Assembly (NCBI GenBank): GCA_030531585.1 | Contig: JAUNNC010000003.1 | Location: 1,926-57,914 of the forward strand | Reading direction: 5' to 3' | Source of the DNA: Eubacteriales bacterium | Lineage (GTDB): Bacteria > Bacillota > Clostridia > Oscillospirales > Oscillospiraceae | Length of the DNA stretch: 55,989 nt | Shown: positions 1-55,989 of the stretch, in pieces | Layout of the letters: each line of letters begins with the position of its first letter | Position numbering within the stretch: position 1 is the first letter of the stretch | Program-made: the position numbers and the translations under genes | The notes under the pieces: model-generated | What the model saw: only the letters and a program-made list of their open reading frames with translations | What the model was told of the DNA's origin: nothing | The model's database searches: none

Positions 1-566
1 CCGCAGATGCCGAAGAACTCCTTCCACTTCCCCTGCTGCGTTAGCCCGTCGAAGAGTCCGAAGATGATGAGCATGGACACGAGCGGCAGGATGGCCAGCA
101 CGCTCTCGGCCCGCCCGCGGTTGGTCTCGTCGGTAACGTCGGTGACGTAGGCGTTGAAGGCCGCGTCGTTTGCGGTCGAGCCGAAGAAGGTCATCACGCA
201 GTCCATGACCACGACGAGCGTGGCCGCGGCCGCGGCGGCGTTGGCCTTCGGGAAGAGCCGCGCGGCGTTTTCCGGGGTGATGAGGCCGAAGGCTGCGGTG
301 GACAGGCCCCACAGCAGATAGCCCGCGCAGATGAAGGCCTTGCGCTTGCCGAGGCGGTCCGACAGCGCGCCCATCAGCAGCGTCGTCAGCGTGGCGGCCG
401 CTGCGGACCAGCCCACCATGGCCGCGATATAGCCGGGGTCGGTGGAGATGGTGTTGTAGAGGAACACGTTGAAGTACATGTTTTCGATGGTCCAGGCGAA
501 CTGTCCGAACAGTCCGATGAGGATCAGCGCCGCCCACTTGCGCGCGCCCAGCCTTGTCGTCGTCAT
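1..566 (-). CDS. MFS-type transporter, N-terminal ~188 codons (gene runs off the left window edge)
   Basis: Not in the ORF track because it is open at the edge. Reading the minus strand from ATG (complement of 564-566; GGAGGAGAGGG just upstream) gives MTTTRLGARKWAALILIGLFGQFAWTIENMYFNVFLYNT...GALSDRLGKRKAF... This is a series of hydrophobic helices plus the MFS loop 2-3 D-R-x-G-K-R-K signature. Confidence 0.75.
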   Translation of the reverse strand, partial: MTTTRLGARKWAALILIGLFGQFAWTIENMYFNVFLYNTISTDPGYIAAMVGWSAAAATLTTLLMGALSDRLGKRKAFICAGYLLWGLSTAAFGLITPENAARLFPKANAAAAAATLVVVMDCVMTFFGSTANDAAFNAYVTDVTDETNRGRAESVLAILPLVSMLIIFGLFDGLTQQGKWKEFFGIC

Positions 567-589
567 CGTTTTCCCTCTCCTCCCGCGTC

Positions 590-1798
590 TTATCCGCACA
601 CGATGTTCATCAGGATCTCCACGGCCTTGTCCATGTTCTCGGCCGTGATATGCTCATAGGGCCCGTGGAAGGCCGCGCCGCCGGTGCCGAGATTCGGGCA
701 GGGCAGGCCGCGGAAGCTCAGCTGCGAGCCGTCTGTCCCGCCGCGCACCGGGCGGATCACCGGCTTGAGCCCCGCCGCCTCCACGGCGCGCAGGGCGCGG
801 TCCACGACGTCCTCGTGTCCCTTGAGCGCCTCGGCCATGTTGCGGTATTCCACCCAGAGCGAGAGATTCACCGTGCCGTAGCCGTATTTTCCGTTCATGG
901 CGGCCGCGATCCGGCGCATCCTGTCGCAGCGCTCGTCGAAGCGCGCCGCGTCGTGGTCGCGGATGATATATTTGAGCTCGGCGCGGCTGACGTCCCCCGT
1001 GATCCCGGTCACGTGGAAATAGCCCTCGTAGCCCTCGGTCCTGGCGGGGATCTCGTCCGGCGGCAGCATGGCGTTGATCTCCATGGCGACGAGCGAGGCG
1101 TTGATCATCACGTCCTTGGCGGAGCCGGGATGGACGCTCACGCCGCGGATCCTGAAGGTGGCGGCCGCGGCGTTGAAGGTCTCGCAGTTGACCTCCTCGA
1201 GCGCGCCGCCGTCCACGGTATAGGCGCTGGCCGCGCCGAAGCGTTCGAGGTCCAGCAGCGCCGCCCCGTGTCCGATCTCCTCGTCCGGGGCGAAGCAGAC
1301 CGCGACGCCGACGTGGCTCCGATTTTCCTTCATCAGGCGCTCGCAGGCCGTCAGGATCTCCGCGACCCCCGCCTTGTCGTCCGCGCCCAGGAGGGTCGTG
1401 CCGTCGGTGGTGATGAGGGTCTGTCCGAGGCAGGCCATGAGATCCGGGAACTGCGCGGGATTGAGCACCAGTCCGCTGTGGCCGAGCGGGAGTCTTCTGC
1501 CGTCGTAATCCGGGTGCATCCTGGGCCGGACGTTTTTCCCGCTGAAATCCGGGGCCGTATCGATGTGGGCGATCAGTCCGATCACGGGCTCCGACTCGCG
1601 TCCGGGCGTCGCCGGCAGGAAGCCGTAGGCGTAGGCGTGCTCGTCCGCGTAGACGCGTTTGAGTCCCATCGACTCCATCTCCGCCTTCAGAAGGCGTGTC
1701 ATCGTGATCTGCTTGATCGTGCTGGGCGTCTTTCCCGCCTCATGTGCGCTCTGGCTGTCCACCGTCACATAGCGCAGCAGCCGCTCGTATGCTCTCAT
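590..1798 (-). CDS. pepT: Peptidase T (tripeptide aminopeptidase, M20B)
   Basis: 402 codons from ATG at 1798 (MRAYERLLRYV...), with GAGG upstream. M20 hallmarks are present: HIDTAPD, GADDKAG, APDEEIG, GGTDGS. The longer track ORF (to 2233) overlaps ylmH and is rejected. Confidence 0.93.
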   Translation of the reverse strand: MRAYERLLRYVTVDSQSAHEAGKTPSTIKQITMTRLLKAEMESMGLKRVYADEHAYAYGFLPATPGRESEPVIGLIAHIDTAPDFSGKNVRPRMHPDYDGRRLPLGHSGLVLNPAQFPDLMACLGQTLITTDGTTLLGADDKAGVAEILTACERLMKENRSHVGVAVCFAPDEEIGHGAALLDLERFGAASAYTVDGGALEEVNCETFNAAAATFRIRGVSVHPGSAKDVMINASLVAMEINAMLPPDEIPARTEGYEGYFHVTGITGDVSRAELKYIIRDHDAARFDERCDRMRRIAAAMNGKYGYGTVNLSLWVEYRNMAEALKGHEDVVDRALRAVEAAGLKPVIRPVRGGTDGSQLSFRGLPCPNLGTGGAAFHGPYEHITAENMDKAVEILMNIVCG

Positions 1799-1815
1799 GC
1801 TTTCATACCTCACTA

Positions 1816-2559
1816 TTATTTGTACAGCTCCGCCGTGACGAACATCCGTCCCTTGCGGGAGCTGCCGCCGATCTCCAGAATCTTTCCCTTGCCCGCGCCG
1901 CGCAGGGAGAGTACGTCCCCCTCCTTCACCGGCGCGTCGGCCTTGAGACACTCCGCGTAGTTCAAGCTCACGGTCCCGGCCCCGATCTGCCGCGCGCACT
2001 CCGTGCGGGAGAGGTGGAACAGTCCCGCGCACACCGCGTCCAGCCGCGCGCTCATCACCGTGAAGCGGCGCTCCTCGGTCTCGCGTTCCGGCGCGGGCTG
2101 CTCGCCGAGCGCGATCGCCTCGGCTTTGACGGCGAAGCGCCCGACCTTGTCGATGCTCTCGAGGTGGCGCAGGACGCTCGGCTGGCAGAGCACATACGCC
2201 GTATCGCCCTGCACGAGGATGTCCCCGACCCACTCGCGCCCCACGCCCATGCCGAGGATGGCGCCCATGTAGTCGCGGTGTCCCGGCTCGCCGAAGGCGG
2301 CGCGGATGCGCAGGCAGCAGATATGCTCCGCCGGGTCGAGCTCCCCCTCCTCCATCCAGTCGGGCAGGAAGAAGGCCATCGTCCGCTCGGCGTCGGCCCG
2401 GCCGCCTTCAAAGACCATGCGGCTCGCCCGCAGCGCCGGGGCATGCTCGAGGGCACAGCGCTCCGCGGGGCTGAGAAAGCCGCTTTTCGTCAGGCAGCTC
2501 TTCTGCCCGCTGCGCCGCGCCAGATCCTCACCGCGCCGAATCAGTTCCCGCATGTCCAT
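1816..2559 (-). CDS. ylmH: YlmH-type S4-domain RNA-binding protein
   Basis: 247 aa. The C-terminal S4 domain reads RLDAVCAGLFHLSRTECARQIGAGTVSLNYAECLKADAPVKEGDVLSLRGAGKG. Length and architecture fit the YlmH family. The start codon lies 32 nt inside the upstream ORF. Confidence 0.85.
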   Translation of the reverse strand: MDMRELIRRGEDLARRSGQKSCLTKSGFLSPAERCALEHAPALRASRMVFEGGRADAERTMAFFLPDWMEEGELDPAEHICCLRIRAAFGEPGHRDYMGAILGMGVGREWVGDILVQGDTAYVLCQPSVLRHLESIDKVGRFAVKAEAIALGEQPAPERETEERRFTVMSARLDAVCAGLFHLSRTECARQIGAGTVSLNYAECLKADAPVKEGDVLSLRGAGKGKILEIGGSSRKGRMFVTAELYK

Positions 2560-5134
2560 GAAGCTGTTCCTTTACCTTCGCCTTGTGCGCGCCCTGATTG
2601 CTTTTCTCCAGCAGCGCGCCGATCTGCTCCCAGACGTCCCCGACCTCGGCCGCGAACTCCTTCGACGAGGACCGCAGCACGCCCGCGCGCAGGGCCGACA
2701 GGCGGATCAGATTGTCGCTGGTCACGACGCGCACCGCCTCGTTCTTCCCGATCTCGCCCACCAGCCGCTCGATGTAGGCGTCGCCGGTCTCGCCCTCGGC
2801 GGTGTAGGCGACGCGGAGCTTGTGCAGCTCGCTCTTCGAGCCGGGGTTGCCCGCCGTGCGGAAGCCGTCGAAGACCAGCACGACGTCCTTTCCCGTAAAG
2901 CCCGCGTAGCCGGACAGCAGATCGCAGAGCCTTTCCCGCGCGAGGTCGAGGCGCTGGGACGCCAGAGCTTTGAGCTCGTCCCAGGCGAAGATCAGGTTGT
3001 AGCTGTCGATGATCACGGTCTCCCGCCTTGCCGCCGCGGGGAGGGCTGCGGGGGCTTCGGCGCGGTTTTCCCGCCGCTGCGCGTATTCCCGGCGGCGGAT
3101 CGGGCCGAACTCCCGCTCCATGATGGCCTCGAGCTCCCGCTCGTCGATGCTGATGCTGCGCAGGCGCGGCACGTCCGCGGCCTCCGCGCGGGGCTTGAGG
3201 CAGCTTTCGAGGTGCATGTACCGCGGCACCTCGTTCCATTTGATGTTGACGCCCGCCCCGTGCGCGCAGAAGACGGAGTCCGCCGGATCGTCCGTGTCCC
3301 GCTCGGGGTCGTAGCCGATCTCGGCCACGCGTCTGTCCTGATCCGGCACCGGCCGGCAGCCTCCGGCTGACACGCTCAGCCGTCCCCGCCCGTGCGACCG
3401 GGCGAGCAGCTCCTCGGCGTAGGGATTCAGCTTTGCCGCCGGGGCCTCGCCCTCGATGCGCGACATGCCGCCCAGCTCCTCCGGGGCGGAGAAGTCGGCG
3501 TCCATAGCGCGCAGGTCGCTGATGGCCCGGCCGATCTCGGCGGTCGGGACCTCGAGCGCAAAGCGGCGCCACGGCTCGAGCAGGACGCTTTTTGCCTGCA
3601 TCAGGCCCTGCCGCACCGCGCGGTAGGTGGCCTGCCGGAAGTCCCCGCCCTCGGTGTGCTTGAGGTGGGCCTTCCCGGCGGCGAGGGTGATGTGCATATC
3701 CGTTATGGGCGCGCCGGTCAGCACGCCCCGGTGCTCCTTTTCGGCCAGATGGGTGAGGATGAGCCGCTGCCAGTTGCGGTCGAGCTCGTCCTCCGGGCAG
3801 ATGCTGTCGAAGCTCAGGCCGCTGCCGCGCGGCATGGGCTCGAGGATCAGATGCACCTCGGCGTAGTGGCGCAGGGGCTCGAAGTGGCCCACGCCCTCCA
3901 CGGTGTCCGCGATGGTCTCTCGGTAGAGGATCTGCGGCTCGCCGAGCGCGATCTCCGTGTCGAAGCGTTCCTTTACGAGGCTTCGGAAGACCTCCCCCTG
4001 GATTCTTCCCATGAGCCGGACGCGGATCTCCCCCGCCGCCGCGTTCCATTCGACGTGCAGCTGCGGGTCCTCCTGATCGAGCTCCCGGAGCTTCGGCAGC
4101 AGGAGCATGGGGTCGCAGCCTTTCGGCAGGAGCAGCCGGCAGCTCATCACCGGTTCGCTCTCCGCCTCCTCCGCGTCCTTCTCCGCGCCGAGCCCCTGGC
4201 CCGCCCGGGTCTCCGTCAGGCCCAGCGCGGCGCAGACCGTCCCGGGTCCCGCCGTCTCCGCGCTCTCGTATTTGCTGCCGCTGTAGATGCGGAGCTGACT
4301 GATCTTCTCCTCGCGCATCCCGCCGTCCGCCCCGCGGTAGGCGATCGGCGCGCGCACGCGCAGCTCGCCGCCCGTGATCTTCATCCAGGTCAGGCGCTTG
4401 CCCGCCTCGTCGCGGGAGATCTTGAACACGCGCGCCGCGAATGCGTCGCCGTACTCCCCCTGCGGGGCGAGGCGTCCGAGCGCTTCGAGGAAGCTCTCCA
4501 CGCCCTCGAGCCGCAGTCCCGAGCCGAAGAAGCAGGGAAACAGCTCCCGCCCGCGGATCAGCTGTGCGAGGAACGCATCGTCGAACGTCCCCTCCGCGAG
4601 GAAGCGCTCCATCGCCTCCTCGCTTCCCAGGGCGATCTCCTCGAGGGCGCCGTCGTCCGACAGGTCGACGCAGCGCTCGGACAGGCGGGCGCGCAGCTCG
4701 TCCAGAACGGCGCCGCGCCCCGGTCCGGGCAGGTCCATTTTCGTCACGAACACGAAGGTCGGCACCCCGGCGTTCTCGAGCAGCTTCCAGAGCGTCTCGG
4801 TGTGGGCCTGCACGCCGTCGGTGCCGCTGATGACCAGCACCGCGCAGTCGAGCACCCGCAGCGTCCGCTCCGCCTCGGCGGAGAAGTCCACATGCCCCGG
4901 CGTATCCAGCAGCGTCACGCTCCGTCCGTTCAGCGTCGTCTGCGCCTGCTTGGCGAAGATCGTGATGCCGCGGGCCCGCTCGAGCCCGTGGGTGTCGAGG
5001 TAGCTGTCCCGGTGGTCGACGCGCCCCGGCTTTTTCAGTTTTCCCGAAAGGACCAGCATGGCCTCGCACAGGGTCGTCTTGCCCGCGTCCACATGGGCGA
5101 GGATGCCGAATACCGTATTGTCCGCTTTTCTCAT
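2528..5134 (-). CDS. EF-G/Tet(M)-like translational GTPase fused to a C-terminal YacP/Rae1-type NYN (PIN-like) nuclease domain
   Basis: 869 codons from ATG at 5134 (MRKADNTVFGILAHVDAGKTT). G1 is AHVDAGKT, G3 is DTPGH, G4 is TKMD, followed by EF-G-like domains II-V (ILYRETI..., LEPWRRFALEVP...). The last ~165 aa (RETVIIDSYNLIFAW...VVLVFDG...VVTSDNLI) look like a YacP NYN domain. The track ORF start at 5212 would add 26 aa before the P-loop and has no RBS. Confidence 0.9.
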   Translation of the reverse strand: MRKADNTVFGILAHVDAGKTTLCEAMLVLSGKLKKPGRVDHRDSYLDTHGLERARGITIFAKQAQTTLNGRSVTLLDTPGHVDFSAEAERTLRVLDCAVLVISGTDGVQAHTETLWKLLENAGVPTFVFVTKMDLPGPGRGAVLDELRARLSERCVDLSDDGALEEIALGSEEAMERFLAEGTFDDAFLAQLIRGRELFPCFFGSGLRLEGVESFLEALGRLAPQGEYGDAFAARVFKISRDEAGKRLTWMKITGGELRVRAPIAYRGADGGMREEKISQLRIYSGSKYESAETAGPGTVCAALGLTETRAGQGLGAEKDAEEAESEPVMSCRLLLPKGCDPMLLLPKLRELDQEDPQLHVEWNAAAGEIRVRLMGRIQGEVFRSLVKERFDTEIALGEPQILYRETIADTVEGVGHFEPLRHYAEVHLILEPMPRGSGLSFDSICPEDELDRNWQRLILTHLAEKEHRGVLTGAPITDMHITLAAGKAHLKHTEGGDFRQATYRAVRQGLMQAKSVLLEPWRRFALEVPTAEIGRAISDLRAMDADFSAPEELGGMSRIEGEAPAAKLNPYAEELLARSHGRGRLSVSAGGCRPVPDQDRRVAEIGYDPERDTDDPADSVFCAHGAGVNIKWNEVPRYMHLESCLKPRAEAADVPRLRSISIDERELEAIMEREFGPIRRREYAQRRENRAEAPAALPAAARRETVIIDSYNLIFAWDELKALASQRLDLARERLCDLLSGYAGFTGKDVVLVFDGFRTAGNPGSKSELHKLRVAYTAEGETGDAYIERLVGEIGKNEAVRVVTSDNLIRLSALRAGVLRSSSKEFAAEVGDVWEQIGALLEKSNQGAHKAKVKEQLHGHAGTDSAR

Positions 5135-5141
5135 GGCTGTT

Positions 5142-5170
5142 ATTGTATCAGTTTTTTGGGGAAGAATCAA
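5142..5170 (-). promoter_or_regulatory. Sigma-A-type promoter TTGATT-17-TGaTACAAT, ending 7 nt before the GTPase-NYN ATG (leaderless candidate)
   Basis: Minus strand reads TTGATT (5170-5165), a 17-nt spacer ending in TGA, TACAAT (5147-5142), AACAGCC, then ATG (5134-5132). There is no Shine-Dalgarno sequence in between. Confidence 0.5.
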
Positions 5171-5243
5171 TTCCGTTGTTATCGGTGTTATGTAACCTTT
5201 CCGTCTTTCCATAAAAAAATTTCAGCTTTTCTGAAACTTTTCC

Positions 5244-5272
5244 TGTATTTTCTGTAAAGACTATGATATAAT
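5244..5272 (+). promoter_or_regulatory. Possible extended -10 promoter for the two-component operon
   Basis: TGaTATAAT at 5264-5272. The -35 (TGTATT at 5244-5249, 17-nt spacing) is weak. Lies about 60 nt upstream of the response-regulator ATG. Confidence 0.35.
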
Positions 5273-5332
5273 CAGTTGATAGTTTGCAATTATCATTGAA
5301 AACACAAGATTTCTATAAAGGGGTTTGCCATT

Positions 5333-6022
5333 ATGAAGAAGATTCTCGTTCTGGAGGATGAGTCCAATATCCGCAGTTTCGTGGTCATCAACCTGCGCCG
5401 CAGCGGGTTTGAGCCCATTGAGGCCGCCAGCGGTGAGGAAGCGCTCGAGAAGCTGAAGGTCAATCCGGATATCTGTCTGGCTCTTCTGGACGTGATGCTG
5501 CCGGACATCGACGGCTTCGAGGTCTGCCGCCGCATCCGCGCCTCCGGCTCGAAAATGGGCATCATCATGCTCACCGCCAAGAATCAGGAGATCGACAAGG
5601 TCACAGGCCTGATGACCGGCGCGGACGACTACGTCACCAAGCCCTTCTCCCCGGCGGAGCTGACCGCGCGCGTCGACGCGCTGATCCGCCGTCTGGGCGT
5701 GGACGAGGACGAGAAGAGCGCCAACGAGATCGTCAGCGGTCCCTTCCTGCTCAACACCCGCAACCGCACGCTGGAGAAGGACGGCCAGCGCCTGAAGCTG
5801 ACACAGATCGAGTATCTGCTCATCAAGCTCTTCATGGAGAACCCCGGCAAGGCCATGAGCCGCGAGGATATCCTTGCCGCCGTCTGGGGCGGCGACTTCA
5901 CGGGCGAGCTCAAGACCGTCGACGTCAACATCCGCCGTCTGCGCATCAAGATCGAGAGCGACCCGACCGAGCCCGAGTACCTGACGACCGTCTGGGGCTA
6001 CGGCTATAAATGGGGTTACTAA
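5333..6022 (+). CDS. OmpR/PhoB-family response regulator
   Basis: 229 aa. The receiver domain reads KILVLEDE...LLDVMLPDIDGF...IIMLTAK. The C-terminal winged-helix domain reads LTQIEYLLIKLF...VDVNIRRLRIKIE...TVWGYGYKW. Confidence 0.93.
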   Translation: MKKILVLEDESNIRSFVVINLRRSGFEPIEAASGEEALEKLKVNPDICLALLDVMLPDIDGFEVCRRIRASGSKMGIIMLTAKNQEIDKVTGLMTGADDYVTKPFSPAELTARVDALIRRLGVDEDEKSANEIVSGPFLLNTRNRTLEKDGQRLKLTQIEYLLIKLFMENPGKAMSREDILAAVWGGDFTGELKTVDVNIRRLRIKIESDPTEPEYLTTVWGYGYKWGY

Positions 6023-6037
6023 TAGGAAGTATTCTGT

Positions 6038-7033
6038 ATGTTTGGCAATTTGAAAACCCAGCTCCTGCTCTCGGCCATCGCGGCGCTGGCTCTGCTGCTG
6101 ATGGGCATCTGGGCCGCAAGCCACGCCCTGATGGGCTGGGCCACGGCGATCCTCATCGTCATCTGCGCCTACGTCATCATGGTGAACATCTGGTTCTGGG
6201 CCGCGGTCTCGCAGCCGCTGTCCCGGCTGACCGAGCATGCCCGCCGCATCTCCGAGGGCAGCTACGGCACGAAGATCGAGGGCTTCGCCGACGATGAGAT
6301 CGGGGAGCTGGCCGACCAGATGAACAACATGTCCGAGAAGGCCGCCATCGCGGAGAAGACGCGCACGGAGTTCATCTCCCAGGTCTCGCACGAGCTGCGC
6401 ACGCCGCTGACGGCCATCACCGGCTGGGCCGAGACCATCGCCTTCGACCCCGACGTCAAGGGCGACTCGCTGCGCGGCATCAACATCATCTCCAAGGAGG
6501 CCGAGCGCCTGACCAACATGGTCACGGAGCTGCTGGAGTTCACGCGCATTCAGGACGGACGCTTCAACCTGCGCATCGAGCTGATCGACATCGCGGCCGA
6601 GCTGGAGGACGCGCTGTTCACCTACGGGGAGCTGATGAAGCAGGCGGGCATGACCGTCAAGTACACGCCGCCCGTGACGGAGATCCCGCTGATCCCCGGC
6701 GACAGCGAGCGGCTCAAGCAGGTCTTTCTGAACCTGCTGGACAACGCCATGAAGCACGGCGGTGACGGCGGGCGGATCGACGTCAGCCTCCGGCAGGAGG
6801 ACGGGCATGTGCGCGTGAACGTGCGCGACTACGGCCACGGCATCCCCGAGGCCGAGCTTCCGCACGTCAAGGAGAAGTTTTACAAGGGCAGCTCGAAGAA
6901 CCGCGGCACGGGCATCGGCCTCGCGGTCTGCGACGAGATCGTCACCCGCCACGGCGGGACGCTCACGGTCTCCAACGCGCCGGAGGGCGGCTGTCTGGTC
7001 TCGGTGGCGCTGCCGATGGCGAAAAACGCTTAA
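6038..7033 (+). CDS. Sensor histidine kinase (two N-terminal TM helices with almost no external loop, HAMP, HisKA, HATPase)
   Basis: 331 aa. H-box is SHELRTPL, N-box is LLDNAMKH, G-boxes are DYGHGI and GTGIGLA. Starts 15 nt after the regulator gene. Confidence 0.92.
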   Translation: MFGNLKTQLLLSAIAALALLLMGIWAASHALMGWATAILIVICAYVIMVNIWFWAAVSQPLSRLTEHARRISEGSYGTKIEGFADDEIGELADQMNNMSEKAAIAEKTRTEFISQVSHELRTPLTAITGWAETIAFDPDVKGDSLRGINIISKEAERLTNMVTELLEFTRIQDGRFNLRIELIDIAAELEDALFTYGELMKQAGMTVKYTPPVTEIPLIPGDSERLKQVFLNLLDNAMKHGGDGGRIDVSLRQEDGHVRVNVRDYGHGIPEAELPHVKEKFYKGSSKNRGTGIGLAVCDEIVTRHGGTLTVSNAPEGGCLVSVALPMAKNA

Positions 7034-7058
7034 TCTGTATATTTAGGAGTATCCCGTA

Positions 7059-8009
7059 TTGAAAGAAAACGCAAGCTGCGAGTTCCGCACCTCCATCGGC
7101 GGTCAGGCCCTGATCGAGGGCATCCTGATGCGCGGCCCGAAGAAGCAGGCCATCGTCTGCCGCACGGCCGACGGCCTCGTGGAGAAGACCGAGGAGCTCA
7201 AATTCATCAAAGACCGTTATCCCATCCTGGGCTGGCCGCTGATCCGCGGCTGCGCCATCTTTATCTCCTCGATGGTCAAGGGCATGCAGGCCCTGACCTG
7301 GTCGGCCAATCTCGTCCCGCTCGAGGAGCAGGGCGAGCCCGACAAGGTCGACAAGTGGATCGAGGAGCATTTTCCCGAGGACACGGCGCAGAAGCTCATC
7401 ATCGGCGTGGCTGTCGTGGCGGGCGTGGCGCTGAGTCTGTTCCTGTTCATCTTCCTGCCCGCGTTTTTTGTCGGGCTCATCAAGCCGCTGACCGGCAGCT
7501 TCGTGGTCCGCAACCTGGCCGAGGGTCTGGTCCGCATTGCGATCCTGCTCGGCTACATGAAGCTCGTCACCTTCTCCGGCGACGTCAAGCGCCTGTTCAG
7601 CTACCACGGGGCCGAGCATAAGACCATCTTCTGCTATGAGCACGGCAAGGAGCTGACCGTGGAAAACGTGCGGCCCGAGTCCCGCTTTCACCCGCGCTGC
7701 GGCACGAGCTTCCTGCTGGTGGTCGTCGCGGTGAGCATTCTGGTCAACTCGGTGGTGCGGCTTCAAAACAGCTTTGCCCGCATGGGCGCCCACCTGCTGC
7801 TGCTGCCGCTGGTCGTGGGCATCAGCTACGAGATCAACCGCTGGTGCGGCCTGCACGACAACGCCCTGTCCGCGGCGCTGAGCGCGCCGGGCAAGTGGCT
7901 GCAGCGCATCACCACCAACGAGCCCGACGACGGCATGATCGAGTGCGCGATCCGCGCGCTGCAGCTCGTGATTCCGGAGGAAGCGGGCAGCGACGCCTGG
8001 GGGAATTGA
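7059..8009 (+). CDS. DUF1385 family membrane protein (YqhQ-like, commonly paired with prmC)
   Basis: 316 aa with a TTG start and AGGAG 9 nt upstream. The N-terminus SIGGQALIEGILMRGP and the HGAEHKTI motif are typical of DUF1385. Sits directly upstream of prmC. Confidence 0.85.
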   Translation: MKENASCEFRTSIGGQALIEGILMRGPKKQAIVCRTADGLVEKTEELKFIKDRYPILGWPLIRGCAIFISSMVKGMQALTWSANLVPLEEQGEPDKVDKWIEEHFPEDTAQKLIIGVAVVAGVALSLFLFIFLPAFFVGLIKPLTGSFVVRNLAEGLVRIAILLGYMKLVTFSGDVKRLFSYHGAEHKTIFCYEHGKELTVENVRPESRFHPRCGTSFLLVVVAVSILVNSVVRLQNSFARMGAHLLLLPLVVGISYEINRWCGLHDNALSAALSAPGKWLQRITTNEPDDGMIECAIRALQLVIPEEAGSDAWGN

Positions 8010-8012
8010 GAC

Positions 8013-8867
8013 ATGAAGACCTACAACGACATCTATCTCTCCGCGCGCAACACCCTGCGCCGCCACGGCGTGGAGGCCTACGCGCTGGAAGCGCGCATCC
8101 TGGTCGCCTGCGCCGCCGGGAAGAGCGTGCAGGAGCTTTTGAAGGATCTGAACCTCTACACCACGCCGCAGGTGGAGGGCACCGTCACCGACGCCATTGC
8201 GCGCAGGCTCCAGGGCGAGCCGGTGGCCTACATCACCGGGACCTGGGAATTCTACGGTCTGCCCATGAAGGTGACGAGCGACGTGCTGATCCCCCGCCCC
8301 GATACCGAGACCCTGGTCGACGCGGTCAAGGAGCTGCTTGTGGGCCGCAAGATGGACGCGCGCATCCTGGACCTCTGCTGCGGCAGCGGCTGCATCACCT
8401 GCGCGCTGGGGCACGAGCTGCCCGCCACCAAGCTGGTGGCCGTCGACCTGAGCGCCAGCGCTCTTGAGGTCTGCCGCGAGAACGTGGGGCTCAACCGCCT
8501 TAACTCCCGCGTGATCTGCGTGCAGGCGGACGCCACGGCCTCGCCTCCGCTCGGGATCGGCACCTTCGACGTGATCGTCTCCAATCCTCCGTACATCCGA
8601 AGCGACGAGATCCCGCAGCTTGACCGCTCGGTGCGCGACTACGAGCCCGTCTGGGCTCTTGACGGCGGGCCGGACGGCCTGCGCTTCTACAAGGCCATCA
8701 TCAAGTACTGGAAATCCCTGCTCCGGCCGGACGGCGCGCTGGTCTTCGAGGTCGGCGAGGGGCAGGCGGACGACGTGTGCGAAATGCTGATGGCGGCGGG
8801 CTTCAATTCCACGGCGGTGCGCCGGGACGCCCGCGGCGTCGAGCGCGTCGTGATCGGACGGATCTGA
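8013..8867 (+). CDS. prmC: Peptide chain release factor N5-glutamine methyltransferase
   Basis: 284 aa. The SAM motif is ILDLCCGSGCI and the catalytic motif is VSNPPYI. Confidence 0.92.
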   Translation: MKTYNDIYLSARNTLRRHGVEAYALEARILVACAAGKSVQELLKDLNLYTTPQVEGTVTDAIARRLQGEPVAYITGTWEFYGLPMKVTSDVLIPRPDTETLVDAVKELLVGRKMDARILDLCCGSGCITCALGHELPATKLVAVDLSASALEVCRENVGLNRLNSRVICVQADATASPPLGIGTFDVIVSNPPYIRSDEIPQLDRSVRDYEPVWALDGGPDGLRFYKAIIKYWKSLLRPDGALVFEVGEGQADDVCEMLMAAGFNSTAVRRDARGVERVVIGRI

Positions 8868-8912
8868 ACACAACACCCATCATACATAGAAGATAAGGAA
8901 AGGGGTCACAAC

Positions 8913-10028
8913 ATGGCCGACAAGAAGAAAATCCCCGCGGTCGCCGCGCCCTCCGGCAGCGACAAGAAGAAGGCGCTCGAGACTGCGATCGCGAAGATCG
9001 AGAAGGACTACGGCAAGGGCACCATCATGCGCCTTGGCGACGACATCTCCGTCAACGTGGAGGCGCTGTCCACGGGCTCCCTGTCTCTGGATCTGGCGCT
9101 CGGCATCGGCGGCATCCCCAAGGGCCGCATCGTGGAGATCTACGGGCCCGAGGCTTCGGGCAAGACGACGCTGGCCCTGCACGCGGTGGCCTCGGCCCAG
9201 AAGGCCGGGGGCGACGCCGCCTATATCGACGTCGAGCATGCGCTCGAGCCCGCTTATGCCCGCGCCCTCGGCGTGGACATCGACAGCCTGCTGATCTCCC
9301 AGCCGGACACCGGCGAGCAGGCGCTGGACATTGCCGAGTCTCTGGTGCGCTCCGGCGCGGTGGACGTGGTGGTCATCGACTCCGTCGCGGCCCTGATCCC
9401 GCGCGTCGAGCTCGAGGGCGAGGTCGGCGACACGGTCGTCGGCGCGCTGGCGCGGCTGATGAGTCAGGCCATGCGCCGTCTCGCGGGCGCGATCAGCAAG
9501 AACAACTGCACCGTCATCTTCATCAACCAGCTCAGGCAGAAGATCGGCGTCATGTACGGCAACCCCGAGACCACCCCCGGCGGTCTCGCGCTCAAATACT
9601 ACGCCTCGGTGCGCATCGACGTGCGCCGCATTGAGACCCTCAAGGTCGGCGGCGAGATGGTCGGCAACCGCACCCGCGCCAAGGTCGTCAAGAACAAGGT
9701 CGCGCCCCCGTTCCGGGAGGCGGAGTTCGACATCATGTACGGCGAGGGCATCTCCAAGATCGGCGAGATCATCGACCTCGGCGCCAAGCTCGAGCTGATC
9801 GACAAGGCCGGCGCGTGGTACACGGTCGCGGGCCAGCGCATCCAGGGCCGCGACGGGGTCAAGACCTACCTCACCGAAAACCCCGAGGTCTGTGACGAGC
9901 TCGAAAAACAGATCCGCGACAACGCCCACAAGCTGATGAGCCCGCAGGCCATGAAGGCCGCGCAGGCAGCGGGCCGCGCCGCCGCGCCCGCGCTCGACGT
10001 CAGCGCCGCCGACTTCGAGCTGGACTGA
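8913..10028 (+). CDS. recA: Recombinase A
   Basis: 371 aa. Walker A is [12 protein letters not shown]. Also has [18 protein letters not shown] and [22 protein letters not shown]. Confidence 0.98.
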
Positions 10029-10031
10029 CAC

Positions 10032-10643
10032 ATGACCGTTACCGCGATCCGGCAGGACTCCCCCGACCGTCTGAGCGTTCTGTTCGATGACGGGGAGGAG
10101 ATCAAAAGCACCCCCGGCGCCGTGACCGCCCTGCGGCTCTTTGTCGGGCGCGAGCTCGACGCGCAGGCGCTGGAGGCGTTTCGTCTGGAATCCATGCGGG
10201 CTCTCGCGCGCGAGCGGGCGTTGATGCTCGTGTCGCGTCGTCAGATGTCCGCAAAAGAACTGCGCGAAAAACTGCGGCAGAAGGGCGTCGACCCCGAGAC
10301 CGCCGCCTGGTGCGCCGATTGGCTCACGGAGCGCGGGCTTCTGGACGAGCAGGCCTACGCCGCCGCCGTCGTGCGGCACTATGCCGCGAAGGGCTGCGGT
10401 GCGGGAAAGGTCCGCGCGGAGCTGATGCGCCGCGGCGTCACACGGGAGCTTGCGGACGCGGCGCTCGAGGCCATGCCCGACGGGCAGGAAAAGCTCGACC
10501 GCCTGATCGCCGCGCGTCTGAAAGACCCGGGCGACCGGGACGAAGTGCGAAAGCTCTCGGCTTCACTATACCGCCGCGGCTTCTCCGCGGAGGAGATCCG
10601 CAGCGCGTTGAGGCGCGTACAGGCGGATTTTGAGGAATATTGA
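10032..10643 (+). CDS. recX: RecA regulator RecX
   Basis: 203 aa starting 3 nt after recA. Shows the repeated helical RecX pattern (SAKELREKLRQKGV..., VRHYAAKGCGAGKVRAELMRRGV..., LYRRGFSAEEIRSAL). Confidence 0.88.
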   Translation: MTVTAIRQDSPDRLSVLFDDGEEIKSTPGAVTALRLFVGRELDAQALEAFRLESMRALARERALMLVSRRQMSAKELREKLRQKGVDPETAAWCADWLTERGLLDEQAYAAAVVRHYAAKGCGAGKVRAELMRRGVTRELADAALEAMPDGQEKLDRLIAARLKDPGDRDEVRKLSASLYRRGFSAEEIRSALRRVQADFEEY

Positions 10644-10646
10644 TCT

Positions 10647-11978
10647 ATGGAAAAAACCTTTGCCATGATCTCGCTCGGCTGCGCCAAGAATCTGGTCAAC
10701 ACCGAGCAGATGCTCTATCTGATGGACGAGGCGGGCTACACGCTCGTGCCCGAGCCGGACGGCGCCGCCCTCGCCATCGTCAATACCTGCGGCTTCATCG
10801 ACGCCGCCAAGAGCGAGGCCATCGACGCCATCCTTGAGATGGCGGAGCTGAAGAAGGCCGGACGGCTCGGCGCGCTGATCGTGACCGGGTGCCTGGCCGA
10901 GCGCTACAAGGACTCGATCCTCGAGGAGCTGCCGGAGATCGACGCCGTGCTGGGCGTGGGCAGCTTCAAGGACATCGTGCAGGCCGCCGACGCCGCGCTG
11001 GACGGGCGATGTACCGCCCTCTTCGGCGATCAGAGCGCTCCGGTGGACGAGCTCCCGCGCGTCGTCACGACCGGGCCGGGCTGGGCCTGGCTGCGCATCG
11101 CCGAGGGCTGCAACAACTTCTGCGCCTTCTGCGCCATCCCCTTCATCCGCGGCCGCTACCGCTCGCGGAGCATGGAGAACATCCTCGAGGAGGCGCGCGA
11201 CCTCGCCGCTCACGGGGCAAAGGAGCTCATCGTCATCGCCCAGGACATCACCCGCTACGGTACCGACCTGTACGGCAAACGCTGTCTGGCCGAGCTCTGC
11301 CGCCGCCTTTCTGAGATTGAGGGCGTGGCGTGGATACGTCTGCACTATCTCTATGTCGACCAGTTCGACGACGAGCTGATCGACGAGATCGCCAACAACC
11401 CGAAGATCGTCAAGTATCTGGACATCCCGATCCAGCACATCAACGACGGCATCCTCAAGCGCATGAACCGCCGCGGCACGGGCGCGGACATCCGCCGCCT
11501 GTTCAAGACGCTGCGTGAGCGCGTGCCGGGTCTGGTGCTGCGCACCAGTCTCATCACGGGTCTGCCCGGCGAGGGCGAGGCGGAGTTTGAGGAGCTGTGC
11601 GAATTCCTCCGCGAGGCAAAGCTTGAGCGCGTCGGGGTCTTCCCCTTCTCCCCCGAGGAGGGCACGCCCGCGGCCGCCATGGAGCATGTCAGCGAGGAGG
11701 AGGCGCAGCGCCGGGCCGAGCTTGTGCTCGAGCTGCAGGCGCCGATCATGGAGGGCTTTTGTCAGAGCCTCTGCGGGAAAACGCTGGACGTGCTGTGCGA
11801 GGGCTTCGACGGGGAATCCGGCCTGCTTTACGGCCGATGTTACGCGGACTCGCCCGACATTGACGGGCAGGTATACTTCACGGGGGACAGCGCCCCGGGT
11901 ACGATCGTCCCCGTGTTCATTGAACGTACGGAGGACGGGCTGCTCTACGGACGCCGGGAGGAGGCGAGGACATGCTGA
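10647..11978 (+). CDS. rimO: Ribosomal protein S12 methylthiotransferase
   Basis: 443 aa. N-terminal MTTase domain reads ISLGCAKN...NTCGFI. The radical-SAM cluster is CNNFCAFC. There is a C-terminal TRAM-like end. Confidence 0.92.
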   Translation: MEKTFAMISLGCAKNLVNTEQMLYLMDEAGYTLVPEPDGAALAIVNTCGFIDAAKSEAIDAILEMAELKKAGRLGALIVTGCLAERYKDSILEELPEIDAVLGVGSFKDIVQAADAALDGRCTALFGDQSAPVDELPRVVTTGPGWAWLRIAEGCNNFCAFCAIPFIRGRYRSRSMENILEEARDLAAHGAKELIVIAQDITRYGTDLYGKRCLAELCRRLSEIEGVAWIRLHYLYVDQFDDELIDEIANNPKIVKYLDIPIQHINDGILKRMNRRGTGADIRRLFKTLRERVPGLVLRTSLITGLPGEGEAEFEELCEFLREAKLERVGVFPFSPEEGTPAAAMEHVSEEEAQRRAELVLELQAPIMEGFCQSLCGKTLDVLCEGFDGESGLLYGRCYADSPDIDGQVYFTGDSAPGTIVPVFIERTEDGLLYGRREEARTC

Positions 11979-12496
11979 AAACCACCGCCAACAAAATCAC
12001 GCTGCTGCGCATTGCGATGATCCCGATCTTCCTCGTCCTGGCCTATCTGGAGCTGCGCTGGGCCGCGCTCGCGGTGTTCATCATCGCCAGCCTCACCGAC
12101 CTGCTCGACGGCTATATCGCCCGCCACTGTCACCAGATCACCAACTTCGGCAAGTTCATGGACCCGCTGGCCGACAAGATGCTGGTCCTTTCTGCGATGT
12201 GCTTCTTCGTCGAGAAGGGGCAGATGCCCGGCTGGGCCCTCGCCATCGTGCTGCTGCGTGAGTTTGCGGTCTCCGGTCTGCGTCTGGTCGCCGCGGAGAA
12301 GAACCGCGTCATTGCCGCCGCCTGGTCCGGCAAGTTCAAGACCACCTGTACGATGGTGGGCCTGTGCTTCATGCTGGTTTTCGGGAAATATCCGTGGATG
12401 AACGTTTTTGTCACCGCCGTGATCCTGATCACCACCGTGTACTCCGGCATTGAGTATTTTGTTAAAAATAAGGACGTCTTCAAAGACGCCGACTGA
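11972..12496 (+). CDS. pgsA: CDP-diacylglycerol--glycerol-3-phosphate 3-phosphatidyltransferase
   Basis: 174 aa. The CDP-alcohol phosphotransferase motif is DLLDGYIAR...GKFMDPLADK. Overlaps rimO by 7 nt. Confidence 0.92.
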   Translation: MLKTTANKITLLRIAMIPIFLVLAYLELRWAALAVFIIASLTDLLDGYIARHCHQITNFGKFMDPLADKMLVLSAMCFFVEKGQMPGWALAIVLLREFAVSGLRLVAAEKNRVIAAAWSGKFKTTCTMVGLCFMLVFGKYPWMNVFVTAVILITTVYSGIEYFVKNKDVFKDAD

Positions 12497-12510
12497 TAAG
12501 GGAGATTGAC

Positions 12511-13962
12511 ATGTATCTTTATAATTCTGCTTCGAGAAAGAAAGAGCTTTTTGTCCCCAACCACCCCGACATCGTCAAGATGTACACCTGCGGCCCCACG
12601 GTCTACCATTACGCCCACATCGGCAACCTCCGCTCCTACATCATGGAGGACGTGCTGGAGAAGTACCTGCGCTATCTGGGCTACAACGTCAAGCGTGTCA
12701 TGAACATCACCGACGTCGGCCACCTGACCTCCGACGCCGACGAGGGCGAGGACAAGATGCTCAAGGGCGCCCGGCGCGAGCACAAGACCGTGCTGGAGAT
12801 CGCGAAGTTCTACACCGACGCCTTCTTTGACGACTGCGCCAAGCTCAACATCAAGACCCCGGACGTCGTCGAGCCCGCCACCAACTGCATCGACGACTAC
12901 ATCAAGATCATCACGAAGCTCATGGACACCGGCTACGCCTACTTTGCCGGCGGCAACGTGTACTTTGACACCTCGAAGCTCGAGCGCTACTACATCTTCA
13001 ACGACTTCAAGGAGGACGACCTGAACGTCGGCGTGCGCGAGGGGGTCGAGGAGGACTTAAACAAGCGCAACCGGAACGACTTCGTTCTCTGGTTCACCAA
13101 GTCCAAGTTCGAGGATCAGGCCCTCAAGTGGGACTCCCCCTGGGGCGTCGGCTATCCCGGCTGGCATATCGAGTGCTCGGGCATCTCCATGAAGCACCTG
13201 GGCGAGGATCTGGACATCCACTGCGGCGGCATCGACAACGCTTTCCCCCACCACACCAACGAAATTGCCCAGTCTGAGTCCTATCTGGGCCATCATTGGT
13301 GCAACTGGTGGATGCATGTCCTCCACCTGAACACCAAGGACGGCAAGATGAGCAAATCCAGCGGCGAGTTCCTGACCGTCTCCGTGCTCGAGAAGAACGG
13401 CTTTGATCCCCTCGCCTACCGCTTCTTCTGCCTGCAGAGCCACTACCGCAAGATCCTGGTCTTCTCCGAGGAGAACCTGAAGAATGCGCAGGGCGCCTAC
13501 AACAAGCTGATCGCCCGCATCGCCGCGCTCAAGCCGGAGGACGGCCCGGTCGACGAGGCCGCCTTCGCCGCGCTGAAGGAGAAGTTCTGCGCCGCCATGG
13601 ACAACGACCTGAACACCTCCCTCGCCGTGACCGCGGTCTACGACGTGCTCAAGGCCCAGACCAACGACGCCACGAAGCTCGCCGCTCTGGCCGACTTCGA
13701 CCGGGTCCTGAGCCTGAGCCTTATTGAGAGGGCCGAGGCCAAGCGCGAGGAGCTCAAAAAGCAGACCGTCGCCGCGGGCGAGTTCACCATCGTCTCCGAG
13801 TCCGGCGAGAGCGACCCCGAGGTCGAGGCGCAGATCCGCGCCCGCCAGGACGCCAAGAAGGCGAAGAACTTCGCCGAGGCCGACCGCATCCGCGACGCCC
13901 TCAAGGCCGCCGGGATCGAGCTGACCGACATCCCCCACGGCGCGAAGTGGAAGCGCGTATAA
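12511..13962 (+). CDS. cysS: Cysteine--tRNA ligase
   Basis: 483 aa. Has a HIGH-type motif (YAHIGNLRSY), KMSKS, and the zinc-ligand context CGPTVY...HIECS. The upstream gap is only 14 nt, so there is no leader. Confidence 0.96.
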   Translation: MYLYNSASRKKELFVPNHPDIVKMYTCGPTVYHYAHIGNLRSYIMEDVLEKYLRYLGYNVKRVMNITDVGHLTSDADEGEDKMLKGARREHKTVLEIAKFYTDAFFDDCAKLNIKTPDVVEPATNCIDDYIKIITKLMDTGYAYFAGGNVYFDTSKLERYYIFNDFKEDDLNVGVREGVEEDLNKRNRNDFVLWFTKSKFEDQALKWDSPWGVGYPGWHIECSGISMKHLGEDLDIHCGGIDNAFPHHTNEIAQSESYLGHHWCNWWMHVLHLNTKDGKMSKSSGEFLTVSVLEKNGFDPLAYRFFCLQSHYRKILVFSEENLKNAQGAYNKLIARIAALKPEDGPVDEAAFAALKEKFCAAMDNDLNTSLAVTAVYDVLKAQTNDATKLAALADFDRVLSLSLIERAEAKREELKKQTVAAGEFTIVSESGESDPEVEAQIRARQDAKKAKNFAEADRIRDALKAAGIELTDIPHGAKWKRV

Positions 13963-13974
13963 CAAGAATATGAC

Positions 13975-14008
13975 AACGAGGCCGCGGCGAAAACGCCGCG
14001 GCCTCGTT
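13975..14008 (+). terminator. 15-bp GC-rich hairpin after cysS
   Basis: AACGAGGCCGCGGCG-AAAA-CGCCGCGGCCTCGTT. There is no clear U-tract on the plus strand. Lies between convergent genes. Confidence 0.55.
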
Positions 14009-14032
14009 CCATGTGCAGATAACCCCTATCGT

Positions 14033-14136
14033 CTGTCATCCTGAGCGAGCGTCAGCGAGTCGAAGGATCTCAAACGTACGAATCCCCAACGCTTGAGATC
14101 TTTCGACTCCGGCTTCGCCTTCGCTCAAGATGACAG
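14033..14136. repeat. Palindromic intergenic repeat element (family 2: CTGTCATC...GAGCG...GTCGA.GGATCTC arms)
   Basis: Left arm is 14033-14073 and right arm is 14093-14136; they are reverse complements with small indels. A second copy with the same termini is at 48935-49028. Confidence 0.8.
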
Positions 14137-14163
14137 GAATGAGCTCTGTCTTGTTTCTTGGTT

Positions 14164-15519
14164 TTACGATTGTCCCCGCGGGTAGGTCGAATTGCGGTCG
14201 AGCGGGATGTATTTGTAATTCCCGTTGTCTGGCCGTTCTCCCTTGCCGAGCGCCCAGTCGATCATGCCCGCGCGCATGGCGTCGGTGATGATGCTGTAGT
14301 GTCCGCCCTCGGCGACCTCCACGATGGTGACGTCATCCCCGTGGGCGACCATCAGCTCGATGGCGCGCTTGTTCATGCCGATCCCGCCGAACTCCAGCAG
14401 CAGGAACGAGGTCCCGGCCTCCGCCGCCGCGTCGCACTGCTCGGGGGTCATGATGCGGCTGGGCTCCTCCCAGTGGTTGCCGGCGTCAAAGGTCAGCACC
14501 CGGCGCGCGGCCAGGCCGTGATTGCGGTAGAGCTCCGCCGCGCCCTGACAGGCGGTGTAGGCGCCCATGCTGGCTCCGCAGAGCACGAGATCGTGCAGGA
14601 AGACGTTATTTTCGATCCCCGCCTGCTCCAGCGTCCGGTAGCACTCCTCGATCTTTTCCGCAGGGTCGGAGTAGCCGTTGGCATAGCACAGGAGCATGAT
14701 CGCATTCGGCAGCTCCGGGGAGTGGGCATATTCCGACAGATAGCTGTTGGCCAGCGCCTCATCGTAGCCGCCCGGCCAGAAGATCATGCAGCGCGTCTGA
14801 GGTCCCGCGTCCTTCGGCACATACACCAGACCCAGGCGGACCCAGTAGAGCATGCCGCCGCCGACATCCTTGCCGGAGTATTCGGAGGCCCGGATCGGCT
14901 CGTCCGTGCCCGCGGCCATCGCCGCCACGCGCGCGAGGCAGCGGTCCCGGAGAAGCTTGCCGTCCCGGTAGTCGCCGAGCTCGTTCCACAGCGCGATGGC
15001 CTCGTCCATGCGGCAGGCATAGGTGGCCGCGAGGGCCTTTTCATACTGCGCCTCGCGCGCCTCCACGATCGCCTCCGCCGCGCCCGGATAATCCCCCAGC
15101 TCTTCCAGCAGGGCGATCCCCTCGCGGTACCGACCGCCCGCGAGCATCTCCCTGGCGCGCCGGAGCTCGCATTCGACCGCGCGCTGCGCCGCGTCCTCGA
15201 AGTCGCCCAGCTTAAGGAAGGCGTCCCGTGCGTCCAGGTACTCGCCCGCGTCCAGCAGCTTCTCCGCCTCCCGCAGACGCTCCTGCTTCTCCAGCAGCTC
15301 GAGCTGCGCCTCGCAGTCCGCCGCCTCGTCCGTCAGACCGAGCGCCTCATAGGCGGCCTTCGCCGCGGCATAGTCGCCGACGGCGGCCAGCTCCCGCGCC
15401 GCGTTGACCGCCTCCCGGTACGTCTGTTCCCGACGGCGCGTCATGCTGATCCGGAAGCAGGCGATCGTCAGCAGGGCCAGCAGCAGGGCAAGCAGGCCCC
15501 GCTTTACGCTTTTTGACAC
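14164..15519 (-). CDS. Membrane-anchored protein: N-terminal TM helix, four GDY/GDF-type helical repeats, C-terminal alpha/beta-hydrolase-like domain
   Basis: GTG start at 15519 with AAAGGAGG upstream (VSKSVKRGLLALLLALLTIACF). Repeats are VGDYAAAKAAY, LGDFEDAAQRA, LGDYPGAAEAI and LGDYRDGKLLR. The C-terminal part has a G-x-S-x-G elbow (LCGASMGAY) and a late GGHYS. The longer track ORF (to 15684) overlaps the upstream gene and is rejected. Confidence 0.7.
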   Translation of the reverse strand: MSKSVKRGLLALLLALLTIACFRISMTRRREQTYREAVNAARELAAVGDYAAAKAAYEALGLTDEAADCEAQLELLEKQERLREAEKLLDAGEYLDARDAFLKLGDFEDAAQRAVECELRRAREMLAGGRYREGIALLEELGDYPGAAEAIVEAREAQYEKALAATYACRMDEAIALWNELGDYRDGKLLRDRCLARVAAMAAGTDEPIRASEYSGKDVGGGMLYWVRLGLVYVPKDAGPQTRCMIFWPGGYDEALANSYLSEYAHSPELPNAIMLLCYANGYSDPAEKIEECYRTLEQAGIENNVFLHDLVLCGASMGAYTACQGAAELYRNHGLAARRVLTFDAGNHWEEPSRIMTPEQCDAAAEAGTSFLLLEFGGIGMNKRAIELMVAHGDDVTIVEVAEGGHYSIITDAMRAGMIDWALGKGERPDNGNYKYIPLDRNSTYPRGQS

Positions 15520-17330
15520 GTCGCGCCTCCTTTGTCCAGCCACCTCCCCGGCTGCAGCGCCATGCTGATCCAGACCGGGTACATGGCAAACAGCGGCTCC
15601 ACATAGCGGAAGTTGCTGACCGGTCCGGCCATATAGGTCGCCCACAGGAAGAAGGGCAGCGACAGCGGCAGCAGGAGGCTCCACCGTTTTTTCCAGCCCA
15701 GCACCGCCGCGCAGAACAGCAGCAGCCAGACGGGCGTGGCGATGGAGAAGAGCGTATTGAGAAGGGGCCGGTTTTCAAACGCGGAGAAGTCCGCGACACT
15801 GTCATAGAAGCGGAGCAGGCGCGGCAGCCTGCTGTCCCGCTCGACGGAGAACGCGTCCGTCCCGGTGTTCTCAACCTCGATGTACGCGCGCCCGGACCAG
15901 TAGTCCACCGTCGCGGCGTCCGGATACCAGTAGGGCAGGTTGAGATCCAGGAAGGCGCAGAGATAACTGCTCGCATGCTTCGGGAAGAGCGACAGCCAGA
16001 GTCGGAAAAAGGCCCCGCGGTCGCGGTAGTAGGCCGCCTGGTCGAAGTTGTATTTAATGTAATCGGCAAAGCGGGGGTTGTAGATCTCCTCGATGCGGTC
16101 TGTCGGGAAATAGCGGTCGATGGCCTCGAGCTCCTCCCCTTCGAGCGTGTCGCGGTCGTTGAGAACGGTGTTCGCCATCTGCGAGAGCGGGACGCACAGG
16201 GCCTCGGTCTCCCAGGCAGGCTGGATGCCGAGCGCGTCGTATACCGGGCCGTTGACCACCCAGAAGAGTCCGAGCGTCAGCGCGAGCAGCAGCGCCGTCC
16301 TGCCGAGCTGTCGGCGCAGCACGATCAGGAAAAAGGGTGCGGCCAGCAGCAGCATGTACAGGGCGTTGTTGCGCAGCAGCAGCGTCAGAGCGCCGCTGAG
16401 AACGAAGCCCGCCGCTGCGCGTTTGTCGTGCAGAAAGCCCGCGGGGTCGCGCACCAGCAGGATGCTCTTCACAAACAGCAGCAGCAGGAGAGCGCCGAAG
16501 AAAACGTCCTTGGTCATGGTCAGGGAGAAGATCGCCAGCGCCGGGTTCAGGGCGAACCAGGCGAGGGCGCCCAGCACCAGGAAGCGGTTGACGCGCAGGC
16601 GCCGCATCGTATCCGTCACCCGGGCGAAAATTGCGGAAACCGCCAGCATCTGTACGACGGCGTACAGTGTCAGCGGGTTCACGCCGCTCGCTTTGCCGGC
16701 GCGGATGCAGAGCGCCCAGAACAGCGTATGCAGCGGCGGATGGAGGCGCGAGCAGTCCGTGATCGGTCCCAGCGCCTGCGGTGTCTGGACCCACGCGTCG
16801 TAGCTGTGCACGCCCGGCCAGTAGGCCAGCAGGGCGGGCAGCCACGCGAGGAAGATCACGCCCCAGAAGATCAGGAAGCGGGACTTCCCCTCCGGTCCCG
16901 CCGGGAAGCGCTCGTCCTCAAGCAGCGGCAGCAGGACGGCGCAGACCGCCGCGATCAGCGAGGCGAAGCCGACGAAGACCACAACGCTCGACAGCAGGTT
17001 CTCCGCCGGAACAAAGGCGGAGGCGAGCCGGTCGGTCAGATACAGGCTCCGGCCGAGCACCAGCGCGCCCGCCGTCACCACGCCGTACAGGGCGGAGAAG
17101 CGGCGCGAGCGCCGGTCCGCCTCCCATGCGCGGTGAAACAGCAGCCAGCCCGCGGCGAAGAGAAAGACATTCAGGATGGAGGAGGCGTGGAACGGCCTGT
17201 CGTTGAAGGCGGAAAACGCCGTATTCCGGAAGAAATAGCGGTTGAACGCGCCGACCAGGCAAAGGGCCTGCAGCGCGCAGGCGAGCGCCCGCAGCGCTGC
17301 CGCCCGTCTGTTCTGTCTTTCCTCATGCAT
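15504..17330 (-). CDS. Large polytopic membrane protein (about 12 or more hydrophobic helices; GT-C/DUF6020-like, tentative)
   Basis: 608 aa, almost entirely hydrophobic segments separated by short basic loops. Its stop overlaps the downstream GTG start by 16 nt. The family name is a guess from size and topology only. Confidence 0.7.
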   Translation of the reverse strand: MHEERQNRRAAALRALACALQALCLVGAFNRYFFRNTAFSAFNDRPFHASSILNVFLFAAGWLLFHRAWEADRRSRRFSALYGVVTAGALVLGRSLYLTDRLASAFVPAENLLSSVVVFVGFASLIAAVCAVLLPLLEDERFPAGPEGKSRFLIFWGVIFLAWLPALLAYWPGVHSYDAWVQTPQALGPITDCSRLHPPLHTLFWALCIRAGKASGVNPLTLYAVVQMLAVSAIFARVTDTMRRLRVNRFLVLGALAWFALNPALAIFSLTMTKDVFFGALLLLLFVKSILLVRDPAGFLHDKRAAAGFVLSGALTLLLRNNALYMLLLAAPFFLIVLRRQLGRTALLLALTLGLFWVVNGPVYDALGIQPAWETEALCVPLSQMANTVLNDRDTLEGEELEAIDRYFPTDRIEEIYNPRFADYIKYNFDQAAYYRDRGAFFRLWLSLFPKHASSYLCAFLDLNLPYWYPDAATVDYWSGRAYIEVENTGTDAFSVERDSRLPRLLRFYDSVADFSAFENRPLLNTLFSIATPVWLLLFCAAVLGWKKRWSLLLPLSLPFFLWATYMAGPVSNFRYVEPLFAMYPVWISMALQPGRWLDKGGATCQKA

Positions 17331-17372
17331 CCGCCGTCACGCTCCTTTCCGCGGCATGTTTCGATCTCTGTG

Positions 17373-17401
17373 ATTATATACGATCCTCTCCCGTTTGTAA
17401 A
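17373..17401 (-). promoter_or_regulatory. Promoter TTTACA-17-TATAAT for the 17330..14164 gene pair
   Basis: Minus strand has TTTACA (17401-17396), a 17-nt spacer and TATAAT (17378-17373). Lies about 40 nt upstream of the ATG at 17330. Confidence 0.6.
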
Positions 17402-17490
17402 GCCGCGGAGCCCGTGTGAAAGACGCGGGAACTTTTTTTGCGCGGCATGCGTCTAAGGGGCATAAAGTCAAAAACAAAGGAGAGCAAATC

Positions 17491-17568
17491 ATGGACGATC
17501 TTCGTTACAATCCGTCTGCGCTGCTTCTCGTGGGCCTGTTGATCGCTGTGATCGACGTGCTGGCGTAG
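17491..17568 (+). CDS. Candidate 25-aa hydrophobic micro-protein (MDDLRYNPSALLLVGLLIAVIDVLA)
   Basis: Below the ORF-track size cut-off. AAAGGAGAG lies 7 nt before the ATG, there is one TM-like stretch, and a strong terminator follows 16 nt after the stop. No homology support is possible here. Confidence 0.3.
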   Translation: MDDLRYNPSALLLVGLLIAVIDVLA

Positions 17569-17583
17569 GAAAAACTGTGCGGC

Positions 17584-17620
17584 AAAAAGCGGAGGCGCAA
17601 AAGCCTCCGCTTTTTTCTTT
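17584..17620. terminator. Bidirectional rho-independent terminator
   Basis: AAAAA-GCGGAGGC-GCAAAA-GCCTCCGC-TTTTTT. The A-run and T-run give a U-tract on both strands. Lies between the micro-ORF (+) and the 17627..18397 gene (-). Confidence 0.8.
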
Positions 17621-17626
17621 TCCGTT

Positions 17627-18397
17627 TTATCGCAGCTTGGGGCAGACGCTGTCGGCCAGATCCTCGACGAGCTTCCGGGCGGCCCGCTCGCACTCCTCCG
17701 GGCTCTGCGCGGGCGTCTCGAGCTCGACGGGCTCGCCCTCGACCTCCGCGAGCATCCTGCGTTTGCGGCGGCTGATGAAGAAGATGAGCGGCACGCCCGC
17801 GGCGATCAGCGAGCCGAACACCTTCAGCAGCTTCGACACCGTCTCGTAGCTGTCCCAGAACACGGGCAGGAGGGCGTCGATCATGCCGAAGCCGAGGCAC
17901 AGCAGCACGATGGTGCGCAGGCTGTGCCGGTTGAGGATCTTTTTCAGCGGCAGATCGGGGAAGACCGTCTTCGCCGCGAGGGTAAAGATGATCACCGCCA
18001 GCAGCGCGATGGCGAGCCAGCCGAGCACTGCGGCCGCGACCGGCGACAGCACCGAGGACCACAGCGCGGTGACCAGCGCGGTCACGACCGTGCCGAGCGC
18101 CCAGAGCGGGACGAACACCAGGGCGCGCACGCCCGTGGGGGCCGAGCGCACCATCCGTCGTATCCCGCCGCGAAGGCTGCGCTTCTCCTCTCCGGTCTCG
18201 CTCCCCTCTTCGTCCGCGCTCCCGCCGCCGTCGTCGGCGGGCGAGGCGTCCGCATCAAGGCTCTGGACCAGCGGGCCGGGCCCGTCTTCCAGAAGCTCGT
18301 CGGGCGAGGCAAAGGCGCCGCCGACCAGCACGCCCGCCGCGGTGACCGCGGCGACCGCAGAAGCCGCGGCCTTGCCGTTGATCTTTTTCTCTGCCAT
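17627..18397 (-). CDS. Hypothetical membrane protein (acidic/Gly-rich N-region, 4-5 TM helices)
   Basis: 256 codons from ATG at 18397 (MAEKKINGKAAAS...) with GGGAGGGAGAA upstream. The TM stretches begin at VFVPLWALGTVV..., LGWLAIALLAVIIF..., IVLLCLGFGMI... and LIAAGVPLIFFI. No recognisable family. Confidence 0.65.
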   Translation of the reverse strand: MAEKKINGKAAASAVAAVTAAGVLVGGAFASPDELLEDGPGPLVQSLDADASPADDGGGSADEEGSETGEEKRSLRGGIRRMVRSAPTGVRALVFVPLWALGTVVTALVTALWSSVLSPVAAAVLGWLAIALLAVIIFTLAAKTVFPDLPLKKILNRHSLRTIVLLCLGFGMIDALLPVFWDSYETVSKLLKVFGSLIAAGVPLIFFISRRKRRMLAEVEGEPVELETPAQSPEECERAARKLVEDLADSVCPKLR

Positions 18398-18600
18398 TGT
18401 TCTCCCTCCCTGCGAGCCGGGCAGCCCTGACAGGCCGCCCTTTTCTTTGTATCCCAGTATAGCACAGCCTCTCGATTCCCGCAAGCCGCGCCGTCTGTAT
18501 GACGTTTTGGGAAAGAAATTGGTTCCCTGCCGCGCTTCGGGCGGCGATTATTTATTATGTAAACTTTTTATGTTTCTTCTTCCGTTCTCCCATATACCGT

Positions 18601-18629
18601 TTGACTTTCCCGGGAAACTACGCTAAGAT
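18601..18629 (+). promoter_or_regulatory. Promoter-like TTGACT-17-TAAGAT about 300 nt upstream of pgmB
   Basis: TTGACT at 18601-18606, a 17-nt spacer, TAAGAT at 18624-18629. Confidence 0.4.
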
Positions 18630-18644
18630 GGAGCGCACAAACTC

Positions 18645-18914
18645 ATACTATCCTCTAATAGAAATCTTGAATTCTTTGCGGCTGGATTTGCGCCATGCTT
18701 CGTTTCGTCGGCACAAGCTCCGGATCGTCTCGCTTCCGTGAAGCGTCACGAAAGCTCGCTCCCTCCGCTGCGCCTCCTCTTCCCGTCAAAACAGGCGTTT
18801 TGACGGGAGTCCAGGCCTTGACCATATATCTCCATTATGCTCTGCGGGAAGCGCCTAGCCTGACACAAATCCATCTCGCAAATCTGATTCAACCTTTCTA
18901 TCAGAGAATAGTAT
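18645..18914. repeat. About 270-bp segment bounded by ~50-bp imperfect inverted repeats (MITE-like or long-stem leader) just upstream of the pgmB RBS
   Basis: Left arm is 18645-18692 (ATACTATCCTCTAATAGAAATCTTGAATTCTTTGCGGCTGGATTTGCG). The reverse complement of 18864-18914 is GATACTATTCTCTGATAGAAAGGTTGAATCAGATTTGCGAGATGGATTTGTG. Roughly three quarters of positions match by eye. There is an internal 11-bp hairpin, CCCGTCAAAAC-AGGC-GTTTTGACGGG. Confidence 0.55.
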
Positions 18915-18936
18915 CAAAACGCCAAGGGGTGTTCTT

Positions 18937-19575
18937 ATGAAATACAAGGGGATCATTTTCGATCTGGACGGCGTGATCTGCTCGACGGATCATTACCACT
19001 ATCTGGCCTGGAAGGCGCTGGCCGACCGGCTGGGCGTCTACTTTGACGAGACGATCAACAACCGCCTGCGCGGCGTGTCCCGCATGGCGAGTCTCGACAT
19101 CGTGCTCGAGCGCTCCGAGCGCGCGTACACGCCCGAGGAGAAGGCGGCCTTTGCCGAGGAAAAGAACAGCACCTACCGCGAGCTGCTCAAATGCATGTCC
19201 CCCGCCGACCTCTCCCCGGAGGTCAAAGAGACGCTGGACGCGCTGCGCTCTCGCGGCCTGCTGCTGGGCATCGGCTCCTCGAGCAAAAACACGAAGTTCA
19301 TCCTGAGCCGGATCGGGCTCGGCGACTACTTTGACAAGATCTCCGACGGCACCAACATCACCCGCTCCAAGCCCGACCCCGAGGTCTTTCTCAAGGCTGC
19401 GGAATACCTCGGCCTTAAGCCGTCGGACTGCCTCGTGGTCGAGGACGCGAAGGCCGGGATCGAGGCCGCCTCCGCTGCGGGCATGGACTCCGCCGCGATC
19501 GGCGACGCCGCGGGCTGCGGCCTGGCGACCTACGATCTGGAGCGCTTCTCCGACCTGCTGGCCTGCGTGGACTGA
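18937..19575 (+). CDS. pgmB: Beta-phosphoglucomutase (HAD superfamily)
   Basis: 212 aa. HAD motif I is IFDLDGVI. Also has RGVSRMASL, GIGSSSKN and VVEDAKAGIEAA. Sits directly upstream of a GH65 phosphorylase. Confidence 0.9.
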   Translation: MKYKGIIFDLDGVICSTDHYHYLAWKALADRLGVYFDETINNRLRGVSRMASLDIVLERSERAYTPEEKAAFAEEKNSTYRELLKCMSPADLSPEVKETLDALRSRGLLLGIGSSSKNTKFILSRIGLGDYFDKISDGTNITRSKPDPEVFLKAAEYLGLKPSDCLVVEDAKAGIEAASAAGMDSAAIGDAAGCGLATYDLERFSDLLACVD

Positions 19576-19590
19576 GAGGGGGATGATTCT

Positions 19591-21861
19591 GTGAGCGGCG
19601 CACGTTTTCCCTATGAGCCCTGGACCGTCACCGAGGACGGCTTTCAGGCCGCCTCCCTGCGTGAGAGCGAGTCTGTCTTTGCCCTCGCCAACGGTCTGAT
19701 CGGCATGCGCGGCAACCTGGAGGAGCTCGGCGCGACAGGCGCCGAGAGCATTCAGGGCTGCTATCTCAACGGGGTCTTCGACTCCGAGCCCATCGTCTAC
19801 GGCGAGAGCGCTTACGGCTACGCCAAAAACCACGAGACGATCTGCAGCGTCATGGACGCAAAGAGCCTGTATCTATCCGCCGACGGGGAGAAGCTGGATC
19901 TCGGGCTGTGCGACGTGACGGAGCACCGCCGCGTGCTGGACATGCGCGCAGGGCTGCTGCGGCGCAGCTTCGTGTGGCACGCAAAAAGCGGCTGCACCCT
20001 GCGCGTGGAGACGGAGCGTCTGGTCAGCCTGACGCGGCAGGAGCTCGCCGCGACCCGGCTGCGGGTCCGCTGCGAGGCGGGCGGCTGCACGTTGCGCGCG
20101 GACAGCTTCCTCGCCCCCGCGGTCATCGCACAGGGCGACCCGAACGACCCGCGGGGCGCTTCGGGCAAGGACCGGAGCCTCCGCATCGGCGCGATCCGCG
20201 CGGAGGGGACGCTCCTGCGGATGCGGCAGCTCACCAAGCGCTCGGGCTTCACGATCAACTGCGCCGTGGAACACCGCTGCGCCATCTCCGGCGAGGTCTC
20301 CGTCACGGGCGACCGCGCGGTCTGGACGGCGGAACAGACGCTTCGGGCGGGCGATACGTTCACGCTCGAGCGCAGCATCTGTTACACCGCAACAAGGGAC
20401 GGCGAGGCCGACCGCTGGGACGACACGGCCGCGCAAGCCCGCTCCGCCCCGGCGTTCGACGCCCTCTGCGCCGAGCAGCGCGCCTGTCTCGACGCCTTCT
20501 GGGACCGCGCCGGGATCGACATTGAGGGCGACGACGCTCTGCTGCAGGGGCTGCGCTTCAATCTCTTCCACCTGTTCCAGTCCGTCGGGCGCGACGGCAG
20601 GCGCAACATCGCCGCCAAGGGCCTGACCGGCGAGGGCTACGAGGGCCACACCTTCTGGGACACCGAGGCCTACATCCTGCCGGTGTTCCTGTATACCGAG
20701 CCGACGCTTGCGCGCCGCCTGCTCGAGTACCGCTACGCCACCCTGCCGAAGGCGCGCGAGCGCGCCCGCATCATGGGTCATGCGCGCGGGGCGCTCTTCC
20801 CCTGGCGCAGCATCGACGGCGAGGAGTGCAGCGCCTACTTCCCGGCGGGCACGGCGCAGTACCACATCGACGGCGACGTGGCCCACGCGGTGTGGGAATA
20901 CTGGCAGTCCACCGGGGATCTGGACTTTCTCGCCCGCTGCGGCGCGGAGATCCTGGTCGAGACCGCGCGGCTGTACGCCGATCTGGGCTTCTTCAGCGCG
21001 GAAAAGGGCGGGCGTTTTGTGCTCAACTGTGTGACCGGGCCGGACGAATACAACGTGCTGGTCAACAACAACGTCTACACCAACCGCGTGGCGGAGGAGA
21101 ACTTCCGCAGCGCGGCGGCGGCGCTGGAGCTGCTCGCCGCGCGCTGTCCCGATGAGTACGCGCGCCTGTGCCGGGAGCTGAAGCTGGAGGCGGACGAGCC
21201 GCGGCAGTGGCTTGAGGCAGCGGAGCGCATGTACTATCCCCCGGCCCGCGACGGCGTCATCCCGCAGGACGACGGCTTCCTCGAGCGCAAGCCCTGGCCT
21301 CTCGAGAGCATCCCGAAAGAAAACCACCCCCTGCTGATGCACTACCACGGTCTGGTCATTTACCGGCACATGGTGTGCAAGCAGGCCGACCTGATCCTCG
21401 CCCTGACCCAGTACGGCGAGCACTACACGCTTGAGGAAAAGAAGCGGAACTTCGCCTTCTACGACAGCGTGACGACGCACGATTCCAGCCTTTCGATGGC
21501 GGTGTTCTCCATTCTCGCCAACGAGATCGGCGAGCTGTCGACGGCCTACGACTACTTCATGTCCTCGGCGCGTCTGGACCTGGACGACATGCACCGCAAC
21601 ACCAGGGACGGTCTGCACATGGCCAACATGGCCGGGACCTTCAACTGTGTGACCCGCGGCTTCGGCGGCATGCGCGTGCGGGACGGTGTGCTGTGCTTTG
21701 CGCCGGTCTGTCCGCCCCGGTGGCAGGGCTACGCCTTCCGCGTCCGCTTCCGCGGCCGGACGGTCGAGGTCCGGGTCACGGCCGGCGGCGCGGAATACCG
21801 CCTTCTCTCCGGCGATCCGATCACGATCCGCTCCTTCGGGGAAACGCTTGATTTGACATAA
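19591..21861 (+). CDS. GH65 alpha-glucoside phosphorylase (maltose/kojibiose/nigerose/trehalose phosphorylase family; substrate not assignable)
   Basis: 756 aa with a GTG start after GAGAGGGGG. Family-typical stretches include ESVFALANGLIGMRGNLEE, GLTGEGYEGHTFWDTE and HDSSLS. Confidence 0.9.
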   Translation: MSGARFPYEPWTVTEDGFQAASLRESESVFALANGLIGMRGNLEELGATGAESIQGCYLNGVFDSEPIVYGESAYGYAKNHETICSVMDAKSLYLSADGEKLDLGLCDVTEHRRVLDMRAGLLRRSFVWHAKSGCTLRVETERLVSLTRQELAATRLRVRCEAGGCTLRADSFLAPAVIAQGDPNDPRGASGKDRSLRIGAIRAEGTLLRMRQLTKRSGFTINCAVEHRCAISGEVSVTGDRAVWTAEQTLRAGDTFTLERSICYTATRDGEADRWDDTAAQARSAPAFDALCAEQRACLDAFWDRAGIDIEGDDALLQGLRFNLFHLFQSVGRDGRRNIAAKGLTGEGYEGHTFWDTEAYILPVFLYTEPTLARRLLEYRYATLPKARERARIMGHARGALFPWRSIDGEECSAYFPAGTAQYHIDGDVAHAVWEYWQSTGDLDFLARCGAEILVETARLYADLGFFSAEKGGRFVLNCVTGPDEYNVLVNNNVYTNRVAEENFRSAAAALELLAARCPDEYARLCRELKLEADEPRQWLEAAERMYYPPARDGVIPQDDGFLERKPWPLESIPKENHPLLMHYHGLVIYRHMVCKQADLILALTQYGEHYTLEEKKRNFAFYDSVTTHDSSLSMAVFSILANEIGELSTAYDYFMSSARLDLDDMHRNTRDGLHMANMAGTFNCVTRGFGGMRVRDGVLCFAPVCPPRWQGYAFRVRFRGRTVEVRVTAGGAEYRLLSGDPITIRSFGETLDLT

Positions 21862-21868
21862 TGCCAAA

Positions 21869-21907
21869 CCCACCGGTCGCAGTACGGACGACCGGTGGGC
21901 TTCTTTT
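21869..21907 (+). terminator. Rho-independent terminator after the GH65 gene
   Basis: CCCACCGGTCG-(9 nt)-CGACCGGTGGG followed by CTTCTTTT. Confidence 0.75.
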
Positions 21908-22052
21908 AAATCATATTGATTTTTCGTGAAAGGGGGTTCCGCCGCCTTAGGTCTCGCTGGAGGGCGGAGGAGGCGGAGCCGGCGGGTCCCCGGCGGGAGG
22001 CGCAGGGGGCGGATCACCGGCCGGAGGCGCGGGCCGTGCCGGATGCGGGTCC

Positions 22053-22823
22053 TCAACCGGCTGGCGGGTCATCTGGCTGAGGCGCAGGCGGCGCGTGTGT
22101 CGGGATCTCCGGCGGAGGAGGCGGAGGAGGCGGGTTCCCGCCGGGAGGCGGCGGGGGAGGCGGCTCCCACCACCATTCATCCCAGGGGCACCAGCAGCCC
22201 CAGTCTTCCTGTACGGTCTCCTCATAGGTCCAGATCTTCGCGACATCCGTATAGACGGGGCCGCCCTCGCCGGTAAAGCAGGCCTGGACCTGACAGCCGC
22301 CCATCCAGGACGGGATACCGCTGAGCGACAGCGTATCGGTATTGCCGCCGGAGACATGGAGTCCGGACACCTTGTCGGCCGCCTCGTATGCAGTCAGAAT
22401 GATGCTGCCGTCCGCGCTGGCGATATACCAGGTCACCGAAGTGGCGTTGGCCGCATGCGCGATGAACAGACAGGAGCCGCCGTAGGGCACAGACTCGCTG
22501 GTCGGGCTCTTGGTGACTCTTACGCGGTTGCTGACGGCGCCCGTGTAGTCCAGCATGGTGTTGAACGGACCCGGCGTCATCTGCGTGGTATTCTGCACGG
22601 TCTGTGCGGCGGTCTGCGCGGTATTCGCAGCGGGCGCCGTCACGGCGCCGGTCTCCTCGTCGACGTGGACGACAGGCACCCCGCAGTAGGGACAGACCCT
22701 GCTGTCCGTGGGGATCTTTCTGCCGCACATCCGGCAATAGAGCACGTCGTTGGCGGCAAAAGCCTGCCCGCCCAACGCGATCATGAGGACAAAAACGAGC
22801 AGCAGACACAGGATACGCTTCAT
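22053..22823 (-). CDS. Secreted/anchored hypothetical protein: signal peptide, C-x2-C...C-x2-C zinc ribbon, beta-rich domain, Trp/Cys cluster, poly-proline tail
   Basis: 256 aa: MKRILCLLLVFVLMIALGGQAFA, then CRMCGRKIPTDSRVCPYCG, then ...DWGCWCPWDEWWWEPPPPPPPGGNPPPPPPPPE. Has its own promoter. Pro-rich coding continues in another frame after the stop (see findings). Confidence 0.7.
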   Translation of the reverse strand: MKRILCLLLVFVLMIALGGQAFAANDVLYCRMCGRKIPTDSRVCPYCGVPVVHVDEETGAVTAPAANTAQTAAQTVQNTTQMTPGPFNTMLDYTGAVSNRVRVTKSPTSESVPYGGSCLFIAHAANATSVTWYIASADGSIILTAYEAADKVSGLHVSGGNTDTLSLSGIPSWMGGCQVQACFTGEGGPVYTDVAKIWTYEETVQEDWGCWCPWDEWWWEPPPPPPPGGNPPPPPPPPEIPTHAPPAPQPDDPPAG

Positions 22824-22909
22824 GGCACAACTCCCGCCTTTCCTGAAACGGTGAACAAATACGTGCGAAAAAGGTTTACATAAAGTTAAAAACCGGTATC
22901 TTTGGTAAC

Positions 22910-22938
22910 ATTATAGTACAACTTGGCAAAAAAAGCAA
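22910..22938 (-). promoter_or_regulatory. Promoter TTGCTT-17-TATAAT for the 22823..22053 gene
   Basis: Minus strand has TTGCTT (22938-22933), a 17-nt spacer and TATAAT (22915-22910). Confidence 0.55.
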
Positions 22939-22983
22939 GTACGAACTTGCCGCCATCCCGCGGTCATCCCACCGTCCTCAAAT

Positions 22984-23600
22984 CTTTTCCCTTGAGTAAA
23001 AGGTGCCCGCAGGGCAGATGAGGTGTCGCCGCCTCTTGCTCCCGTCCTCCCCCCCTGCACGTCATTGCGGGGCAGTGCGTCCCCCCGCCGCCACCCCAGT
23101 CCTTTCGAGCCTTCCCCTTGAGGGGAAGGTGCCCCGAAGGGGCGGATGAGGTGTCGCCGCCCCCCTTGCTCCCAGCCTGCCCGCTTGCACGTCATTGCGA
23201 ACCAGCGGCCCAGGCCGGTTTCTCTTGCCGCAAAAGGCTCTCCGTCATTGCGAGGAGCGAAGCGACGTGGCAATCCGCCTGCCTTTTGCGGCAATTCACC
23301 TTCTGACCGAAGTCACTGGTGTGGCAACCCGTTTTTTCTTTTACCGGTTTGCAGGAGGTGACCTGCGTATTGCGCCCCCGTCTGCCTTCCCCTTGAGGGG
23401 AAGGTGCCCGCAGGGCGGATGAGGTGTCGTTGCCTCTTGCTCCCAGCCTGCCCCCTTGCGCGTCATTGCGAACCAGTGCGCACACTGGTGCTTGCGCCCG
23501 CCCCCGTCTGCCTTCCCCTTGAGGGGAAGGTGCCCCGAAGGGGCGGATGAGGTGTCGCTGCCCCCTTGCTCCCCGCCTGCCCCCTTGCGCGTCATTGCGA
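22984..23600 (+). repeat. Four same-orientation copies of an ~87-bp hairpin-led repeat unit (family 1), interleaved with GTCATTGCGA...GGCAATCC modules
   Basis: Each unit starts with the palindrome CCTTCCCC-TTGA-GGGGAAGG and continues GTGCCC(C)G.AGGGGCGGATGAGGTGTCG...CTTGCTCCC..CCTGCCC.CTTGC.CGTCATTGCGA. Copies are at about 22984-23070 (degenerate), 23110-23200, 23385-23471 and 23511-23600. A fifth, inverted copy is at about 35077-35161. Confidence 0.85.
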
Positions 23601-24108
23601 GGCAGTGCGCACACTGCCGTGGCAATCCGCTCTCGCCTGCCGGTATGCAGACGATACCCTGCGCAATGCGCCCCCCATCTTCTTTTCGTTTTGCCGAAAA
23701 GAAGATGGTCCGCGCCCAGGCCAGAAGAAAAGGGCGCTTGCACGCGGGTTTCCCGCCGGCAAGCGTTGAGCCGGTCCCCACGGATATCTTGGCTTATTCT
23801 CAAAACCGGGTGCAGTCGTGGAATAGTTTGTCGCCTCTGTTTCCGCGCGGAGCCGCTTCGCTTGGCGCTGCACGGTGCAGGCGGTGAGGTTTTTGTACTG
23901 TCTTCCCGCCGCTCCCCGGGGAATCCAACGGGGGCCCGCGGGCCCCCTTGGCCGTTTCAATTAGGGAGGGTCAAGGGAGGGGAAGAAAACGGAATCTTCC
24001 CCTCCCTTGCGGCGTTTCTTTTGTCACTTTTCTTTGGTCCGAACAAAGAAAAGTGAATCACGCAAGTCATTCCCTGCATCCGCGACACGGAAAACGGATT
24101 TCCATGCC
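23459..24108 (+). repeat. Left copy (IR-L) of a ~650-bp mosaic inverted repeat bracketing the sugar cassette
   Basis: Aligns end to end with the reverse complement of 34561-35213. This includes about 120 consecutive identical bases by my reading (23943-24064 versus the complement of 34605-34726). It is built from at least 6 hairpin modules. Confidence 0.85.
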
Positions 24109-24130
24109 AGTCTGTGGATAGCTCGCCACG

Positions 24131-25002
24131 CTACAGTACATACAGCACCCCGTCGCGCTTTTCCTCCTCCGCCGCGGTCCCGGGCCGGAGGCGGGCATAT
24201 TCGGCGGGGTTCATGCCGACGCTCGCGCGGAAGACGCGCGCGAAGTAGTTGGCGTTGGTGAAGCCGCAGGCGTCGGAGACGAACTGTACGCTGTGCCCGC
24301 CCTGCCGCAGCAGGAGCCGCGCATTCTCGATGCGTACCTGATTGAGGTATTTCCCCGGCGTGATGCCCATATATTTGCAAAAGCAGCGCGTCAGATATTC
24401 CTGGCTGACCTCCAGGCGGTCGGCCAGCTCCCCGATCCCGTCGAGGAAGGCGTACTCGCGCCGCAGGATGCCGAGCGCCGCCTCCACCACGAGCGGCAGC
24501 CGGTTCCCGTCCGCGGGTCCGGCGCTCTCCGTGCCGTGCAGATCCATCAAAAGCTGGAAGGCCGCGCCGGAGGCCTCCTGCGCGGACAGCGCGTGTCTGC
24601 CGTGCGCCTCGGTGCGGTGCAGCATCCGTTCGAGGGCGAGGCCCCCGCGTTCAAAAAACAGCCCGGTCCGGCGGCAGTCGGACAGCACCGTGTCGGCCGC
24701 GCTGCCGCAGAGCGTCACGCAGCGCACCGTGCAGGCGCTCGCGGCCGGCAGCGACAGCTCCTCCCCTCCGGGGAAGGCCGCGGCCTGCGGCGCCTCCATC
24801 GTCCAGGCCCGGTCCGCCCAGGCTACCCGCAGGCGTCCCTCCGCCGGACCGAGGATGCGCCAGCGCCCGGCCTCGGCGGGCAGTGTGCGCACGCTCCCCG
24901 CCTCGAGGGAAAAGACAGACGCCTCGCAAACGCCCAGAAGCCCCGAGAGAAAATCTCCCGGAGCTTCCAGTACGGTATTCAGCTCTGTGGGCCGGCGATC
25001 CA

Positions 25003-25003
<1 letters not shown>
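24131..25003 (-). CDS. AraC-family transcriptional regulator
   Basis: About 290 aa. The C-terminal double HTH reads IGELADRLEVSQEYLTRCFCKYMGITPGKYLNQVRIENARLLL...VSDACGFTNANYFARVFRASVGMNPAEY. The ATG overlaps the upstream TGA (TGATG). Confidence 0.9.
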
Positions 25004-26103
<1,100 letters not shown>

Positions 26104-26255
26104 ACTGTTTCCTCCCGATCCGTTATATTTCGTTTTTTCCCGGACAAGGCCGGTGTGATCCCGTAGATTCTGTTTATAAAATAGCACGTTTTCGTCGGCT
26201 TTACAAGCCTACTTTTTTGATTGATAGATAATTTTTTGATCTGTTCGGCTTCCCC

Positions 26256-26284
26256 TTGCAGCGACAGGCGGGGTGTGGTATACT
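26256..26284 (+). promoter_or_regulatory. Promoter TTGCAG-17-TATACT (TG-extended) for the 26352 gene
   Basis: TTGCAG at 26256-26261, a 17-nt spacer ending in TGG, TATACT at 26279-26284. Confidence 0.5.
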
Positions 26285-26351
26285 GATTGACGGACAGGAA
26301 AGATTTGGATTATTCGCACCGCGGGGGACACGCGGCAAGAAGGAGCAGGAC

Positions 26352-28268
26352 ATGTCAGACATTTCCTATCAGCAGGCCCGGCGGCTCGGGCTGAAAGAGG
26401 TCAAGGCCCGCACGGCGCGGCACGAATACCCCTATCTGTGCGCGCTGGAGGAAACGCTTCCGCACCTGAGCTCGCAGAACGAGCAGAAGCTCGGCACCTT
26501 CCGCGTCGATCTCGAGCAGGTCGCGGGCACCTATACCGCCTCCCGGGGCGACGCCTTCTCCGCCTCCTTCTTCCCGCTTCTGGAGGAGTCGAGCGAGTTT
26601 GCCGCCAAGTGGTCGGCGCTGGCCTCCTCGCACCTGAAGGAGGGCATCCGCGATCCCATCCTCGTGGTCGAGTATCTCAACCGTTTTTATGTGGTGGAGG
26701 GGCACAAGCGCGTCTCGGTCCTGCGCTACTTCGGCGCGCTCACGGTGCGCGCGGAGGTCCGCCGTCTGCTCCCCGCGAGAAGTAAAGAGCCCGAGATCCT
26801 CGCCTATTACGAGTTCCTCGATTTCTACCGGGTCACGCAGATCCAGTACATCGTCTTCCGCACCCCGGGGCGCTATCCCGCCCTGCTGGAGCTGCTGTGC
26901 GGCGAGGACAGAAGCGTCTGGGACGAGGACCGGCAGCGCTGCTTTTTCTCCGACGTCACGCGCTTTCGCCGCAGCTTCCGGGATTCCGATCTCCGCGCGA
27001 AGCTGACGCAGGATGAGGCGCTGCTGCGCTATCTGGAGATCTTCGGCTACGACCATCTGCAGGACCGCACGCCCGCCGAGATCAAGGCCGACCTCGCCGC
27101 CATCGCGCCGGAGCTGTTGAGCCAGGCCGGGGACAAGCGGCCGGTTTTGATGACCGATTCCGCAGAGGCGCCGCGCGGTCTGATCCAGCGCATCGTCCAC
27201 CCGCCGCTGCACGATCTGAAGATCGCCTTCCTGCACGACAAGGACCCGGACAGCTCCTTCTGGACCTGGTCGCACGAGCAGGGGCGGCTCGCCGTGCAGG
27301 AGGCGCTGGGCGACCGGGTCGAGACCGTGAGCTGCTTCAACGTCCTGCAGGCTGACCCCGCCCGGACGATACGCGAGCTGGCGGAGCAGGGCTATGGCAT
27401 GATCTTCACGACCACGCCGCGGCTCCTGCGCGCCACGCTGACCGCCGCGGCCGCCTGGCCGGAGATCCGCTTCCTCAACTGCTCGCTCAACGTCAGCCAC
27501 CCGATCGTCCGCAGCTACTACGGGCGCATGTACGAAGCTAAATTTTTGACCGGCGTCATCGCCGGCGCCATGAGCGTTAATTCAAAAATTGGATATATTT
27601 GTAACTACCCGATTTTCAGTATGCCGGCCTCGATTAACGCCTTTGCGCTGGGGGCGAAAATGGTCAATCCCGAGGCGCAGATCTTCCTCGAATGGTCGAC
27701 CGTTGTCGACGCGGACGTGGGCGGACGGCTGGAACGAGACTGCGTGACGGCCGTCTCCGGCAGCGACAGCTTCGAGCCCGCCCGCCGGGATCAGGAGCTC
27801 GGGGTCTTCGCGCTGCGAGACGGGAAACGGGAGAATGTCGCGTACTCCCTTTGGGACTGGGGCAAGCTCTACACGCAGCTGGCGCGCTCGGTGCTCGACG
27901 GCTCCTGGTCGGAGCTGAGCAGCACGAGCGAGGCGGGACAGAGCATCAACTACTTCTGGGGTCTCGCCAGCGGGCTTGTGGACGTGCGCATCCTCCCGGC
28001 GCTGCCGGCGGCGACCGCGCGCCTGGTCACGCTGCTGCGGCGGATGATCGCGGAGGGCTCGCTGCTGCCCTTTGCGGGGCCCGTCTACGATCAGGACGGC
28101 GTCTGCCGCATCCCGGCCGACCGCGTGCTCACGCACGAGGAGATCCTGCACATGAACTGGCTGGTCGACAACGTGGTCGGCTCCCTCCCCCGCTTCGACC
28201 GGCTCAACGAGGAGGCGCGGGAGCTCGTGCGGCTTCAGGGCGTCAGTCTTCCGGAGGGAGATGCGTAA
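26352..28268 (+). CDS. Cytoplasmic fusion protein: N-terminal ParB/sulfiredoxin-like domain plus C-terminal BMP/PnrA (Med)-like ligand-binding domain
   Basis: 638 codons from ATG at 26352 (AAGAAGGAG upstream) with no signal peptide. The N-domain DPILVVEYLNRFYVVEGHKRVSVLRYFGALTVRAEV fits the ParB/Srx core pattern. The C-half (KIAFLHDKDPDSSFW...GYGMIFTTTP...FLNCS...YEAKFLTGVIAGAMSVNSKIGYICNYPIFSMPASINAFALGAKMVNPEAQIFLEW) looks like a BMP-family PBP fold. Confidence 0.75.
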   Translation: MSDISYQQARRLGLKEVKARTARHEYPYLCALEETLPHLSSQNEQKLGTFRVDLEQVAGTYTASRGDAFSASFFPLLEESSEFAAKWSALASSHLKEGIRDPILVVEYLNRFYVVEGHKRVSVLRYFGALTVRAEVRRLLPARSKEPEILAYYEFLDFYRVTQIQYIVFRTPGRYPALLELLCGEDRSVWDEDRQRCFFSDVTRFRRSFRDSDLRAKLTQDEALLRYLEIFGYDHLQDRTPAEIKADLAAIAPELLSQAGDKRPVLMTDSAEAPRGLIQRIVHPPLHDLKIAFLHDKDPDSSFWTWSHEQGRLAVQEALGDRVETVSCFNVLQADPARTIRELAEQGYGMIFTTTPRLLRATLTAAAAWPEIRFLNCSLNVSHPIVRSYYGRMYEAKFLTGVIAGAMSVNSKIGYICNYPIFSMPASINAFALGAKMVNPEAQIFLEWSTVVDADVGGRLERDCVTAVSGSDSFEPARRDQELGVFALRDGKRENVAYSLWDWGKLYTQLARSVLDGSWSELSSTSEAGQSINYFWGLASGLVDVRILPALPAATARLVTLLRRMIAEGSLLPFAGPVYDQDGVCRIPADRVLTHEEILHMNWLVDNVVGSLPRFDRLNEEARELVRLQGVSLPEGDA

Positions 28269-28278
28269 AGAGAGAACG

Positions 28279-28312
28279 GATTGCCGCGTCGCTTCACTCC
28301 TCGCAAGGACGT
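28279..28312 (-). repeat. Solo copy of the GTC.TTGCGAGGAG.GAAGCGACG.GGCAATCC module
   Basis: Plus strand reads GGATTGCCGCGTCGCTTCACTCCTCGCAAGGACG. The same module occurs at 23245-23276 (+) and 35053-35086 (-). Confidence 0.75.
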
Positions 28313-28332
28313 GCACATGGTTTGTTTATCTC

Positions 28333-28367
28333 AAAAACGAGGCAGGCTCAGCGCCTGCCTCGTTTTG
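28333..28367. terminator. Bidirectional terminator hairpin between convergent genes
   Basis: AAAAACGAGGCAGGC-TCAGC-GCCTGCCTCGTTTT. It overlaps the last codons of the 28348..29157 gene. Confidence 0.7.
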
Positions 28368-29157
28368 GATTCTTTTTCGGTTTTTCCTCCGGGAAGAGGT
28401 CGTCGCGGCGGTTCCAGTCGGGATCGGAGAAGCTGCTCTCCTGCACCATCAGGTCCTCCTCGCGGTGCTCCTCGTCGGTGAAGATCGCGCCCTCGGCCTG
28501 GGCGCTTTTCTTTTTTGTCAGCAGCTCGGGACTGAGCTTGCGGAAGGCCTGGCGAAAGAAGAAGCTCTGCAGGTAGGCCACGACCCCGAAGCCGCAGACC
28601 GCCCACAGATAGGCGAAGACCTCGACCGCCGCCGGGTTCATGATGAAGCTGACGTACAGCGCTGCGATCAGCAGACCCAGTGCCGCGAGCGTCCAGGGCA
28701 GGGCCCCGACGCTCAGCAGCCAGGCGTTGCGCAGGGTATTGCGCACCGTGTTCACATAGCGCGCCTGCAGCGGGAAGATGTAGATAAAGCCGAACAGGAA
28801 CAGCAGCGCCAGCAGGTAAAAGGTCACCTGATAGACCCGGCCGTAGGCCCCGCCGAGGCTCTGCGTCACGAACCAGTAGGCGGTCAGGAAGCCGATCATC
28901 AGCAGGCAGATCAGCCACAGGCAGGTCGCCTGCTTGAATTCCGCCCGGAAGGCCCGCCAGAAGTCGCGGAAGATCAGGCCGTCGTCCTTCTCCTCGTCCT
29001 CGATCAGCTCCTGCATGCAGGAGAACAGCGCCGTCAGCGAGGCGCCGATCGTAAAGACCGGCAGGCAGAACAGGACAAACATCACGTTGCAGATCACGAT
29101 GTCCGCCAGCTTGCTCAGCGCGGTCATCATCGGTCCGTCCGGGTCAAAGAATCTCAT
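28348..29157 (-). CDS. YesL-like (DUF624) membrane protein, typical accessory gene of sugar ABC loci
   Basis: 269 aa. The N-terminus MRFFDPDGPMMTALSKLADIVICNVMFVLFCLPVFTIGAS is characteristic of DUF624. Has six hydrophobic helices and an acidic C-terminal tail. Confidence 0.8.
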   Translation of the reverse strand: MRFFDPDGPMMTALSKLADIVICNVMFVLFCLPVFTIGASLTALFSCMQELIEDEEKDDGLIFRDFWRAFRAEFKQATCLWLICLLMIGFLTAYWFVTQSLGGAYGRVYQVTFYLLALLFLFGFIYIFPLQARYVNTVRNTLRNAWLLSVGALPWTLAALGLLIAALYVSFIMNPAAVEVFAYLWAVCGFGVVAYLQSFFFRQAFRKLSPELLTKKKSAQAEGAIFTDEEHREEDLMVQESSFSDPDWNRRDDLFPEEKPKKNPKRGRR

Positions 29158-29180
29158 GGGTTTTCCCTCCGATAGAACAG

Positions 29181-29208
29181 AAAGGGCGCCGTGAAAGCGG
29201 CGCCCTTT
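29181..29208 (-). terminator. Intra-locus hairpin/terminator after the permease genes
   Basis: AAGGGCGCCG-(loop)-CGGCGCCCTT, followed on the minus strand by TCTGTTCT. The yesL-like RBS follows. Confidence 0.5.
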
Positions 29209-29229
29209 TGGATGTTGGATCGCAGACGC

Positions 29230-30090
29230 TTACTTGATGGCGCCCTGAACCATGCCGTCCATGATGTGCTTCTGTGCGATCAGGAAGATCACGATCATCG
29301 GGATCATGGCGAGCAGAGCGGCCGTCAGGATCATATCCCAGGACTTCACGAACGAGCCGACGAAGGCCTGCACCGCGACGGGCAGGGTCTTGTTCGGGTT
29401 GTTCTGGCCCAGCAGGATGGAGGGGAGCAGGTAGTCGTTCCAGATCCACATGCCGTTGAGGATCGTGACGGTCACGATCGTGGGCTTGAGCAGCGGGAAG
29501 ATGATGCGGAAGAAGGTGCCCTCGGGCGAGCAGCCGTCGATGGCCGCGGCCTCCTCCAGCTCATAGGGGATGCCCTTGATGAAGCCGGTGAGGATGAACA
29601 CCGTCATGGCGCCGCCGAAGCCGCAGTAGGCGAAGATCAGGCCCGGCAGGGTGCCGTTCATGCCGAGACCCACGAATTTGCCGACCTCACGGAAGGTGGC
29701 GATCAGCGGGAGCATGACGACCTGGAAGGGGATGATCATCGAGGAGATGAAGACCATGTAGATCACGGTGGACCAGCGGGTCTTGTTGCGGCAGATGACC
29801 CACGCGGCCATGCCGCCGAAGACGGCCAGCAGCACCAGCGAAATGATCGTCACCAGCGTGGAGGAGCCGAAGGCGTGCCAGAACACGAAGTTCTTGTTGT
29901 TGATAACGGAGCTCGCGTTGGAGGCAAACTGCTTGAAGCTTGCACCCGCGAAGGAGATCGGGTTGGAGACGATGGCGCTCTGCGTCTTGAAGGAGTTGAG
30001 CACCACCAGCGCGAAGGGGAACAGGATGTAGGCAGCGAGGAGAATCGCGACGATCATCAGCGTGACCATACGGGACGTCTTCATTTTCAT
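29230..30090 (-). CDS. Carbohydrate ABC transporter permease (MalG-like)
   Basis: 286 aa. The EAA loop is ELEEAAAIDGCSPEGTFFRIIFPLLKP. Has six TM helices. Confidence 0.92.
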   Translation of the reverse strand: MKMKTSRMVTLMIVAILLAAYILFPFALVVLNSFKTQSAIVSNPISFAGASFKQFASNASSVINNKNFVFWHAFGSSTLVTIISLVLLAVFGGMAAWVICRNKTRWSTVIYMVFISSMIIPFQVVMLPLIATFREVGKFVGLGMNGTLPGLIFAYCGFGGAMTVFILTGFIKGIPYELEEAAAIDGCSPEGTFFRIIFPLLKPTIVTVTILNGMWIWNDYLLPSILLGQNNPNKTLPVAVQAFVGSFVKSWDMILTAALLAMIPMIVIFLIAQKHIMDGMVQGAIK

Positions 30091-31172
30091 TACATCTCGA
30101 CCTCCCTCTTATTGGAGATACGCACCTGGATCAGCGAGACGCAGGCCAGGATGATAAAGAACAGGATCGCCTTCGCCTGCGCATAGCCGAACTGGTCACG
30201 CGCAAAGGCGGTGTTGTAGATGTTCAGTGCGATCATCTGCGTGCCGTTGGACAGGCGCTGGCCCATGAAGCCGCGCACCGTGCCGACGCCGTTGGTCAAG
30301 GCCAGGTTGACGTCGAACTGCTTGAAGGCGGAGGTCAGGGTCAGGAAGGTGCAGATGGTGAAGGTGGCGGCGATCATGGGGATCTTGATCTGGAACAGGG
30401 TCTTCATGGCGTCGGCCCCGTCGATCTGGGCAGCCTCCAGCACGTCCTTCGGGACGGTGGCGAGACCGTTGATGTAGATCAGCATGATGTAGCCTGCGTA
30501 CTGCCAGACATACACGATGATGATGGCCATAAAGGCGGTGTTCGTGCTGGCAAGCCAGGAGTGCGGCGAATTCGTGATCGCCGTCAGCACGTTGGAGAAA
30601 ACGAACTGCCAGATATAGCCCAGAACGATGCCGCCGATCAGGTTCGGCAGGAAGTAGGCGGCGCGGAAGAAGCCCACGCCCTTGAGCTTGGTGGTGCACA
30701 GCAGGGCCAGCAGGAAGGCGACCAGGTTCACCAGGATCATGTTGACGACCACGAACAGAACGGTCAGCAGCAGGGACCAGATGAACGCCGGGTCCTTGAA
30801 CATGGCGCCGTAGTTTTCAAAGCCCACCATTTTGGTGTAGGAGACGCCGTTCCAGTCGGTAAAGGAGTAGAAGATACCGACAAACATCGGGATGATGACG
30901 GTGACGGCGAAGGTGAAGAGCAGGGGGAAGAGGAAGATGAAGTTGATGATGGCGCGGTGGTGCATGACCGTGGGGATGTAGTACAGGCCAGCCAGGCAGA
31001 GCAGAGCGCCGAGAACCAGAAACAGGCCGCGCAGCGCGATCTTTGCCGAGCCCATGTTGACCACGAGGTAGGTCTTGGAGAAGTCCATCCACAAGGCCGC
31101 GATCAGCAGAACGGCGCCCAGAATCAGAAGTGTAAGCGAGAGGATCTTTTTGCCGGAGGTGTTTTCATTCAT
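30090..31172 (-). CDS. Carbohydrate ABC transporter permease (MalF-like, with ~70-aa two-helix N-terminal extension)
   Basis: 360 aa. The EAA loop is VLEAAQIDGADAMKTLFQIKIPM. Overlaps the next permease by 1 nt. Confidence 0.9.
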   Translation of the reverse strand: MNENTSGKKILSLTLLILGAVLLIAALWMDFSKTYLVVNMGSAKIALRGLFLVLGALLCLAGLYYIPTVMHHRAIINFIFLFPLLFTFAVTVIIPMFVGIFYSFTDWNGVSYTKMVGFENYGAMFKDPAFIWSLLLTVLFVVVNMILVNLVAFLLALLCTTKLKGVGFFRAAYFLPNLIGGIVLGYIWQFVFSNVLTAITNSPHSWLASTNTAFMAIIIVYVWQYAGYIMLIYINGLATVPKDVLEAAQIDGADAMKTLFQIKIPMIAATFTICTFLTLTSAFKQFDVNLALTNGVGTVRGFMGQRLSNGTQMIALNIYNTAFARDQFGYAQAKAILFFIILACVSLIQVRISNKREVEM

Positions 31173-31217
31173 ATCTCGGATCGCTCCCTTTCCAGTAGCT
31201 ATTCTCCCAAAGGAACA

Positions 31218-31241
31218 GGGGCGGCGACGAGTCGCCGCCCC
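31218..31241 (-). other. GC-rich hairpin between the binding-protein and permease genes (possible mRNA stabiliser or partial terminator)
   Basis: GGGGCGGCGAC-GA-GTCGCCGCCCC. There is no U-tract on the minus strand. Confidence 0.45.
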
Positions 31242-31266
31242 TTCTGAAGTACGTTATTGACGCGGA

Positions 31267-32598
31267 TTACTTGACAGCCTGGGGAATGGTGGCGACCATG
31301 TCGTCGATGAAGCCCTGGGTGTCGATGGTGCCCATGGCGTAATCCTGGAAGATGGCGCCGGTGAAGTCCTCAGCCATGTTGGCGGGCTGCTCGAGGAAGT
31401 GCCAGCCGGAGGTCTTGCCGCGGGCGGTGAAGTCGGCAACCGTGGGAGCGAACGGGTCGTTCGCGACGACGGTGCAGCTCTTGTACGGGCTGTTCAGACC
31501 GGCTTCCTGAACGAGGATCTGCTGGCCGTCGGGGCCGGCGAGCCACTGCAGGAAGGCCTCGGCCTCAGCCACATTGCCCTCGTTGTAGACGGCCCAGTGG
31601 GAGGGAGGATTGGTCAGGATGGTGTCGATGCCCTCGATGAAGGCGTAGGGGATCATGCCGCACTCGAAGTTGCCGGCCGCTGCGTACAGATCCTTGTACT
31701 GGTCGGTCAGGGAGGCGCCGATCCAGGAGCCCTGGGTCACGAACGCGTACTTGCCGGAGGCGAAGCCGGAGACCTGCAGGTCATAGTTGCCGGAGACGAG
31801 CAGGGCGGGATCGGAGTACTGGTTGAACAGGCCGACCATCTCGGCAAACGGGGTGAAGCGGTCGAGGTCGAGCTTGCCCTCGTTCATCATGAGGTCGAAG
31901 TAGGTGTCGTCGTCACGGGCGAGGCCGGCGTCCAGATAGTTGGAGAACATGTGGTTGCCGGTGGACCAGTACAGCTCCTTGGCGTTGGCGCAGTAGCCGA
32001 CGACGGCGGTGATGCCGAGCTCGTCCTTCATGGAGTCGAGCTTCTCGAAGGCGGCCTTCATGGACGCGGGTCCGGTGACGGAGGCGGGATCAATGCCGGC
32101 CTTGTCGAGGATGCTCTTGTTGTAGGCCAGACCGATGGCCTCGGTGGTGTAGGGGAAGCCGATGACGGCGCCGGTGTCGTCGACGAACTCAGCCTCGGTG
32201 TCGGAGACCCATGCCTGGTCGGACATGTCGACAACCTTGCCGACCCAGTTGGAGAAGTCGGGCGTGCCCTCGCAGGTGAAGATGTCGGGCATGTTGCCGG
32301 CCTGGTAGCGCTGCTTCAGCTCAGACTGAAGGTCGACGCCGCCGCCGACGGAGTTGACCTCGACATGCTTGCCGGTCTGTTCCTCATAGACCTTGGCAGC
32401 GTGGTCGAGCGCGCCGGCGATCTCGATCTTGCCGTTGAAGAGGGTGATGCCGTTCTTCGCGGAGGTGTCGGCAGCGGGGGCAGCGTCGCCGCCGGAGGCG
32501 GGAGCGGCCGCAGGAGCCGCGGATTCGGTGCTGACGCCGCAGGCCGCCAGAGCGACGATCATGACGAGCGCCAGCACGAGCGCAAGTGTTTTCTTCAT
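31267..32598 (-). CDS. Sugar ABC transporter substrate-binding lipoprotein
   Basis: 443 aa. The lipobox is VALAAC-G, followed by an Ala/Pro/Gly-rich linker and then a family-1 SBP-like body. Confidence 0.9.
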   Translation of the reverse strand: MKKTLALVLALVMIVALAACGVSTESAAPAAAPASGGDAAPAADTSAKNGITLFNGKIEIAGALDHAAKVYEEQTGKHVEVNSVGGGVDLQSELKQRYQAGNMPDIFTCEGTPDFSNWVGKVVDMSDQAWVSDTEAEFVDDTGAVIGFPYTTEAIGLAYNKSILDKAGIDPASVTGPASMKAAFEKLDSMKDELGITAVVGYCANAKELYWSTGNHMFSNYLDAGLARDDDTYFDLMMNEGKLDLDRFTPFAEMVGLFNQYSDPALLVSGNYDLQVSGFASGKYAFVTQGSWIGASLTDQYKDLYAAAGNFECGMIPYAFIEGIDTILTNPPSHWAVYNEGNVAEAEAFLQWLAGPDGQQILVQEAGLNSPYKSCTVVANDPFAPTVADFTARGKTSGWHFLEQPANMAEDFTGAIFQDYAMGTIDTQGFIDDMVATIPQAVK

Positions 32599-32778
32599 GC
32601 TTTTTTCCTCACTTTTTCATAGTTTTTTCGGCTGGGAAAACCCCATCCTTACTGACATAGTTTAGCATTCCATCCCCGCAAAATCAATGATTTTTGTGCC
32701 ATTCGCCGATTCTGGGCGTTTTGTACGAAGCATACTTTCAAAAATTATAGCTTTTGACCAATTGACAGCTCGCCCGCT

Positions 32779-32810
32779 TTTGTCCACGCAACACTTGCAA
32801 GTTTGTCCAC
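32779..32810 (+). promoter_or_regulatory. Exact direct repeat TTTGTCCAC x2 (23 bp start to start) flanking or overlapping the GH13 promoter -35; candidate operator
   Basis: Copies are at 32779-32787 and 32802-32810. Looser TTTTGT.C-like copies lie further upstream (about 32692, 32718 and 32750). Confidence 0.35.
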
Positions 32811-32823
32811 ACTCCTGTACAAT
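32795..32823 (+). promoter_or_regulatory. Promoter TTGCAA-17-TACAAT for the GH13 gene
   Basis: TTGCAA at 32795-32800, a 17-nt spacer ending in TG, TACAAT at 32818-32823. Lies about 35 nt upstream of the ATG. Confidence 0.6.
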
Positions 32824-32857
32824 ACAGAAAACGGTCTGTTGACAGGAGGGACCCCTT

Positions 32858-34534
32858 ATGCAGCACAAATGGTGGCACGGTAAAACCGCATATCAGATTT
32901 ATCCGAAGAGCTTCTGCGACTCGAACGGCGACGGGATCGGCGACCTGCGGGGCGTGATCTCGAAGCTAGACTACCTGCGGGAGCTCGGCGTGGAGATCGT
33001 CTGGCTCTCCCCCGTCTACCCCTCGCCCATGGCCGATCAGGGCTACGACATCTCCGACTACTACAATATCGATCCGCGCTTCGGCACCATGGACGACATG
33101 GACGAGCTGATCGCAAAGGCGCGCGAGCGCGGGATCTCCATCGTGATGGATCTGGTCGTCAACCACTGCTCGGACGAGCACGATTGGTTCCGCAGGGCCT
33201 GCGAGGACCCGGACGGGCCTTACGGGCAGTTCTTCTACATCCGGGATTGGCATGAGGGCGAGCCCCTCCCCTGCAACTGGCGCAGCTACTTCGGCGGCCC
33301 CTGCTGGGAAGTGCTGCCCGGCCACCCGGACAAGATCTACTTCCACGCCTTCCACAAGAAGCAGCCCGACCTCAACTGGGAAAACCCCGCGCTGCGCCGG
33401 GAAATCTACAAGATGATCAACTGGTGGCTGGACCGGGGACTCGGCGGCTTTCGCATCGACGCGATCATCAACATCAAGAAGCTGCTCCCCTTCCGCGACT
33501 TCCCCGCCGACCGGGACGACGGTCTGTGCGCTATCCAGCGGATGCTGGCCGAGACCGAGGGCGTGAACGTCTTCCTGCGCGAGATGGCCGACGAGACCTT
33601 CTGCCTCTACGACGCCTTCTCCGTGGGCGAGGTCTTCAATGAGAAGACCGAGGACCTGCCGCTGATCATCGGGGACGACGGCTACTTCTCCAGCATGTTC
33701 GACTTCTCGGAGCACCTGCTCGGTCTGGACCGGCGCGGCTGGCATCTTTCGCATCTGCCGACGGCGGAGGAATACAAGCAGGCCGCCTTCGCCGCCCAGG
33801 CGCGCGTCGCCGACATCGGCTTTCTCTCCAACATCATCGAAAACCACGATGAGCCGCGCGGCGTCTCCCACTATCCGCCGCAGGGCGAGCGCTCCGACGC
33901 GGCCAAGAAGCTGCTCGGCGGACTCAACTTCCTGCTGCGCGGCCTGCCCTTCCTCTATCAGGGGCAGGAGCTCGGCATGGAGAACCGCACGGGCTGGACG
34001 CTCGGGGAGTTTGACGACATCAACACCCTCGACCAGTACGAGGTGGCCCTGCGCGCGGGCTTCACGCCGGAGCAGGCGCTGCGGGCGGTCTCGCTCTACT
34101 CGCGCGACAACGCCCGCACGCCCTTCCAGTGGGACGCCACTCCCGGCGCGGGCTTCACGACCGGCACGCCCTGGCTGCCGCTCAACCCGAATTACCGGGA
34201 GCTCAACCTCGCCGCCCAGCGCGGGCGCGAGGGCTCGGTCTACGAGTTCTACCGCAGCCTGATCGCCCTGCGAAAAAGCGGGGAATACGGCGAGACCCTG
34301 GTCTACGGCGAGACCGTGCCGTGGCTCCCGGAGCAGCGCAACCTGATGGCCTATCTGCGCCGGGGCGAGAAGACGGTCCTCGTGGCGGGGAATTTCCAGG
34401 GCGAGCCGCAGGACATGCGCCTGCCCGCGCCGCTGAAAAAGCTGCTGCTGAACAATCTGGAGACGCTGGACGCGGAGAGCGGGACGCTGCATCTGGCCCC
34501 GTGGCAGCTCATCGTGGCCGAGGCGGAGGGGTGA
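32858..34534 (+). CDS. GH13 alpha-glucosidase / oligo-1,6-glucosidase family enzyme
   Basis: 558 aa. Has WWHGKTAYQIYPKSFCDSNGDGIGDLRG, DLVVNHCSDEH, GGFRIDAI and ENHDEPRG (GH13 conserved regions I, II and IV). Confidence 0.95.
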   Translation: MQHKWWHGKTAYQIYPKSFCDSNGDGIGDLRGVISKLDYLRELGVEIVWLSPVYPSPMADQGYDISDYYNIDPRFGTMDDMDELIAKARERGISIVMDLVVNHCSDEHDWFRRACEDPDGPYGQFFYIRDWHEGEPLPCNWRSYFGGPCWEVLPGHPDKIYFHAFHKKQPDLNWENPALRREIYKMINWWLDRGLGGFRIDAIINIKKLLPFRDFPADRDDGLCAIQRMLAETEGVNVFLREMADETFCLYDAFSVGEVFNEKTEDLPLIIGDDGYFSSMFDFSEHLLGLDRRGWHLSHLPTAEEYKQAAFAAQARVADIGFLSNIIENHDEPRGVSHYPPQGERSDAAKKLLGGLNFLLRGLPFLYQGQELGMENRTGWTLGEFDDINTLDQYEVALRAGFTPEQALRAVSLYSRDNARTPFQWDATPGAGFTTGTPWLPLNPNYRELNLAAQRGREGSVYEFYRSLIALRKSGEYGETLVYGETVPWLPEQRNLMAYLRRGEKTVLVAGNFQGEPQDMRLPAPLKKLLLNNLETLDAESGTLHLAPWQLIVAEAEG

Positions 34535-34560
34535 GTACGAAGCGGAGCAGGACCGCGAAA

Positions 34561-35213
34561 GGCATTTGCGGCAATCCGTTTTCCGTGTCACGGATGCAAG
34601 ATTTGACCTGCGTGATTCACTTTTCTTTGTTCGGACCAAAGAAAAGTGACAAAAGAAACGCCGCAAGGGAGGGGAAGATTCCGTTTTCTTCCCCTCCCTT
34701 GACCCTCCCTAATTGAAACGGCCAAGGGGGTCTGCGGACCCCCGTTGGATTCCCCGGGGAGCGATGGGAAGATTGTGCACAAAACGTACCGCATGCACCA
34801 CGCAGCGCCAAGCGAAGCGTCTCCGCGCGGAAACAGAGGCGACAGCCTGTTCCACGATTGCACCCGGTTTTGAGAAAAGCCCGGACCTCCGCGGGGATCG
34901 GCTCAAAGCTTATCGGCGGGAAACCCGCGTGGAAGCGCCCTTTTCTTTCTTCCACCGGGCGCGGCGCTATCTTTCTTTTCGGGCAAGCACCGAAAAGAAA
35001 GATAGGGGGGCGCATTACGCAGCCTATCGCTTGCAAACCGGCACGAGAAAACGGATTGCCACGTCGCTTCGCTCCTCGCAATGACGCGCAGGGGGAAAGC
35101 CGGGCGCAAGAGGCGGCGACACCTCATCCGCCCTGCGGGCATCTTCCCCTCAAGGGGAAGGCAGACGGGGGCGGGAGCAAAAGGCAGTGTGCGCATTCCC
35201 AGCAATGACTGCA
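34561..35213 (-). repeat. Right copy (IR-R) of the ~650-bp mosaic inverted repeat
   Basis: Its reverse complement aligns with 23459-24108 (see IR-L). The inner end starts 26 nt after the GH13 stop. Confidence 0.85.
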
Positions 35214-35222
35214 AAACATAGA

Positions 35223-35254
35223 AACGCCGCCGGTGCGTGTGCACCGGCGGCGTT
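35223..35254 (-). terminator. Terminator after ireB
   Basis: AACGCCGCCGGTGC-GTGT-GCACCGGCGGCGTT (14-bp stem), followed on the minus strand by TCTATGTTTTG. Confidence 0.7.
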
Positions 35255-35266
35255 CCCGTCTTCCGC

Positions 35267-35509
35267 TCACTTGTCAAGGTAGCATTTGAGCAGCTCCTGC
35301 ATCAGCTCGTCCCGGTCGATCCGGCAGATGAGCGTGCGGGCGTTGTTGTAGTTGGTGATGTAGGTCGGATCCTCGGAGAGGATGTAGCCCACGATCTGGT
35401 TGATGGGGTTGTAGCCCTTGACCATCAGAGAGTTGTAGACGGAGGAGAGGATCTCCTTCATCTCGGCCTTGGAGTCGAGCGCTGTAAATTTTCTGGTTGC
35501 GTCTTCCAT
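35267..35509 (-). CDS. ireB: IreB-family regulatory phosphoprotein (UPF0297)
   Basis: 80 aa. MEDATRKFTALD...VYNSLMVKGYNPINQIVGYILSEDPTYITNYNNAR is the conserved UPF0297 core. Confidence 0.85.
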   Translation of the reverse strand: MEDATRKFTALDSKAEMKEILSSVYNSLMVKGYNPINQIVGYILSEDPTYITNYNNARTLICRIDRDELMQELLKCYLDK

Positions 35510-35607
35510 GATCTCACCTGTCCTTTATTCTATCCTGCTTCCATTATATACCCGACAGGAGGGACAAGTAAAGTCAAAATAGACTTAATTTTTCTTAATG
35601 CCGCAGC

Positions 35608-38298
35608 TTACCGCATCACCGCGCCGAAGCGGTCGCCCAGCGCCTTGAGGACCTTCGCCACCGTCTCCCCGGCGTGGTCGTCGGTGAGCGTCTGGTCGTC
35701 CGAGCGCATGGTCAGCGAGAAGGCCACCGACTTCATGCCGTGTGCGATGTGGCTGCCCGTATAGACGTCGAAGAGCGTGCAGTCCTTGAGGTACTCTCCG
35801 CCGTTTGCGAGGATGCAGTCGACCATCTCACCCACGGGGATCGACGCCTTGCAGACCACCGCAATGTCGCGCGTGACCGAGGGGAAACGCGGCAGCGGCC
35901 TGTAAACCGGACGCGCGCCCTTGACCGCGGCCAGCGCGTCAAAGCTCAGCTCGGCACAGTAGAATTCCGCGTCGACGCCGTAGTTGGCCGCGACCAGCGG
36001 GTGGACCTGGCCGAACACACCCACGCAGGTCTCGCCCACATACACCTTCGCGCAGCGGCCGGGGTGGTAGGAGGGGTTGGCCTTCTCCGCGACAAAGCGG
36101 GGCTTGCCGGTCCCGAGGTCCCTCAGCAGCGCCTCGACCCAGCCCTTGAGCACGAAGAAGTCCATCTTCTCGCCGTAGGCGCCGAGCGAGACGATGCGCG
36201 GCTCGTCAGCCATGCCGTCCGGGCGCTTGAGGTAGATGCGGCCGATCTCGTACAGGGCCGCCGCCTTGTTGCGGTAGTTGTAGTTGCGCGTCAGGATCTC
36301 CAGCATCGAGGGCAGGATCGTCGTGCGCATGATCGAGGTGTCCTCGCCCAGAGGGTTAAGGATGCGCAGGCTGTCGCGCCGCGGATCGTCCGGGCTCCAG
36401 CGGATCTTGTCGTAATACGACGGGCTGATGAAGGAGTAGGTGATGATCTCGTCCAGGCCCATGCTGCGGCAGCAGGCGCCGAGCTGCCGCTCGAGCTGCT
36501 GCAGCTCGCTGTAGCCGCCCGCCGTGGTCTGGCCGCCGGCAAACGCGGTCGGGATCTCGTTGTAGCCGTAGAAACGGGCGACCTCCTCGGCGATGTCGGA
36601 GTAGTGCTCCACATCCGCGCGCCAGGAGGGCACGTGGATCACGTCGCCCTCGAGCGTGAAGCCGAGGCGCACAAGGATGTCGCGCATCGTCGCCTCGTCG
36701 ATGTCGGTGCCGAGCAGGGCGTTGACCTTCTCCGGCTCAAGCTTCAGGGTGGTCTCCTCCAGCGGCTCGGAGACCACGTCGATGACGCCGCCGACGACCT
36801 CGCCCGCGCCCAGCAGCTCGATGAGCTCGCAGGCGCGCTGCACCGCCGGCCAGGTGTTCTGCGGGTCGAGGCCCTTCTCGTAGCGGCCCGACGCGTCGGT
36901 GCGCATGCCGAGCGCCGTGGCGGTGCGGCGGATCGAAGCGCCGTTGAAGTTGGCCGACTCGAAGAGGACCATGCCGGTGTCGCCCACGATCTCGCTGTTC
37001 GCGCCGCCCATGACGCCCGCCACGCCGACGGGCTTCTCGGTGTCGCAGATGCAGAGCATATTCGTCGTGAGCTTGCGGGCCGTGCCGTCCAGGGTCTGGA
37101 TGGTCTCCCCCTCGCGGGCGCAGCGGACGTGGATCTCGCCGTCCTTCACACAGGAGAAGTCGAAGGCGTGCATCGGCTGGCCGTACTCGAGCATGACGTA
37201 GTTGGTGATGTCGACGATGTTGTTGATCGGACGCATGCCCGCGTTGCGAATGCGCTCGCGCATCCAGGCGGGAGACGGGGCGATCTTTACGTTTTTGACC
37301 ATGCGCGCGGTGTAGCGCACACACAGCGGGTCCTCGATGACGATCTTCGCATAGTCGTTGATGTCGCCGCCGGCCTCGGCCTTCACGACCGGCTCGTGCA
37401 GCTTCAGGGGCTTGTTGAAGGTCACCGCCGCCTCGCGCGCCAGGCCGATCATGCACAGGCAGTCGGGGCGGTTGGGCGTGATTTCAAACTCGACCACGTG
37501 GTCGTCCATGCCGAGCAGCGCGCGCATGTCGTCGCCGGGCGCGCAGTCCTCGTGCAGGATCAGGATGCCGTCGGTGATGCAGTTGGGGAATTCCTCGGGC
37601 TTGGCGCGCAGGTCCTCGGGCGTGAGGATGCGGTTCTTCGCCGTGTCGTAGGCAACCATGTCGCCCGCGTGGAGGTTCTGGCAGTCGAAGACGGCCTCGA
37701 CGTCGCTGTCGCCGAGGGAGAGCGCCACGTCCCAGAGGTTGACGCCCGCGGGGGCCACGTCCATCACGAGGGCGGCCACGACCTTGCCGAAGATCCTGTC
37801 GCCCGCCTTGATGTCGGCGGAGATCGAGGGCTTGTCGGGGTCGAGGGGGTGGTAGTCGTTCAAAAGGGCGGCGGGCTTGATGACCGCGTAGGGGAAGTCG
37901 TGCGTGGTGCAGCCGAGCTCTTTGAGCGAGCAGAGCATCCCGTCGGACTTCACGCCGCGCAGCTTGCCCTTCATGATCTTCGCGCCGTTCGGCAGCAGGG
38001 CGTTGTGCAGGGCCGTGGGGACCAGGTCGCCCACATGCACGTTCCAGGCACCGGTGCAGATCTGGCGGGGCTCGCCCTCGCCGACGTCGACCATCACGAC
38101 CAGCATGTGGTCGGAATTCGGGTGCTTGTCGAGCTTGACGATGCGCCCGACCACCACGTTTTTGATTTTGACGCTCAGGTCCTCGGTGACCTCCACCTTG
38201 GAGCCGGAGATGCTCATGGCCTCGGCGAAGCTGCGGTCGTCGACCTCCGAGAGCGGAAGGTCCACGAACTCATTGAGCCATTTTCTGGATAGATCCAT
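35608..38298 (-). CDS. pheT: Phenylalanine--tRNA ligase beta subunit
   Basis: 896 aa. Starts MDLSRKWLNEFVDL. Has tRNA-binding, B3/4, B5 and FDX-ACB domains. Lies 14 nt downstream of pheS. Confidence 0.96.
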   Translation of the reverse strand: MDLSRKWLNEFVDLPLSEVDDRSFAEAMSISGSKVEVTEDLSVKIKNVVVGRIVKLDKHPNSDHMLVVMVDVGEGEPRQICTGAWNVHVGDLVPTALHNALLPNGAKIMKGKLRGVKSDGMLCSLKELGCTTHDFPYAVIKPAALLNDYHPLDPDKPSISADIKAGDRIFGKVVAALVMDVAPAGVNLWDVALSLGDSDVEAVFDCQNLHAGDMVAYDTAKNRILTPEDLRAKPEEFPNCITDGILILHEDCAPGDDMRALLGMDDHVVEFEITPNRPDCLCMIGLAREAAVTFNKPLKLHEPVVKAEAGGDINDYAKIVIEDPLCVRYTARMVKNVKIAPSPAWMRERIRNAGMRPINNIVDITNYVMLEYGQPMHAFDFSCVKDGEIHVRCAREGETIQTLDGTARKLTTNMLCICDTEKPVGVAGVMGGANSEIVGDTGMVLFESANFNGASIRRTATALGMRTDASGRYEKGLDPQNTWPAVQRACELIELLGAGEVVGGVIDVVSEPLEETTLKLEPEKVNALLGTDIDEATMRDILVRLGFTLEGDVIHVPSWRADVEHYSDIAEEVARFYGYNEIPTAFAGGQTTAGGYSELQQLERQLGACCRSMGLDEIITYSFISPSYYDKIRWSPDDPRRDSLRILNPLGEDTSIMRTTILPSMLEILTRNYNYRNKAAALYEIGRIYLKRPDGMADEPRIVSLGAYGEKMDFFVLKGWVEALLRDLGTGKPRFVAEKANPSYHPGRCAKVYVGETCVGVFGQVHPLVAANYGVDAEFYCAELSFDALAAVKGARPVYRPLPRFPSVTRDIAVVCKASIPVGEMVDCILANGGEYLKDCTLFDVYTGSHIAHGMKSVAFSLTMRSDDQTLTDDHAGETVAKVLKALGDRFGAVMR

Positions 38299-38312
38299 CT
38301 GTCTGCCCTCCC

Positions 38313-39338
38313 TTAGAACTGCTCGAGGAATCTGACGTCGTTCTCGAAGATCAGACGCAGATCCGTGATCTTGTACTCACCCATGGCCAGACGCTCCAGG
38401 CCCATGCCGAAGGCCCAGCCGGAGTAGACGTCCGGGTCGATGCCGCAGCCGGCGAGCACCTTGGGGTGCACCATGCCGGCGCCGAGGACCTCGATCCAGC
38501 CCTCGCCCTTGCAGGTCGGGCAGCCCTTGCCGCCGCACTTGTGGCACTGGATGTCCAGCTCGCAGCTCGGCTCGGTGAACGGGAAGTGGTGCGGACGGAA
38601 GCGGGTAACCGTGCCCTTGCCGTAGATCTGCTCCACGACGAGGTTCAATGTCGCCTTGAGGTCGGCCATGGTGATGCCCTTGTCGATGACCATGCCCTCG
38701 ATCTGGTGGAACATCGGGGAGTGGGTGGCGTCCACCTCGTCCTTGCGGTAGACGCGGCCCGGGGCGATCATGCGGATCGGCAGGGGTCTGGTCTCCATCG
38801 CGTGCACCTGCATCGGCGAGGTCTGGGTGCGCAGGCAGACCCTGCCGTCCTCGGTGAAATAGAAGGTGTCGGTCCAGTCGCGGGAGGGGTGGCTCTCCTC
38901 GATGTTGAGCTTGGTAAAGTTGTACTCGGACAGCTCCACCTCGGGGCCGTCCACGATCTCATAGCCCATGCCGATGAAGATCTCCTTGATCTGGTCAAGG
39001 ACGTTGTACATCGGGTGCTTGTGGCCCGCCGGCTGCTCGACGCCCGGGAGCGTCACGTCGACGGCCTCGGCCTCAAGCTTCTTTTCCAGCATGACCTTGC
39101 CGAGCATGGTCTTGCGCAGCTCGATGGCCTCCTCGATCTCCGCGCGCAGCTGGTTGGCCAGCTGGCCCATGACCGGGCGCTCCTCGGGGCTGAGCTTGCC
39201 CATCTGGCGCAGGATGGACGTCAGCTCTCCCTTTTTGCCGAGATAGCGGACGCGGAGGGCTTCCACGCTCTCGGGGCTGTCGGTTTCGCTGATCGCCTTC
39301 AGGGACGCCTCCCTGAGGCTCTGCATGAGTTCTTTCAT
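38313..39338 (-). CDS. pheS: Phenylalanine--tRNA ligase alpha subunit
   Basis: 341 codons from ATG at 39338 (AGGAG upstream). Class II motifs are present: HPSRDWTDTFY, FRPHHFPFTEPS and GWAFGMGLERLAM. The track ORF start at 39470 lies inside the T-box leader and is rejected. Confidence 0.96.
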   Translation of the reverse strand: MKELMQSLREASLKAISETDSPESVEALRVRYLGKKGELTSILRQMGKLSPEERPVMGQLANQLRAEIEEAIELRKTMLGKVMLEKKLEAEAVDVTLPGVEQPAGHKHPMYNVLDQIKEIFIGMGYEIVDGPEVELSEYNFTKLNIEESHPSRDWTDTFYFTEDGRVCLRTQTSPMQVHAMETRPLPIRMIAPGRVYRKDEVDATHSPMFHQIEGMVIDKGITMADLKATLNLVVEQIYGKGTVTRFRPHHFPFTEPSCELDIQCHKCGGKGCPTCKGEGWIEVLGAGMVHPKVLAGCGIDPDVYSGWAFGMGLERLAMGEYKITDLRLIFENDVRFLEQF

Positions 39339-39344
39339 ACGCTC

Positions 39345-39592
39345 TCTACTCCTGTACATAAGAATAAACAAAAAAGCCTCCGCCCCAGAAGGGACGAAAG
39401 CCAGGCTTCCGCGGTACCACCCACGTTCGGTCATGCAAACCGCACTCCAGCCGCTTAACGCGCGGCGCACGCCGGTGATTGGCCGGAGCTCCCGGGCGAA
39501 CCAAGCGCCTGCTTTTCCCGGGGGCTTTCAGCCGCCGACCCCCGGTCTCTGCCAAAAACAGTGTGCGCTATTTTCCCGTTCTTCGCAATGAC
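39345..39592 (-). promoter_or_regulatory. T-box leader (tRNA-sensing riboswitch) of pheST
   Basis: Minus strand contains the T-box sequence AACGTGGGTGGTACCGCGG (complement of 39409-39427). This is followed by a terminator helix and a U-run (GGAGGCTTTTTTG). An upstream AGAGA element is present, and a UUC (Phe) triplet sits in ...CTTGGTTCGCCCGGG..., a position compatible with the specifier loop. The fold was not checked. Confidence 0.85.
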
Positions 39593-39598
39593 AAAAGA

Positions 39599-39627
39599 AA
39601 GTTATCACATTTCCACAGAAAATGCAA
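39599..39627 (-). promoter_or_regulatory. Promoter TTGCAT-17-TAACTT (TG-extended) for the T-box/pheST transcript
   Basis: Minus strand has TTGCAT (39627-39622), a 17-nt spacer ending in TGA, and TAACTT (39604-39599). Confidence 0.45.
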
Positions 39628-39697
39628 GCTATTTTTGAGCATTTTGCGAGACGGGCAGGCATAGGGTTTAGCAATCCACAACACATCGGAGGTCATC

Positions 39698-40291
39698 ATG
39701 AAACGAATGCTGCCAATCCTGCTCTGCCTCTGTCTGCTGCTGGCGGGCTGCGGCAGGGACGGGGCCGAGCGCGACTTCGAGAGCTTCTCCGAGCGGCTCA
39801 ACACTCTGGACGCCCTGCGCTTTACCGCCAAAGTGCGCGCCGAGTACGAGCACAAGACCGCCCGCTTCACGCTCGCCTACGAGGAGAACGCCGAGGGCGG
39901 GCGCGTCACCGTCCTGGCCCCCGAGCTGATCCGCGGCGTCTCGGCCCGCTTCAAGCCCGGCGGCACGACGCTCGAGTACGACAGCGTGGTGCTTGACACC
40001 GGCTCGCTCGACTCCTTCGGGCTGTCGCCCATGTCCTCGCTGCCGGTGCTCCTGCACGCCATGCGCGTCGGCCATGCCGAAAGCTTCCGGGAGGAGGACG
40101 GTCAGACGGTCGTGCAGCTCGCGCCGGACGACAAGCTCCTGTGCACGGTCTGGTTTGACAAAGGCCCGCTGCGCCCGGTCCGGGCCGAGCTCGTGACCGA
40201 CGGCCGCGTCACCGTCGTCGTTGAGATCAATGACTGGCAGGAGGGCGGCGCGCTCCCGGCTTCCCCGCCCCCCGCGGCGCAGGCGGAATAA
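39698..40291 (+). CDS. Hypothetical lipoprotein
   Basis: 197 aa. The signal peptide with lipobox is LLLAGC-G. The mature part is beta-rich and may be LolA-like; this is a guess only. Confidence 0.7.
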   Translation: MKRMLPILLCLCLLLAGCGRDGAERDFESFSERLNTLDALRFTAKVRAEYEHKTARFTLAYEENAEGGRVTVLAPELIRGVSARFKPGGTTLEYDSVVLDTGSLDSFGLSPMSSLPVLLHAMRVGHAESFREEDGQTVVQLAPDDKLLCTVWFDKGPLRPVRAELVTDGRVTVVVEINDWQEGGALPASPPPAAQAE

Positions 40292-40293
40292 AG

Positions 40294-40322
40294 AAAAAGC
40301 AGCCCGAGGGCTGCTTTTTCTT
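40294..40322. terminator. Bidirectional terminator
   Basis: AAAAAGCAGCCC-GA-GGGCTGCTTTTTCTTT, between the convergent lipoprotein and tctA genes. Confidence 0.75.
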
Positions 40323-40336
40323 TATTGGAACAGAGA

Positions 40337-41896
40337 TCAGTCGTTCTCGACGTCGATGTCCACGACCTCGTCGGGACTCTCGGGGTCGGCGCCGGTGGCC
40401 TCCTTCTCGGCCTTCTTCTCCAGCTTGCCCATAAACATCGGGGAGAGGATGCCGACGACGCACAGGGCGATCAGCACCCAGCAGACCACGGAGGAGAACA
40501 GGATCTTCGGGTCGCCGCCGGAGATCTTGAGGGCGTTTCTGAGGCCCTTCTCGCCGATGGGACCGAGGATCAGAGCCAGCACGACCGCGGCGGTGTTGAG
40601 ATCGAACTTGCGCATCAGGTAGCCGATCACGCCGAAGGTCATCATCACGACGATGTCGAGGATGTTCTTGTGGATGGCGTAGGACCCGACGCAGCACAGG
40701 ACCGTCACGCAGGGGATCAGGATCGCGTCGGACAGGCGGGAGATCTGCGCGAAGCCGCGGCAGCCCAGCAGGCCGATGCCCAGCATGAAGAACTGGACCA
40801 GCACGAAGCCCGCGAAGAAGGTGTAGGTCATGGCCGCGTATTTGCCGAAGAGCTCGGGTCCCGGGGCAAGGCCCTGGATCACGAGGCCGCCCATGAGCAC
40901 CGCGGTGACAGACTCGCCCGGGATGCCGAGGGTCAGGGTCGGGATCAGGGAGCCGCCGGTGACGGCGTTGTTCGCGGCCTCGGAGCCGGCCACGCCCTCG
41001 ATGGAGCCGTGGCCGAACGCCTCCTTGTGCTTGGAGAACTGCTTGGAGGTGTTGTAGCCCAGGAAACAGGCGATGGCGGCACCCGCGCCGGGCAGGATGC
41101 CGATGATGTTGCCGATCAGCCAGGAGCGGACGATGGTCGGGCGGATCATTTTGCGCTCGTCGCGGGTCAGGCTCATCTTGTCGGAGAACTTGGTGGCCTG
41201 GGCGCGCTCGACGATCTTCTTCTCGGCAAGGATGAAGACCTGGCTCATGGAGAACAGACCGATCAGGGCGCAGGTGGTGTTGATGCCCTCGGCGAAGTAG
41301 GCCTGGCCGAACATGACGCGCTTGGCACCGGTGACCGGGTCAAGGCCGATGGTGGACAGCAGCAGGCCGAACGCGCCGGAAATGAGGCCCTTGGTGATGG
41401 ACTTGCCGGAGACGCCCGCAATAATGGTCAGGCCGAAGATCGACAGCCAGAAATACTCCGCCGAGCGGAACTTCAGCGTCAGCTGGGCCAGCAGCGGGGC
41501 GAAGAAATACAGGGAGATGCAGCTGAGAAGGCCGCCCCAGAAGGAGGCGTAGCAGGCGGTGAACAGCGCCTTGCCCGCTTTGCCCTTCAGCGTCATCTGG
41601 TAGCCCTCGATGGCGGTGGCTGCCGAGGCGGGAGTGCCGGGGGTGTGGATCAGGATGGCGGAGATGGAGCCGCCGAAGATCGCGCCGCAGTAGATGGCGC
41701 CGAGGACGATCAGGCCGGTCTCGGCCTTCATGGTGAAGGTCAGCGGCAGCATCAGCGCCACGCCCATCGCGGCGGACAGGCCGGGCATGCAGCCGATGAC
41801 GATGCCCATGGCGACGCCCGCGGCCATCATCAGAAGGTTGATCGGGGTCAGGGCGTTGACAAAGCCCGCGCCCATCAGCGATAAGGTTTCAAGCAT
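40337..41896 (-). CDS. tctA: Tripartite tricarboxylate transporter large permease TctA
   Basis: 519 aa. Starts MLETLSLMGAGFVNALTPINLLMMAAGVAMGIVIGCMPGLSAAMGVALMLP. Has about 12 TM helices typical of the TctA family. Confidence 0.9.
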   Translation of the reverse strand: MLETLSLMGAGFVNALTPINLLMMAAGVAMGIVIGCMPGLSAAMGVALMLPLTFTMKAETGLIVLGAIYCGAIFGGSISAILIHTPGTPASAATAIEGYQMTLKGKAGKALFTACYASFWGGLLSCISLYFFAPLLAQLTLKFRSAEYFWLSIFGLTIIAGVSGKSITKGLISGAFGLLLSTIGLDPVTGAKRVMFGQAYFAEGINTTCALIGLFSMSQVFILAEKKIVERAQATKFSDKMSLTRDERKMIRPTIVRSWLIGNIIGILPGAGAAIACFLGYNTSKQFSKHKEAFGHGSIEGVAGSEAANNAVTGGSLIPTLTLGIPGESVTAVLMGGLVIQGLAPGPELFGKYAAMTYTFFAGFVLVQFFMLGIGLLGCRGFAQISRLSDAILIPCVTVLCCVGSYAIHKNILDIVVMMTFGVIGYLMRKFDLNTAAVVLALILGPIGEKGLRNALKISGGDPKILFSSVVCWVLIALCVVGILSPMFMGKLEKKAEKEATGADPESPDEVVDIDVEND

Positions 41897-41911
41897 CTTC
41901 TTCGTCCTCCT

Positions 41912-42166
41912 TTAACGCAGCGCCTTGATGACGGTGCCGACCGGGAGCCTCACGCCGAGGAACTTGCCGAAGGCAAAGTAGACCAGCGCGAGGATCGCGA
42001 CGATGGCGATCGCGGAGTGCAGATAGGGGACCTTCAGGTACAGCAGGATCGCGGCCATGAAGATCACCGTGGAGATGTAGAAGCCGAAGAAGTACATCAG
42101 CACCACATAGGCGATCGCGCCGCCGAGGCACACGAGCAGCTGGACCGGCTGCACATCCGCGAACAC
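41912..42166 (-). CDS. TctB-like small membrane subunit, short (84 aa)
   Basis: Three hydrophobic helices directly upstream of tctA. Shorter than the usual ~140-aa, four-helix TctB. The ORF begins right after the terminator of the upstream gene. Confidence 0.5.
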   Translation of the reverse strand: MFADVQPVQLLVCLGGAIAYVVLMYFFGFYISTVIFMAAILLYLKVPYLHSAIAIVAILALVYFAFGKFLGVRLPVGTVIKALR

Positions 42167-42194
42167 CTTTGTGGAGAATCGACCAAAATGAACG

Positions 42195-42224
42195 CCCGGG
42201 AATGGGCATTATGCCATTCCCGGG
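42195..42224 (-). terminator. Hairpin terminator after the vanY-like gene
   Basis: CCCGGGAATGG...CCATTCCCGGG (11-bp stem). Confidence 0.55.
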
Positions 42225-42236
42225 CGGGAGCTCCCC

Positions 42237-43070
42237 TCAGGGCAGGGGCATGTAGTATGTTTCAAGATATTCCTCGAGCGTCAGGCCGAGCTCGCGGATC
42301 TCCTGCGCGGTCTCCACGCCCACGTAGCGGTAGTGCCAGGGCTCGTAGATGATGCCGGTGATCTCGCTCTTTTCGTTGGGATAGCGCAGGATGAAGCCGT
42401 AGTCCCAGCAGTGCTCCATCAGCCAGCGCTGCGTCGGGCTGTTCTCCTGCTCCTCGTCCAGATACGGATAGCCCTCGTCGATGATGTCCACGGCGAGGCC
42501 CAGCTGGTGCTCGCTCGTCCCGGGGCGCGCCACCGATCTGGCCGCGATCTCCGGCGCGTCGTCCCACGCCACGCCGTCATACTCCACCAGGCGCATGATC
42601 TTGTTGCGAAACAGCGCCGTCTGCTTCTCCATCGTGCGGTAGCCGGAGATCACCAGCGGACGGTTCCCCTCGGCGGCGCAGTCGTCGATCATCTGCAGCA
42701 GCGGTCCCGCGGCCCGCGTGTCCATATACTGCTCCTCCTCGAGCCCCCAGGTCACGCGCTCCAGCCCCTCGGGCTCGTAGTCCTCCGGCACCTCGTGCCA
42801 GGGGTTGACGAGGATCAGCAGCGGCGTGCGCTCGCGCAGGATCGGCGTCGGCTCCGGAGTCGGGGTGGGCTTCGGGGTCGGCCTCGGGGTCGGCTTGGGC
42901 GTCGGCTCCGGGCTCGGCGCGACGGTCGGGATCGGCGGGAGCGGCTCGGCAACCGTGTCAAGGAGCAGCGTCCAGTCCGTGGCCAGCAGCGTATAAATGC
43001 CGAGCAGTCCGAGCAGGATCAGGACAAGCAGCGTCACAATGCCGATCCGGCTTTTGGTGTCCAGTTCCAA
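42237..43070 (-). CDS. VanY-type D-alanyl-D-alanine carboxypeptidase (M15B), membrane-anchored with a Pro/Thr-rich linker
   Basis: 277 aa. Has a TM anchor and the linker PSPEPTPKPTPRPTPKPTPTPEPTP. The zinc/catalytic motifs are SEHQLGLAVD and EPWHYRYVG. Confidence 0.9.
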   Translation of the reverse strand: MELDTKSRIGIVTLLVLILLGLLGIYTLLATDWTLLLDTVAEPLPPIPTVAPSPEPTPKPTPRPTPKPTPTPEPTPILRERTPLLILVNPWHEVPEDYEPEGLERVTWGLEEEQYMDTRAAGPLLQMIDDCAAEGNRPLVISGYRTMEKQTALFRNKIMRLVEYDGVAWDDAPEIAARSVARPGTSEHQLGLAVDIIDEGYPYLDEEQENSPTQRWLMEHCWDYGFILRYPNEKSEITGIIYEPWHYRYVGVETAQEIRELGLTLEEYLETYYMPLP

Positions 43071-43084
43071 GTGCTTCGCCTCCG

Positions 43085-43639
43085 TCAGAGTATGCCCATG
43101 TGCTCCAGCAGGATCTTCAGGCCGATGAAGATCAGGATCACGCCGCCCGCGAGCTCCGCCTTCGCCTTGTACTTCAGGCCGAAGACATGGCCGATGTATA
43201 CGCCGAGGGCCGAGAGCAGAAAGGTCGTCAGGCCGATCAGCCCGGCCGCGGGCAGGATGCGCACCGAGAGGAACGCAAAGGTGATGCCGACCGCCAGTGC
43301 GTCGATGCTCGTGGCGACCGCCAGCAGCAGCATCGTGCGGAAGCTCAGATCGTCGTCCAGCTCCTCGGCCTTCTTCGCCTCGCGGATCATGCCGACGCCG
43401 ATCGCCGTCAGCAGCACAAAGGCGATCCAGTGGTCGATGCTGGTGATGAAATGCTCGAAGCGGTAGCCGAGCAGCCAGCCGAGTACGGGCATCAGCGCCT
43501 GAAAGCCGCCGAAATACAGGCCGACCAGCGCGGCGTGCTTCGGCTTGAGCTCCTTCAGGCTCAAGCCCTTGCAGACCGAGACCGCGAAGGCGTCCATGCT
43601 CAGCCCGACCGCGATCAGGATCAGTTCAAACAAGCTCAC
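43085..43639 (-). CDS. mntP: Manganese efflux pump MntP
   Basis: 184 aa. Has [10 protein letters not shown] in the N-half and the repeated [11 protein letters not shown] in the C-half. Confidence 0.88.
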
Positions 43640-43653
43640 AATCAGTCGCCTCT

Positions 43654-44295
43654 TTATTCGTCGAGTTTATAGGTGATGTCCTTCTCATAGCTCAGGCGCG
43701 GCTCGGTATGGCGGAAAATCCGCACGATCGAGGGGATGTGCCGGAGGATCACCAGCCCCGCCGTCATCATCGTCAGGCGCAGCAGCAGCGCGTCGTCGAT
43801 GACCAGCACCGCCACCAGCAGGCTCGCCAGCGCGCCGACCGTGGTGCCGAGGGAGATGTAGCGCGTGAGCACGATGACCGCGCCGATCACGATGGCCGAG
43901 GCGACGCCCACCGAGGGCTGCACCGCAAAGGCCGCCGCCGCGAAGGCGATCGAGGCGTCGCTGCCCCGAAAGCCGTAGATCGCCGGCCAGAGCCGGGCGA
44001 GCACCAGCACGAAGCCCGCAAACGCGCGCCCCGCGTCGGCGTGGCCCTTGATCCCCAGCAGCACCGAGCCGAGCAGCAGCGGCAGCGCGTCGCGGATCAG
44101 CTCCACCGCCAGCAGCTTCACAAAGCCCTTGACGCCGTAGATGCGGTAGAAATTCGACAGCCATACGTCGGGGCCGCCCAGGCGGCGGAGGTTGCGGTGA
44201 AAGACAAAGTTCGACGCGAGCACCAGCGTGTCCAGACTGCCGATCAGGTAGGCAAAGATCGCCGTCGTCAGCAGCAGAACCCAGTAGACGATCAT
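43654..44295 (-). CDS. plsY: Glycerol-3-phosphate acyltransferase PlsY
   Basis: 213 codons from ATG at 44295, which overlaps the der stop (ATGA). A hydrophobic protein in the conserved der-plsY arrangement. It is more divergent than typical PlsY. Confidence 0.8.
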
Positions 44296-45617
44296 TCCTT
44301 GTCTCCTTTCTGGCGGATCACGATGCGCACCGGCGTCCCCTCCAGACCGAACACGGAGCGGATCTGGTTCTCCAGATAGCGCTGGTAGGAGAAATGGAAC
44401 AGCTCGCGGCTGTTGCAGAAGATGACGAAGCAGGGCGGCTTGATCCCGGTCTGCGTCATGTAGTAGATCTTGAGGCGGCGGCCCTTGTCCGTGGGCGGCT
44501 GGACGCGCGCCTGCGCGTCGGCCAGGACGTTGTTGAGCATGCCGGTCGAAATGCGCATGCTGCTCTGGTCGTTGACGAAGTTGATCAGCTCGAAGAGGCG
44601 GTCCGTGCGCTGCCCGGTCAGGGCCGAGATGAACAGCACCGGCGCGTAGCTCATGAAGCTCAGGTCGCGCATGACGTCCTTGCGCATCTTCTCCATGGTG
44701 CCGGTCTCCTTTTCGACCAGGTCCCACTTGTTGACCACAAGGATGCTCGCCTTGCCCGCCTCGTGCGCGAGCCCCGCGATCTTGGTATCCTGCTCGGTCA
44801 CGCCGTCGCGCGCGTCGATCAGGATCAGGCAGACGTCCGCCCGCTCGATGGCGAGCTGCGCGCGCATGACCGAGAACTTCTCCACCCGCTCCTCGACCTT
44901 CGACTTGCGGCGGATGCCCGCCGTGTCGATGAACATGTAGCGGCCGTGCTCGTTTTCAAACAGCGTGTCCACCGCGTCGCGCGTCGTGCCGGCCATGTCG
45001 CTGACGATCAGGCGCTTCTCGCCGAGGATGCGGTTGATGAGCGAGGACTTGCCCACGTTCGGCTTGCCGATGACCGCGACCTTGATGCAGTCGCCCTCGG
45101 CGTCGTCCTCCTCCGCGGGCGGGAAGTGCTTTACACAGGCGTCCAGCAGGTCGCCGGTCCCGTGGCCGTGGATCGCCGAGACCGCGATGGGATCGCCCAG
45201 GCCGAGCTCGTAAAACTCGTACACCGCCGGGTCCTCCGCGCCGGTGGAGTCGGCCTTGTTCACGGCCAGCACCACGGGCTTGCGCGCGCGCAGCAGCATG
45301 TTGGCCACGTCCTTGTCCGCGGCCGTGACGCCCGTGCGGATGTCGGTCACGAGTACGACCACCGTCGCCGTGTCGATGGCGATCTGCGCCTGCTCGCGCA
45401 TGAACAGCAGAATCTCGCTGTCGGTCGTCGGCTCGATGCCGCCGGTGTCGACCATGTCGAAGGTACGGCCGCACCACTCGCAGGGCGCGTAGAGCCGGTC
45501 GCGCGTCACGCCCGGCGTGTCCTCCACGATGCTCAGGCGCTGACCGACCAGGCGGTTGAAGAGCATGGACTTGCCCACGTTCGGGCGGCCCACTATGGCG
45601 ACAAGAGGTCTTGACAT
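44292..45617 (-). CDS. der: Ribosome-biogenesis GTPase Der (EngA)
   Basis: 441 aa. Has two G domains (GRPNVGKS and GKPNVGKS; DTGG and DTAG; NKAD and NKWD) plus a KH-like C-terminus. Confidence 0.96.
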   Translation of the reverse strand: MSRPLVAIVGRPNVGKSMLFNRLVGQRLSIVEDTPGVTRDRLYAPCEWCGRTFDMVDTGGIEPTTDSEILLFMREQAQIAIDTATVVVLVTDIRTGVTAADKDVANMLLRARKPVVLAVNKADSTGAEDPAVYEFYELGLGDPIAVSAIHGHGTGDLLDACVKHFPPAEEDDAEGDCIKVAVIGKPNVGKSSLINRILGEKRLIVSDMAGTTRDAVDTLFENEHGRYMFIDTAGIRRKSKVEERVEKFSVMRAQLAIERADVCLILIDARDGVTEQDTKIAGLAHEAGKASILVVNKWDLVEKETGTMEKMRKDVMRDLSFMSYAPVLFISALTGQRTDRLFELINFVNDQSSMRISTGMLNNVLADAQARVQPPTDKGRRLKIYYMTQTGIKPPCFVIFCNSRELFHFSYQRYLENQIRSVFGLEGTPVRIVIRQKGDKE

Positions 45618-45638
45618 TTCAGACCCTCCTTGAAATAC

Positions 45639-47006
45639 TCAATTCTGATTGTAGCGGTAAAACTGCTCCCCCGTCTCCCCCCGCTCGGGCAGACGGAGCT
45701 GCGGCAGGATGCCGAACATGGCGTCGCACAGGGCGAAGCCGTCGCACTCCACCGGGTAGATCGGCAGGCCGAGGGCGGCGCTCGCCCCCTCGAGGGTCAC
45801 GTCGTCCAGAAAATCCATCTCCTGCCGCCGCAGCATGTTCTGCGAGATCAGCAGGCGCTCCCCCAGCTCCCTGCCTTTGAGCTGAGCGATCAGGTCGCCG
45901 CCGGTGACGAGGCCGCTGACGGTGATGCTGCGGCCGAAAAAGTCGTTCTCGATCGCAACGACGCGGCCGCGCAGCGTCGGAAACGCCTCCCGCGCCAAAA
46001 GCAGAAGCTTTTCGAGAAGCGGCGCGGCGGCCACGCCCGCCGCGATCGTGAAGTCCTTCCCGTCCGGCGCGTCCGCGAGCTTCAGCGCGGAGCGAAACTC
46101 CGTCTCCAGAAGCCGCAGCATCCCCACGCCGTTTTCGAGCTGGGTGAACTCCTCGTAGAACGCCTCGTCCGGCAGCGCGCGCCCGGCCTTGAGATACAAC
46201 TCGTCGCCGCAGAAGAAGATGCGACTGCCGTGCCGGTGCAGGCAGCCCTCGGAATAGGCCTCGACCAGGTCGACGGTCTCCGCCGCGTGCTCCGCGGTAA
46301 AGGGCGTGAGGGGGTAGAGGTGCTCGCGGTATTTCGTCAGGCCCACCGGGACGATCGAGACGCTGTGCACCGTGGGCCAGAGCGCCTCCAGCTCGCGCAT
46401 CGAGCGCTCGAGCTCCTCCCCGTCGTTGAGGCCCGGGCAGCAGACGATCTGGCAGTTCATCACGATGCCCGCCCTGGCAAAGCGGCGCATGATCTCCAGG
46501 CTCTCCCCCGCCCGCGGATTGCGCAGCATCTTGCAGCGCAGCTCCGGGTTCGTGGTGTGCACCGAGACGTTGATGGGGCTGACGTGCAGGGCGATGATGC
46601 GCTCGACCTCGCGCGCGGAGAGATTGGTGAGCGTGATGTAGTTGCCGAGCAGAAAGCTCAGACGCGCGTCGTCGTCCTTGAAGTACATGGTGCGGCGCAT
46701 GCCGCGCGGGAGCTGGTCGATGAAGCAGAACACGCAGGCGTTGGCGCAGGCGCGCGGCGCGTCCATGAGGTAGCTGCCGAAGTCGAGGCCGAGGTCGCCG
46801 CCCTCGTCCTTGCGCACCCGCACGCCGTACTCCGAGCCGTCGGGGCGGCGCAGAACGACGTCAAGCTCCCGGTCATAGGCGAAAAATTTGTAATCGAGCA
46901 CGTCGAGGATCTCGTTGCCGTTGATGGAGACGACCGTGTCCCCGAGCTCGGCCTTCCCCCGCAGGGGACTCGTCGGATCGACGGACTTTATATAGTTGTC
47001 CTGCAT
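45639..47006 (-). CDS. DUF512 radical-SAM-like protein with N-terminal PDZ-like domain
   Basis: 455 aa. Has the Cys motif CANACVFC. The position upstream of der is typical for this family in Firmicutes. Confidence 0.85.
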   Translation of the reverse strand: MQDNYIKSVDPTSPLRGKAELGDTVVSINGNEILDVLDYKFFAYDRELDVVLRRPDGSEYGVRVRKDEGGDLGLDFGSYLMDAPRACANACVFCFIDQLPRGMRRTMYFKDDDARLSFLLGNYITLTNLSAREVERIIALHVSPINVSVHTTNPELRCKMLRNPRAGESLEIMRRFARAGIVMNCQIVCCPGLNDGEELERSMRELEALWPTVHSVSIVPVGLTKYREHLYPLTPFTAEHAAETVDLVEAYSEGCLHRHGSRIFFCGDELYLKAGRALPDEAFYEEFTQLENGVGMLRLLETEFRSALKLADAPDGKDFTIAAGVAAAPLLEKLLLLAREAFPTLRGRVVAIENDFFGRSITVSGLVTGGDLIAQLKGRELGERLLISQNMLRRQEMDFLDDVTLEGASAALGLPIYPVECDGFALCDAMFGILPQLRLPERGETGEQFYRYNQN

Positions 47007-47040
47007 ACCGACACTCCCCTCTTTACACGGGCGAAAGCAA

Positions 47041-47070
47041 AAGGAGGAACGGCAAAAACCTTTCCTCCTT
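47041..47070 (-). terminator. Hairpin between rpmF and the DUF512 gene (partial terminator?)
   Basis: AAGGAGGAA-(12 nt)-TTCCTCCTT, followed on the minus strand by TTGCTTTCG. Confidence 0.4.
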
Positions 47071-47084
47071 AAGCTTCAAGCTTT

Positions 47085-47273
47085 TTACTTGCTCTCCTCA
47101 ACCTTGATGACCTCCCGGCCCTTGTACTGGCCGCAGGCCTTGCAGACGCGATGGGGCATGCAGAATTCGCCGCAGTTGGGGCACTTGACGAGATTGGGAG
47201 CGGTGAGCTTCCAGACGGAAGAACGTCTCTTGTCACGTCTCTGACGCGATACTTTTCCTTTCGGGACTGCCAT
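47085..47273 (-). CDS. rpmF: 50S ribosomal protein L32
   Basis: 62 aa: MAVPKGKVSRQRRDKRRS...CPNCGEFCMPHRVCKACG. Confidence 0.97.
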   Translation of the reverse strand: MAVPKGKVSRQRRDKRRSSVWKLTAPNLVKCPNCGEFCMPHRVCKACGQYKGREVIKVEESK

Positions 47274-47317
47274 GTTGACACCTCCTGTTGACAGCTGTTC
47301 TGAGCAGCTTCGTAATT

Positions 47318-47809
47318 CTACTTATCCAAAAGCTGCTCAAGCACAGCAAATCTTGGATCAATGGGTTTCCGGCACGCACACGGGCCGAGGTTCAGGTTTT
47401 TCCCGCAGGTCGGGCAGAGGCCCTTGCAGTCCTCTTTGCAGAGGAACTTGGTCTCCATATCCAGCACGAACAGGGTCGTGAGGACCTCGTCCAGATCGAT
47501 CCCGTCGTCCTGCAGCACGAAAAGCTCCGGGTCGTCCCCGGGGTTTTCCTCCACGAGGATGGCGTCGAGTTCGGTCTCCTTGACGCTCTCGAACTCCTCG
47601 CCGCAGCGGTCGCACGCGCACAGCAGCTCCGCCGTCAGCAGGCCCTCAAGATGCAGGATGCCGGCCTCGTTGTACACGCGGCCTTCGGCGTATGGCTTTG
47701 TGAGATATTCCCGGATGGAGGGGAAGTCCAGGCCCTCTGTCGAAAGCTCGCACGCGAACGGAACAGAGCCGCCGGGGACCTCGATAATGTCCCGCAAATT
47801 CAGGCGCAT
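47318..47809 (-). CDS. YceD/DUF177 family protein (large-subunit rRNA accumulation protein)
   Basis: 163 codons from ATG at 47809 (GAGGTGG 8 nt upstream). Has Cys-rich motifs CDRCGEEF and CKGLCPTCGKNLN. Sits upstream of rpmF, as is usual. Confidence 0.88.
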   Translation of the reverse strand: MRLNLRDIIEVPGGSVPFACELSTEGLDFPSIREYLTKPYAEGRVYNEAGILHLEGLLTAELLCACDRCGEEFESVKETELDAILVEENPGDDPELFVLQDDGIDLDEVLTTLFVLDMETKFLCKEDCKGLCPTCGKNLNLGPCACRKPIDPRFAVLEQLLDK

Positions 47810-47837
47810 AAAGACCACCTCGCACAGTCGCCCTAGT

Positions 47838-47866
47838 ATTATAGTTTACTTGCAAAGGCTTGTCAA
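47838..47866 (-). promoter_or_regulatory. Consensus promoter TTGACA-17-TATAAT for yceD-rpmF
   Basis: Minus strand has TTGACA (47866-47861), a 17-nt spacer and TATAAT (47843-47838). Confidence 0.7.
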
Positions 47867-47888
47867 TAACAATTTTATCATGTATAAT
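47860..47888 (+). promoter_or_regulatory. Promoter TTGTCA-17-TATAAT (TG-extended) for the pseudouridine synthase gene
   Basis: TTGTCA at 47860-47865, a 17-nt spacer ending in TG, TATAAT at 47883-47888. Its -35 overlaps the -35 of the divergent promoter. Confidence 0.65.
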
Positions 47889-47928
47889 GCAAAAAAAGTT
47901 CGAGCGCAGAAGGGGGTTTTTGTGACAA

Positions 47929-48903
47929 ATGAAGGAACTGACCGTGCGGGAAAACGACGCCGGACAGCGTCTCGACCGCTTCGTGGCCAAGGCCGTTCCC
48001 CTGCTGCCGGACTCCCTGCTGCAGAAGTACATCCGCCTCAAGCGCATCAAGCTGAACGGCAGGGGCGCGAAGCGGGACGTCCGCCTCGCCGCGGGCGACA
48101 GCGTCCAGCTCTACATCAACGACGAGTTTTTCGAGAAGCCGCGCGAGGACAACGCCTGGCTCAAGGTCGGCACGCCGCGCCTCACGATCGTCTACGAGGA
48201 CGAAAATCTCCTGCTGCTCGACAAGAAGCCGGGGGTCCTCTGCCACAGCGCGGGCGTCTGGGACTACAACACCCTGATCGCCAACGTCCAAGCCTATCTC
48301 GCGCAGAAGGGCGAGTGGCGGCCGCGCGAGGAGCACGCCTTCGCCCCGGCCCTGTGCAACCGCATCGACCGCAACACCGGCGGTATCGTGATCGCCGCCA
48401 AGAACGCCGAGGCCCTGCGCATCCTCAACGACAAGATCCGGGACCGCGAGATCGAGAAAACCTACCTCTGCGCCGTACAGGGCAGGCCGAAGCCCCCGGC
48501 GGGCAGGCTGGAGAACTACTTATTTAAAGATGCGAAGAAGAATCAGGTCTTCGTGCGCGAGAGGCCGGAGCCCGGCGCGCGGACGGCCGTGACCGAGTAC
48601 CGCACGCTTTTGAGCCGCGGCGCGCTCTCGCTGGTGGAGTGCCGCCTGCTGACCGGGCGCACGCACCAGATCCGCGTGCAGATGGCGCACGCGGGCTGGC
48701 CGCTGCTCGGCGACGGGAAGTACGGGAGCGAGCGCTTCAACCGGGACTTCGGCGAGAAGGGCCAGGCCCTGTACTCCTACCGCCTGCGCTTCGACTTCCC
48801 CACCGACGCGGGCGCGCTCGACTATCTGCGCGGGCGGGAATTTCGCGTGGAGCGCGTGGACTTTGCGGAGAAATACTTCGGCGTGACGGAGCTTGATTTC
48901 TGA
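47929..48903 (+). CDS. RluA-family (RluC/RluD-like) 23S rRNA pseudouridine synthase
   Basis: 324 aa. Has an N-terminal S4 domain (QRLDRFVAK...IRLKRIKLNG) and the catalytic motif HRIDRNTGG-like CNRIDRNTGGIV. Confidence 0.9.
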   Translation: MKELTVRENDAGQRLDRFVAKAVPLLPDSLLQKYIRLKRIKLNGRGAKRDVRLAAGDSVQLYINDEFFEKPREDNAWLKVGTPRLTIVYEDENLLLLDKKPGVLCHSAGVWDYNTLIANVQAYLAQKGEWRPREEHAFAPALCNRIDRNTGGIVIAAKNAEALRILNDKIRDREIEKTYLCAVQGRPKPPAGRLENYLFKDAKKNQVFVRERPEPGARTAVTEYRTLLSRGALSLVECRLLTGRTHQIRVQMAHAGWPLLGDGKYGSERFNRDFGEKGQALYSYRLRFDFPTDAGALDYLRGREFRVERVDFAEKYFGVTELDF

Positions 48904-48934
48904 GCGTTTGCACAGGGGCCAAAGTACCCTTTTC

Positions 48935-49028
48935 CTGTCATCTCGAGCGGAGGCGAAGCCGGAGTCGAGAGATCCGCCAGCCCGCGCATCCGACCTGTCA
49001 GATCCCTCGGCTTCGCCCGGGATGACAG
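48935..49028. repeat. Second copy of the family-2 palindromic element
   Basis: CTGTCATCTCGAGCGGAGGCGAAGCCGGAGTCGAGAGATC ... GATCCCTCGGCTTCGCCCGGGATGACAG. The termini match the element at 14033-14136. Confidence 0.8.
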
Positions 49029-49048
49029 ATACCGGGGTTTGTCTGCGC

Positions 49049-49080
49049 ACAGGGCCCGGGGCGAAAGCCCCGGGCCCTGT
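49049..49080. terminator. 14-bp-stem terminator between convergent genes
   Basis: ACAGGGCCCGGGGC-GAAA-GCCCCGGGCCCTGT followed by ATGTTTTGT. Confidence 0.7.
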
Positions 49081-49097
49081 ATGTTTTGTATCGGGTT

Positions 49098-50864
49098 TTA
49101 CCAGCTCGTGCCGTCGGAGACGGTCTTGCCGTCAACGGTGACGTTTTTGCAGTCGTAGATGCAATAGGTCGGGCCGCCGATGTCGTGGACGTTGCAGCGC
49201 TCGATCGTCACGCCGCTGCAGGAGGTGAAGTCGAAGGCGCCCTGAGAGCAGTCGTGGATCTCGGTGTAGCGCACCGTCAGATCCCTGCAGGAATAGCCGG
49301 AGACGCCGAGGATGCCGCAGCCATAGAGGGAGCAGTCCTGCACGGCGGAGGAGCTGCAGTTCTGGAAGCTGAGCACGCCGCCCGAGCAGGCGCCGGGCTC
49401 CTGGGTGTGGCCGGCCGTAATGTTTTTAAGCGTCACGCCGCTGCAGTTTTCAAAGGTGATCACGTTCGCGTAGCGGGGCATGGCGGTGACCGTCGCGCGG
49501 TGCGGTCCGCCCGCGGTGATCGTCAGGCCGTCCGCTCCGGTGATCACAAGCCCCGGCCCGTCGTAGCAGGGCATCCAGTAGTAACAGTCTCCGCTGTAGG
49601 TGCCGAAGCCCACAGCGTCGGCCAGCGAGTAGATGCCGTCCTCCAGATAGATCGTCACGCCCGGCGCGATCGAGGCGAGCAGCTCGTCGACCGTGGAAAC
49701 GTGGATCATGCCGTCGCTCGACGGCGCAATCGGCTCCTGATCCGGGATCTCCGGCTCGGGCGGGGTCCAGGTCACATCCGTTTTGAGCTTGAGCTGGTAC
49801 AGCTCGTAGTCCTCATAGGCTCTGCCGTCGGGATCGAGCACCTGCTCGCTCTTCTCCCCTCCCCAGGGTTCGTCGTATATGCCGCGCTCCAGCTCGTTGT
49901 TCCGGAAAACGCAGCCGTCGACCGTGACGGGGCCGGAAGAGACATAGAACATGCCGGAAAAATGGTTGTTCACGATCTCGCAGCCGCCGAGGAAGAAGCT
50001 CCGCACAAAGCTGCACCGCAGCAGCTGGCTGCCCGAGCAGTTGCGGACAAGCGTGTTGAGCATGGCGCAGCCGCTGCAGTTCGACAGGCCGAGCACCGCC
50101 GTGTAGGATTCCGTGATGCCGGAGATTTTGCAGTCGTCCAGCACGATCCCGCTCGAGGATGTGGCCGTCAGCGCGCCGCAGCTGCAGTCGCGGATGACCG
50201 TCCCGCGGCAGGACAGATCCCGGCAGCGGTCAAGCTCCAGCCCGTAGGTGCCGCAGCCGTAGAGCTCGCAGTTTTCCACCGACATGTTCTCGCAGTCAAG
50301 CATGCGCAGCACCGAGCCCGCGCAGCTCCCCGCGCCCTCCGTGTGCCCGACGGTCAGGCCGGACAGACTGACATTGGAGCAGTTGTCAAAGCGGATGACG
50401 TCGGCGTAGCGCGGCTGCGTGACGATCTCCGCGCCGGGGCGCGCCGCCTCGATGCGCAGATTGTCGACCCCGCTGATCACCAGCTCCCAGCCGTCGTAGA
50501 GATCCATCCAGTCGTAGTAGTCTCCGCCGAAGTTGCCATAGCCCAGAGCCCGGCTGAGATCATAGCTGCGTCCCGTCAGCCGGATGCAGGTGTCGGGCGC
50601 GATCGCCTTGAGAAACGCCTCGACCGTGTCGCATTCGACCACCTTCCGCTCCGCCGTCGGCGCGGGCGTCGGCGTATCCTCCGCCGCCGGGGCCGCCGTT
50701 GCCGCCGGAGCCGCGGTCTCTTCCGGCGTCGGCGTCGGCTCCGCGGTCGGAGCTGCGGAGGCGGGCGCCGCGGCTCCGGGCGCCGCGCCCTGACAGGCTG
50801 CCAGCAGCAGCGCCGCAAGCAGCAGAAACACCGTGATGATCCGGATCGTTTTTCTGTTTCTCAT
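49098..50864 (-). CDS. Cys-rich lipoprotein with two tandem right-handed beta-helix (PbH1/DUF1565-like) modules
   Basis: 588 aa. The lipobox is LLLAAC-Q, followed by an Ala/Pro/Thr linker. Two homologous ~200-aa modules follow, each starting V..(V)(D/E)E.L.AIAP and each carrying repeated NCS/DCS/GCG turns. Confidence 0.8.
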   Translation of the reverse strand: MRNRKTIRIITVFLLLAALLLAACQGAAPGAAAPASAAPTAEPTPTPEETAAPAATAAPAAEDTPTPAPTAERKVVECDTVEAFLKAIAPDTCIRLTGRSYDLSRALGYGNFGGDYYDWMDLYDGWELVISGVDNLRIEAARPGAEIVTQPRYADVIRFDNCSNVSLSGLTVGHTEGAGSCAGSVLRMLDCENMSVENCELYGCGTYGLELDRCRDLSCRGTVIRDCSCGALTATSSSGIVLDDCKISGITESYTAVLGLSNCSGCAMLNTLVRNCSGSQLLRCSFVRSFFLGGCEIVNNHFSGMFYVSSGPVTVDGCVFRNNELERGIYDEPWGGEKSEQVLDPDGRAYEDYELYQLKLKTDVTWTPPEPEIPDQEPIAPSSDGMIHVSTVDELLASIAPGVTIYLEDGIYSLADAVGFGTYSGDCYYWMPCYDGPGLVITGADGLTITAGGPHRATVTAMPRYANVITFENCSGVTLKNITAGHTQEPGACSGGVLSFQNCSSSAVQDCSLYGCGILGVSGYSCRDLTVRYTEIHDCSQGAFDFTSCSGVTIERCNVHDIGGPTYCIYDCKNVTVDGKTVSDGTSW

Positions 50865-51012
50865 TCTTATCCCAGCCTTTCTTCAGGAAAAATGCGCATT
50901 TTGTGTCCGGCAGTTTGACGCCGCGCAGGCGGGAAAGGTTCCCCCGCAAGCCGCTGCGGCGCAATCGTTATCAATTTAATTACAAAAAATTTATTAAGAA
51001 TTACAAAATTGT

Positions 51013-51041
51013 TTGACAAATTGCAAATTGGGGTTTACAAT
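51013..51041 (+). promoter_or_regulatory. Promoter TTGACA-17-TACAAT for the 51097 lipoprotein gene
   Basis: TTGACA at 51013-51018, a 17-nt spacer, TACAAT at 51036-51041. A second TGTGTATAAT lies at 51063-51072. Confidence 0.6.
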
Positions 51042-51096
51042 AACAGCAGTATACAGGGAAGCTGTGTATAATCTCAACAGGAAAGAGGACGCAAAT

Positions 51097-51750
51097 ATGA
51101 AAAAGCGCATGATTGCGATTGCCCTTCTTATCGTGATGCTGTTCGCTCTGTCCGCATGCGGCGGCAACGAGCAGGCCGCACCTGCCGCGCAGCCCGCTGC
51201 GCAGACCGACGCACCGGCGGCGGATCAGCCCGCCGACCAGACTGACAGCGAGGTCACCGCCGTGGCGACCGAGAACGCCATCCCGGACGGCTCCGGGGTC
51301 GTCACCCTGACCAGCAAGGCGCAGGGCTTCAGCATCGACTTCGACAGCGACAAGTACGTCGCCATGGAGAACCCCGTCGGCAACATCGACATCTTCGCCG
51401 GGCAGGACGAGGGGATCCCCAAGTGCACCGTGTCGCTCCGTCTGAAGGAGAACACGGAGGACGCCGCCGCCTATCTGAAGTCTGTCGCGCAGGACATCGA
51501 GGCCGAGAAGGGCAAGGACATGGTCGTCAAGGCCGGAGAGCCCCAGAAGATCGGCGACCGTGACATCTACTACATCGCCTTCACCTTCAAGGACAAAGAG
51601 GCGGGCGGCAACGTCCAGACCGCGTATTACGCCCAGAACCTCAAGAGCGGCGACGTGGCGGTCTTCACCTCCAGCGCGCTCGAGGGCCAGACCGAGGACG
51701 TCGACGCGATCCTGAAGCTGGCGGTCCAGTCCTTCAAGTTCGGCGCCTGA
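51097..51750 (+). CDS. Hypothetical lipoprotein
   Basis: 217 codons from ATG at 51097 (GAAAGAGGA upstream). The lipobox is LFALSAC-G, followed by an Ala/Gln/Pro-rich linker. No recognisable family. Confidence 0.75.
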   Translation: MKKRMIAIALLIVMLFALSACGGNEQAAPAAQPAAQTDAPAADQPADQTDSEVTAVATENAIPDGSGVVTLTSKAQGFSIDFDSDKYVAMENPVGNIDIFAGQDEGIPKCTVSLRLKENTEDAAAYLKSVAQDIEAEKGKDMVVKAGEPQKIGDRDIYYIAFTFKDKEAGGNVQTAYYAQNLKSGDVAVFTSSALEGQTEDVDAILKLAVQSFKFGA

Positions 51751-51791
51751 GCCGGATCGCAGGGCTCCCGAAGCCATACGGAATGCTCCCT

Positions 51792-51816
51792 TGCGGAAGG
51801 CGGCAGCGCCTTCCGC
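51792..51816 (+). terminator. Hairpin after the lipoprotein gene
   Basis: TGCGGAAGGCG-CAG-CGCCTTCCGCA, followed by a T-containing stretch (GCTTTGTCTTTTC). Confidence 0.5.
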
Positions 51817-52114
51817 AGAGGGGGCTTTGTCTTTTCGGCCCCGGAACGCCGCCTTCCGGCAGCCCGGCCGCTTCCCGGGTTTACGCGCGGCGGGGCTGCG
51901 TTCTCACCGGACGCATTATACCCCTTCGCTCATCCCGCGTCAATCGCAGCCTGTGAGGGCTGAGCGGCGGCCGTTCTCCCCCGTCGGGACAGCGCTGCGG
52001 CGAGGCCGCCTCCGGCATCCGCTCCGGGCGATCCCCCCGGGGGGGCTTGCGCAGAAGGCCGCGGAGATGCTACACTACTTGCCGGGCATTCAGAAAGGGC
52101 GGTGACAGACAGCG

Positions 52115-52900
52115 GTGGAGCTGGATACGATCCTTGCGGAAAACAGAGCCTATTGGACCGGGCGTGCCCCGGGCTATTCGGAAGTCAACAGACTGGAGCT
52201 CGCCACCGGCCAGCGGCAGAGATGGCGGGAATGCCTGCGCGGAGAGCTCGCGCGGCAGTTTCCGGGCCGACCCGCCGCGGACCTGCGCGTGCTGGAGGTC
52301 GGCACCGGCCCCGGCTTCTTCGCGATCCTCCTGCGGGAGCTGGGCTGTGACGTGACGGCCGTCGATCTGGCGCCAGCCATGCTCCGTGAGGCAAAAGAAA
52401 ATGCCGGCCGCCTGGCCGACTCGATTCGATTCATGGAAATGAACGCGGAGGCCCTGACCTTCGCGGACGGAAGCTTTGATGCGGTGATCAGCCGCAACCT
52501 GACCTGGAACCTGCCGCACCCCGACCGGGCCTATGCCGAGTGGGCGCGCGTACTGCGCTCCGGCGGCCTGCTGCTGAACTTTGACGCCAACTGGTATGCC
52601 TATCTCTTTGACGAAGCCGCGCAGGCGGCCTATGACCGGGACCGGGTCAACAGCTCCGAACGGGGGATCTGGGACCAGAACGTCGGGGATGTCGGAGAAG
52701 CCTTCGACGTGATGGAGGACATCGCCCGCCGCGTCCCGCTCTCCTCCGTCCGCCGTCCCGCCTGGGATCTGGAACGGCTCTCCGCGCTCGGGCTGCGCTG
52801 CGAGGCGGAAACCGACGTCTGGCGGCGCGTCTGGTCGGAGGAGGAGAAGATCAGCTTCGCCTCCACGCCGCTGTTTCTCGTGCGGGGGATAAAACCGTAG
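52115..52900 (+). CDS. Class I SAM-dependent methyltransferase
   Basis: 261 aa with a GTG start. Motif I is VLEVGTGPGFF. Post-I is DVTAVDLAPAML. Also has FDAVISRNLTWNL. Confidence 0.8.
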   Translation: MELDTILAENRAYWTGRAPGYSEVNRLELATGQRQRWRECLRGELARQFPGRPAADLRVLEVGTGPGFFAILLRELGCDVTAVDLAPAMLREAKENAGRLADSIRFMEMNAEALTFADGSFDAVISRNLTWNLPHPDRAYAEWARVLRSGGLLLNFDANWYAYLFDEAAQAAYDRDRVNSSERGIWDQNVGDVGEAFDVMEDIARRVPLSSVRRPAWDLERLSALGLRCEAETDVWRRVWSEEEKISFASTPLFLVRGIKP

Positions 52901-53033
52901 CCGCCCGCATCCGGCACGCCCGCTCCTGTCAGGGAGCGGAGAAAGCGGCACGTTTTCGGTTTGGGTTTTTCAATGTTTATAATCGATTCTGCAGGCGTCG
53001 CCGCAGAATCCATACAGGAGGCGTACTCACAAA

Positions 53034-53468
53034 GTGGATATCTGGGAAAAGCTGTACAGTCTGGCAAAGGAGCAGTTCCACCCCGAAGACGTGTCTCCTT
53101 TTATCTATGCATATCATGTGGTATGTGCTTTGGAAGCAGAGAACGGAGAGCTGTTTTCAGGCTTTTGCATCGAGAGCTGCAGCGGTGTCCTGAATCTGTG
53201 CGCGGAGCGGGTGGCCGCGCTGAATATGCTTGTGAACAGCGGACAGACAAAAATCAAGCGAATGCTGGCCTTCCGTGATCGGGCTCCGTACGGCGGAGGG
53301 AGCGGAACGCCTTGCGGCGCATGCAGAGAGTTCCTTTATCAGCTCAACGAAGAGAATGAAGATATGGAAATCATGGTAGATTATGCAAGCAGGAAAACCG
53401 TTACACTCAAAGAACTGATGCCCGACTGGTGGGGAAAGGAACGCTGCGCAGAAGCCAGATCGAAATAA
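53034..53468 (+). CDS. Cytidine/deoxycytidylate-deaminase-fold protein (small CDA / blasticidin-S-deaminase-like)
   Basis: 144 aa with a GTG start. The zinc motifs are C-A-E (LNLCAERVA) and P-C-G-x-C-R (TPCGACREF). Local GC content is visibly lower than in the surrounding sequence. Confidence 0.7.
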   Translation: MDIWEKLYSLAKEQFHPEDVSPFIYAYHVVCALEAENGELFSGFCIESCSGVLNLCAERVAALNMLVNSGQTKIKRMLAFRDRAPYGGGSGTPCGACREFLYQLNEENEDMEIMVDYASRKTVTLKELMPDWWGKERCAEARSK

Positions 53469-53607
53469 GCCCCGATTTCCCCGCCGACCGGCCGCAGTCG
53501 ATAATCATTCCTTCAGGAAAAGTGTCGATGTGAGAGGAAATTGTTGCTATCAACAGAAAGAATGGGCGGCGGGGATCGCTCCCCGCCGCTCCTGTCATGT
53601 ATACGGC

Positions 53608-53642
53608 AACCGGCAGGCGCTCGTGATGAACGCCTGCCGGTT
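53608..53642 (+). terminator. Terminator downstream of the deaminase-like gene
   Basis: AACCGGCAGGCG-(11 nt)-CGCCTGCCGGTT followed by TGCGGTTTTGGG. A second GC hairpin lies at about 53563-53592. Confidence 0.6.
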
Positions 53643-53961
53643 TGCGGTTTTGGGTCACTCCCACTCGCCAAGCAAATCCCGACTTTAACTGCTTTTGTTT
53701 AGGAGATTTGTCTCGACGTGGCTCCGTTTGATTCCCATTATCCTCAACCCTTTGGGTCTACGGACTTTTGCTATCAAAAAGCGATCAAAGCGGCTATCAC
53801 AGGTCCAAATTGTTGGGGCTGTTTGCAGTGGCTTTGACGATTAACGGGAAAGCTTTGTGCGTTTGAGATACGCTTCTTGATGTGATTACTATAGCATGAA
53901 ATCGGCCGATTTTCAATGCTGTCCTTAATGAAAGGACTTCCATCTTTCGCCATCCGTTATC

Positions 53962-53990
53962 TTGAAATCCAACAAACCCCACGATATAAT
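53962..53990 (+). promoter_or_regulatory. Promoter TTGAAA-17-TATAAT for the Rrf2 regulator
   Basis: TTGAAA at 53962-53967, a 17-nt spacer, TATAAT at 53985-53990. Confidence 0.65.
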
Positions 53991-54020
53991 AGGTTAAGAA
54001 CCATACAGGAGGATAACCAC

Positions 54021-54434
54021 ATGATGATCTCTACCCGCGGGCGCTATGCACTGAGAATTCTTGTGGATCTGGCCGAGAACCAGAACGAGGGATACATTAC
54101 GCTCAAGGAAGCTGCCGAGCGGCAGGAGATCTCCGAAAAGTATTTGGAGAGCATCGTAAAGGATCTGGTGAAAGGGCAGTTCATAGAGGGCGTGCGCGGG
54201 AAAGGCGGCGGCTATCGGCTCTCCAGAGCGGCCGAAGAGATCAACGTTTTGGATGTCCTGCAGTCGGCAGACGGTACGATCGCTCCCGTAGCCTGCCTTG
54301 AGGAGGGCAGCGCGCCCTGCTCCCGTGCGGCGGTCTGCAAGACGCTCCCGCTCTGGAAAGGGCTGGAAAGAGTTGTCAGCGAATATCTCAGCGGCTTTAC
54401 CGTGCGGGATCTGGCAGAAGACAAAGTACCATAA
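54021..54434 (+). CDS. Rrf2-family transcriptional regulator (CymR/IscR-like)
   Basis: 137 codons from ATG at 54021 (ACAGGAGGA upstream): MMISTRGRYALRILVDLA...GGGYRL. Three Cys residues (C-x8-C-x5-C: CLEEGSAPCSRAAVC) suggest a cluster-binding type. Lies next to cysE-cysK. Confidence 0.88.
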   Translation: MMISTRGRYALRILVDLAENQNEGYITLKEAAERQEISEKYLESIVKDLVKGQFIEGVRGKGGGYRLSRAAEEINVLDVLQSADGTIAPVACLEEGSAPCSRAAVCKTLPLWKGLERVVSEYLSGFTVRDLAEDKVP

Positions 54435-54453
54435 CGAATGCAGCTTAAAAGAA

Positions 54454-54478
54454 CTTCCGGGAGACAATCTCCCGGAAG
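54454..54478. terminator. Bidirectional terminator between the Rrf2 gene and cysE
   Basis: CTTCCGGGAG-ACAAT-CTCCCGGAAG, flanked by AAAAGAA and CTCTTTTT. Confidence 0.7.
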
Positions 54479-54486
54479 CTCTTTTT

Positions 54487-55365
54487 CTACAGCATGGAAC
54501 AGTCCAATATGGAGTTTGTGATGACGTCCCGCGTCAGGGGCGGCTCCGTCACGGCGGCCCGGGCCAGCACCATCTTCCCGGCCGGGACCGAGTGGGTCAG
54601 CCACACGCTGCCGCCGATGATGCAGTCGCTTCCGATCTGCGTCCCGCCGCCCAGGATCGTGGCGCCCGAATAGATGACGACGCGGTCGCCGATATCGGGG
54701 TGCCGCTTGATCCCCTTGACGAGCGCGCCGTCCTCCCCGACCGCGAAGCTTTTGGCGCCGAGCGTGACGTGCTGATACAGCTTGACGTTCGTGCCGATGG
54801 TCGTCGTCTCGCCGATCACCACGCCGGTCCCGTGGTCGATGAAGAAGGAATCGCCGATGACCGCGCCGGGGTGGATGTCGATCCCCGTCAGGCGGTGGGC
54901 ATACTCCGTCATCATGCGCGGCAGCAGCGGCACGCCCTCCCGGTAGAGGATGTGCGCCAGACGGTAGGTGCTGATCGCCGTAAAGGCCGGATAGCAGAGG
55001 ATGACCTCGTCGACGCTTTTCGCCGCCGGGTCTCCCCGGTAGGCAGCGAGCAGGTCTGTCTGCAGCTGGCGTCTGATCTCGGGGAGATTTGCCAGCAGGG
55101 CAAGGACGATCTCCTCCGAACGAAGCGTTAAGGGCACGCGCGCGAGGATGCTCTCCAGCAGCGTGACCGCCTGCTCCAGAAACTTCTCCCGCGACTCATT
55201 TTGCGGGGCGAAGCGCGGAAACAGCGCATGGATCAAAAGATCGGTGAAGTGCTCAGCCTCCGCGCGAAGGTTTCTGTAATCCCGCGCCGTGCCTTCGCCG
55301 GGTGCTTCCGCCTGAGCGAGCTCGTCGGCGGTGTGCCGGATCAAAAGGGAGAGGGTCTGATCCAT
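54487..55365 (-). CDS. cysE: Serine O-acetyltransferase (long form)
   Basis: About 292 codons from ATG at 55365, one nt after the cysK stop. The track start at 55377 is a TTG. Has the hexapeptide-repeat region GIDIHPGAVIGDSFFIDHGTGVVIGETTTIG and an N-terminal SATase helical domain. Confidence 0.9.
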   Translation of the reverse strand: MDQTLSLLIRHTADELAQAEAPGEGTARDYRNLRAEAEHFTDLLIHALFPRFAPQNESREKFLEQAVTLLESILARVPLTLRSEEIVLALLANLPEIRRQLQTDLLAAYRGDPAAKSVDEVILCYPAFTAISTYRLAHILYREGVPLLPRMMTEYAHRLTGIDIHPGAVIGDSFFIDHGTGVVIGETTTIGTNVKLYQHVTLGAKSFAVGEDGALVKGIKRHPDIGDRVVIYSGATILGGGTQIGSDCIIGGSVWLTHSVPAGKMVLARAAVTEPPLTRDVITNSILDCSML

Positions 55366-55366
55366 A

Positions 55367-55989
55367 TCAGTCTGCAAACAGCGGCGTGGACAGATAGCGG
55401 TCGCCGGTATCGGGCAGCAGCGCGACGATGGTCTTGCCCTTGTTCTCCGGGCGCTTGGCGAGCGCTATCGCGGCCCAGACCGCGGCCCCTGAGGAGATGC
55501 CGACCAGCACGCCTTCCTTGCGGCCCACCAGCTTCCCCGCGGCAAAGGCGTCCTCGTTCTCCACGGCGATGACCTCGTCGTATACGGCCGTGTTCAGCAC
55601 GTCCGGCACGAAGCCCGCGCCGATGCCCTGGATCTTGTGCGCGCCGGCCGTGCCCTTCGACAGGACCGGCGAGCTCGCGGGCTCCACCGCCACGACCTTC
55701 ACGGCGGGGTTCTGCTCCTTGAGATACTCGCCCACGCCGGTGATCGTGCCGCCGGTCCCGACGCCCGCGACGAAGAGATCCACCTTGCCGTCGGTGTCCG
55801 CCCAGATCTCCGGCCCGGTGGTCGCCTTGTGGACGGCGGGGTTCGCGGGGTTGACGAACTGCCCGGGAATAAAAGCGTCGGGGATCTCTTTTGCCAGCTC
55901 GTCGGCTTTGGCGATCGCGCCCTTCATGCCCTTCGCGCCCTCGGTGAGCACCAGCTCCGCGCCGTAGGCCTTCATCAGCTGGCGGCGCT
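55367..55989 (-). CDS. cysK: Cysteine synthase A (O-acetylserine sulfhydrylase), C-terminal part (5' end beyond the right window edge)
   Basis: The reading frame is open to the edge. Has [22 protein letters not shown] and ISSGAA. Confidence 0.93.

Follow-up and report, generated by a model that had tools for sequence, protein, structure and literature searches.

The analyzed window (55,989 nt) encodes on its reverse strand a single protein that joins an EF-G-type GTPase to a Rae1/YacP-type NYN endonuclease; all features described here lie on this strand. The coding sequence (2531..5134) specifies 868 aa and is followed by a TGA stop codon at 2528-2530. Read from its first ATG, the complete ORF (2528..5212) would give 894 aa; read from position 5134, it gives 868 aa. 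The latter start is favored because homologues are 862-868 aa long, and the other ATG, in frame and further upstream at 5212, probably goes unused. As the initial annotation had stated, the whole fusion occupies one uninterrupted frame. Long ORFs are frequent in this DNA of 64-69% GC (e.g., an 842-aa ORF in another frame of the same strand), and it is homology that decides whether the fusion ORF is real.

A sigma-70-type promoter (TTGATT-17 nt-TG.TACAAT, 5142..5170) is the only promoter-like site in the region 1700-5400, where 0.3 would be expected, and its hexamers and 6-7 nt spacing to the ATG are kept in loci L001-L004. The promoter sits between the ATGs at 5212 and 5134. The fusion mRNA is probably leaderless, since 7 nt separate the end of the promoter from the start codon at 5134 and a Shine-Dalgarno sequence is missing.

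Downstream, a gene for a 247-aa YlmH homologue (1816..2559; Pfam YlmH_RBD, E = 2e-8, and a weak S4 match) overlaps with its start the final 32 nt of the fusion gene, and a Shine-Dalgarno-like sequence (AAGGAA) lies inside the 3' end of the fusion. The homologue matches the 50S-bound B. subtilis YlmH (8s1p_V) over aa 23-245 (phmmer, E = 4.7e-24). This overlapping adjacency is kept only in L001-L005 and L009, i.e., 6 of 76 loci, and the YlmH gene is thus a clade-specific operon partner, not a family-wide feature.

Domain organization of the fusion protein

The N-terminal part (aa 8-599) is a complete five-domain EF-G-type GTPase, as first proposed from the sequence. The G domain (aa 8-224, 4463..5113; Pfam GTP_EFTU, E = 1.5e-46) has a reduced G' insert, about 70 aa shorter than that of EF-G, and carries the motifs G1 AHVDAGKT (aa 13-20, 5075-5098), G3 DTPGH with the catalytic His81 (aa 77-81, 4892-4906), and G4 TKMD (aa 131-134, 4733-4744), each at the position already assigned to it. 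Motifs G1, G2, G3 (including His81), and G4 are all invariant among 43 sequences of 37-53% overall identity (D16, G18, K19, T20, T58, D77-H81, K132, and D134). Domains II (aa 232-314) and III (aa 327-398) together span 3941..4441. Domain II matches Pfam EF-G_D2 with 32.8 bits, and domain III scores 23.2 bits against EFG_III in the window protein, just below the cut-off of 27, whereas many homologues have EFG_III among their precomputed Pfam matches and score above the cut-off. Domain IV (aa 400-515, 3590..3937; Pfam EFG_IV, E = 1.2e-17) and domain V (aa 517-599, 3338..3586; Pfam EFG_C, E = 2.3e-11) complete the body. In a Foldseek comparison, the fold of this N-terminal part aligns with that of ribosome-bound EF-G (E = 7e-54; about 690 columns).

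Domain IV has family-specific tip loops, which were read by aligning the protein with EF-G of T. thermophilus and with Tet(M), Tet(O), and TetB(P). Loop I (GHFEPLRHYAEV, 3854-3889) lacks the GGRGQ tip of EF-G and is 4 residues shorter, and loop II/III reads AGKAHLKHTEGGDFRQ (3632-3679). Among the 43 family sequences mentioned above, G414, G416, H417, E419-L421, H423, E426, H493, D498, and R505 are invariant. The fusion shares with EF-G the five-domain architecture and fold, the intact G motifs with the catalytic histidine, and a domain-IV tip histidine that aligns with that of EF-G; it differs in the G' insert, in loop I, and in its C-terminal additions, namely a module, a tether, and a nuclease. 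Assignment of the body to EF-G or to the tetracycline ribosomal protection proteins was considered and rejected, as it fails both curated cut-offs (244 bits against 659 for EF-G, TIGR00484; 365 bits against 775 for tet_protect).

The GTPase is followed by a family-specific module (aa ~592-645, 3200..3361) that is near-invariant in 57 species-representative fusions and likewise in the 43-sequence alignment, with the consensus GY.PC.N....VI...GYDPE.D.ENP.DSVFC.HGAG..V.W.EV...MH over about 45 aa. It is predicted to fold as a helix followed by a beta-hairpin and a short helix, with a pLDDT of 87-94 in the full-length model and 52-71 when modelled without the GTPase body. The module has no Pfam match and no fold match in the PDB, and alignment shows it to be absent from Tet(M), Tet(O), and EF-G. 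The subsequent tether (aa 646-704, 3023..3199) has two disordered spacers, the first acidic and the second basic, with a conserved helix motif between them (D.EL..I.ER.(Y/F)GP, aa 664-684, 3083-3145); the full-length model gives aa 648-663 and 679-700 a pLDDT below 50 and places a helix at 665-676. Among the 57 species-representative fusions, the motif is conserved and the spacers differ in length. The tether is long in every case: the distance from SVFC in the module core to DGYN at the first nuclease aspartate has a median of 106 aa (range 83-215). What had been described as a short acidic/basic linker is therefore a connection of about 105 residues, at least 59 of them disordered, with a conserved folded module and a conserved helix motif.

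The C-terminal part is a Rae1/YacP-type NYN endonuclease domain (aa 705-822) with a C-terminal helix (aa 824-860), together spanning 2555..3022. The original domain assignment is borne out by a NYN_YacP match over aa 707-859 (Pfam, E = 2.6e-37), by similarity to B. subtilis YacP/Rae1 (5mq8/5mq9; phmmer, E = 1e-16), and by superposition of the predicted fold on 5mq9_A (Foldseek, E = 1.3e-10; TM 0.78; rmsd 1.7 Å; 144 columns). The motifs IIDSYN, VFDG, and VTSDN were found in this part. The initial annotation expected three acidic metal-site residues; their conservation was confirmed, but they number four: D710 (3005-3007), D756 (2867-2869), D785 (2780-2782), and D807 (2714-2716). All four are invariant in the 57 species-representative fusions and common to B. 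subtilis and Acetoanaerobium Rae1. The invariance of these aspartates and of the GTPase motifs points to purifying selection on both activities.

The C-terminal 160 aa of the fusion thus correspond to a complete Rae1 (PF05991; 5MQ8, 5MQ9) of the same fold, including the Y-N of GYN and the long C-terminal helix. Rae1 is a free protein of 170 aa that binds the ribosome transiently, whereas the domain in the fusion is covalently tethered to a factor-site GTPase and is encoded outside the cysS-mrnC-rlmB-rae1-sigH operon. No ribosome-bound structure of Rae1 exists (PMC13622287). In the subclade of the window, the NYN domain has drifted: GYN is replaced by SYN (S711), Ile takes the place of Glu in the widely conserved "SD.LEQ", and the Rae1-like C-terminal tail motif found in Lachnospiraceae members is missing. 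Judging from these changes, nuclease activity may be altered in this subclade.

Distribution and genomic context

The same architecture was found in more than 120 clusters at 90% identity and in more than 150 at 50% identity, where each of the 150 best representatives is a full-length fusion; several hundred species-representative genomes have it. Species genomes contain at least 589 relatives, of which the best 80, each from a different species-representative genome, are all fusions and represent at least five families. Carriers include Oscillospiraceae, Ruminococcaceae, Lachnospiraceae, Monoglobus, and Fusibacter. The recurrence of a single polypeptide across the clusters and the 80 best loci removes the concern that the fusion is an assembly or frameshift artefact of adjacent genes; it is a real and widely conserved gene of gut Clostridia. 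Among these 80 loci, identity drops with taxonomic distance, from 51-65% in the named Oscillospiraceae and Ruminococcaceae loci that head the list (L003-L018) to 45-49% in Lachnospiraceae, and the fusion appears to be vertically inherited in Clostridia. The genes are located in the core chromosome, adjoining recA, recX, cysS, or pheT. Since the loci compared share no family-wide conserved gene neighborhood and show no linkage to ssrA or smpB, genomic context supports little outside the clade of the window.

The existence of the fusion is not a new observation, as it was mentioned in passing by Atkinson 2015 (PMC4342817) and Matelska 2017 (PMC5499597). A search of the accessible literature found no functional study of it, in agreement with the earlier statement that no such fusion is known to have been functionally characterized.

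Proposed function and alternative explanations

With moderate confidence, we interpret the fusion as a GTP-controlled, Rae1-type cutter of mRNA on stalled or collided ribosomes that docks through its built-in EF-G-like GTPase. The general idea of the initial annotation, a GTPase bringing an mRNA nuclease to stalled ribosomes, thereby stands as the best reading, but the A-site geometry attached to it does not. [quoted passage not shown]

For the fusion family, we infer which ribosome state is targeted, what is cut, and what GTP does as follows. The GTP-form body would dock on a blocked ribosome at its factor-binding site (the sarcin-ricin loop, the base of the L7/L12 stalk, and the 30S shoulder). 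EF-G naturally acts on the rotated/hybrid ribosome. The trailing ribosome of native B. subtilis disomes is rotated/hybrid, and the inter-ribosome mRNA has uS7/uS11 of the stalled ribosome on one side and uS3 of the collided ribosome on the other (PMC10897456). The trailing ribosome of a collision, being both in the state that EF-G recognizes and unable to translocate, would thus be the most economical target. The shortened domain-IV loop I suggests that the body senses or occupies the rotated state rather than driving translocation, and the fusion is unlikely to be a translocase. Binding to the rotated PRE-state ribosome is a guess, because the domain-IV tip differs from that of EF-G, and a Tet-, BipA-, or RF3-like preference for another state would be equally compatible. 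From its length, the tether could bring the NYN domain to the mRNA on the entry side (uS3) of the trailing ribosome, and the cut would fall in the inter-ribosome segment, where stand-alone Rae1 cuts. Cleavage would leave a non-stop end for tmRNA rescue of the upstream ribosomes and expose the message to decay, and GTP hydrolysis would release the factor.

Such a mode of action would likely be analogous to that of SmrB (E. coli), Cue2 (yeast), and MutS2 (B. subtilis), which recognize stalled or collided ribosomes and then cut or, for MutS2, split. MutS2 also carries an NTPase and a nuclease-type domain on one chain, although its NTPase is an ABC ATPase and not a GTPase. The folds are unrelated (SMR versus NYN), and these proteins recognize the 30S-30S interface, whereas the fusion would use the translation-factor binding site.

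An alternative, which seems rather unlikely, is that the fusion docks on ribosomes or their precursors and cuts rRNA or tRNA in maturation, quality control, or turnover during starvation or sporulation. YacP was first predicted to act in rRNA/tRNA maturation from its operon with mrnC and rlmB (PMC5499597, PMC4342817), and with a GTPase at the factor site, the nuclease would be able to reach h44, H69, and the sarcin-ricin loop. However, the sole characterized family member, B. subtilis Rae1, performs translation-dependent cleavage of mRNA, the fusion shows no linkage to rRNA-processing genes, and a flexible tether of this length argues for a target beyond the factor-binding pocket.

It is quite improbable that the body helps to dissociate stalled 70S ribosomes, in the manner of HflX or of EF-G acting with RRF, and that, with the mRNA cut by the NYN domain, obstructed 50S subunits result for RqcH and YlmH to process. 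This explanation draws on the operon with a full-length YlmH homologue in the clade of the window and on the activity of YlmH on 50S-peptidyl-tRNA complexes (PMC11317155). In Pusillibacter (Oscillospiraceae), moreover, an NFACT/RqcH gene comes after mrnC, whose classic operon partner is rae1, which shows that links between RNA processing and quality control have been reshuffled in this group. Yet the YlmH adjacency is restricted to the few loci noted above, the sequence bears no sign of splitting activity, and Rae1 and the MutS2/RQC route are independent in B. subtilis (PMC13622287). Under the favored interpretation of mRNA cleavage on collided ribosomes, co-translation with YlmH would link the fusion, in this clade, to the clearing of obstructed 50S subunits.

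A tetracycline ribosomal protection protein with an accessory RNase, as suggested by Atkinson 2015 and implied by NCBI names of several members ("TetM/TetW/TetO/TetS family"), is very unlikely. The top NCBIfam match is tet_protect, earlier classifications place these proteins in the same trGTPase subfamily neighborhood (PMC4342817), and the fusion aligns collinearly with Tet(M), Tet(O), and TetB(P), sharing their short G' insert and shortened loop I. Nevertheless, tet_protect falls below its cut-off, as do all curated Tet models, those for Tet(M), Tet(O), and Tet(Q) scoring far lower still, and identity to real Tet proteins is 28-30%. The tetracycline-displacing loop "YYSPVSTPADFR" is replaced by "AH.KHTEGGDFR", the loop-III YSPVS is absent, and the Tet C-terminal extension is replaced by another module. 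For domains IV-V, EF-G gives the better match (E = 2.5e-18), with 8.8e-12 for Tet(O) and 1e-9 for Tet(M), and the gene is chromosomal with a vertical-looking distribution, not on mobile elements. The advice against annotating it as a tetracycline-resistance gene is thus upheld. Finally, a toxin or abortive-infection effector that stops translation by cutting ribosome-bound RNA is extremely unlikely: nuclease-NTPase fusions are frequent in defense systems and an action of Rae1 against phage mRNA has been speculated upon (PMC13622287), but PADLOC gave no match, no partner or antitoxin gene is conserved, and the context is housekeeping with a broad, taxonomy-tracking distribution.

Which genomes carry the fusion and which carry stand-alone Rae1 gives a partial indication of how the two are related. 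For Bacilli and Peptostreptococcales, the searches for mrnC and for an NYN gene point to the same organisms, with equal record counts in both. The records of Pusillibacter and Subdoligranulum, two mrnC-carrying Oscillospiraceae species, contain no NYN match, and in Monoglobus pectinilyticus the fusion is the only NYN_YacP locus in ~2.1 Mb (about three-quarters of the genome). This part of the Monoglobus genome and the mrnC-bearing Oscillospiraceae records hint at a replacement, and the fusion is probably the local form of Rae1 in the lineages that carry it, rather than an addition to it.

Gene structure, family breadth, and authenticity of the fusion

The fusion is encoded by a single minus-strand ORF running from window position 5212 to 2528 (ORF list), with candidate ATG codons at 5212 and 5134. 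Based on the lengths of homologues in the protein cluster search (862–868 aa) and a near-consensus promoter located between the two ATGs, the start is placed at 5134, which gives a protein of 868 aa plus a stop codon, in agreement with the initial annotation. The promoter (window 5135–5170, minus strand) consists of TTGATT, a 17-nt spacer, and the extended -10 element TG.TACAAT. Since it ends 6–7 nt before the start codon and no Shine-Dalgarno sequence was found upstream of that codon, the mRNA of the fusion gene is suggested to be leaderless. The promoter-to-ATG arrangement is kept upstream of the fusion gene in the close clade (loci L001–L004). An Rfam scan of the window gave no match, and thus no riboswitch or leader RNA. 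The GC content of the gene is 69% compared with 64% for the window, which is otherwise ordinary core chromosome (recA, recX, a miaB-like gene, pgsA, cysS, and pheT).

The EF-G-type Pfam domains GTP_EFTU (E 1.5e-46), EF-G_D2, EFG_III, EFG_IV (1.2e-17), and EFG_C (2.3e-11) cover aa 8–599, with domains G, II, IV, and V exceeding the Pfam cut-off and EFG_III slightly under it. The C-terminal part matches NYN_YacP (PF05991) at aa 707–859 (128.8 bits versus a cut-off of 24.6, E 2.6e-37), as well as the crystal-structure sequence of Bacillus subtilis YacP/Rae1 (5mq8/5mq9; E 1e-16). The profiles thus return the two halves proposed from the sequence alone, and all motifs cited in that proposal were found where it had placed them.

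In a search of 5.8 billion proteins, over 120 clusters (90% identity level) came out as 66–100% identical to the query, all of approximately 865 aa and with an identical Pfam set. In the 50%-identity library, all 150 of the 150 best representatives are approximately 830–1000 aa long and match end to end at 39–55% identity. When genomes were scanned with each species represented once, at least 589 relatives were detected, and the best 80 of these were fusions without exception (80/80). Their hosts include Oscillospiraceae, Ruminococcaceae, Acutalibacteraceae, Faecalibacterium, Intestinimonas, Flavonifractor, Lachnospiraceae (Blautia, Dorea, Herbinix, Robinsoniella, and Acetatifactor), Eubacteriaceae, and Fusibacter; the fusion is also present in Monoglobus and Agathobacter rectalis. 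Identity to the fusion in the window drops as taxonomic distance grows. This recurring single-chain architecture excludes a frameshift or an assembly join of two genes, the artefact against which the initial annotation had warned.

A small number of family members are without the NYN domain. The protein representatives P0270, P0255, and P0241 stop just past the conserved module that follows the GTPase body, P0187 runs on in apparently frame-shifted sequence without NYN, and P0263, which looks chimeric, has an aminotransferase domain (Aminotran_4) in its place. These five are probably gene-call or assembly artefacts, and the idea that the same GTPase body carries other, modular C-terminal effectors was rejected on this ground, although NYN-less members may be genuine split or truncated forms. 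Acetoanaerobium, which served solely as a Rae1 reference, has no fusion and carries the classic stand-alone rae1 instead.

The architecture has been mentioned twice in the literature, and its novelty was therefore overstated in the initial annotation. One mention describes a TetM-NYN_YacP fusion “in some Clostridia” with an “unclear” role (Matelska 2017, PMC5499597); no functional work on the fusion was found in the literature searched. A phylogenetic survey of Rae1 used hmmsearch and no size filter (PMC13622287), so that fusions were silently counted as Rae1 and the architecture was overlooked. New here are the size of the family, the strict conservation of the GTPase and nuclease active sites, and a body without the Tet determinants, in addition to a structured tether with a novel module, an operon with YlmH specific to one clade, and a docking model in line with the 2025–2026 Rae1 data.

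The GTPase body, the nuclease domain, and the tether between them

In an alignment of 43 members (37–53% identity to the query), the invariant GTPase columns include D16, G18, K19, and T20 of G1, the switch-I Thr58, the G3 motif DTPGH with His81, and K132 and D134 of G4. Those of the nuclease include D710, Y712, N713, D756, T778, D785, and D807. Judging from this conservation, the GTPase and nuclease active sites are both under selection. The full-length AlphaFold model has a mean pLDDT of 87.5 and a pTM of 0.70, and the body in this model aligns with EF-G structures, both ribosome-bound and free, over approximately 690 columns (best E 7e-54).

The body failed the cut-offs for EF-G proper (TIGR00484, 244 versus 659.4 bits; NF009381, 291 versus 583) and for the tetracycline ribosomal protection proteins (tet_protect NF012153, 365 versus 775 bits). 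It also failed the individual Tet(M), Tet(O), Tet(W), and Tet(Q) models, with scores of 184–230 against cut-offs of 1100–1425 (among them 230 versus 1100, 184 versus 1420, and 214 versus 1425). In tblastn, the fusion shares 30% identity with TetB(P), 29% with Tet(O), 28% with Tet(M), and 26% with EF-G. For domains IV–V alone, Thermus thermophilus EF-G is the closer match (E 2.5e-18), ahead of Tet(O) (8.8e-12) and Tet(M) (1e-9).

In ribosome structures of Tet(M) and Tet(O), tetracycline is displaced by loop III (Y-S-P-V-S); the C-terminal extension of Tet proteins is also functional. Ten family members were aligned with genes annotated as tet(M), tet(O), tetB(P), and fusA. In direct alignment, loop III of Tet(M), Tet(O), and TetB(P) reads “GLYYSPVSTPADFR” versus “GKAHLKHTEGGDFR”, and the Tet motif does not occur in the fusion. 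At the position of “GLYYSPVSTPADFR” the family has “GKAH.KHTEGGDFR” and EF-G has “GSYHDVDSNENAFR”, with the tip histidine of EF-G aligned to a histidine of the family; the Tet signature is absent because the Tet loop is replaced. Loop I of domain IV (“GHFE----PLRHYAEV”) is four residues shorter than in EF-G (“GKFIKQSGGRGQYGH”) and two shorter than the Tet loop. Moreover, the fusion lacks the C-terminal extension of Tet proteins and differs at its C-terminus. The failed curated cut-offs, together with the missing loop and extension, uphold the earlier view that this is not a tetracycline-resistance gene. By these sequence comparisons, the body is a distinct EF-G/Tet-like subfamily, and it looks made to occupy the factor site rather than to translocate or to remove tetracycline.

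The naming of the family in RefSeq/GenBank is inconsistent. Some members are called “NYN domain-containing protein” or “translation factor GTPase family protein”, and others, including the A. rectalis copy (locus L089, NZ_CP143948.1, 3625–6426) and the representatives P0047, P0049, and P0077, bear the name [quoted passage not shown]. For members of this family, the latter name is probably wrong, and it may inflate resistome counts in gut metagenomes.

The nuclease domain retains the features of Rae1. In a second alignment of 57 C-terminal regions from species-representative genomes with the Rae1 proteins of B. subtilis and Acetoanaerobium, D710, D756, D785, and D807 are invariant in all 57 fusions and common to both Rae1 proteins. 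The YacP active site has been described as “at least four Asp” plus a GYN motif (Matelska 2017, PMC5499597); the motif after the first Asp is GYN in most members and SYN (S711) in the window copy. In an AlphaFold model of aa 591–868, the NYN domain has a pLDDT above 90 and superposes on Rae1 (5mq9_A) with a TM score of 0.78 and an rmsd of 1.7 Å over 144 columns (E 1.3e-10); the next-best fold matches are generic PIN domains (E >1e-3). The NYN domain of the window subclade has drifted from the family consensus (window 2708–3013, minus strand; aa 708–809), with “VFDGFRTAG” for “VFDAYKVKG” and “SDNLIRLS” for “SD.LEQ.I”, in which the Glu is gone, while the four aspartates are retained. The Rae1-like C-terminal tail motif ..L..MEE(I/V)R.G.., common to Lachnospiraceae members and stand-alone Rae1, is absent in this subclade.

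The two halves had been described as joined by a short linker, which is instead made up of four parts: a conserved module, a spacer, a helix motif, and a second spacer. The module (approximately 45 aa within aa ~592–645, after domain V) reads GY.PC.N...VI...GYDPE.D.ENP.DSVFC.HGAG..V.W.EV...MH and has no relatives in Pfam or in a PDB fold search. Its pLDDT is 87–94 in the whole-protein model versus 52–71 in isolation, and this confident fold only in the whole-protein context suggests that the module packs against the GTPase body. Beyond the module come a disordered spacer whose length varies, the conserved helix motif D.EL..I.ER.(Y/F)GP (aa 664–684), and a variable, basic spacer that leads into the NYN domain five residues ahead of the first catalytic Asp. 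Counted from the module core, this Asp lies at a median distance of 106 residues and never closer than 83. Conserved elements within an always-long tether point to regulated delivery of the nuclease rather than a passive join.

Gene neighborhood and the distribution of free Rae1

Downstream of the fusion lies a gene of 247 aa (window 1816–2559, minus strand), whose start overlaps the last 32 nt of the fusion gene and whose AAGGAA ribosome-binding site is inside the 3′ end of the latter. It matches YlmH_RBD (34.8 bits versus a cut-off of 23) and, under the cut-off, S4 (17.7 bits versus 22.8). In a phmmer comparison with B. subtilis YlmH (8s1p_V), aa 23–245 correspond to chain residues 32–255 (E 4.7e-24), and the gene has the three-domain YlmH architecture of an N-terminal domain, an RRM-like central domain, and an S4 domain. 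By homology, it is a full-length counterpart of the 50S-bound B. subtilis YlmH (8s1p), an S4-domain factor with a supporting role in alanine tailing by RqcH (PMC11317155). The overlap is present at six of 76 loci (L001–L005 and L009) and missing from the other 70 with enough flank, and YlmH was accordingly rejected as a family-wide operon partner and retained as a clade-specific one. Unbiased clustering of the three nearest genes on either side at 82 fusion loci (80 species-representative genomes and two metagenome contigs) yielded no recurrent neighbor. The link to ribosome quality control is thus real for this clade and not a property of the family.

The region divergent from the fusion (window 5333–8867, plus strand) starts with a pair encoding an OmpR-type response regulator and a histidine kinase and continues with a DUF1385 protein, the release-factor glutamine methyltransferase PrmC, recA, and recX, an order kept in L001 and L002 at approximately 68% identity. 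Further along the window, a 452-aa ORF without a Pfam match (14158–15516, plus strand) adjoins a 608-aa DUF6020 protein (15504–17330, minus strand); the 452-aa ORF may not be a gene, since this GC-rich DNA has many long ORFs overlapping on opposite strands. A role of the fusion as a defense system was discarded as there was no PADLOC match.

The case for the fusion taking the place of free Rae1 in the lineages that carry it is partial. In a tblastn search with the NYN domain, the fusion was the sole match within approximately 2.1 Mb of the Monoglobus pectinilyticus assembly, which is deposited contig by contig as “plasmids”; the searched collection contains this portion, about three-quarters of the assembly going by locus tags. 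In Bacilli and Peptostreptococcales, mrnC and a NYN gene occur in the same organisms with equal record counts in both searches, and two Oscillospiraceae records carrying mrnC gave no NYN match. The canonical rlmB-rae1-sigH slot was rejected as a test of the loss of stand-alone Rae1: in Agathobacter and Monoglobus, that operon no longer precedes the rpmG-secE-nusG-rplK cluster, and at one locus (L012), a single case, mrnC is close to the fusion. In Pusillibacter faecalis (locus L093, NZ_AP023421.1, 5959–8108), mrnC is directly followed by an overlapping NFACT/RqcH-type gene, whereas in Bacilli it is followed by rlmB-rae1; this order is an unexpected link between rRNA processing and ribosome quality control in an Oscillospiraceae genome.

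Putative docking at collided ribosomes

The normal substrate of EF-G is the rotated PRE-state ribosome. In the favored model, the EF-G-like body in its GTP form would dock on the trailing ribosome of a collision, which would be rotated and blocked in translocation; docking there is favored because the rotated state is the usual substrate of EF-G and is blocked in the collision. The tether would then allow the nuclease access to mRNA at the entry side of the trailing ribosome, the known Rae1 cut position. The cut would supply tmRNA with a non-stop end, and the factor would be released upon GTP hydrolysis. The two ribosomes of native B. subtilis disomes differ in state, non-rotated for the stalled one and rotated/hybrid for the collided one, and the mRNA that connects them is located between uS7/uS11 of the former and uS3 of the latter (PMC10897456). 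Translation-dependent mRNA cleavage upstream of stalled ribosomes is known for B. subtilis Rae1 only (PMC12407103, PMC13622287), which makes tmRNA substrates on collided ribosomes (PMC13622287, 2026 preprint).

Alternatively, the body may dock on the empty A site of the lead ribosome, like Tet, RF3, or BipA, in which case the nuclease must reach round the 30S head to the exit side. The initial annotation had proposed a GTP-gated device that places an mRNA nuclease on possibly stalled ribosomes at the A site; its outline stands, with the A site to be replaced by the collision interface given the 2025–2026 Rae1 data. The reading in which the EF-G-like body acts as a dedicated collision sensor, detecting the rotated trailing ribosome that is blocked in translocation through the ordinary factor-binding site, with GTP as licence or timer, and swings the tethered Rae1 onto the inter-ribosome mRNA is put forward tentatively, as a possibility that we consider somewhat unlikely.

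No structure of ribosome-bound Rae1 exists because its binding is transient (PMC13622287). The fusion indicates a concrete docking site for Rae1, and a Rae1 naturally joined to a factor-site GTPase offers a means of trapping the transient complex with a non-hydrolysable GTP analogue or a His81 mutant. This large family has hosts that dominate the human and animal gut (among them Faecalibacterium, Agathobacter, Blautia, Dorea, Flavonifractor, and Intestinimonas), where the fusion is probably a major unstudied route of ribosome rescue or mRNA surveillance. If the collision-sensor reading is true, the fusion would reveal where and how free Rae1 engages ribosomes and would be a bacterial single-chain counterpart of the inspection of stalled ribosomes by trGTPase-type factors in eukaryotes and archaea. 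Collision rescue in most gut Clostridia (Oscillospirales, Lachnospirales, and Monoglobales) would then begin with the fusion and not with free Rae1.

Follow-up and report, generated by a model that had tools for sequence, protein, structure and literature searches.

A cytoplasmic BMP-domain protein of gut Clostridia with a predicted ParB/sulfiredoxin-fold module and a metallophosphoesterase as genetic partner

Named proteins resembling the product of one gene in a 55,989-nucleotide stretch of DNA from an Eubacteriales bacterium (the window) are, without exception, called "BMP family ABC transporter substrate-binding protein." The gene raises the question of what such a protein does if it stays inside the cell. 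An earlier note on this DNA, made from the sequence alone, had proposed a cytoplasmic small-molecule sensor coupled to a ParB-type nucleoside triphosphate (NTP) switch or nuclease, encoded within a sugar ABC transporter cassette. Both folds involved are already known; new here are the ParB/sulfiredoxin (Srx)-BMP family and its pairing with a phosphoesterase.

A soluble cytoplasmic protein of two modules

The product of positions 26352 to 28268 is a soluble cytoplasmic two-module protein with a flexible linker between the modules. The gene and its parts are as follows.

26340..26345, + strand: ribosome-binding site AAGGAG, read from the sequence, 6 nt 5' of ATG 26352
26352..28268, + strand: whole gene (end includes the stop codon), by translation a 638-aa cytoplasmic fusion protein of a predicted ParB/Srx module and a BMP domain
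26352..26471, + strand: residues 1-40, conserved N-terminal helix and PYL..LE segment opening the N-terminal module (N-module), from AlphaFold helix 2-22 and conserved residues
26472..26786, + strand: residues 41-145, predicted ParB/Srx-fold core and NTP pocket, from AlphaFold (pLDDT >93), Foldseek, and sub-threshold sequence matches
26787..27125, + strand: residues 146-258, all-helical acidic subdomain of the N-module, with helices 147-256 at high pLDDT
27126..27215, + strand: residues 259-288, flexible inter-domain linker, low pLDDT in both models
27216..28211, + strand: residues 289-620, BMP/PnrA-type (PBP type I) ligand-binding domain of the AtzT/Brucella BMP subgroup, from Pfam, profile, and Foldseek matches

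The 638-aa reading frame and its strong ribosome-binding site stand as first described, and homology searches returned full-length homologues with 93% identity as well as thousands of relatives. No signal peptide, lipobox, or membrane segment was found in the window protein or in about 150 family representatives. The maximum 19-residue Kyte-Doolittle value is 1.26 over the whole protein (pI 5.7) and -0.38 in residues 1-40, in keeping with the earlier remark that the N terminus has no hydrophobic segment. The sole in-frame upstream start, TTG 26256, would add only a hydrophilic peptide, and a hydrophilic N terminus of the form M..Y..A.K.G.K...PYLP.L is common to the representatives, the exceptions being a few truncated or chimeric fragments. 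The proposed cytoplasmic location is upheld by these results: no cleavable signal or lipobox arises from an upstream start, and the homologues are not plain extracellular BMP lipoproteins.

Residues 1-258 are predicted to form a divergent ParB/Srx-fold domain with an acidic helical subdomain. This assignment rests on predicted structure and sub-threshold matches, since Pfam and NCBIfam gave no significant match to residues 1-290. The ParB_N model PF02195 returned nothing for the window protein even at an E value of ≤10, and it was the commonest Pfam match among relatives, in each case below threshold (5 of 55, best E value 0.002). With the AlphaFold model of the N-module (pLDDT 90.4, pTM 0.83) as query, every listed Foldseek match in the PDB with a probability of at least 0.8 was to a ParB/Srx-fold protein (ParB, Noc, Srx, PadC, KorB, SerK, or SbnI), at modest E values (2e-4 to 0.1) and low global TM-scores. 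The Noc match had an E value of 2.3e-4. Compact, low-rmsd matches to the core came from Arabidopsis thaliana Srx (6ky4; TM(target) 0.68, rmsd 3.5 Å over 90 columns) and SbnI (5ujd; rmsd 2.3 Å over 91 columns, probability 1.00), and SerK (5x0k) and related entries were also among the matches. A search of the viral library BFVD again gave ParB/Srx matches, with Gp57 of Bacillus phage G as the best non-family structural match (E value 2.9e-8). On the predicted structure, then, the N-terminal domain does not fold as something unrelated to ParB/Srx.

The ParB/Srx core that the earlier note had placed at about residues 95-150 was recovered in both AlphaFold models, in which DSSP gives strands at 103-108 and 111-116, a helix at 118-126, and a further strand at 131-139, in the strand-strand-GxxR-helix-strand order of the fold; the ParB/Srx motif as a whole, DPILVVEYLNRFYVVEGHKRVSVLRYFGALTVRAEV, spans residues 101-136. 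Invariant residues of the core are G59, R65, E82, K86, E107, E116-G117-x-K119-R120, and R138, and the charged positions conserved in at least 80% of members within residues 41-145 all lie inside it. Ahead of the core, Y6, A9, and L32 are invariant and K/R11 and K/R15 are conserved in the family alignment. Conservation of the GxxR motif was clear, with G117 and R120 invariant in 91 members and in 55 diverse members. In weak sequence matches, the invariant E-G-[N/H]-K-R comes to lie over G-E-R-R of ParB and G-C-H-R of sulfiredoxin. An hhalign comparison of the family with a Spo0J sequence (E value 5.8e-4) sets G-H-K-R over G-E-R-R and ends at residue 139, and an Srx profile alignment sets EGnKR over SGCHR and K86 over the Lys of the Srx "K-V" segment; in human Srx this Lys (Lys61) contacts ATP.

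The predicted fold of residues 41-145, approximately, is thus like that of ParB/Spo0J, Noc, KorB, and PadC. The Gly and second Arg of ParB Box II (the P-motif) are kept as G117 and R120, whereas the first Arg is Lys in the family. The position held by the catalytic Glu in canonical ParB and by the catalytic Cys in Srx (F-G-G-C-H-R) is taken by H118 in the window protein, and most family members have N there, so neither known chemistry is simply transferable. In contrast to ParB, the fusion family has no recognizable Box III, helix-turn-helix (HTH), C-terminal dimerization domain, ParA partner, or parS context. Srx and SerK/SbnI offer a likeness of another kind, being non-DNA-binding cytoplasmic enzymes of the ParB/Srx fold that use ATP or ADP. 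However, their families carry no BMP fusion, the C-terminal domains of SerK and SbnI are unmatched (Foldseek aligns only 91-112 columns of 5ujd and 5x0k), and the fusion gene has no peroxiredoxin, siderophore, or cysteine biosynthesis context. The N-module probably binds an NTP.

The helical subdomain carries a net charge of -6 in the window protein and -3.6 as a family mean, with no position that is Lys or Arg in at least 80% of members and no basic residue among the positions conserved as charged at that level. Residues 146-258 had no Pfam or PDB sequence match and no recognizable HTH, no HTH family occurred among the Pfam matches of 55 members, and the family alignment has no Box III (ENxxR)-like conserved Arg after residue 139. 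The acidic subdomain, devoid of conserved basic residues, argues against DNA binding, and the regulator option of the earlier note is unlikely in so far as it means a DNA-binding regulator. The linker that follows has pLDDT values mostly of 43-64 in both models, below 50 over most of residues 266-285 in the N-module model, and varies in length across the family.

Residues 289-620 are a complete BMP/PnrA "Venus-flytrap" domain of the purine-base-binding AtzT/Brucella subgroup, and on this point the earlier assignment of the C-terminal 330 or so residues, the Pfam model, the PDB profile search, and Foldseek all agree. Bmp (PF02608) matches residues 291-450 above its gathering score (E value 1.9e-21). 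The family profile finds AtzT (6pi5) and Brucella melitensis BMP (3s99), the best matches in both sequence and structure, over residues 287-615 (E values of about 1e-49 to 4e-49, 25-28% identity), and Foldseek gives 2.7e-23 for 6pii, with TM(target) values of 0.74-0.79; for AtzT and Brucella BMP together they span 0.72-0.79. AtzT and Brucella BMP are periplasmic binding proteins, secreted components of ABC importers, whereas the fusion protein has neither a signal peptide nor a cognate BMP-type transporter. Med of Bacillus subtilis, a membrane-anchored lipoprotein with a signaling role, also has the BMP fold (B. halodurans 2hqb, Foldseek 2e-10) and a role outside classical transport, but it has no ParB/Srx module and its similarity is far weaker than that of AtzT.

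The structure of AtzT was solved with guanine bound, in a purine pocket formed by Tyr45, Ser97, the Phe98 N-H, Glu165, Trp194, Asn218, and Asn220 (PMC6834077). Mapped onto these residues by alignment rather than by structure, the family keeps two of about seven contacts: the stacking aromatic Tyr45 corresponds to W304 and Ser97 to T355 (T/S in the family). Phe98 corresponds to P356, and Pro cannot provide a backbone N-H; Glu165 corresponds to Ser/Gly423, which is S423 in the window protein. For the loops with Trp194 and Asn218/220, the family shows either deletion or variation. Family members agree closely with one another in the pocket region (W304, H308, R392, E395, N429, and others). With a pocket remodeled to this extent, any ligand class is a guess.

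A large family paired with a small metallophosphoesterase

The protein belongs to a large, undescribed family of gut Clostridia that is mis-annotated as ABC transporter binding proteins. A database search gave more than 4,400 matches to the protein, a search of species-representative genomes gave at least 599, and the architecture is conserved in at least about 600 species genomes. The N-module alone gave 842 clusters at 50% identity, nearly all of 620-690 aa. Lachnospiraceae, Oscillospiraceae, and Faecalibacterium are represented by loci that were read, and Collinsella by database names only. Stand-alone N-modules lacking the BMP domain occur in three related species known from metagenome-assembled genomes (MAGs; loci L010 to L012).

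The conserved genetic partner across the family is a small metallophosphoesterase, often translationally coupled. In 73 of 84 loci the fusion gene is followed immediately, on its own strand, by a gene for a phosphoesterase of about 200 aa, the two frequently overlapping by 4 nt; in L007 and L009 the phosphoesterase gene lies upstream, and two of the BMP-less N-modules (L011 and L012) are also trailed by it. The enzyme keeps a near-complete set of catalytic motifs (GD, GNHD, H, and GHxH). Within four genes on either side of 77 analyzable loci the phosphoesterase was the sole recurrent neighbor (58 loci on a first pass), the next commonest neighbor cluster reaching 8 loci. These surroundings are otherwise ordinary chromosomal genes (smc, ftsY, ilvA, citrate synthase, and sugar genes), with no recurrent mobile or defense genes among the annotated neighbor clusters, and genes for a BMP-type permease or ATPase are not a repeated feature of the 84 loci. 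Cultured gut isolates that have the pair include Blautia intestinalis, Coprococcus ammoniilyticus, Faecalibacterium sp. An122, and Pseudoflavonifractor sp. An85.

The window itself departs from this pattern. A tblastn search gave no trace of the phosphoesterase in its 56 kb, the space between the fusion gene and the convergent DUF624 gene is too small to hold it, and the adjacent phosphoesterase is also absent in L001, L002, and L005. In the related locus L003 (54% identity), the same sugar cassette holds the phosphoesterase as well as msmK-araC, which shows that the adjacent partner was lost from the window's subclade; the proposed partnership would have to be an unlinked one in the window organism, if it exists there at all.

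The sugar cassette and a shared regulatory region

The features around the gene are as follows.

24131..25006, - strand: AraC-family regulator, co-directional with msmK (Pfam HTH_18 / HTH_AraC)
25003..26103, - strand: msmK, divergent neighbor, MalK-type ABC ATPase of 366 aa from ATG 26103 (Pfam ABC_tran, OB_MalK, and TOBE_2)
26215..26240, no strand assigned: direct repeat TTTTGAT-N12-TTTTGAT in the intergenic region between msmK and the gene, a candidate AraC-type operator
26256..26284, + strand: putative promoter TTGCAG-17 nt-TGgTATACT with extended -10, read by eye
28334..28366, both directions: bidirectional intrinsic terminator with a 14-bp stem, between the gene and a convergent DUF624 gene (terminator scan)

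Gene annotation confirmed that the gene is divergent from msmK-araC and lies in a sugar ABC cassette, with DUF624, two permeases, a binding protein, and a GH13 enzyme nearby; the msmK start was revised to ATG 26103 from the ribosome-binding site GGGAGG and 366-aa homologues. An SBP_bac_1 binding protein belonging to the cassette's ABC system is encoded at 31267-32598. The gene shares a conserved regulatory region with the msmK-araC pair of this alpha-glucoside cassette. The pair adjoins the homologues in L001 to L005, and the repeat, which is unique in the window and had no matches in 100 shuffles, is conserved as a block in L001, L002, L005, and L003. The terminator makes the gene monocistronic in the window.

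The claim that the gene has its own promoter fared less evenly. An extended -10 is visible by eye, and a counterpart, TTGCC(C/T)-N17-TGcTATAAT, occupies the equivalent intergenic part in three of four aligned related loci (L001, L002, and L005), with no such promoter in L003. A consensus scan, however, called no promoter on the + strand, the -35 hexamer TTGCAG matching at only 3 of 6 positions.

As the setting of the gene in general, the sugar cassette did not hold up: it is specific to the lineage, confined to relatives of at least 53% identity (L001 to L005), and sugar or msmK context is missing from about 75 of the 84 loci. One independent msmK adjacency was seen, in L059, where a co-directional msmK immediately precedes the gene, behind a malK-I RNA. 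The partner that genomic context identifies across the family is the metallophosphoesterase, absent from the window, and not the sugar cassette.

Possible functions of the fusion protein

The best explanation of the whole, to which we give a probability of roughly 45%, is a ligand-regulated, putative NTP-binding module to which the BMP domain has been added as a sensor. The ParB/Srx core would bind an NTP through invariant K86, K119-R120, R65, and R138, accompanied by invariant acidic E82, E107, and E116. This core would be the functional heart of the protein, because the N-module exists without a BMP domain and is then still paired with the phosphoesterase. In most species the N-module and phosphoesterase would work jointly on a substrate or signal that is phosphorylated or of nucleotide type. 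The BMP domain would be an added allosteric sensor, closing around a small, probably planar heterocyclic metabolite and thereby tuning NTP binding, turnover, or phosphotransfer. On this reading the protein would have no part in transport and would not be a DNA-binding ParB. Coupling of a sensor to a putative NTP switch can reasonably be proposed; the view of the BMP domain as dispensable is based on the three related MAG species with stand-alone N-modules.

A similar logic, a ParB-fold NTP module joined to a small-molecule sensor, is found in the archaeal ParB-CTPase-CBS fusions, which are described as chromosomal and passed on by vertical inheritance (Kaljevic et al., PNAS 2025, PMC12704722). 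There the sensor is a CBS domain and the lineage a different one, whereas the family described here has a BMP/PBP-I sensor. That survey was seeded with PF02195 and listed HTH, HNH, methyltransferase, and CBS fusions; its seed does not detect the fusion family, which is therefore invisible to that model, and its accessible text and supplements contain neither "Bmp"/PF02608 nor "Metallophos"/PF12850. The same source reports that NTP specificity cannot be predicted reliably from sequence analysis or with AlphaFold 3.

A further proposal, possible but doubtful, is that the N-module and coupled metallophosphoesterase form a new two-enzyme small-molecule module gated by the BMP domain, with the window lineage rewired to the msmK-araC region. 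If so, the pair would produce, process, or reset a small molecule that is phosphorylated or derived from a nucleotide, and in the window lineage the fusion protein would be coupled to alpha-glucoside use. The N-module could instead be a small-molecule phosphotransferase that moves phosphate from ATP or ADP to a metabolite held by the BMP domain, in the manner of SerK/SbnI or sulfiredoxin, the BMP domain being the substrate-binding part of a kinase rather than a sensor and the phosphoesterase acting on the product or a related ester. We consider this unlikely. The structural matches to SerK and SbnI, the presence of more invariant acids (E116 before G117, plus E82 and E107) than NTP binding needs, the conserved BMP pocket region, and translational coupling to an enzyme all speak for it, but the SerK/SbnI match is confined to the core of about 90-110 residues, a long disordered linker separates the modules, and a kinase encoded in an operon with a phosphoesterase would make a futile pair if both acted on one and the same bond. 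A BMP domain serving as substrate holder is also hard to reconcile with N-modules that pair with the phosphoesterase in its absence (L011 and L012).

A role in DNA binding or defense is harder still to accommodate. VirB- and KorB-type ParB-fold proteins are known regulators, and a ligand-responsive ParB-like protein of LacI/GalR logic might control msmK and the alpha-glucoside cassette through the shared intergenic region, as the divergence from msmK-araC, the repeat kept in the subclade, the msmK adjacency in L059, and Foldseek alignments to ParB, Noc, and KorB that span 220-250 columns, into the helical region, would suggest. This is quite improbable, given the acidity of the helical subdomain and of the protein as a whole and the lack of any HTH family among 55 members; the long alignments have an rmsd of 14-19 Å and TM-scores of 0.2-0.3, most loci have no sugar context, the AraC regulator already present explains the repeat, and the partner across the family is an enzyme, not a target operon. 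The nuclease option of the earlier note found no support, and a ParB-like nuclease or conflict/defense effector, triggered by a nucleobase- or nucleoside-type signal at the BMP domain, is very improbable. ParB-fold domains are described as common in mobile elements and defense systems (PMC12704722), Gp57 is a phage protein, and PDC-S10, a candidate model of PADLOC, finds the partner phosphoesterase (E value 1.9e-16); however, PADLOC had no match for the window protein or a stand-alone N-module, no second nuclease motif is present, and the neighbors are ordinary chromosomal genes. The database reading, an extracytoplasmic substrate-binding protein of a nucleoside or sugar ABC transporter, draws on a genuine BMP fold and, in the window, on adjoining ABC transporter genes. 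It is essentially refuted by the lack of an export signal in the protein and its relatives, by a cytoplasmic-type domain of 287 residues ahead of the BMP domain, and by the lack of cognate transporter genes, the adjacent ABC system having its own binding protein and the phosphoesterase being the only recurrent neighbor.

The database name is accordingly a systematic annotation error, since the protein it denotes cannot be exported. The error extends to no fewer than several hundred species genomes and to metagenomic proteins in their thousands, and it affects inferences about transporters and nucleoside uptake in gut microbiome models. On the preferred reading, that of a ligand-regulated NTP-binding module, the family would be a new branch of the ParB fold, bacterial, chromosomal, and non-DNA-binding, in which an NTP module is joined to a sensor of the periplasmic-binding-protein type. 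Its conserved two-gene unit is a concrete place to seek an unrecognized nucleotide-linked activity or signal, and the fusion would clearly exemplify how, in nature, the fold of a transporter binding protein can be taken over for sensing in the cytoplasm by proteins other than the LacI/GalR family.

The gene and its cytoplasmic product

The target protein comprises an N-terminal module (N-module, residues 1-258), a linker (259-288), and a BMP domain (about 289-620), and its gene is accompanied by the following features:

26352-28268 (+), intact open reading frame, 638 codons plus stop
6 nt 5' of the target ATG (+), ribosome-binding site AAGGAG, read from sequence
26256-26284 (+), putative promoter TTGCAG-17 nt-TGgTATACT, with a plausible extended -10
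28334-28366, bidirectional terminator directly 3' of the gene, a hairpin with a 14-bp stem and T-runs on both strands

The reading frame and ribosome-binding site described in the earlier note were both recovered. The putative promoter is plausible as one of the extended -10 type, but a consensus promoter scan did not list the site because its -35 matches at only 3 of 6 positions. A clear TTGCC(C/T)-N17-TGcTATAAT promoter lies in the same part of the intergenic region in three loci of related family members (L001, L002, and L005), and none like it was found in the corresponding part of a fourth, L003. Given the terminator, the target gene is monocistronic in the window. The terminator also overlaps the 3' end of a convergent DUF624 gene (28348-29157, -).

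The protein (pI 5.7) is cytoplasmic. Over 19-residue windows its hydrophobicity reaches a maximum of 1.26 across the whole protein and of -0.38 within the first 40 residues, in agreement with the proposed lack of an N-terminal hydrophobic segment, and the single upstream in-frame start adds a hydrophilic peptide with no export signal. A hydrophilic N-terminus is common to approximately 150 family representatives, which indicates that the start is right and that the family as a whole is without signal peptides.

A ParB/Srx-fold module joined to a BMP domain

The resemblance of the C-terminal region to BMP proteins was confirmed, and a complete domain is present. Pfam Bmp (PF02608) aligns with residues 291-450 (E 1.9e-21), and a profile of 36 homologues compared with the PDB finds AtzT (6pi5, E 3e-49) and a Brucella BMP protein (3s99, E 5e-49) over residues 287-615. 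With the full-length AlphaFold model (pLDDT 82.7), Foldseek matched the same two proteins at 2.7e-23 (TM on target, 0.72-0.79), followed by the nucleoside-binding proteins PnrA, BmpD, and Lbp, the riboflavin-binding protein RfuA, and Med; sugar-binding periplasmic proteins were reached only at about 1e-4. AtzT contacts guanine through Tyr45, Ser97, the backbone N-H of Phe98, Glu165, Trp194, Asn218, and Asn220 (PMC6834077), and these positions were carried onto the target through a HMMER alignment.

AtzT guanine contacts and their counterparts in the target (window protein numbering)
Tyr45: W304, kept; aromatic, invariant in close homologues and nearly invariant family-wide
Ser97: T355, kept; most family members have Ser here
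Phe98 backbone N-H: P356, lost; Pro without N-H
Glu165: S423, lost; family members have Gly or Ser here
Trp194: V452; in a loop that varies or is deleted
Asn218 and Asn220: near 476 and absent, respectively; variable or deleted loop

AtzT and the Brucella protein are the nearest relatives of the domain. Within the family, the pocket-forming regions of BMP proteins are strongly conserved, which makes a defined ligand likely, but it is probably not guanine bound in the manner of AtzT. A link to B6 through the family protein P0128, which matches a "B6 ABC transporter BMP" model at E 2e-6 (model cut-off, 400 bits), was rejected as generic BMP similarity.

For the N-module, no Pfam match was obtained with the E cut-off relaxed to 10, NCBIfam yielded nothing beyond a faint resemblance to RepB (E 0.099), and the best match of the family profile among PDB sequences was sulfiredoxin (E 0.23), the rest being noise; the fold assignment therefore relies on AlphaFold and Foldseek. 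The full-length Foldseek search was dominated by the BMP domain and uninformative for this region, and a separate model of residues 1-290 was built with 90 diverse homologues (pLDDT 90.4, pTM 0.83). It opens with an N-terminal helix, continues with a beta-rich core (strands 103-108 and 111-116, helix 118-126, strand 131-139) and an all-helical subdomain at 147-256, and ends in a disordered linker. Its only confident Foldseek matches in the PDB were ParB/Srx-fold proteins, among them Noc (2.3e-4), ParB-CTPγS, PadC, KorB, pNOB8 ParB, the sulfiredoxins of Arabidopsis thaliana and human (TM on target, 0.68 and about 0.5; rmsd 3.5 Å over 90-98 columns), and the free serine kinases SerK and SbnI (rmsd 2.3 Å over 91 columns). 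The earlier note's ParB/Srx call is therefore right at the level of fold. In the viral library BFVD a family member came first, then Gp57 of Bacillus phage G, then dozens of ParB/Srx proteins. Gp57 (G3MBC7, 202 aa; 2.9e-8) is the closest structural match in BFVD from outside the family. BFVD also holds a family member deposited as a "Podoviridae sp." protein (A0A8S5LUW4), probably bacterial DNA in a viral bin.

The sequence evidence for this fold is weak but coherent. ParB_N was the commonest Pfam match among 55 members (5/55; best E 0.002), and in the sulfiredoxin profile alignment P75, K86, G98, and E-G-n-K-R of the target stand opposite P, K, G, and S-G-C-H-R. With hhalign, V-V-E-G-H-K-R falls on I-V-A-G-E-R-R of Spo0J (E 5.8e-4, residues 87-139), and K86 lies opposite Lys61 of human sulfiredoxin, a residue that contacts ATP. 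At a mean family identity of 31%, G59, R65, P75, E82, F83, K86, G98, E107, E116, G117, R120, S122, and P141 are invariant, and all conserved charged positions of the N-module are in the core. The phosphate-binding positions of the fold are thus retained, whereas the residues that define the chemistry of ParB (the Glu of GERR) and of sulfiredoxin (Cys) are replaced by N or H.

A conserved phosphoesterase partner and its absence from the window

The full-length search returned more than 4,400 relatives, and every one that bears a name is labeled either "BMP family ABC transporter substrate-binding protein" or "basic membrane lipoprotein Med." Searched alone against 1.84 billion cluster representatives, the N-module found 842 clusters; of those that are complete, nearly all measure 620-690 aa and so share the architecture of the target. 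A one-genome-per-species scan, in which at least 599 members were confirmed among the 600 matches listed, yielded 80 loci, mostly from Lachnospiraceae and Oscillospiraceae (including Faecalibacterium, Blautia, Coprococcus, and Dorea); Collinsella members are present among the database names. These 80 loci and 4 from contig look-ups were analyzed together.

Immediately downstream on the same strand, 73 of the 84 loci encode a metallophosphoesterase of about 200 aa (Metallophos/Metallophos_2, weakly YfcE-like), its adjacency in several high-GC loci having been placed by tblastn. The commonest gap is -4 nt (16/55 adjacent pairs in a first-pass analysis). Species with both genes include Blautia intestinalis 27-44 (L080), Coprococcus ammoniilyticus H1_22 (L072), and Faecalibacterium sp. 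An122 (L047). The arrangement differs in L007 and L009, where the partner is just upstream of the family gene, in L028, where it is 2.2 kb downstream, and in L026, where it directly follows a frameshifted copy. L004 and L069 run into contig edges, and only L001, L002, L005, L021, and L050 lack the partner. It has invariant GD, GNHD, H, and GHxH motifs, and motif I reads D-x-E rather than the usual D-x-H (L063 2262-2870 and 31 homologues, phosphoesterase alignment A4). A G-C-x-C motif is also conserved in the same alignment. The closest solved relatives of the partner are MPPED2 and lariat-debranching enzyme.

In three Oscillospiraceae/Firmicutes species known from metagenome-assembled genomes, the N-module occurs alone (about 275 aa), lacking the BMP domain:

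L010, 6986-7810
L011, 3822-4682
L012, 6902-7813

The partner follows directly with a 4-nt overlap in L011 and L012 (open reading frame calls) and was placed after the module in L010 by tblastn. Because BMP-less modules also pair with the phosphoesterase, the N-module and phosphoesterase are the conserved functional unit, and the BMP domain is an addition in most members. Among 160 representatives, none had the N-module fused to the phosphoesterase.

In the window, the target lies in a maltose/alpha-glucoside phosphorolytic utilization locus (18937-21861 and 28348-34534) with genes for a GH65 phosphorylase, a HAD protein (beta-phosphoglucomutase-like), GH13, a binding protein (SBP_bac_1), two permeases, and DUF624. 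This sugar cassette was rejected as the functional context of the family: tblastn of the 84 loci with msmK, araC, DUF624, the permeases, the binding protein, GH13, and GH65 recovered linkage only in L001-L005, whose family members are 53% identical or more, and with msmK in L059. The last (Pseudoflavonifractor sp. An85), with an msmK-like gene followed directly, on the same strand, by the family member and its phosphoesterase, is a second, independent msmK adjacency.

An Rfam scan of the window and six loci found no cis-regulatory RNA 5' of the target gene. A riboswitch or leader as a functional clue was rejected, Rfam giving only a malK-I RNA (RF03069, 113 bits; L059 5615-5802) upstream of the msmK-like gene and a TwoAYGGAY RNA (RF01731, 88 bits; L013 6369-6532, -). 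The latter is on the strand opposite to a family member, some 470 nt upstream of it.

No homologue of the partner was found within the 56-kb window, and the terminator leaves no room for one after the target. In L003 (54% identity), the family gene is divergent from araC-msmK and is followed by the phosphoesterase and then by DUF624, GH77, two permeases, a binding protein, and an amylase. The cassette is that of the window but retains the partner, so the adjacent phosphoesterase was lost in the window lineage. The target keeps all family-invariant residues and has 93%-identical homologues, and it is therefore under selection without an adjacent partner. One further feature bears on its expression:

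26215-26240, direct repeat TTTTGAT-N12-TTTTGAT in the msmK/target intergenic region, unique in the window

A set of 100 shuffles gave 0 matches to the repeat, which is conserved just upstream of the -35 of the gene in L001, L002, L005, and L003. It is probably an AraC-type operator that belongs to the neighboring AraC regulator and serves both divergent promoters, which would place the target under sugar-responsive control in the window lineage. Nearby, the longest msmK frame starts at GTG 26187, but the real start is probably ATG 26103 (-), which has the ribosome-binding site GGGAGG and gives 366 aa, the length of the msmK homologues that adjoin family members in L001-L004. Between the GH65 gene and araC lies a 256-aa open reading frame (22053-22823, -) with an N-terminal zinc ribbon (Zn_Ribbon_1/DZR) and no other recognizable domain.

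Proposed mechanism and alternatives

The reading that we favor, at a probability of about 0.45, is that the ParB/Srx core would bind an NTP, that the N-module and the phosphoesterase would together act on a molecule that is phosphorylated or of nucleotide type, and that the BMP domain, which some species do without and which is attached through a flexible linker, would serve as an allosteric sensor. In the window lineage, the module would act without an adjacent partner and be expressed from the msmK-araC regulatory region. The likeness to SerK and sulfiredoxin could instead reflect a phosphotransferase acting on the BMP-bound ligand, which we consider unlikely since BMP-less forms still pair with the phosphoesterase. 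A ParB-like transcription regulator, as the matches to ParB and Noc might suggest, is harder still to credit: the long alignments to these proteins have rmsd values of 14-19 Å, the helical subdomain (146-258) is acidic (mean net charge, -3.6; -6 in the window protein) with no position at least 80% Lys or Arg, no helix-turn-helix family appeared among the Pfam matches of 55 family members, and the sugar context is not family-wide. The target is probably not a DNA-binding ParB.

Evidence for a DNA-binding head or a role in vitamin B6 metabolism from P0160, a family protein in which the N-module is joined to a MocR/PdxR-type aminotransferase, was also rejected. In P0160, 46 residues of BMP sequence still precede the switch, and the protein is a singleton from one contig of 4 kb. 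Its siblings P0137 (a singleton on a single short contig) and P0152 run at their ends into different, unrelated sequences. We regard the three as probable assembly chimeras, which could confuse surveys of domain architecture.

A nuclease or defense effector would accord with the match of the phosphoesterase (L063 2262-2870) to the candidate-defense model PDC-S10 (E 1.9e-16), but this was the only PADLOC match, neither the target nor the stand-alone N-module being recognized, and the chromosomal neighbors are ordinary; we regard such a role as very improbable. The transport role implied by the database names is scarcely credible for a protein with no export signal and no cognate transporter.

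Among known systems, those nearest to the target are ParB-CTPase fold proteins, sulfiredoxin and SerK/SbnI, AtzT and the Brucella BMP protein, and, in their logic, archaeal ParB-CBS fusions. Our literature search found no paper combining ParB with BMP/PnrA. A 2025 survey of ParB-CTPase fold fusions seeded with PF02195 (PMC12704722) lists HTH, HNH, UPF0020, methyltransferase, DUF3850, and CBS partners, and "Bmp," PF02608, "phosphoesterase," and "Metallophos" are absent from the text and supplements searched. The folds are known, but the architecture, the use of a BMP domain in the cytoplasm, and the conserved phosphoesterase partner appear to be undescribed. The architecture would surprise specialists in ParB-fold or binding proteins and is immediately testable.
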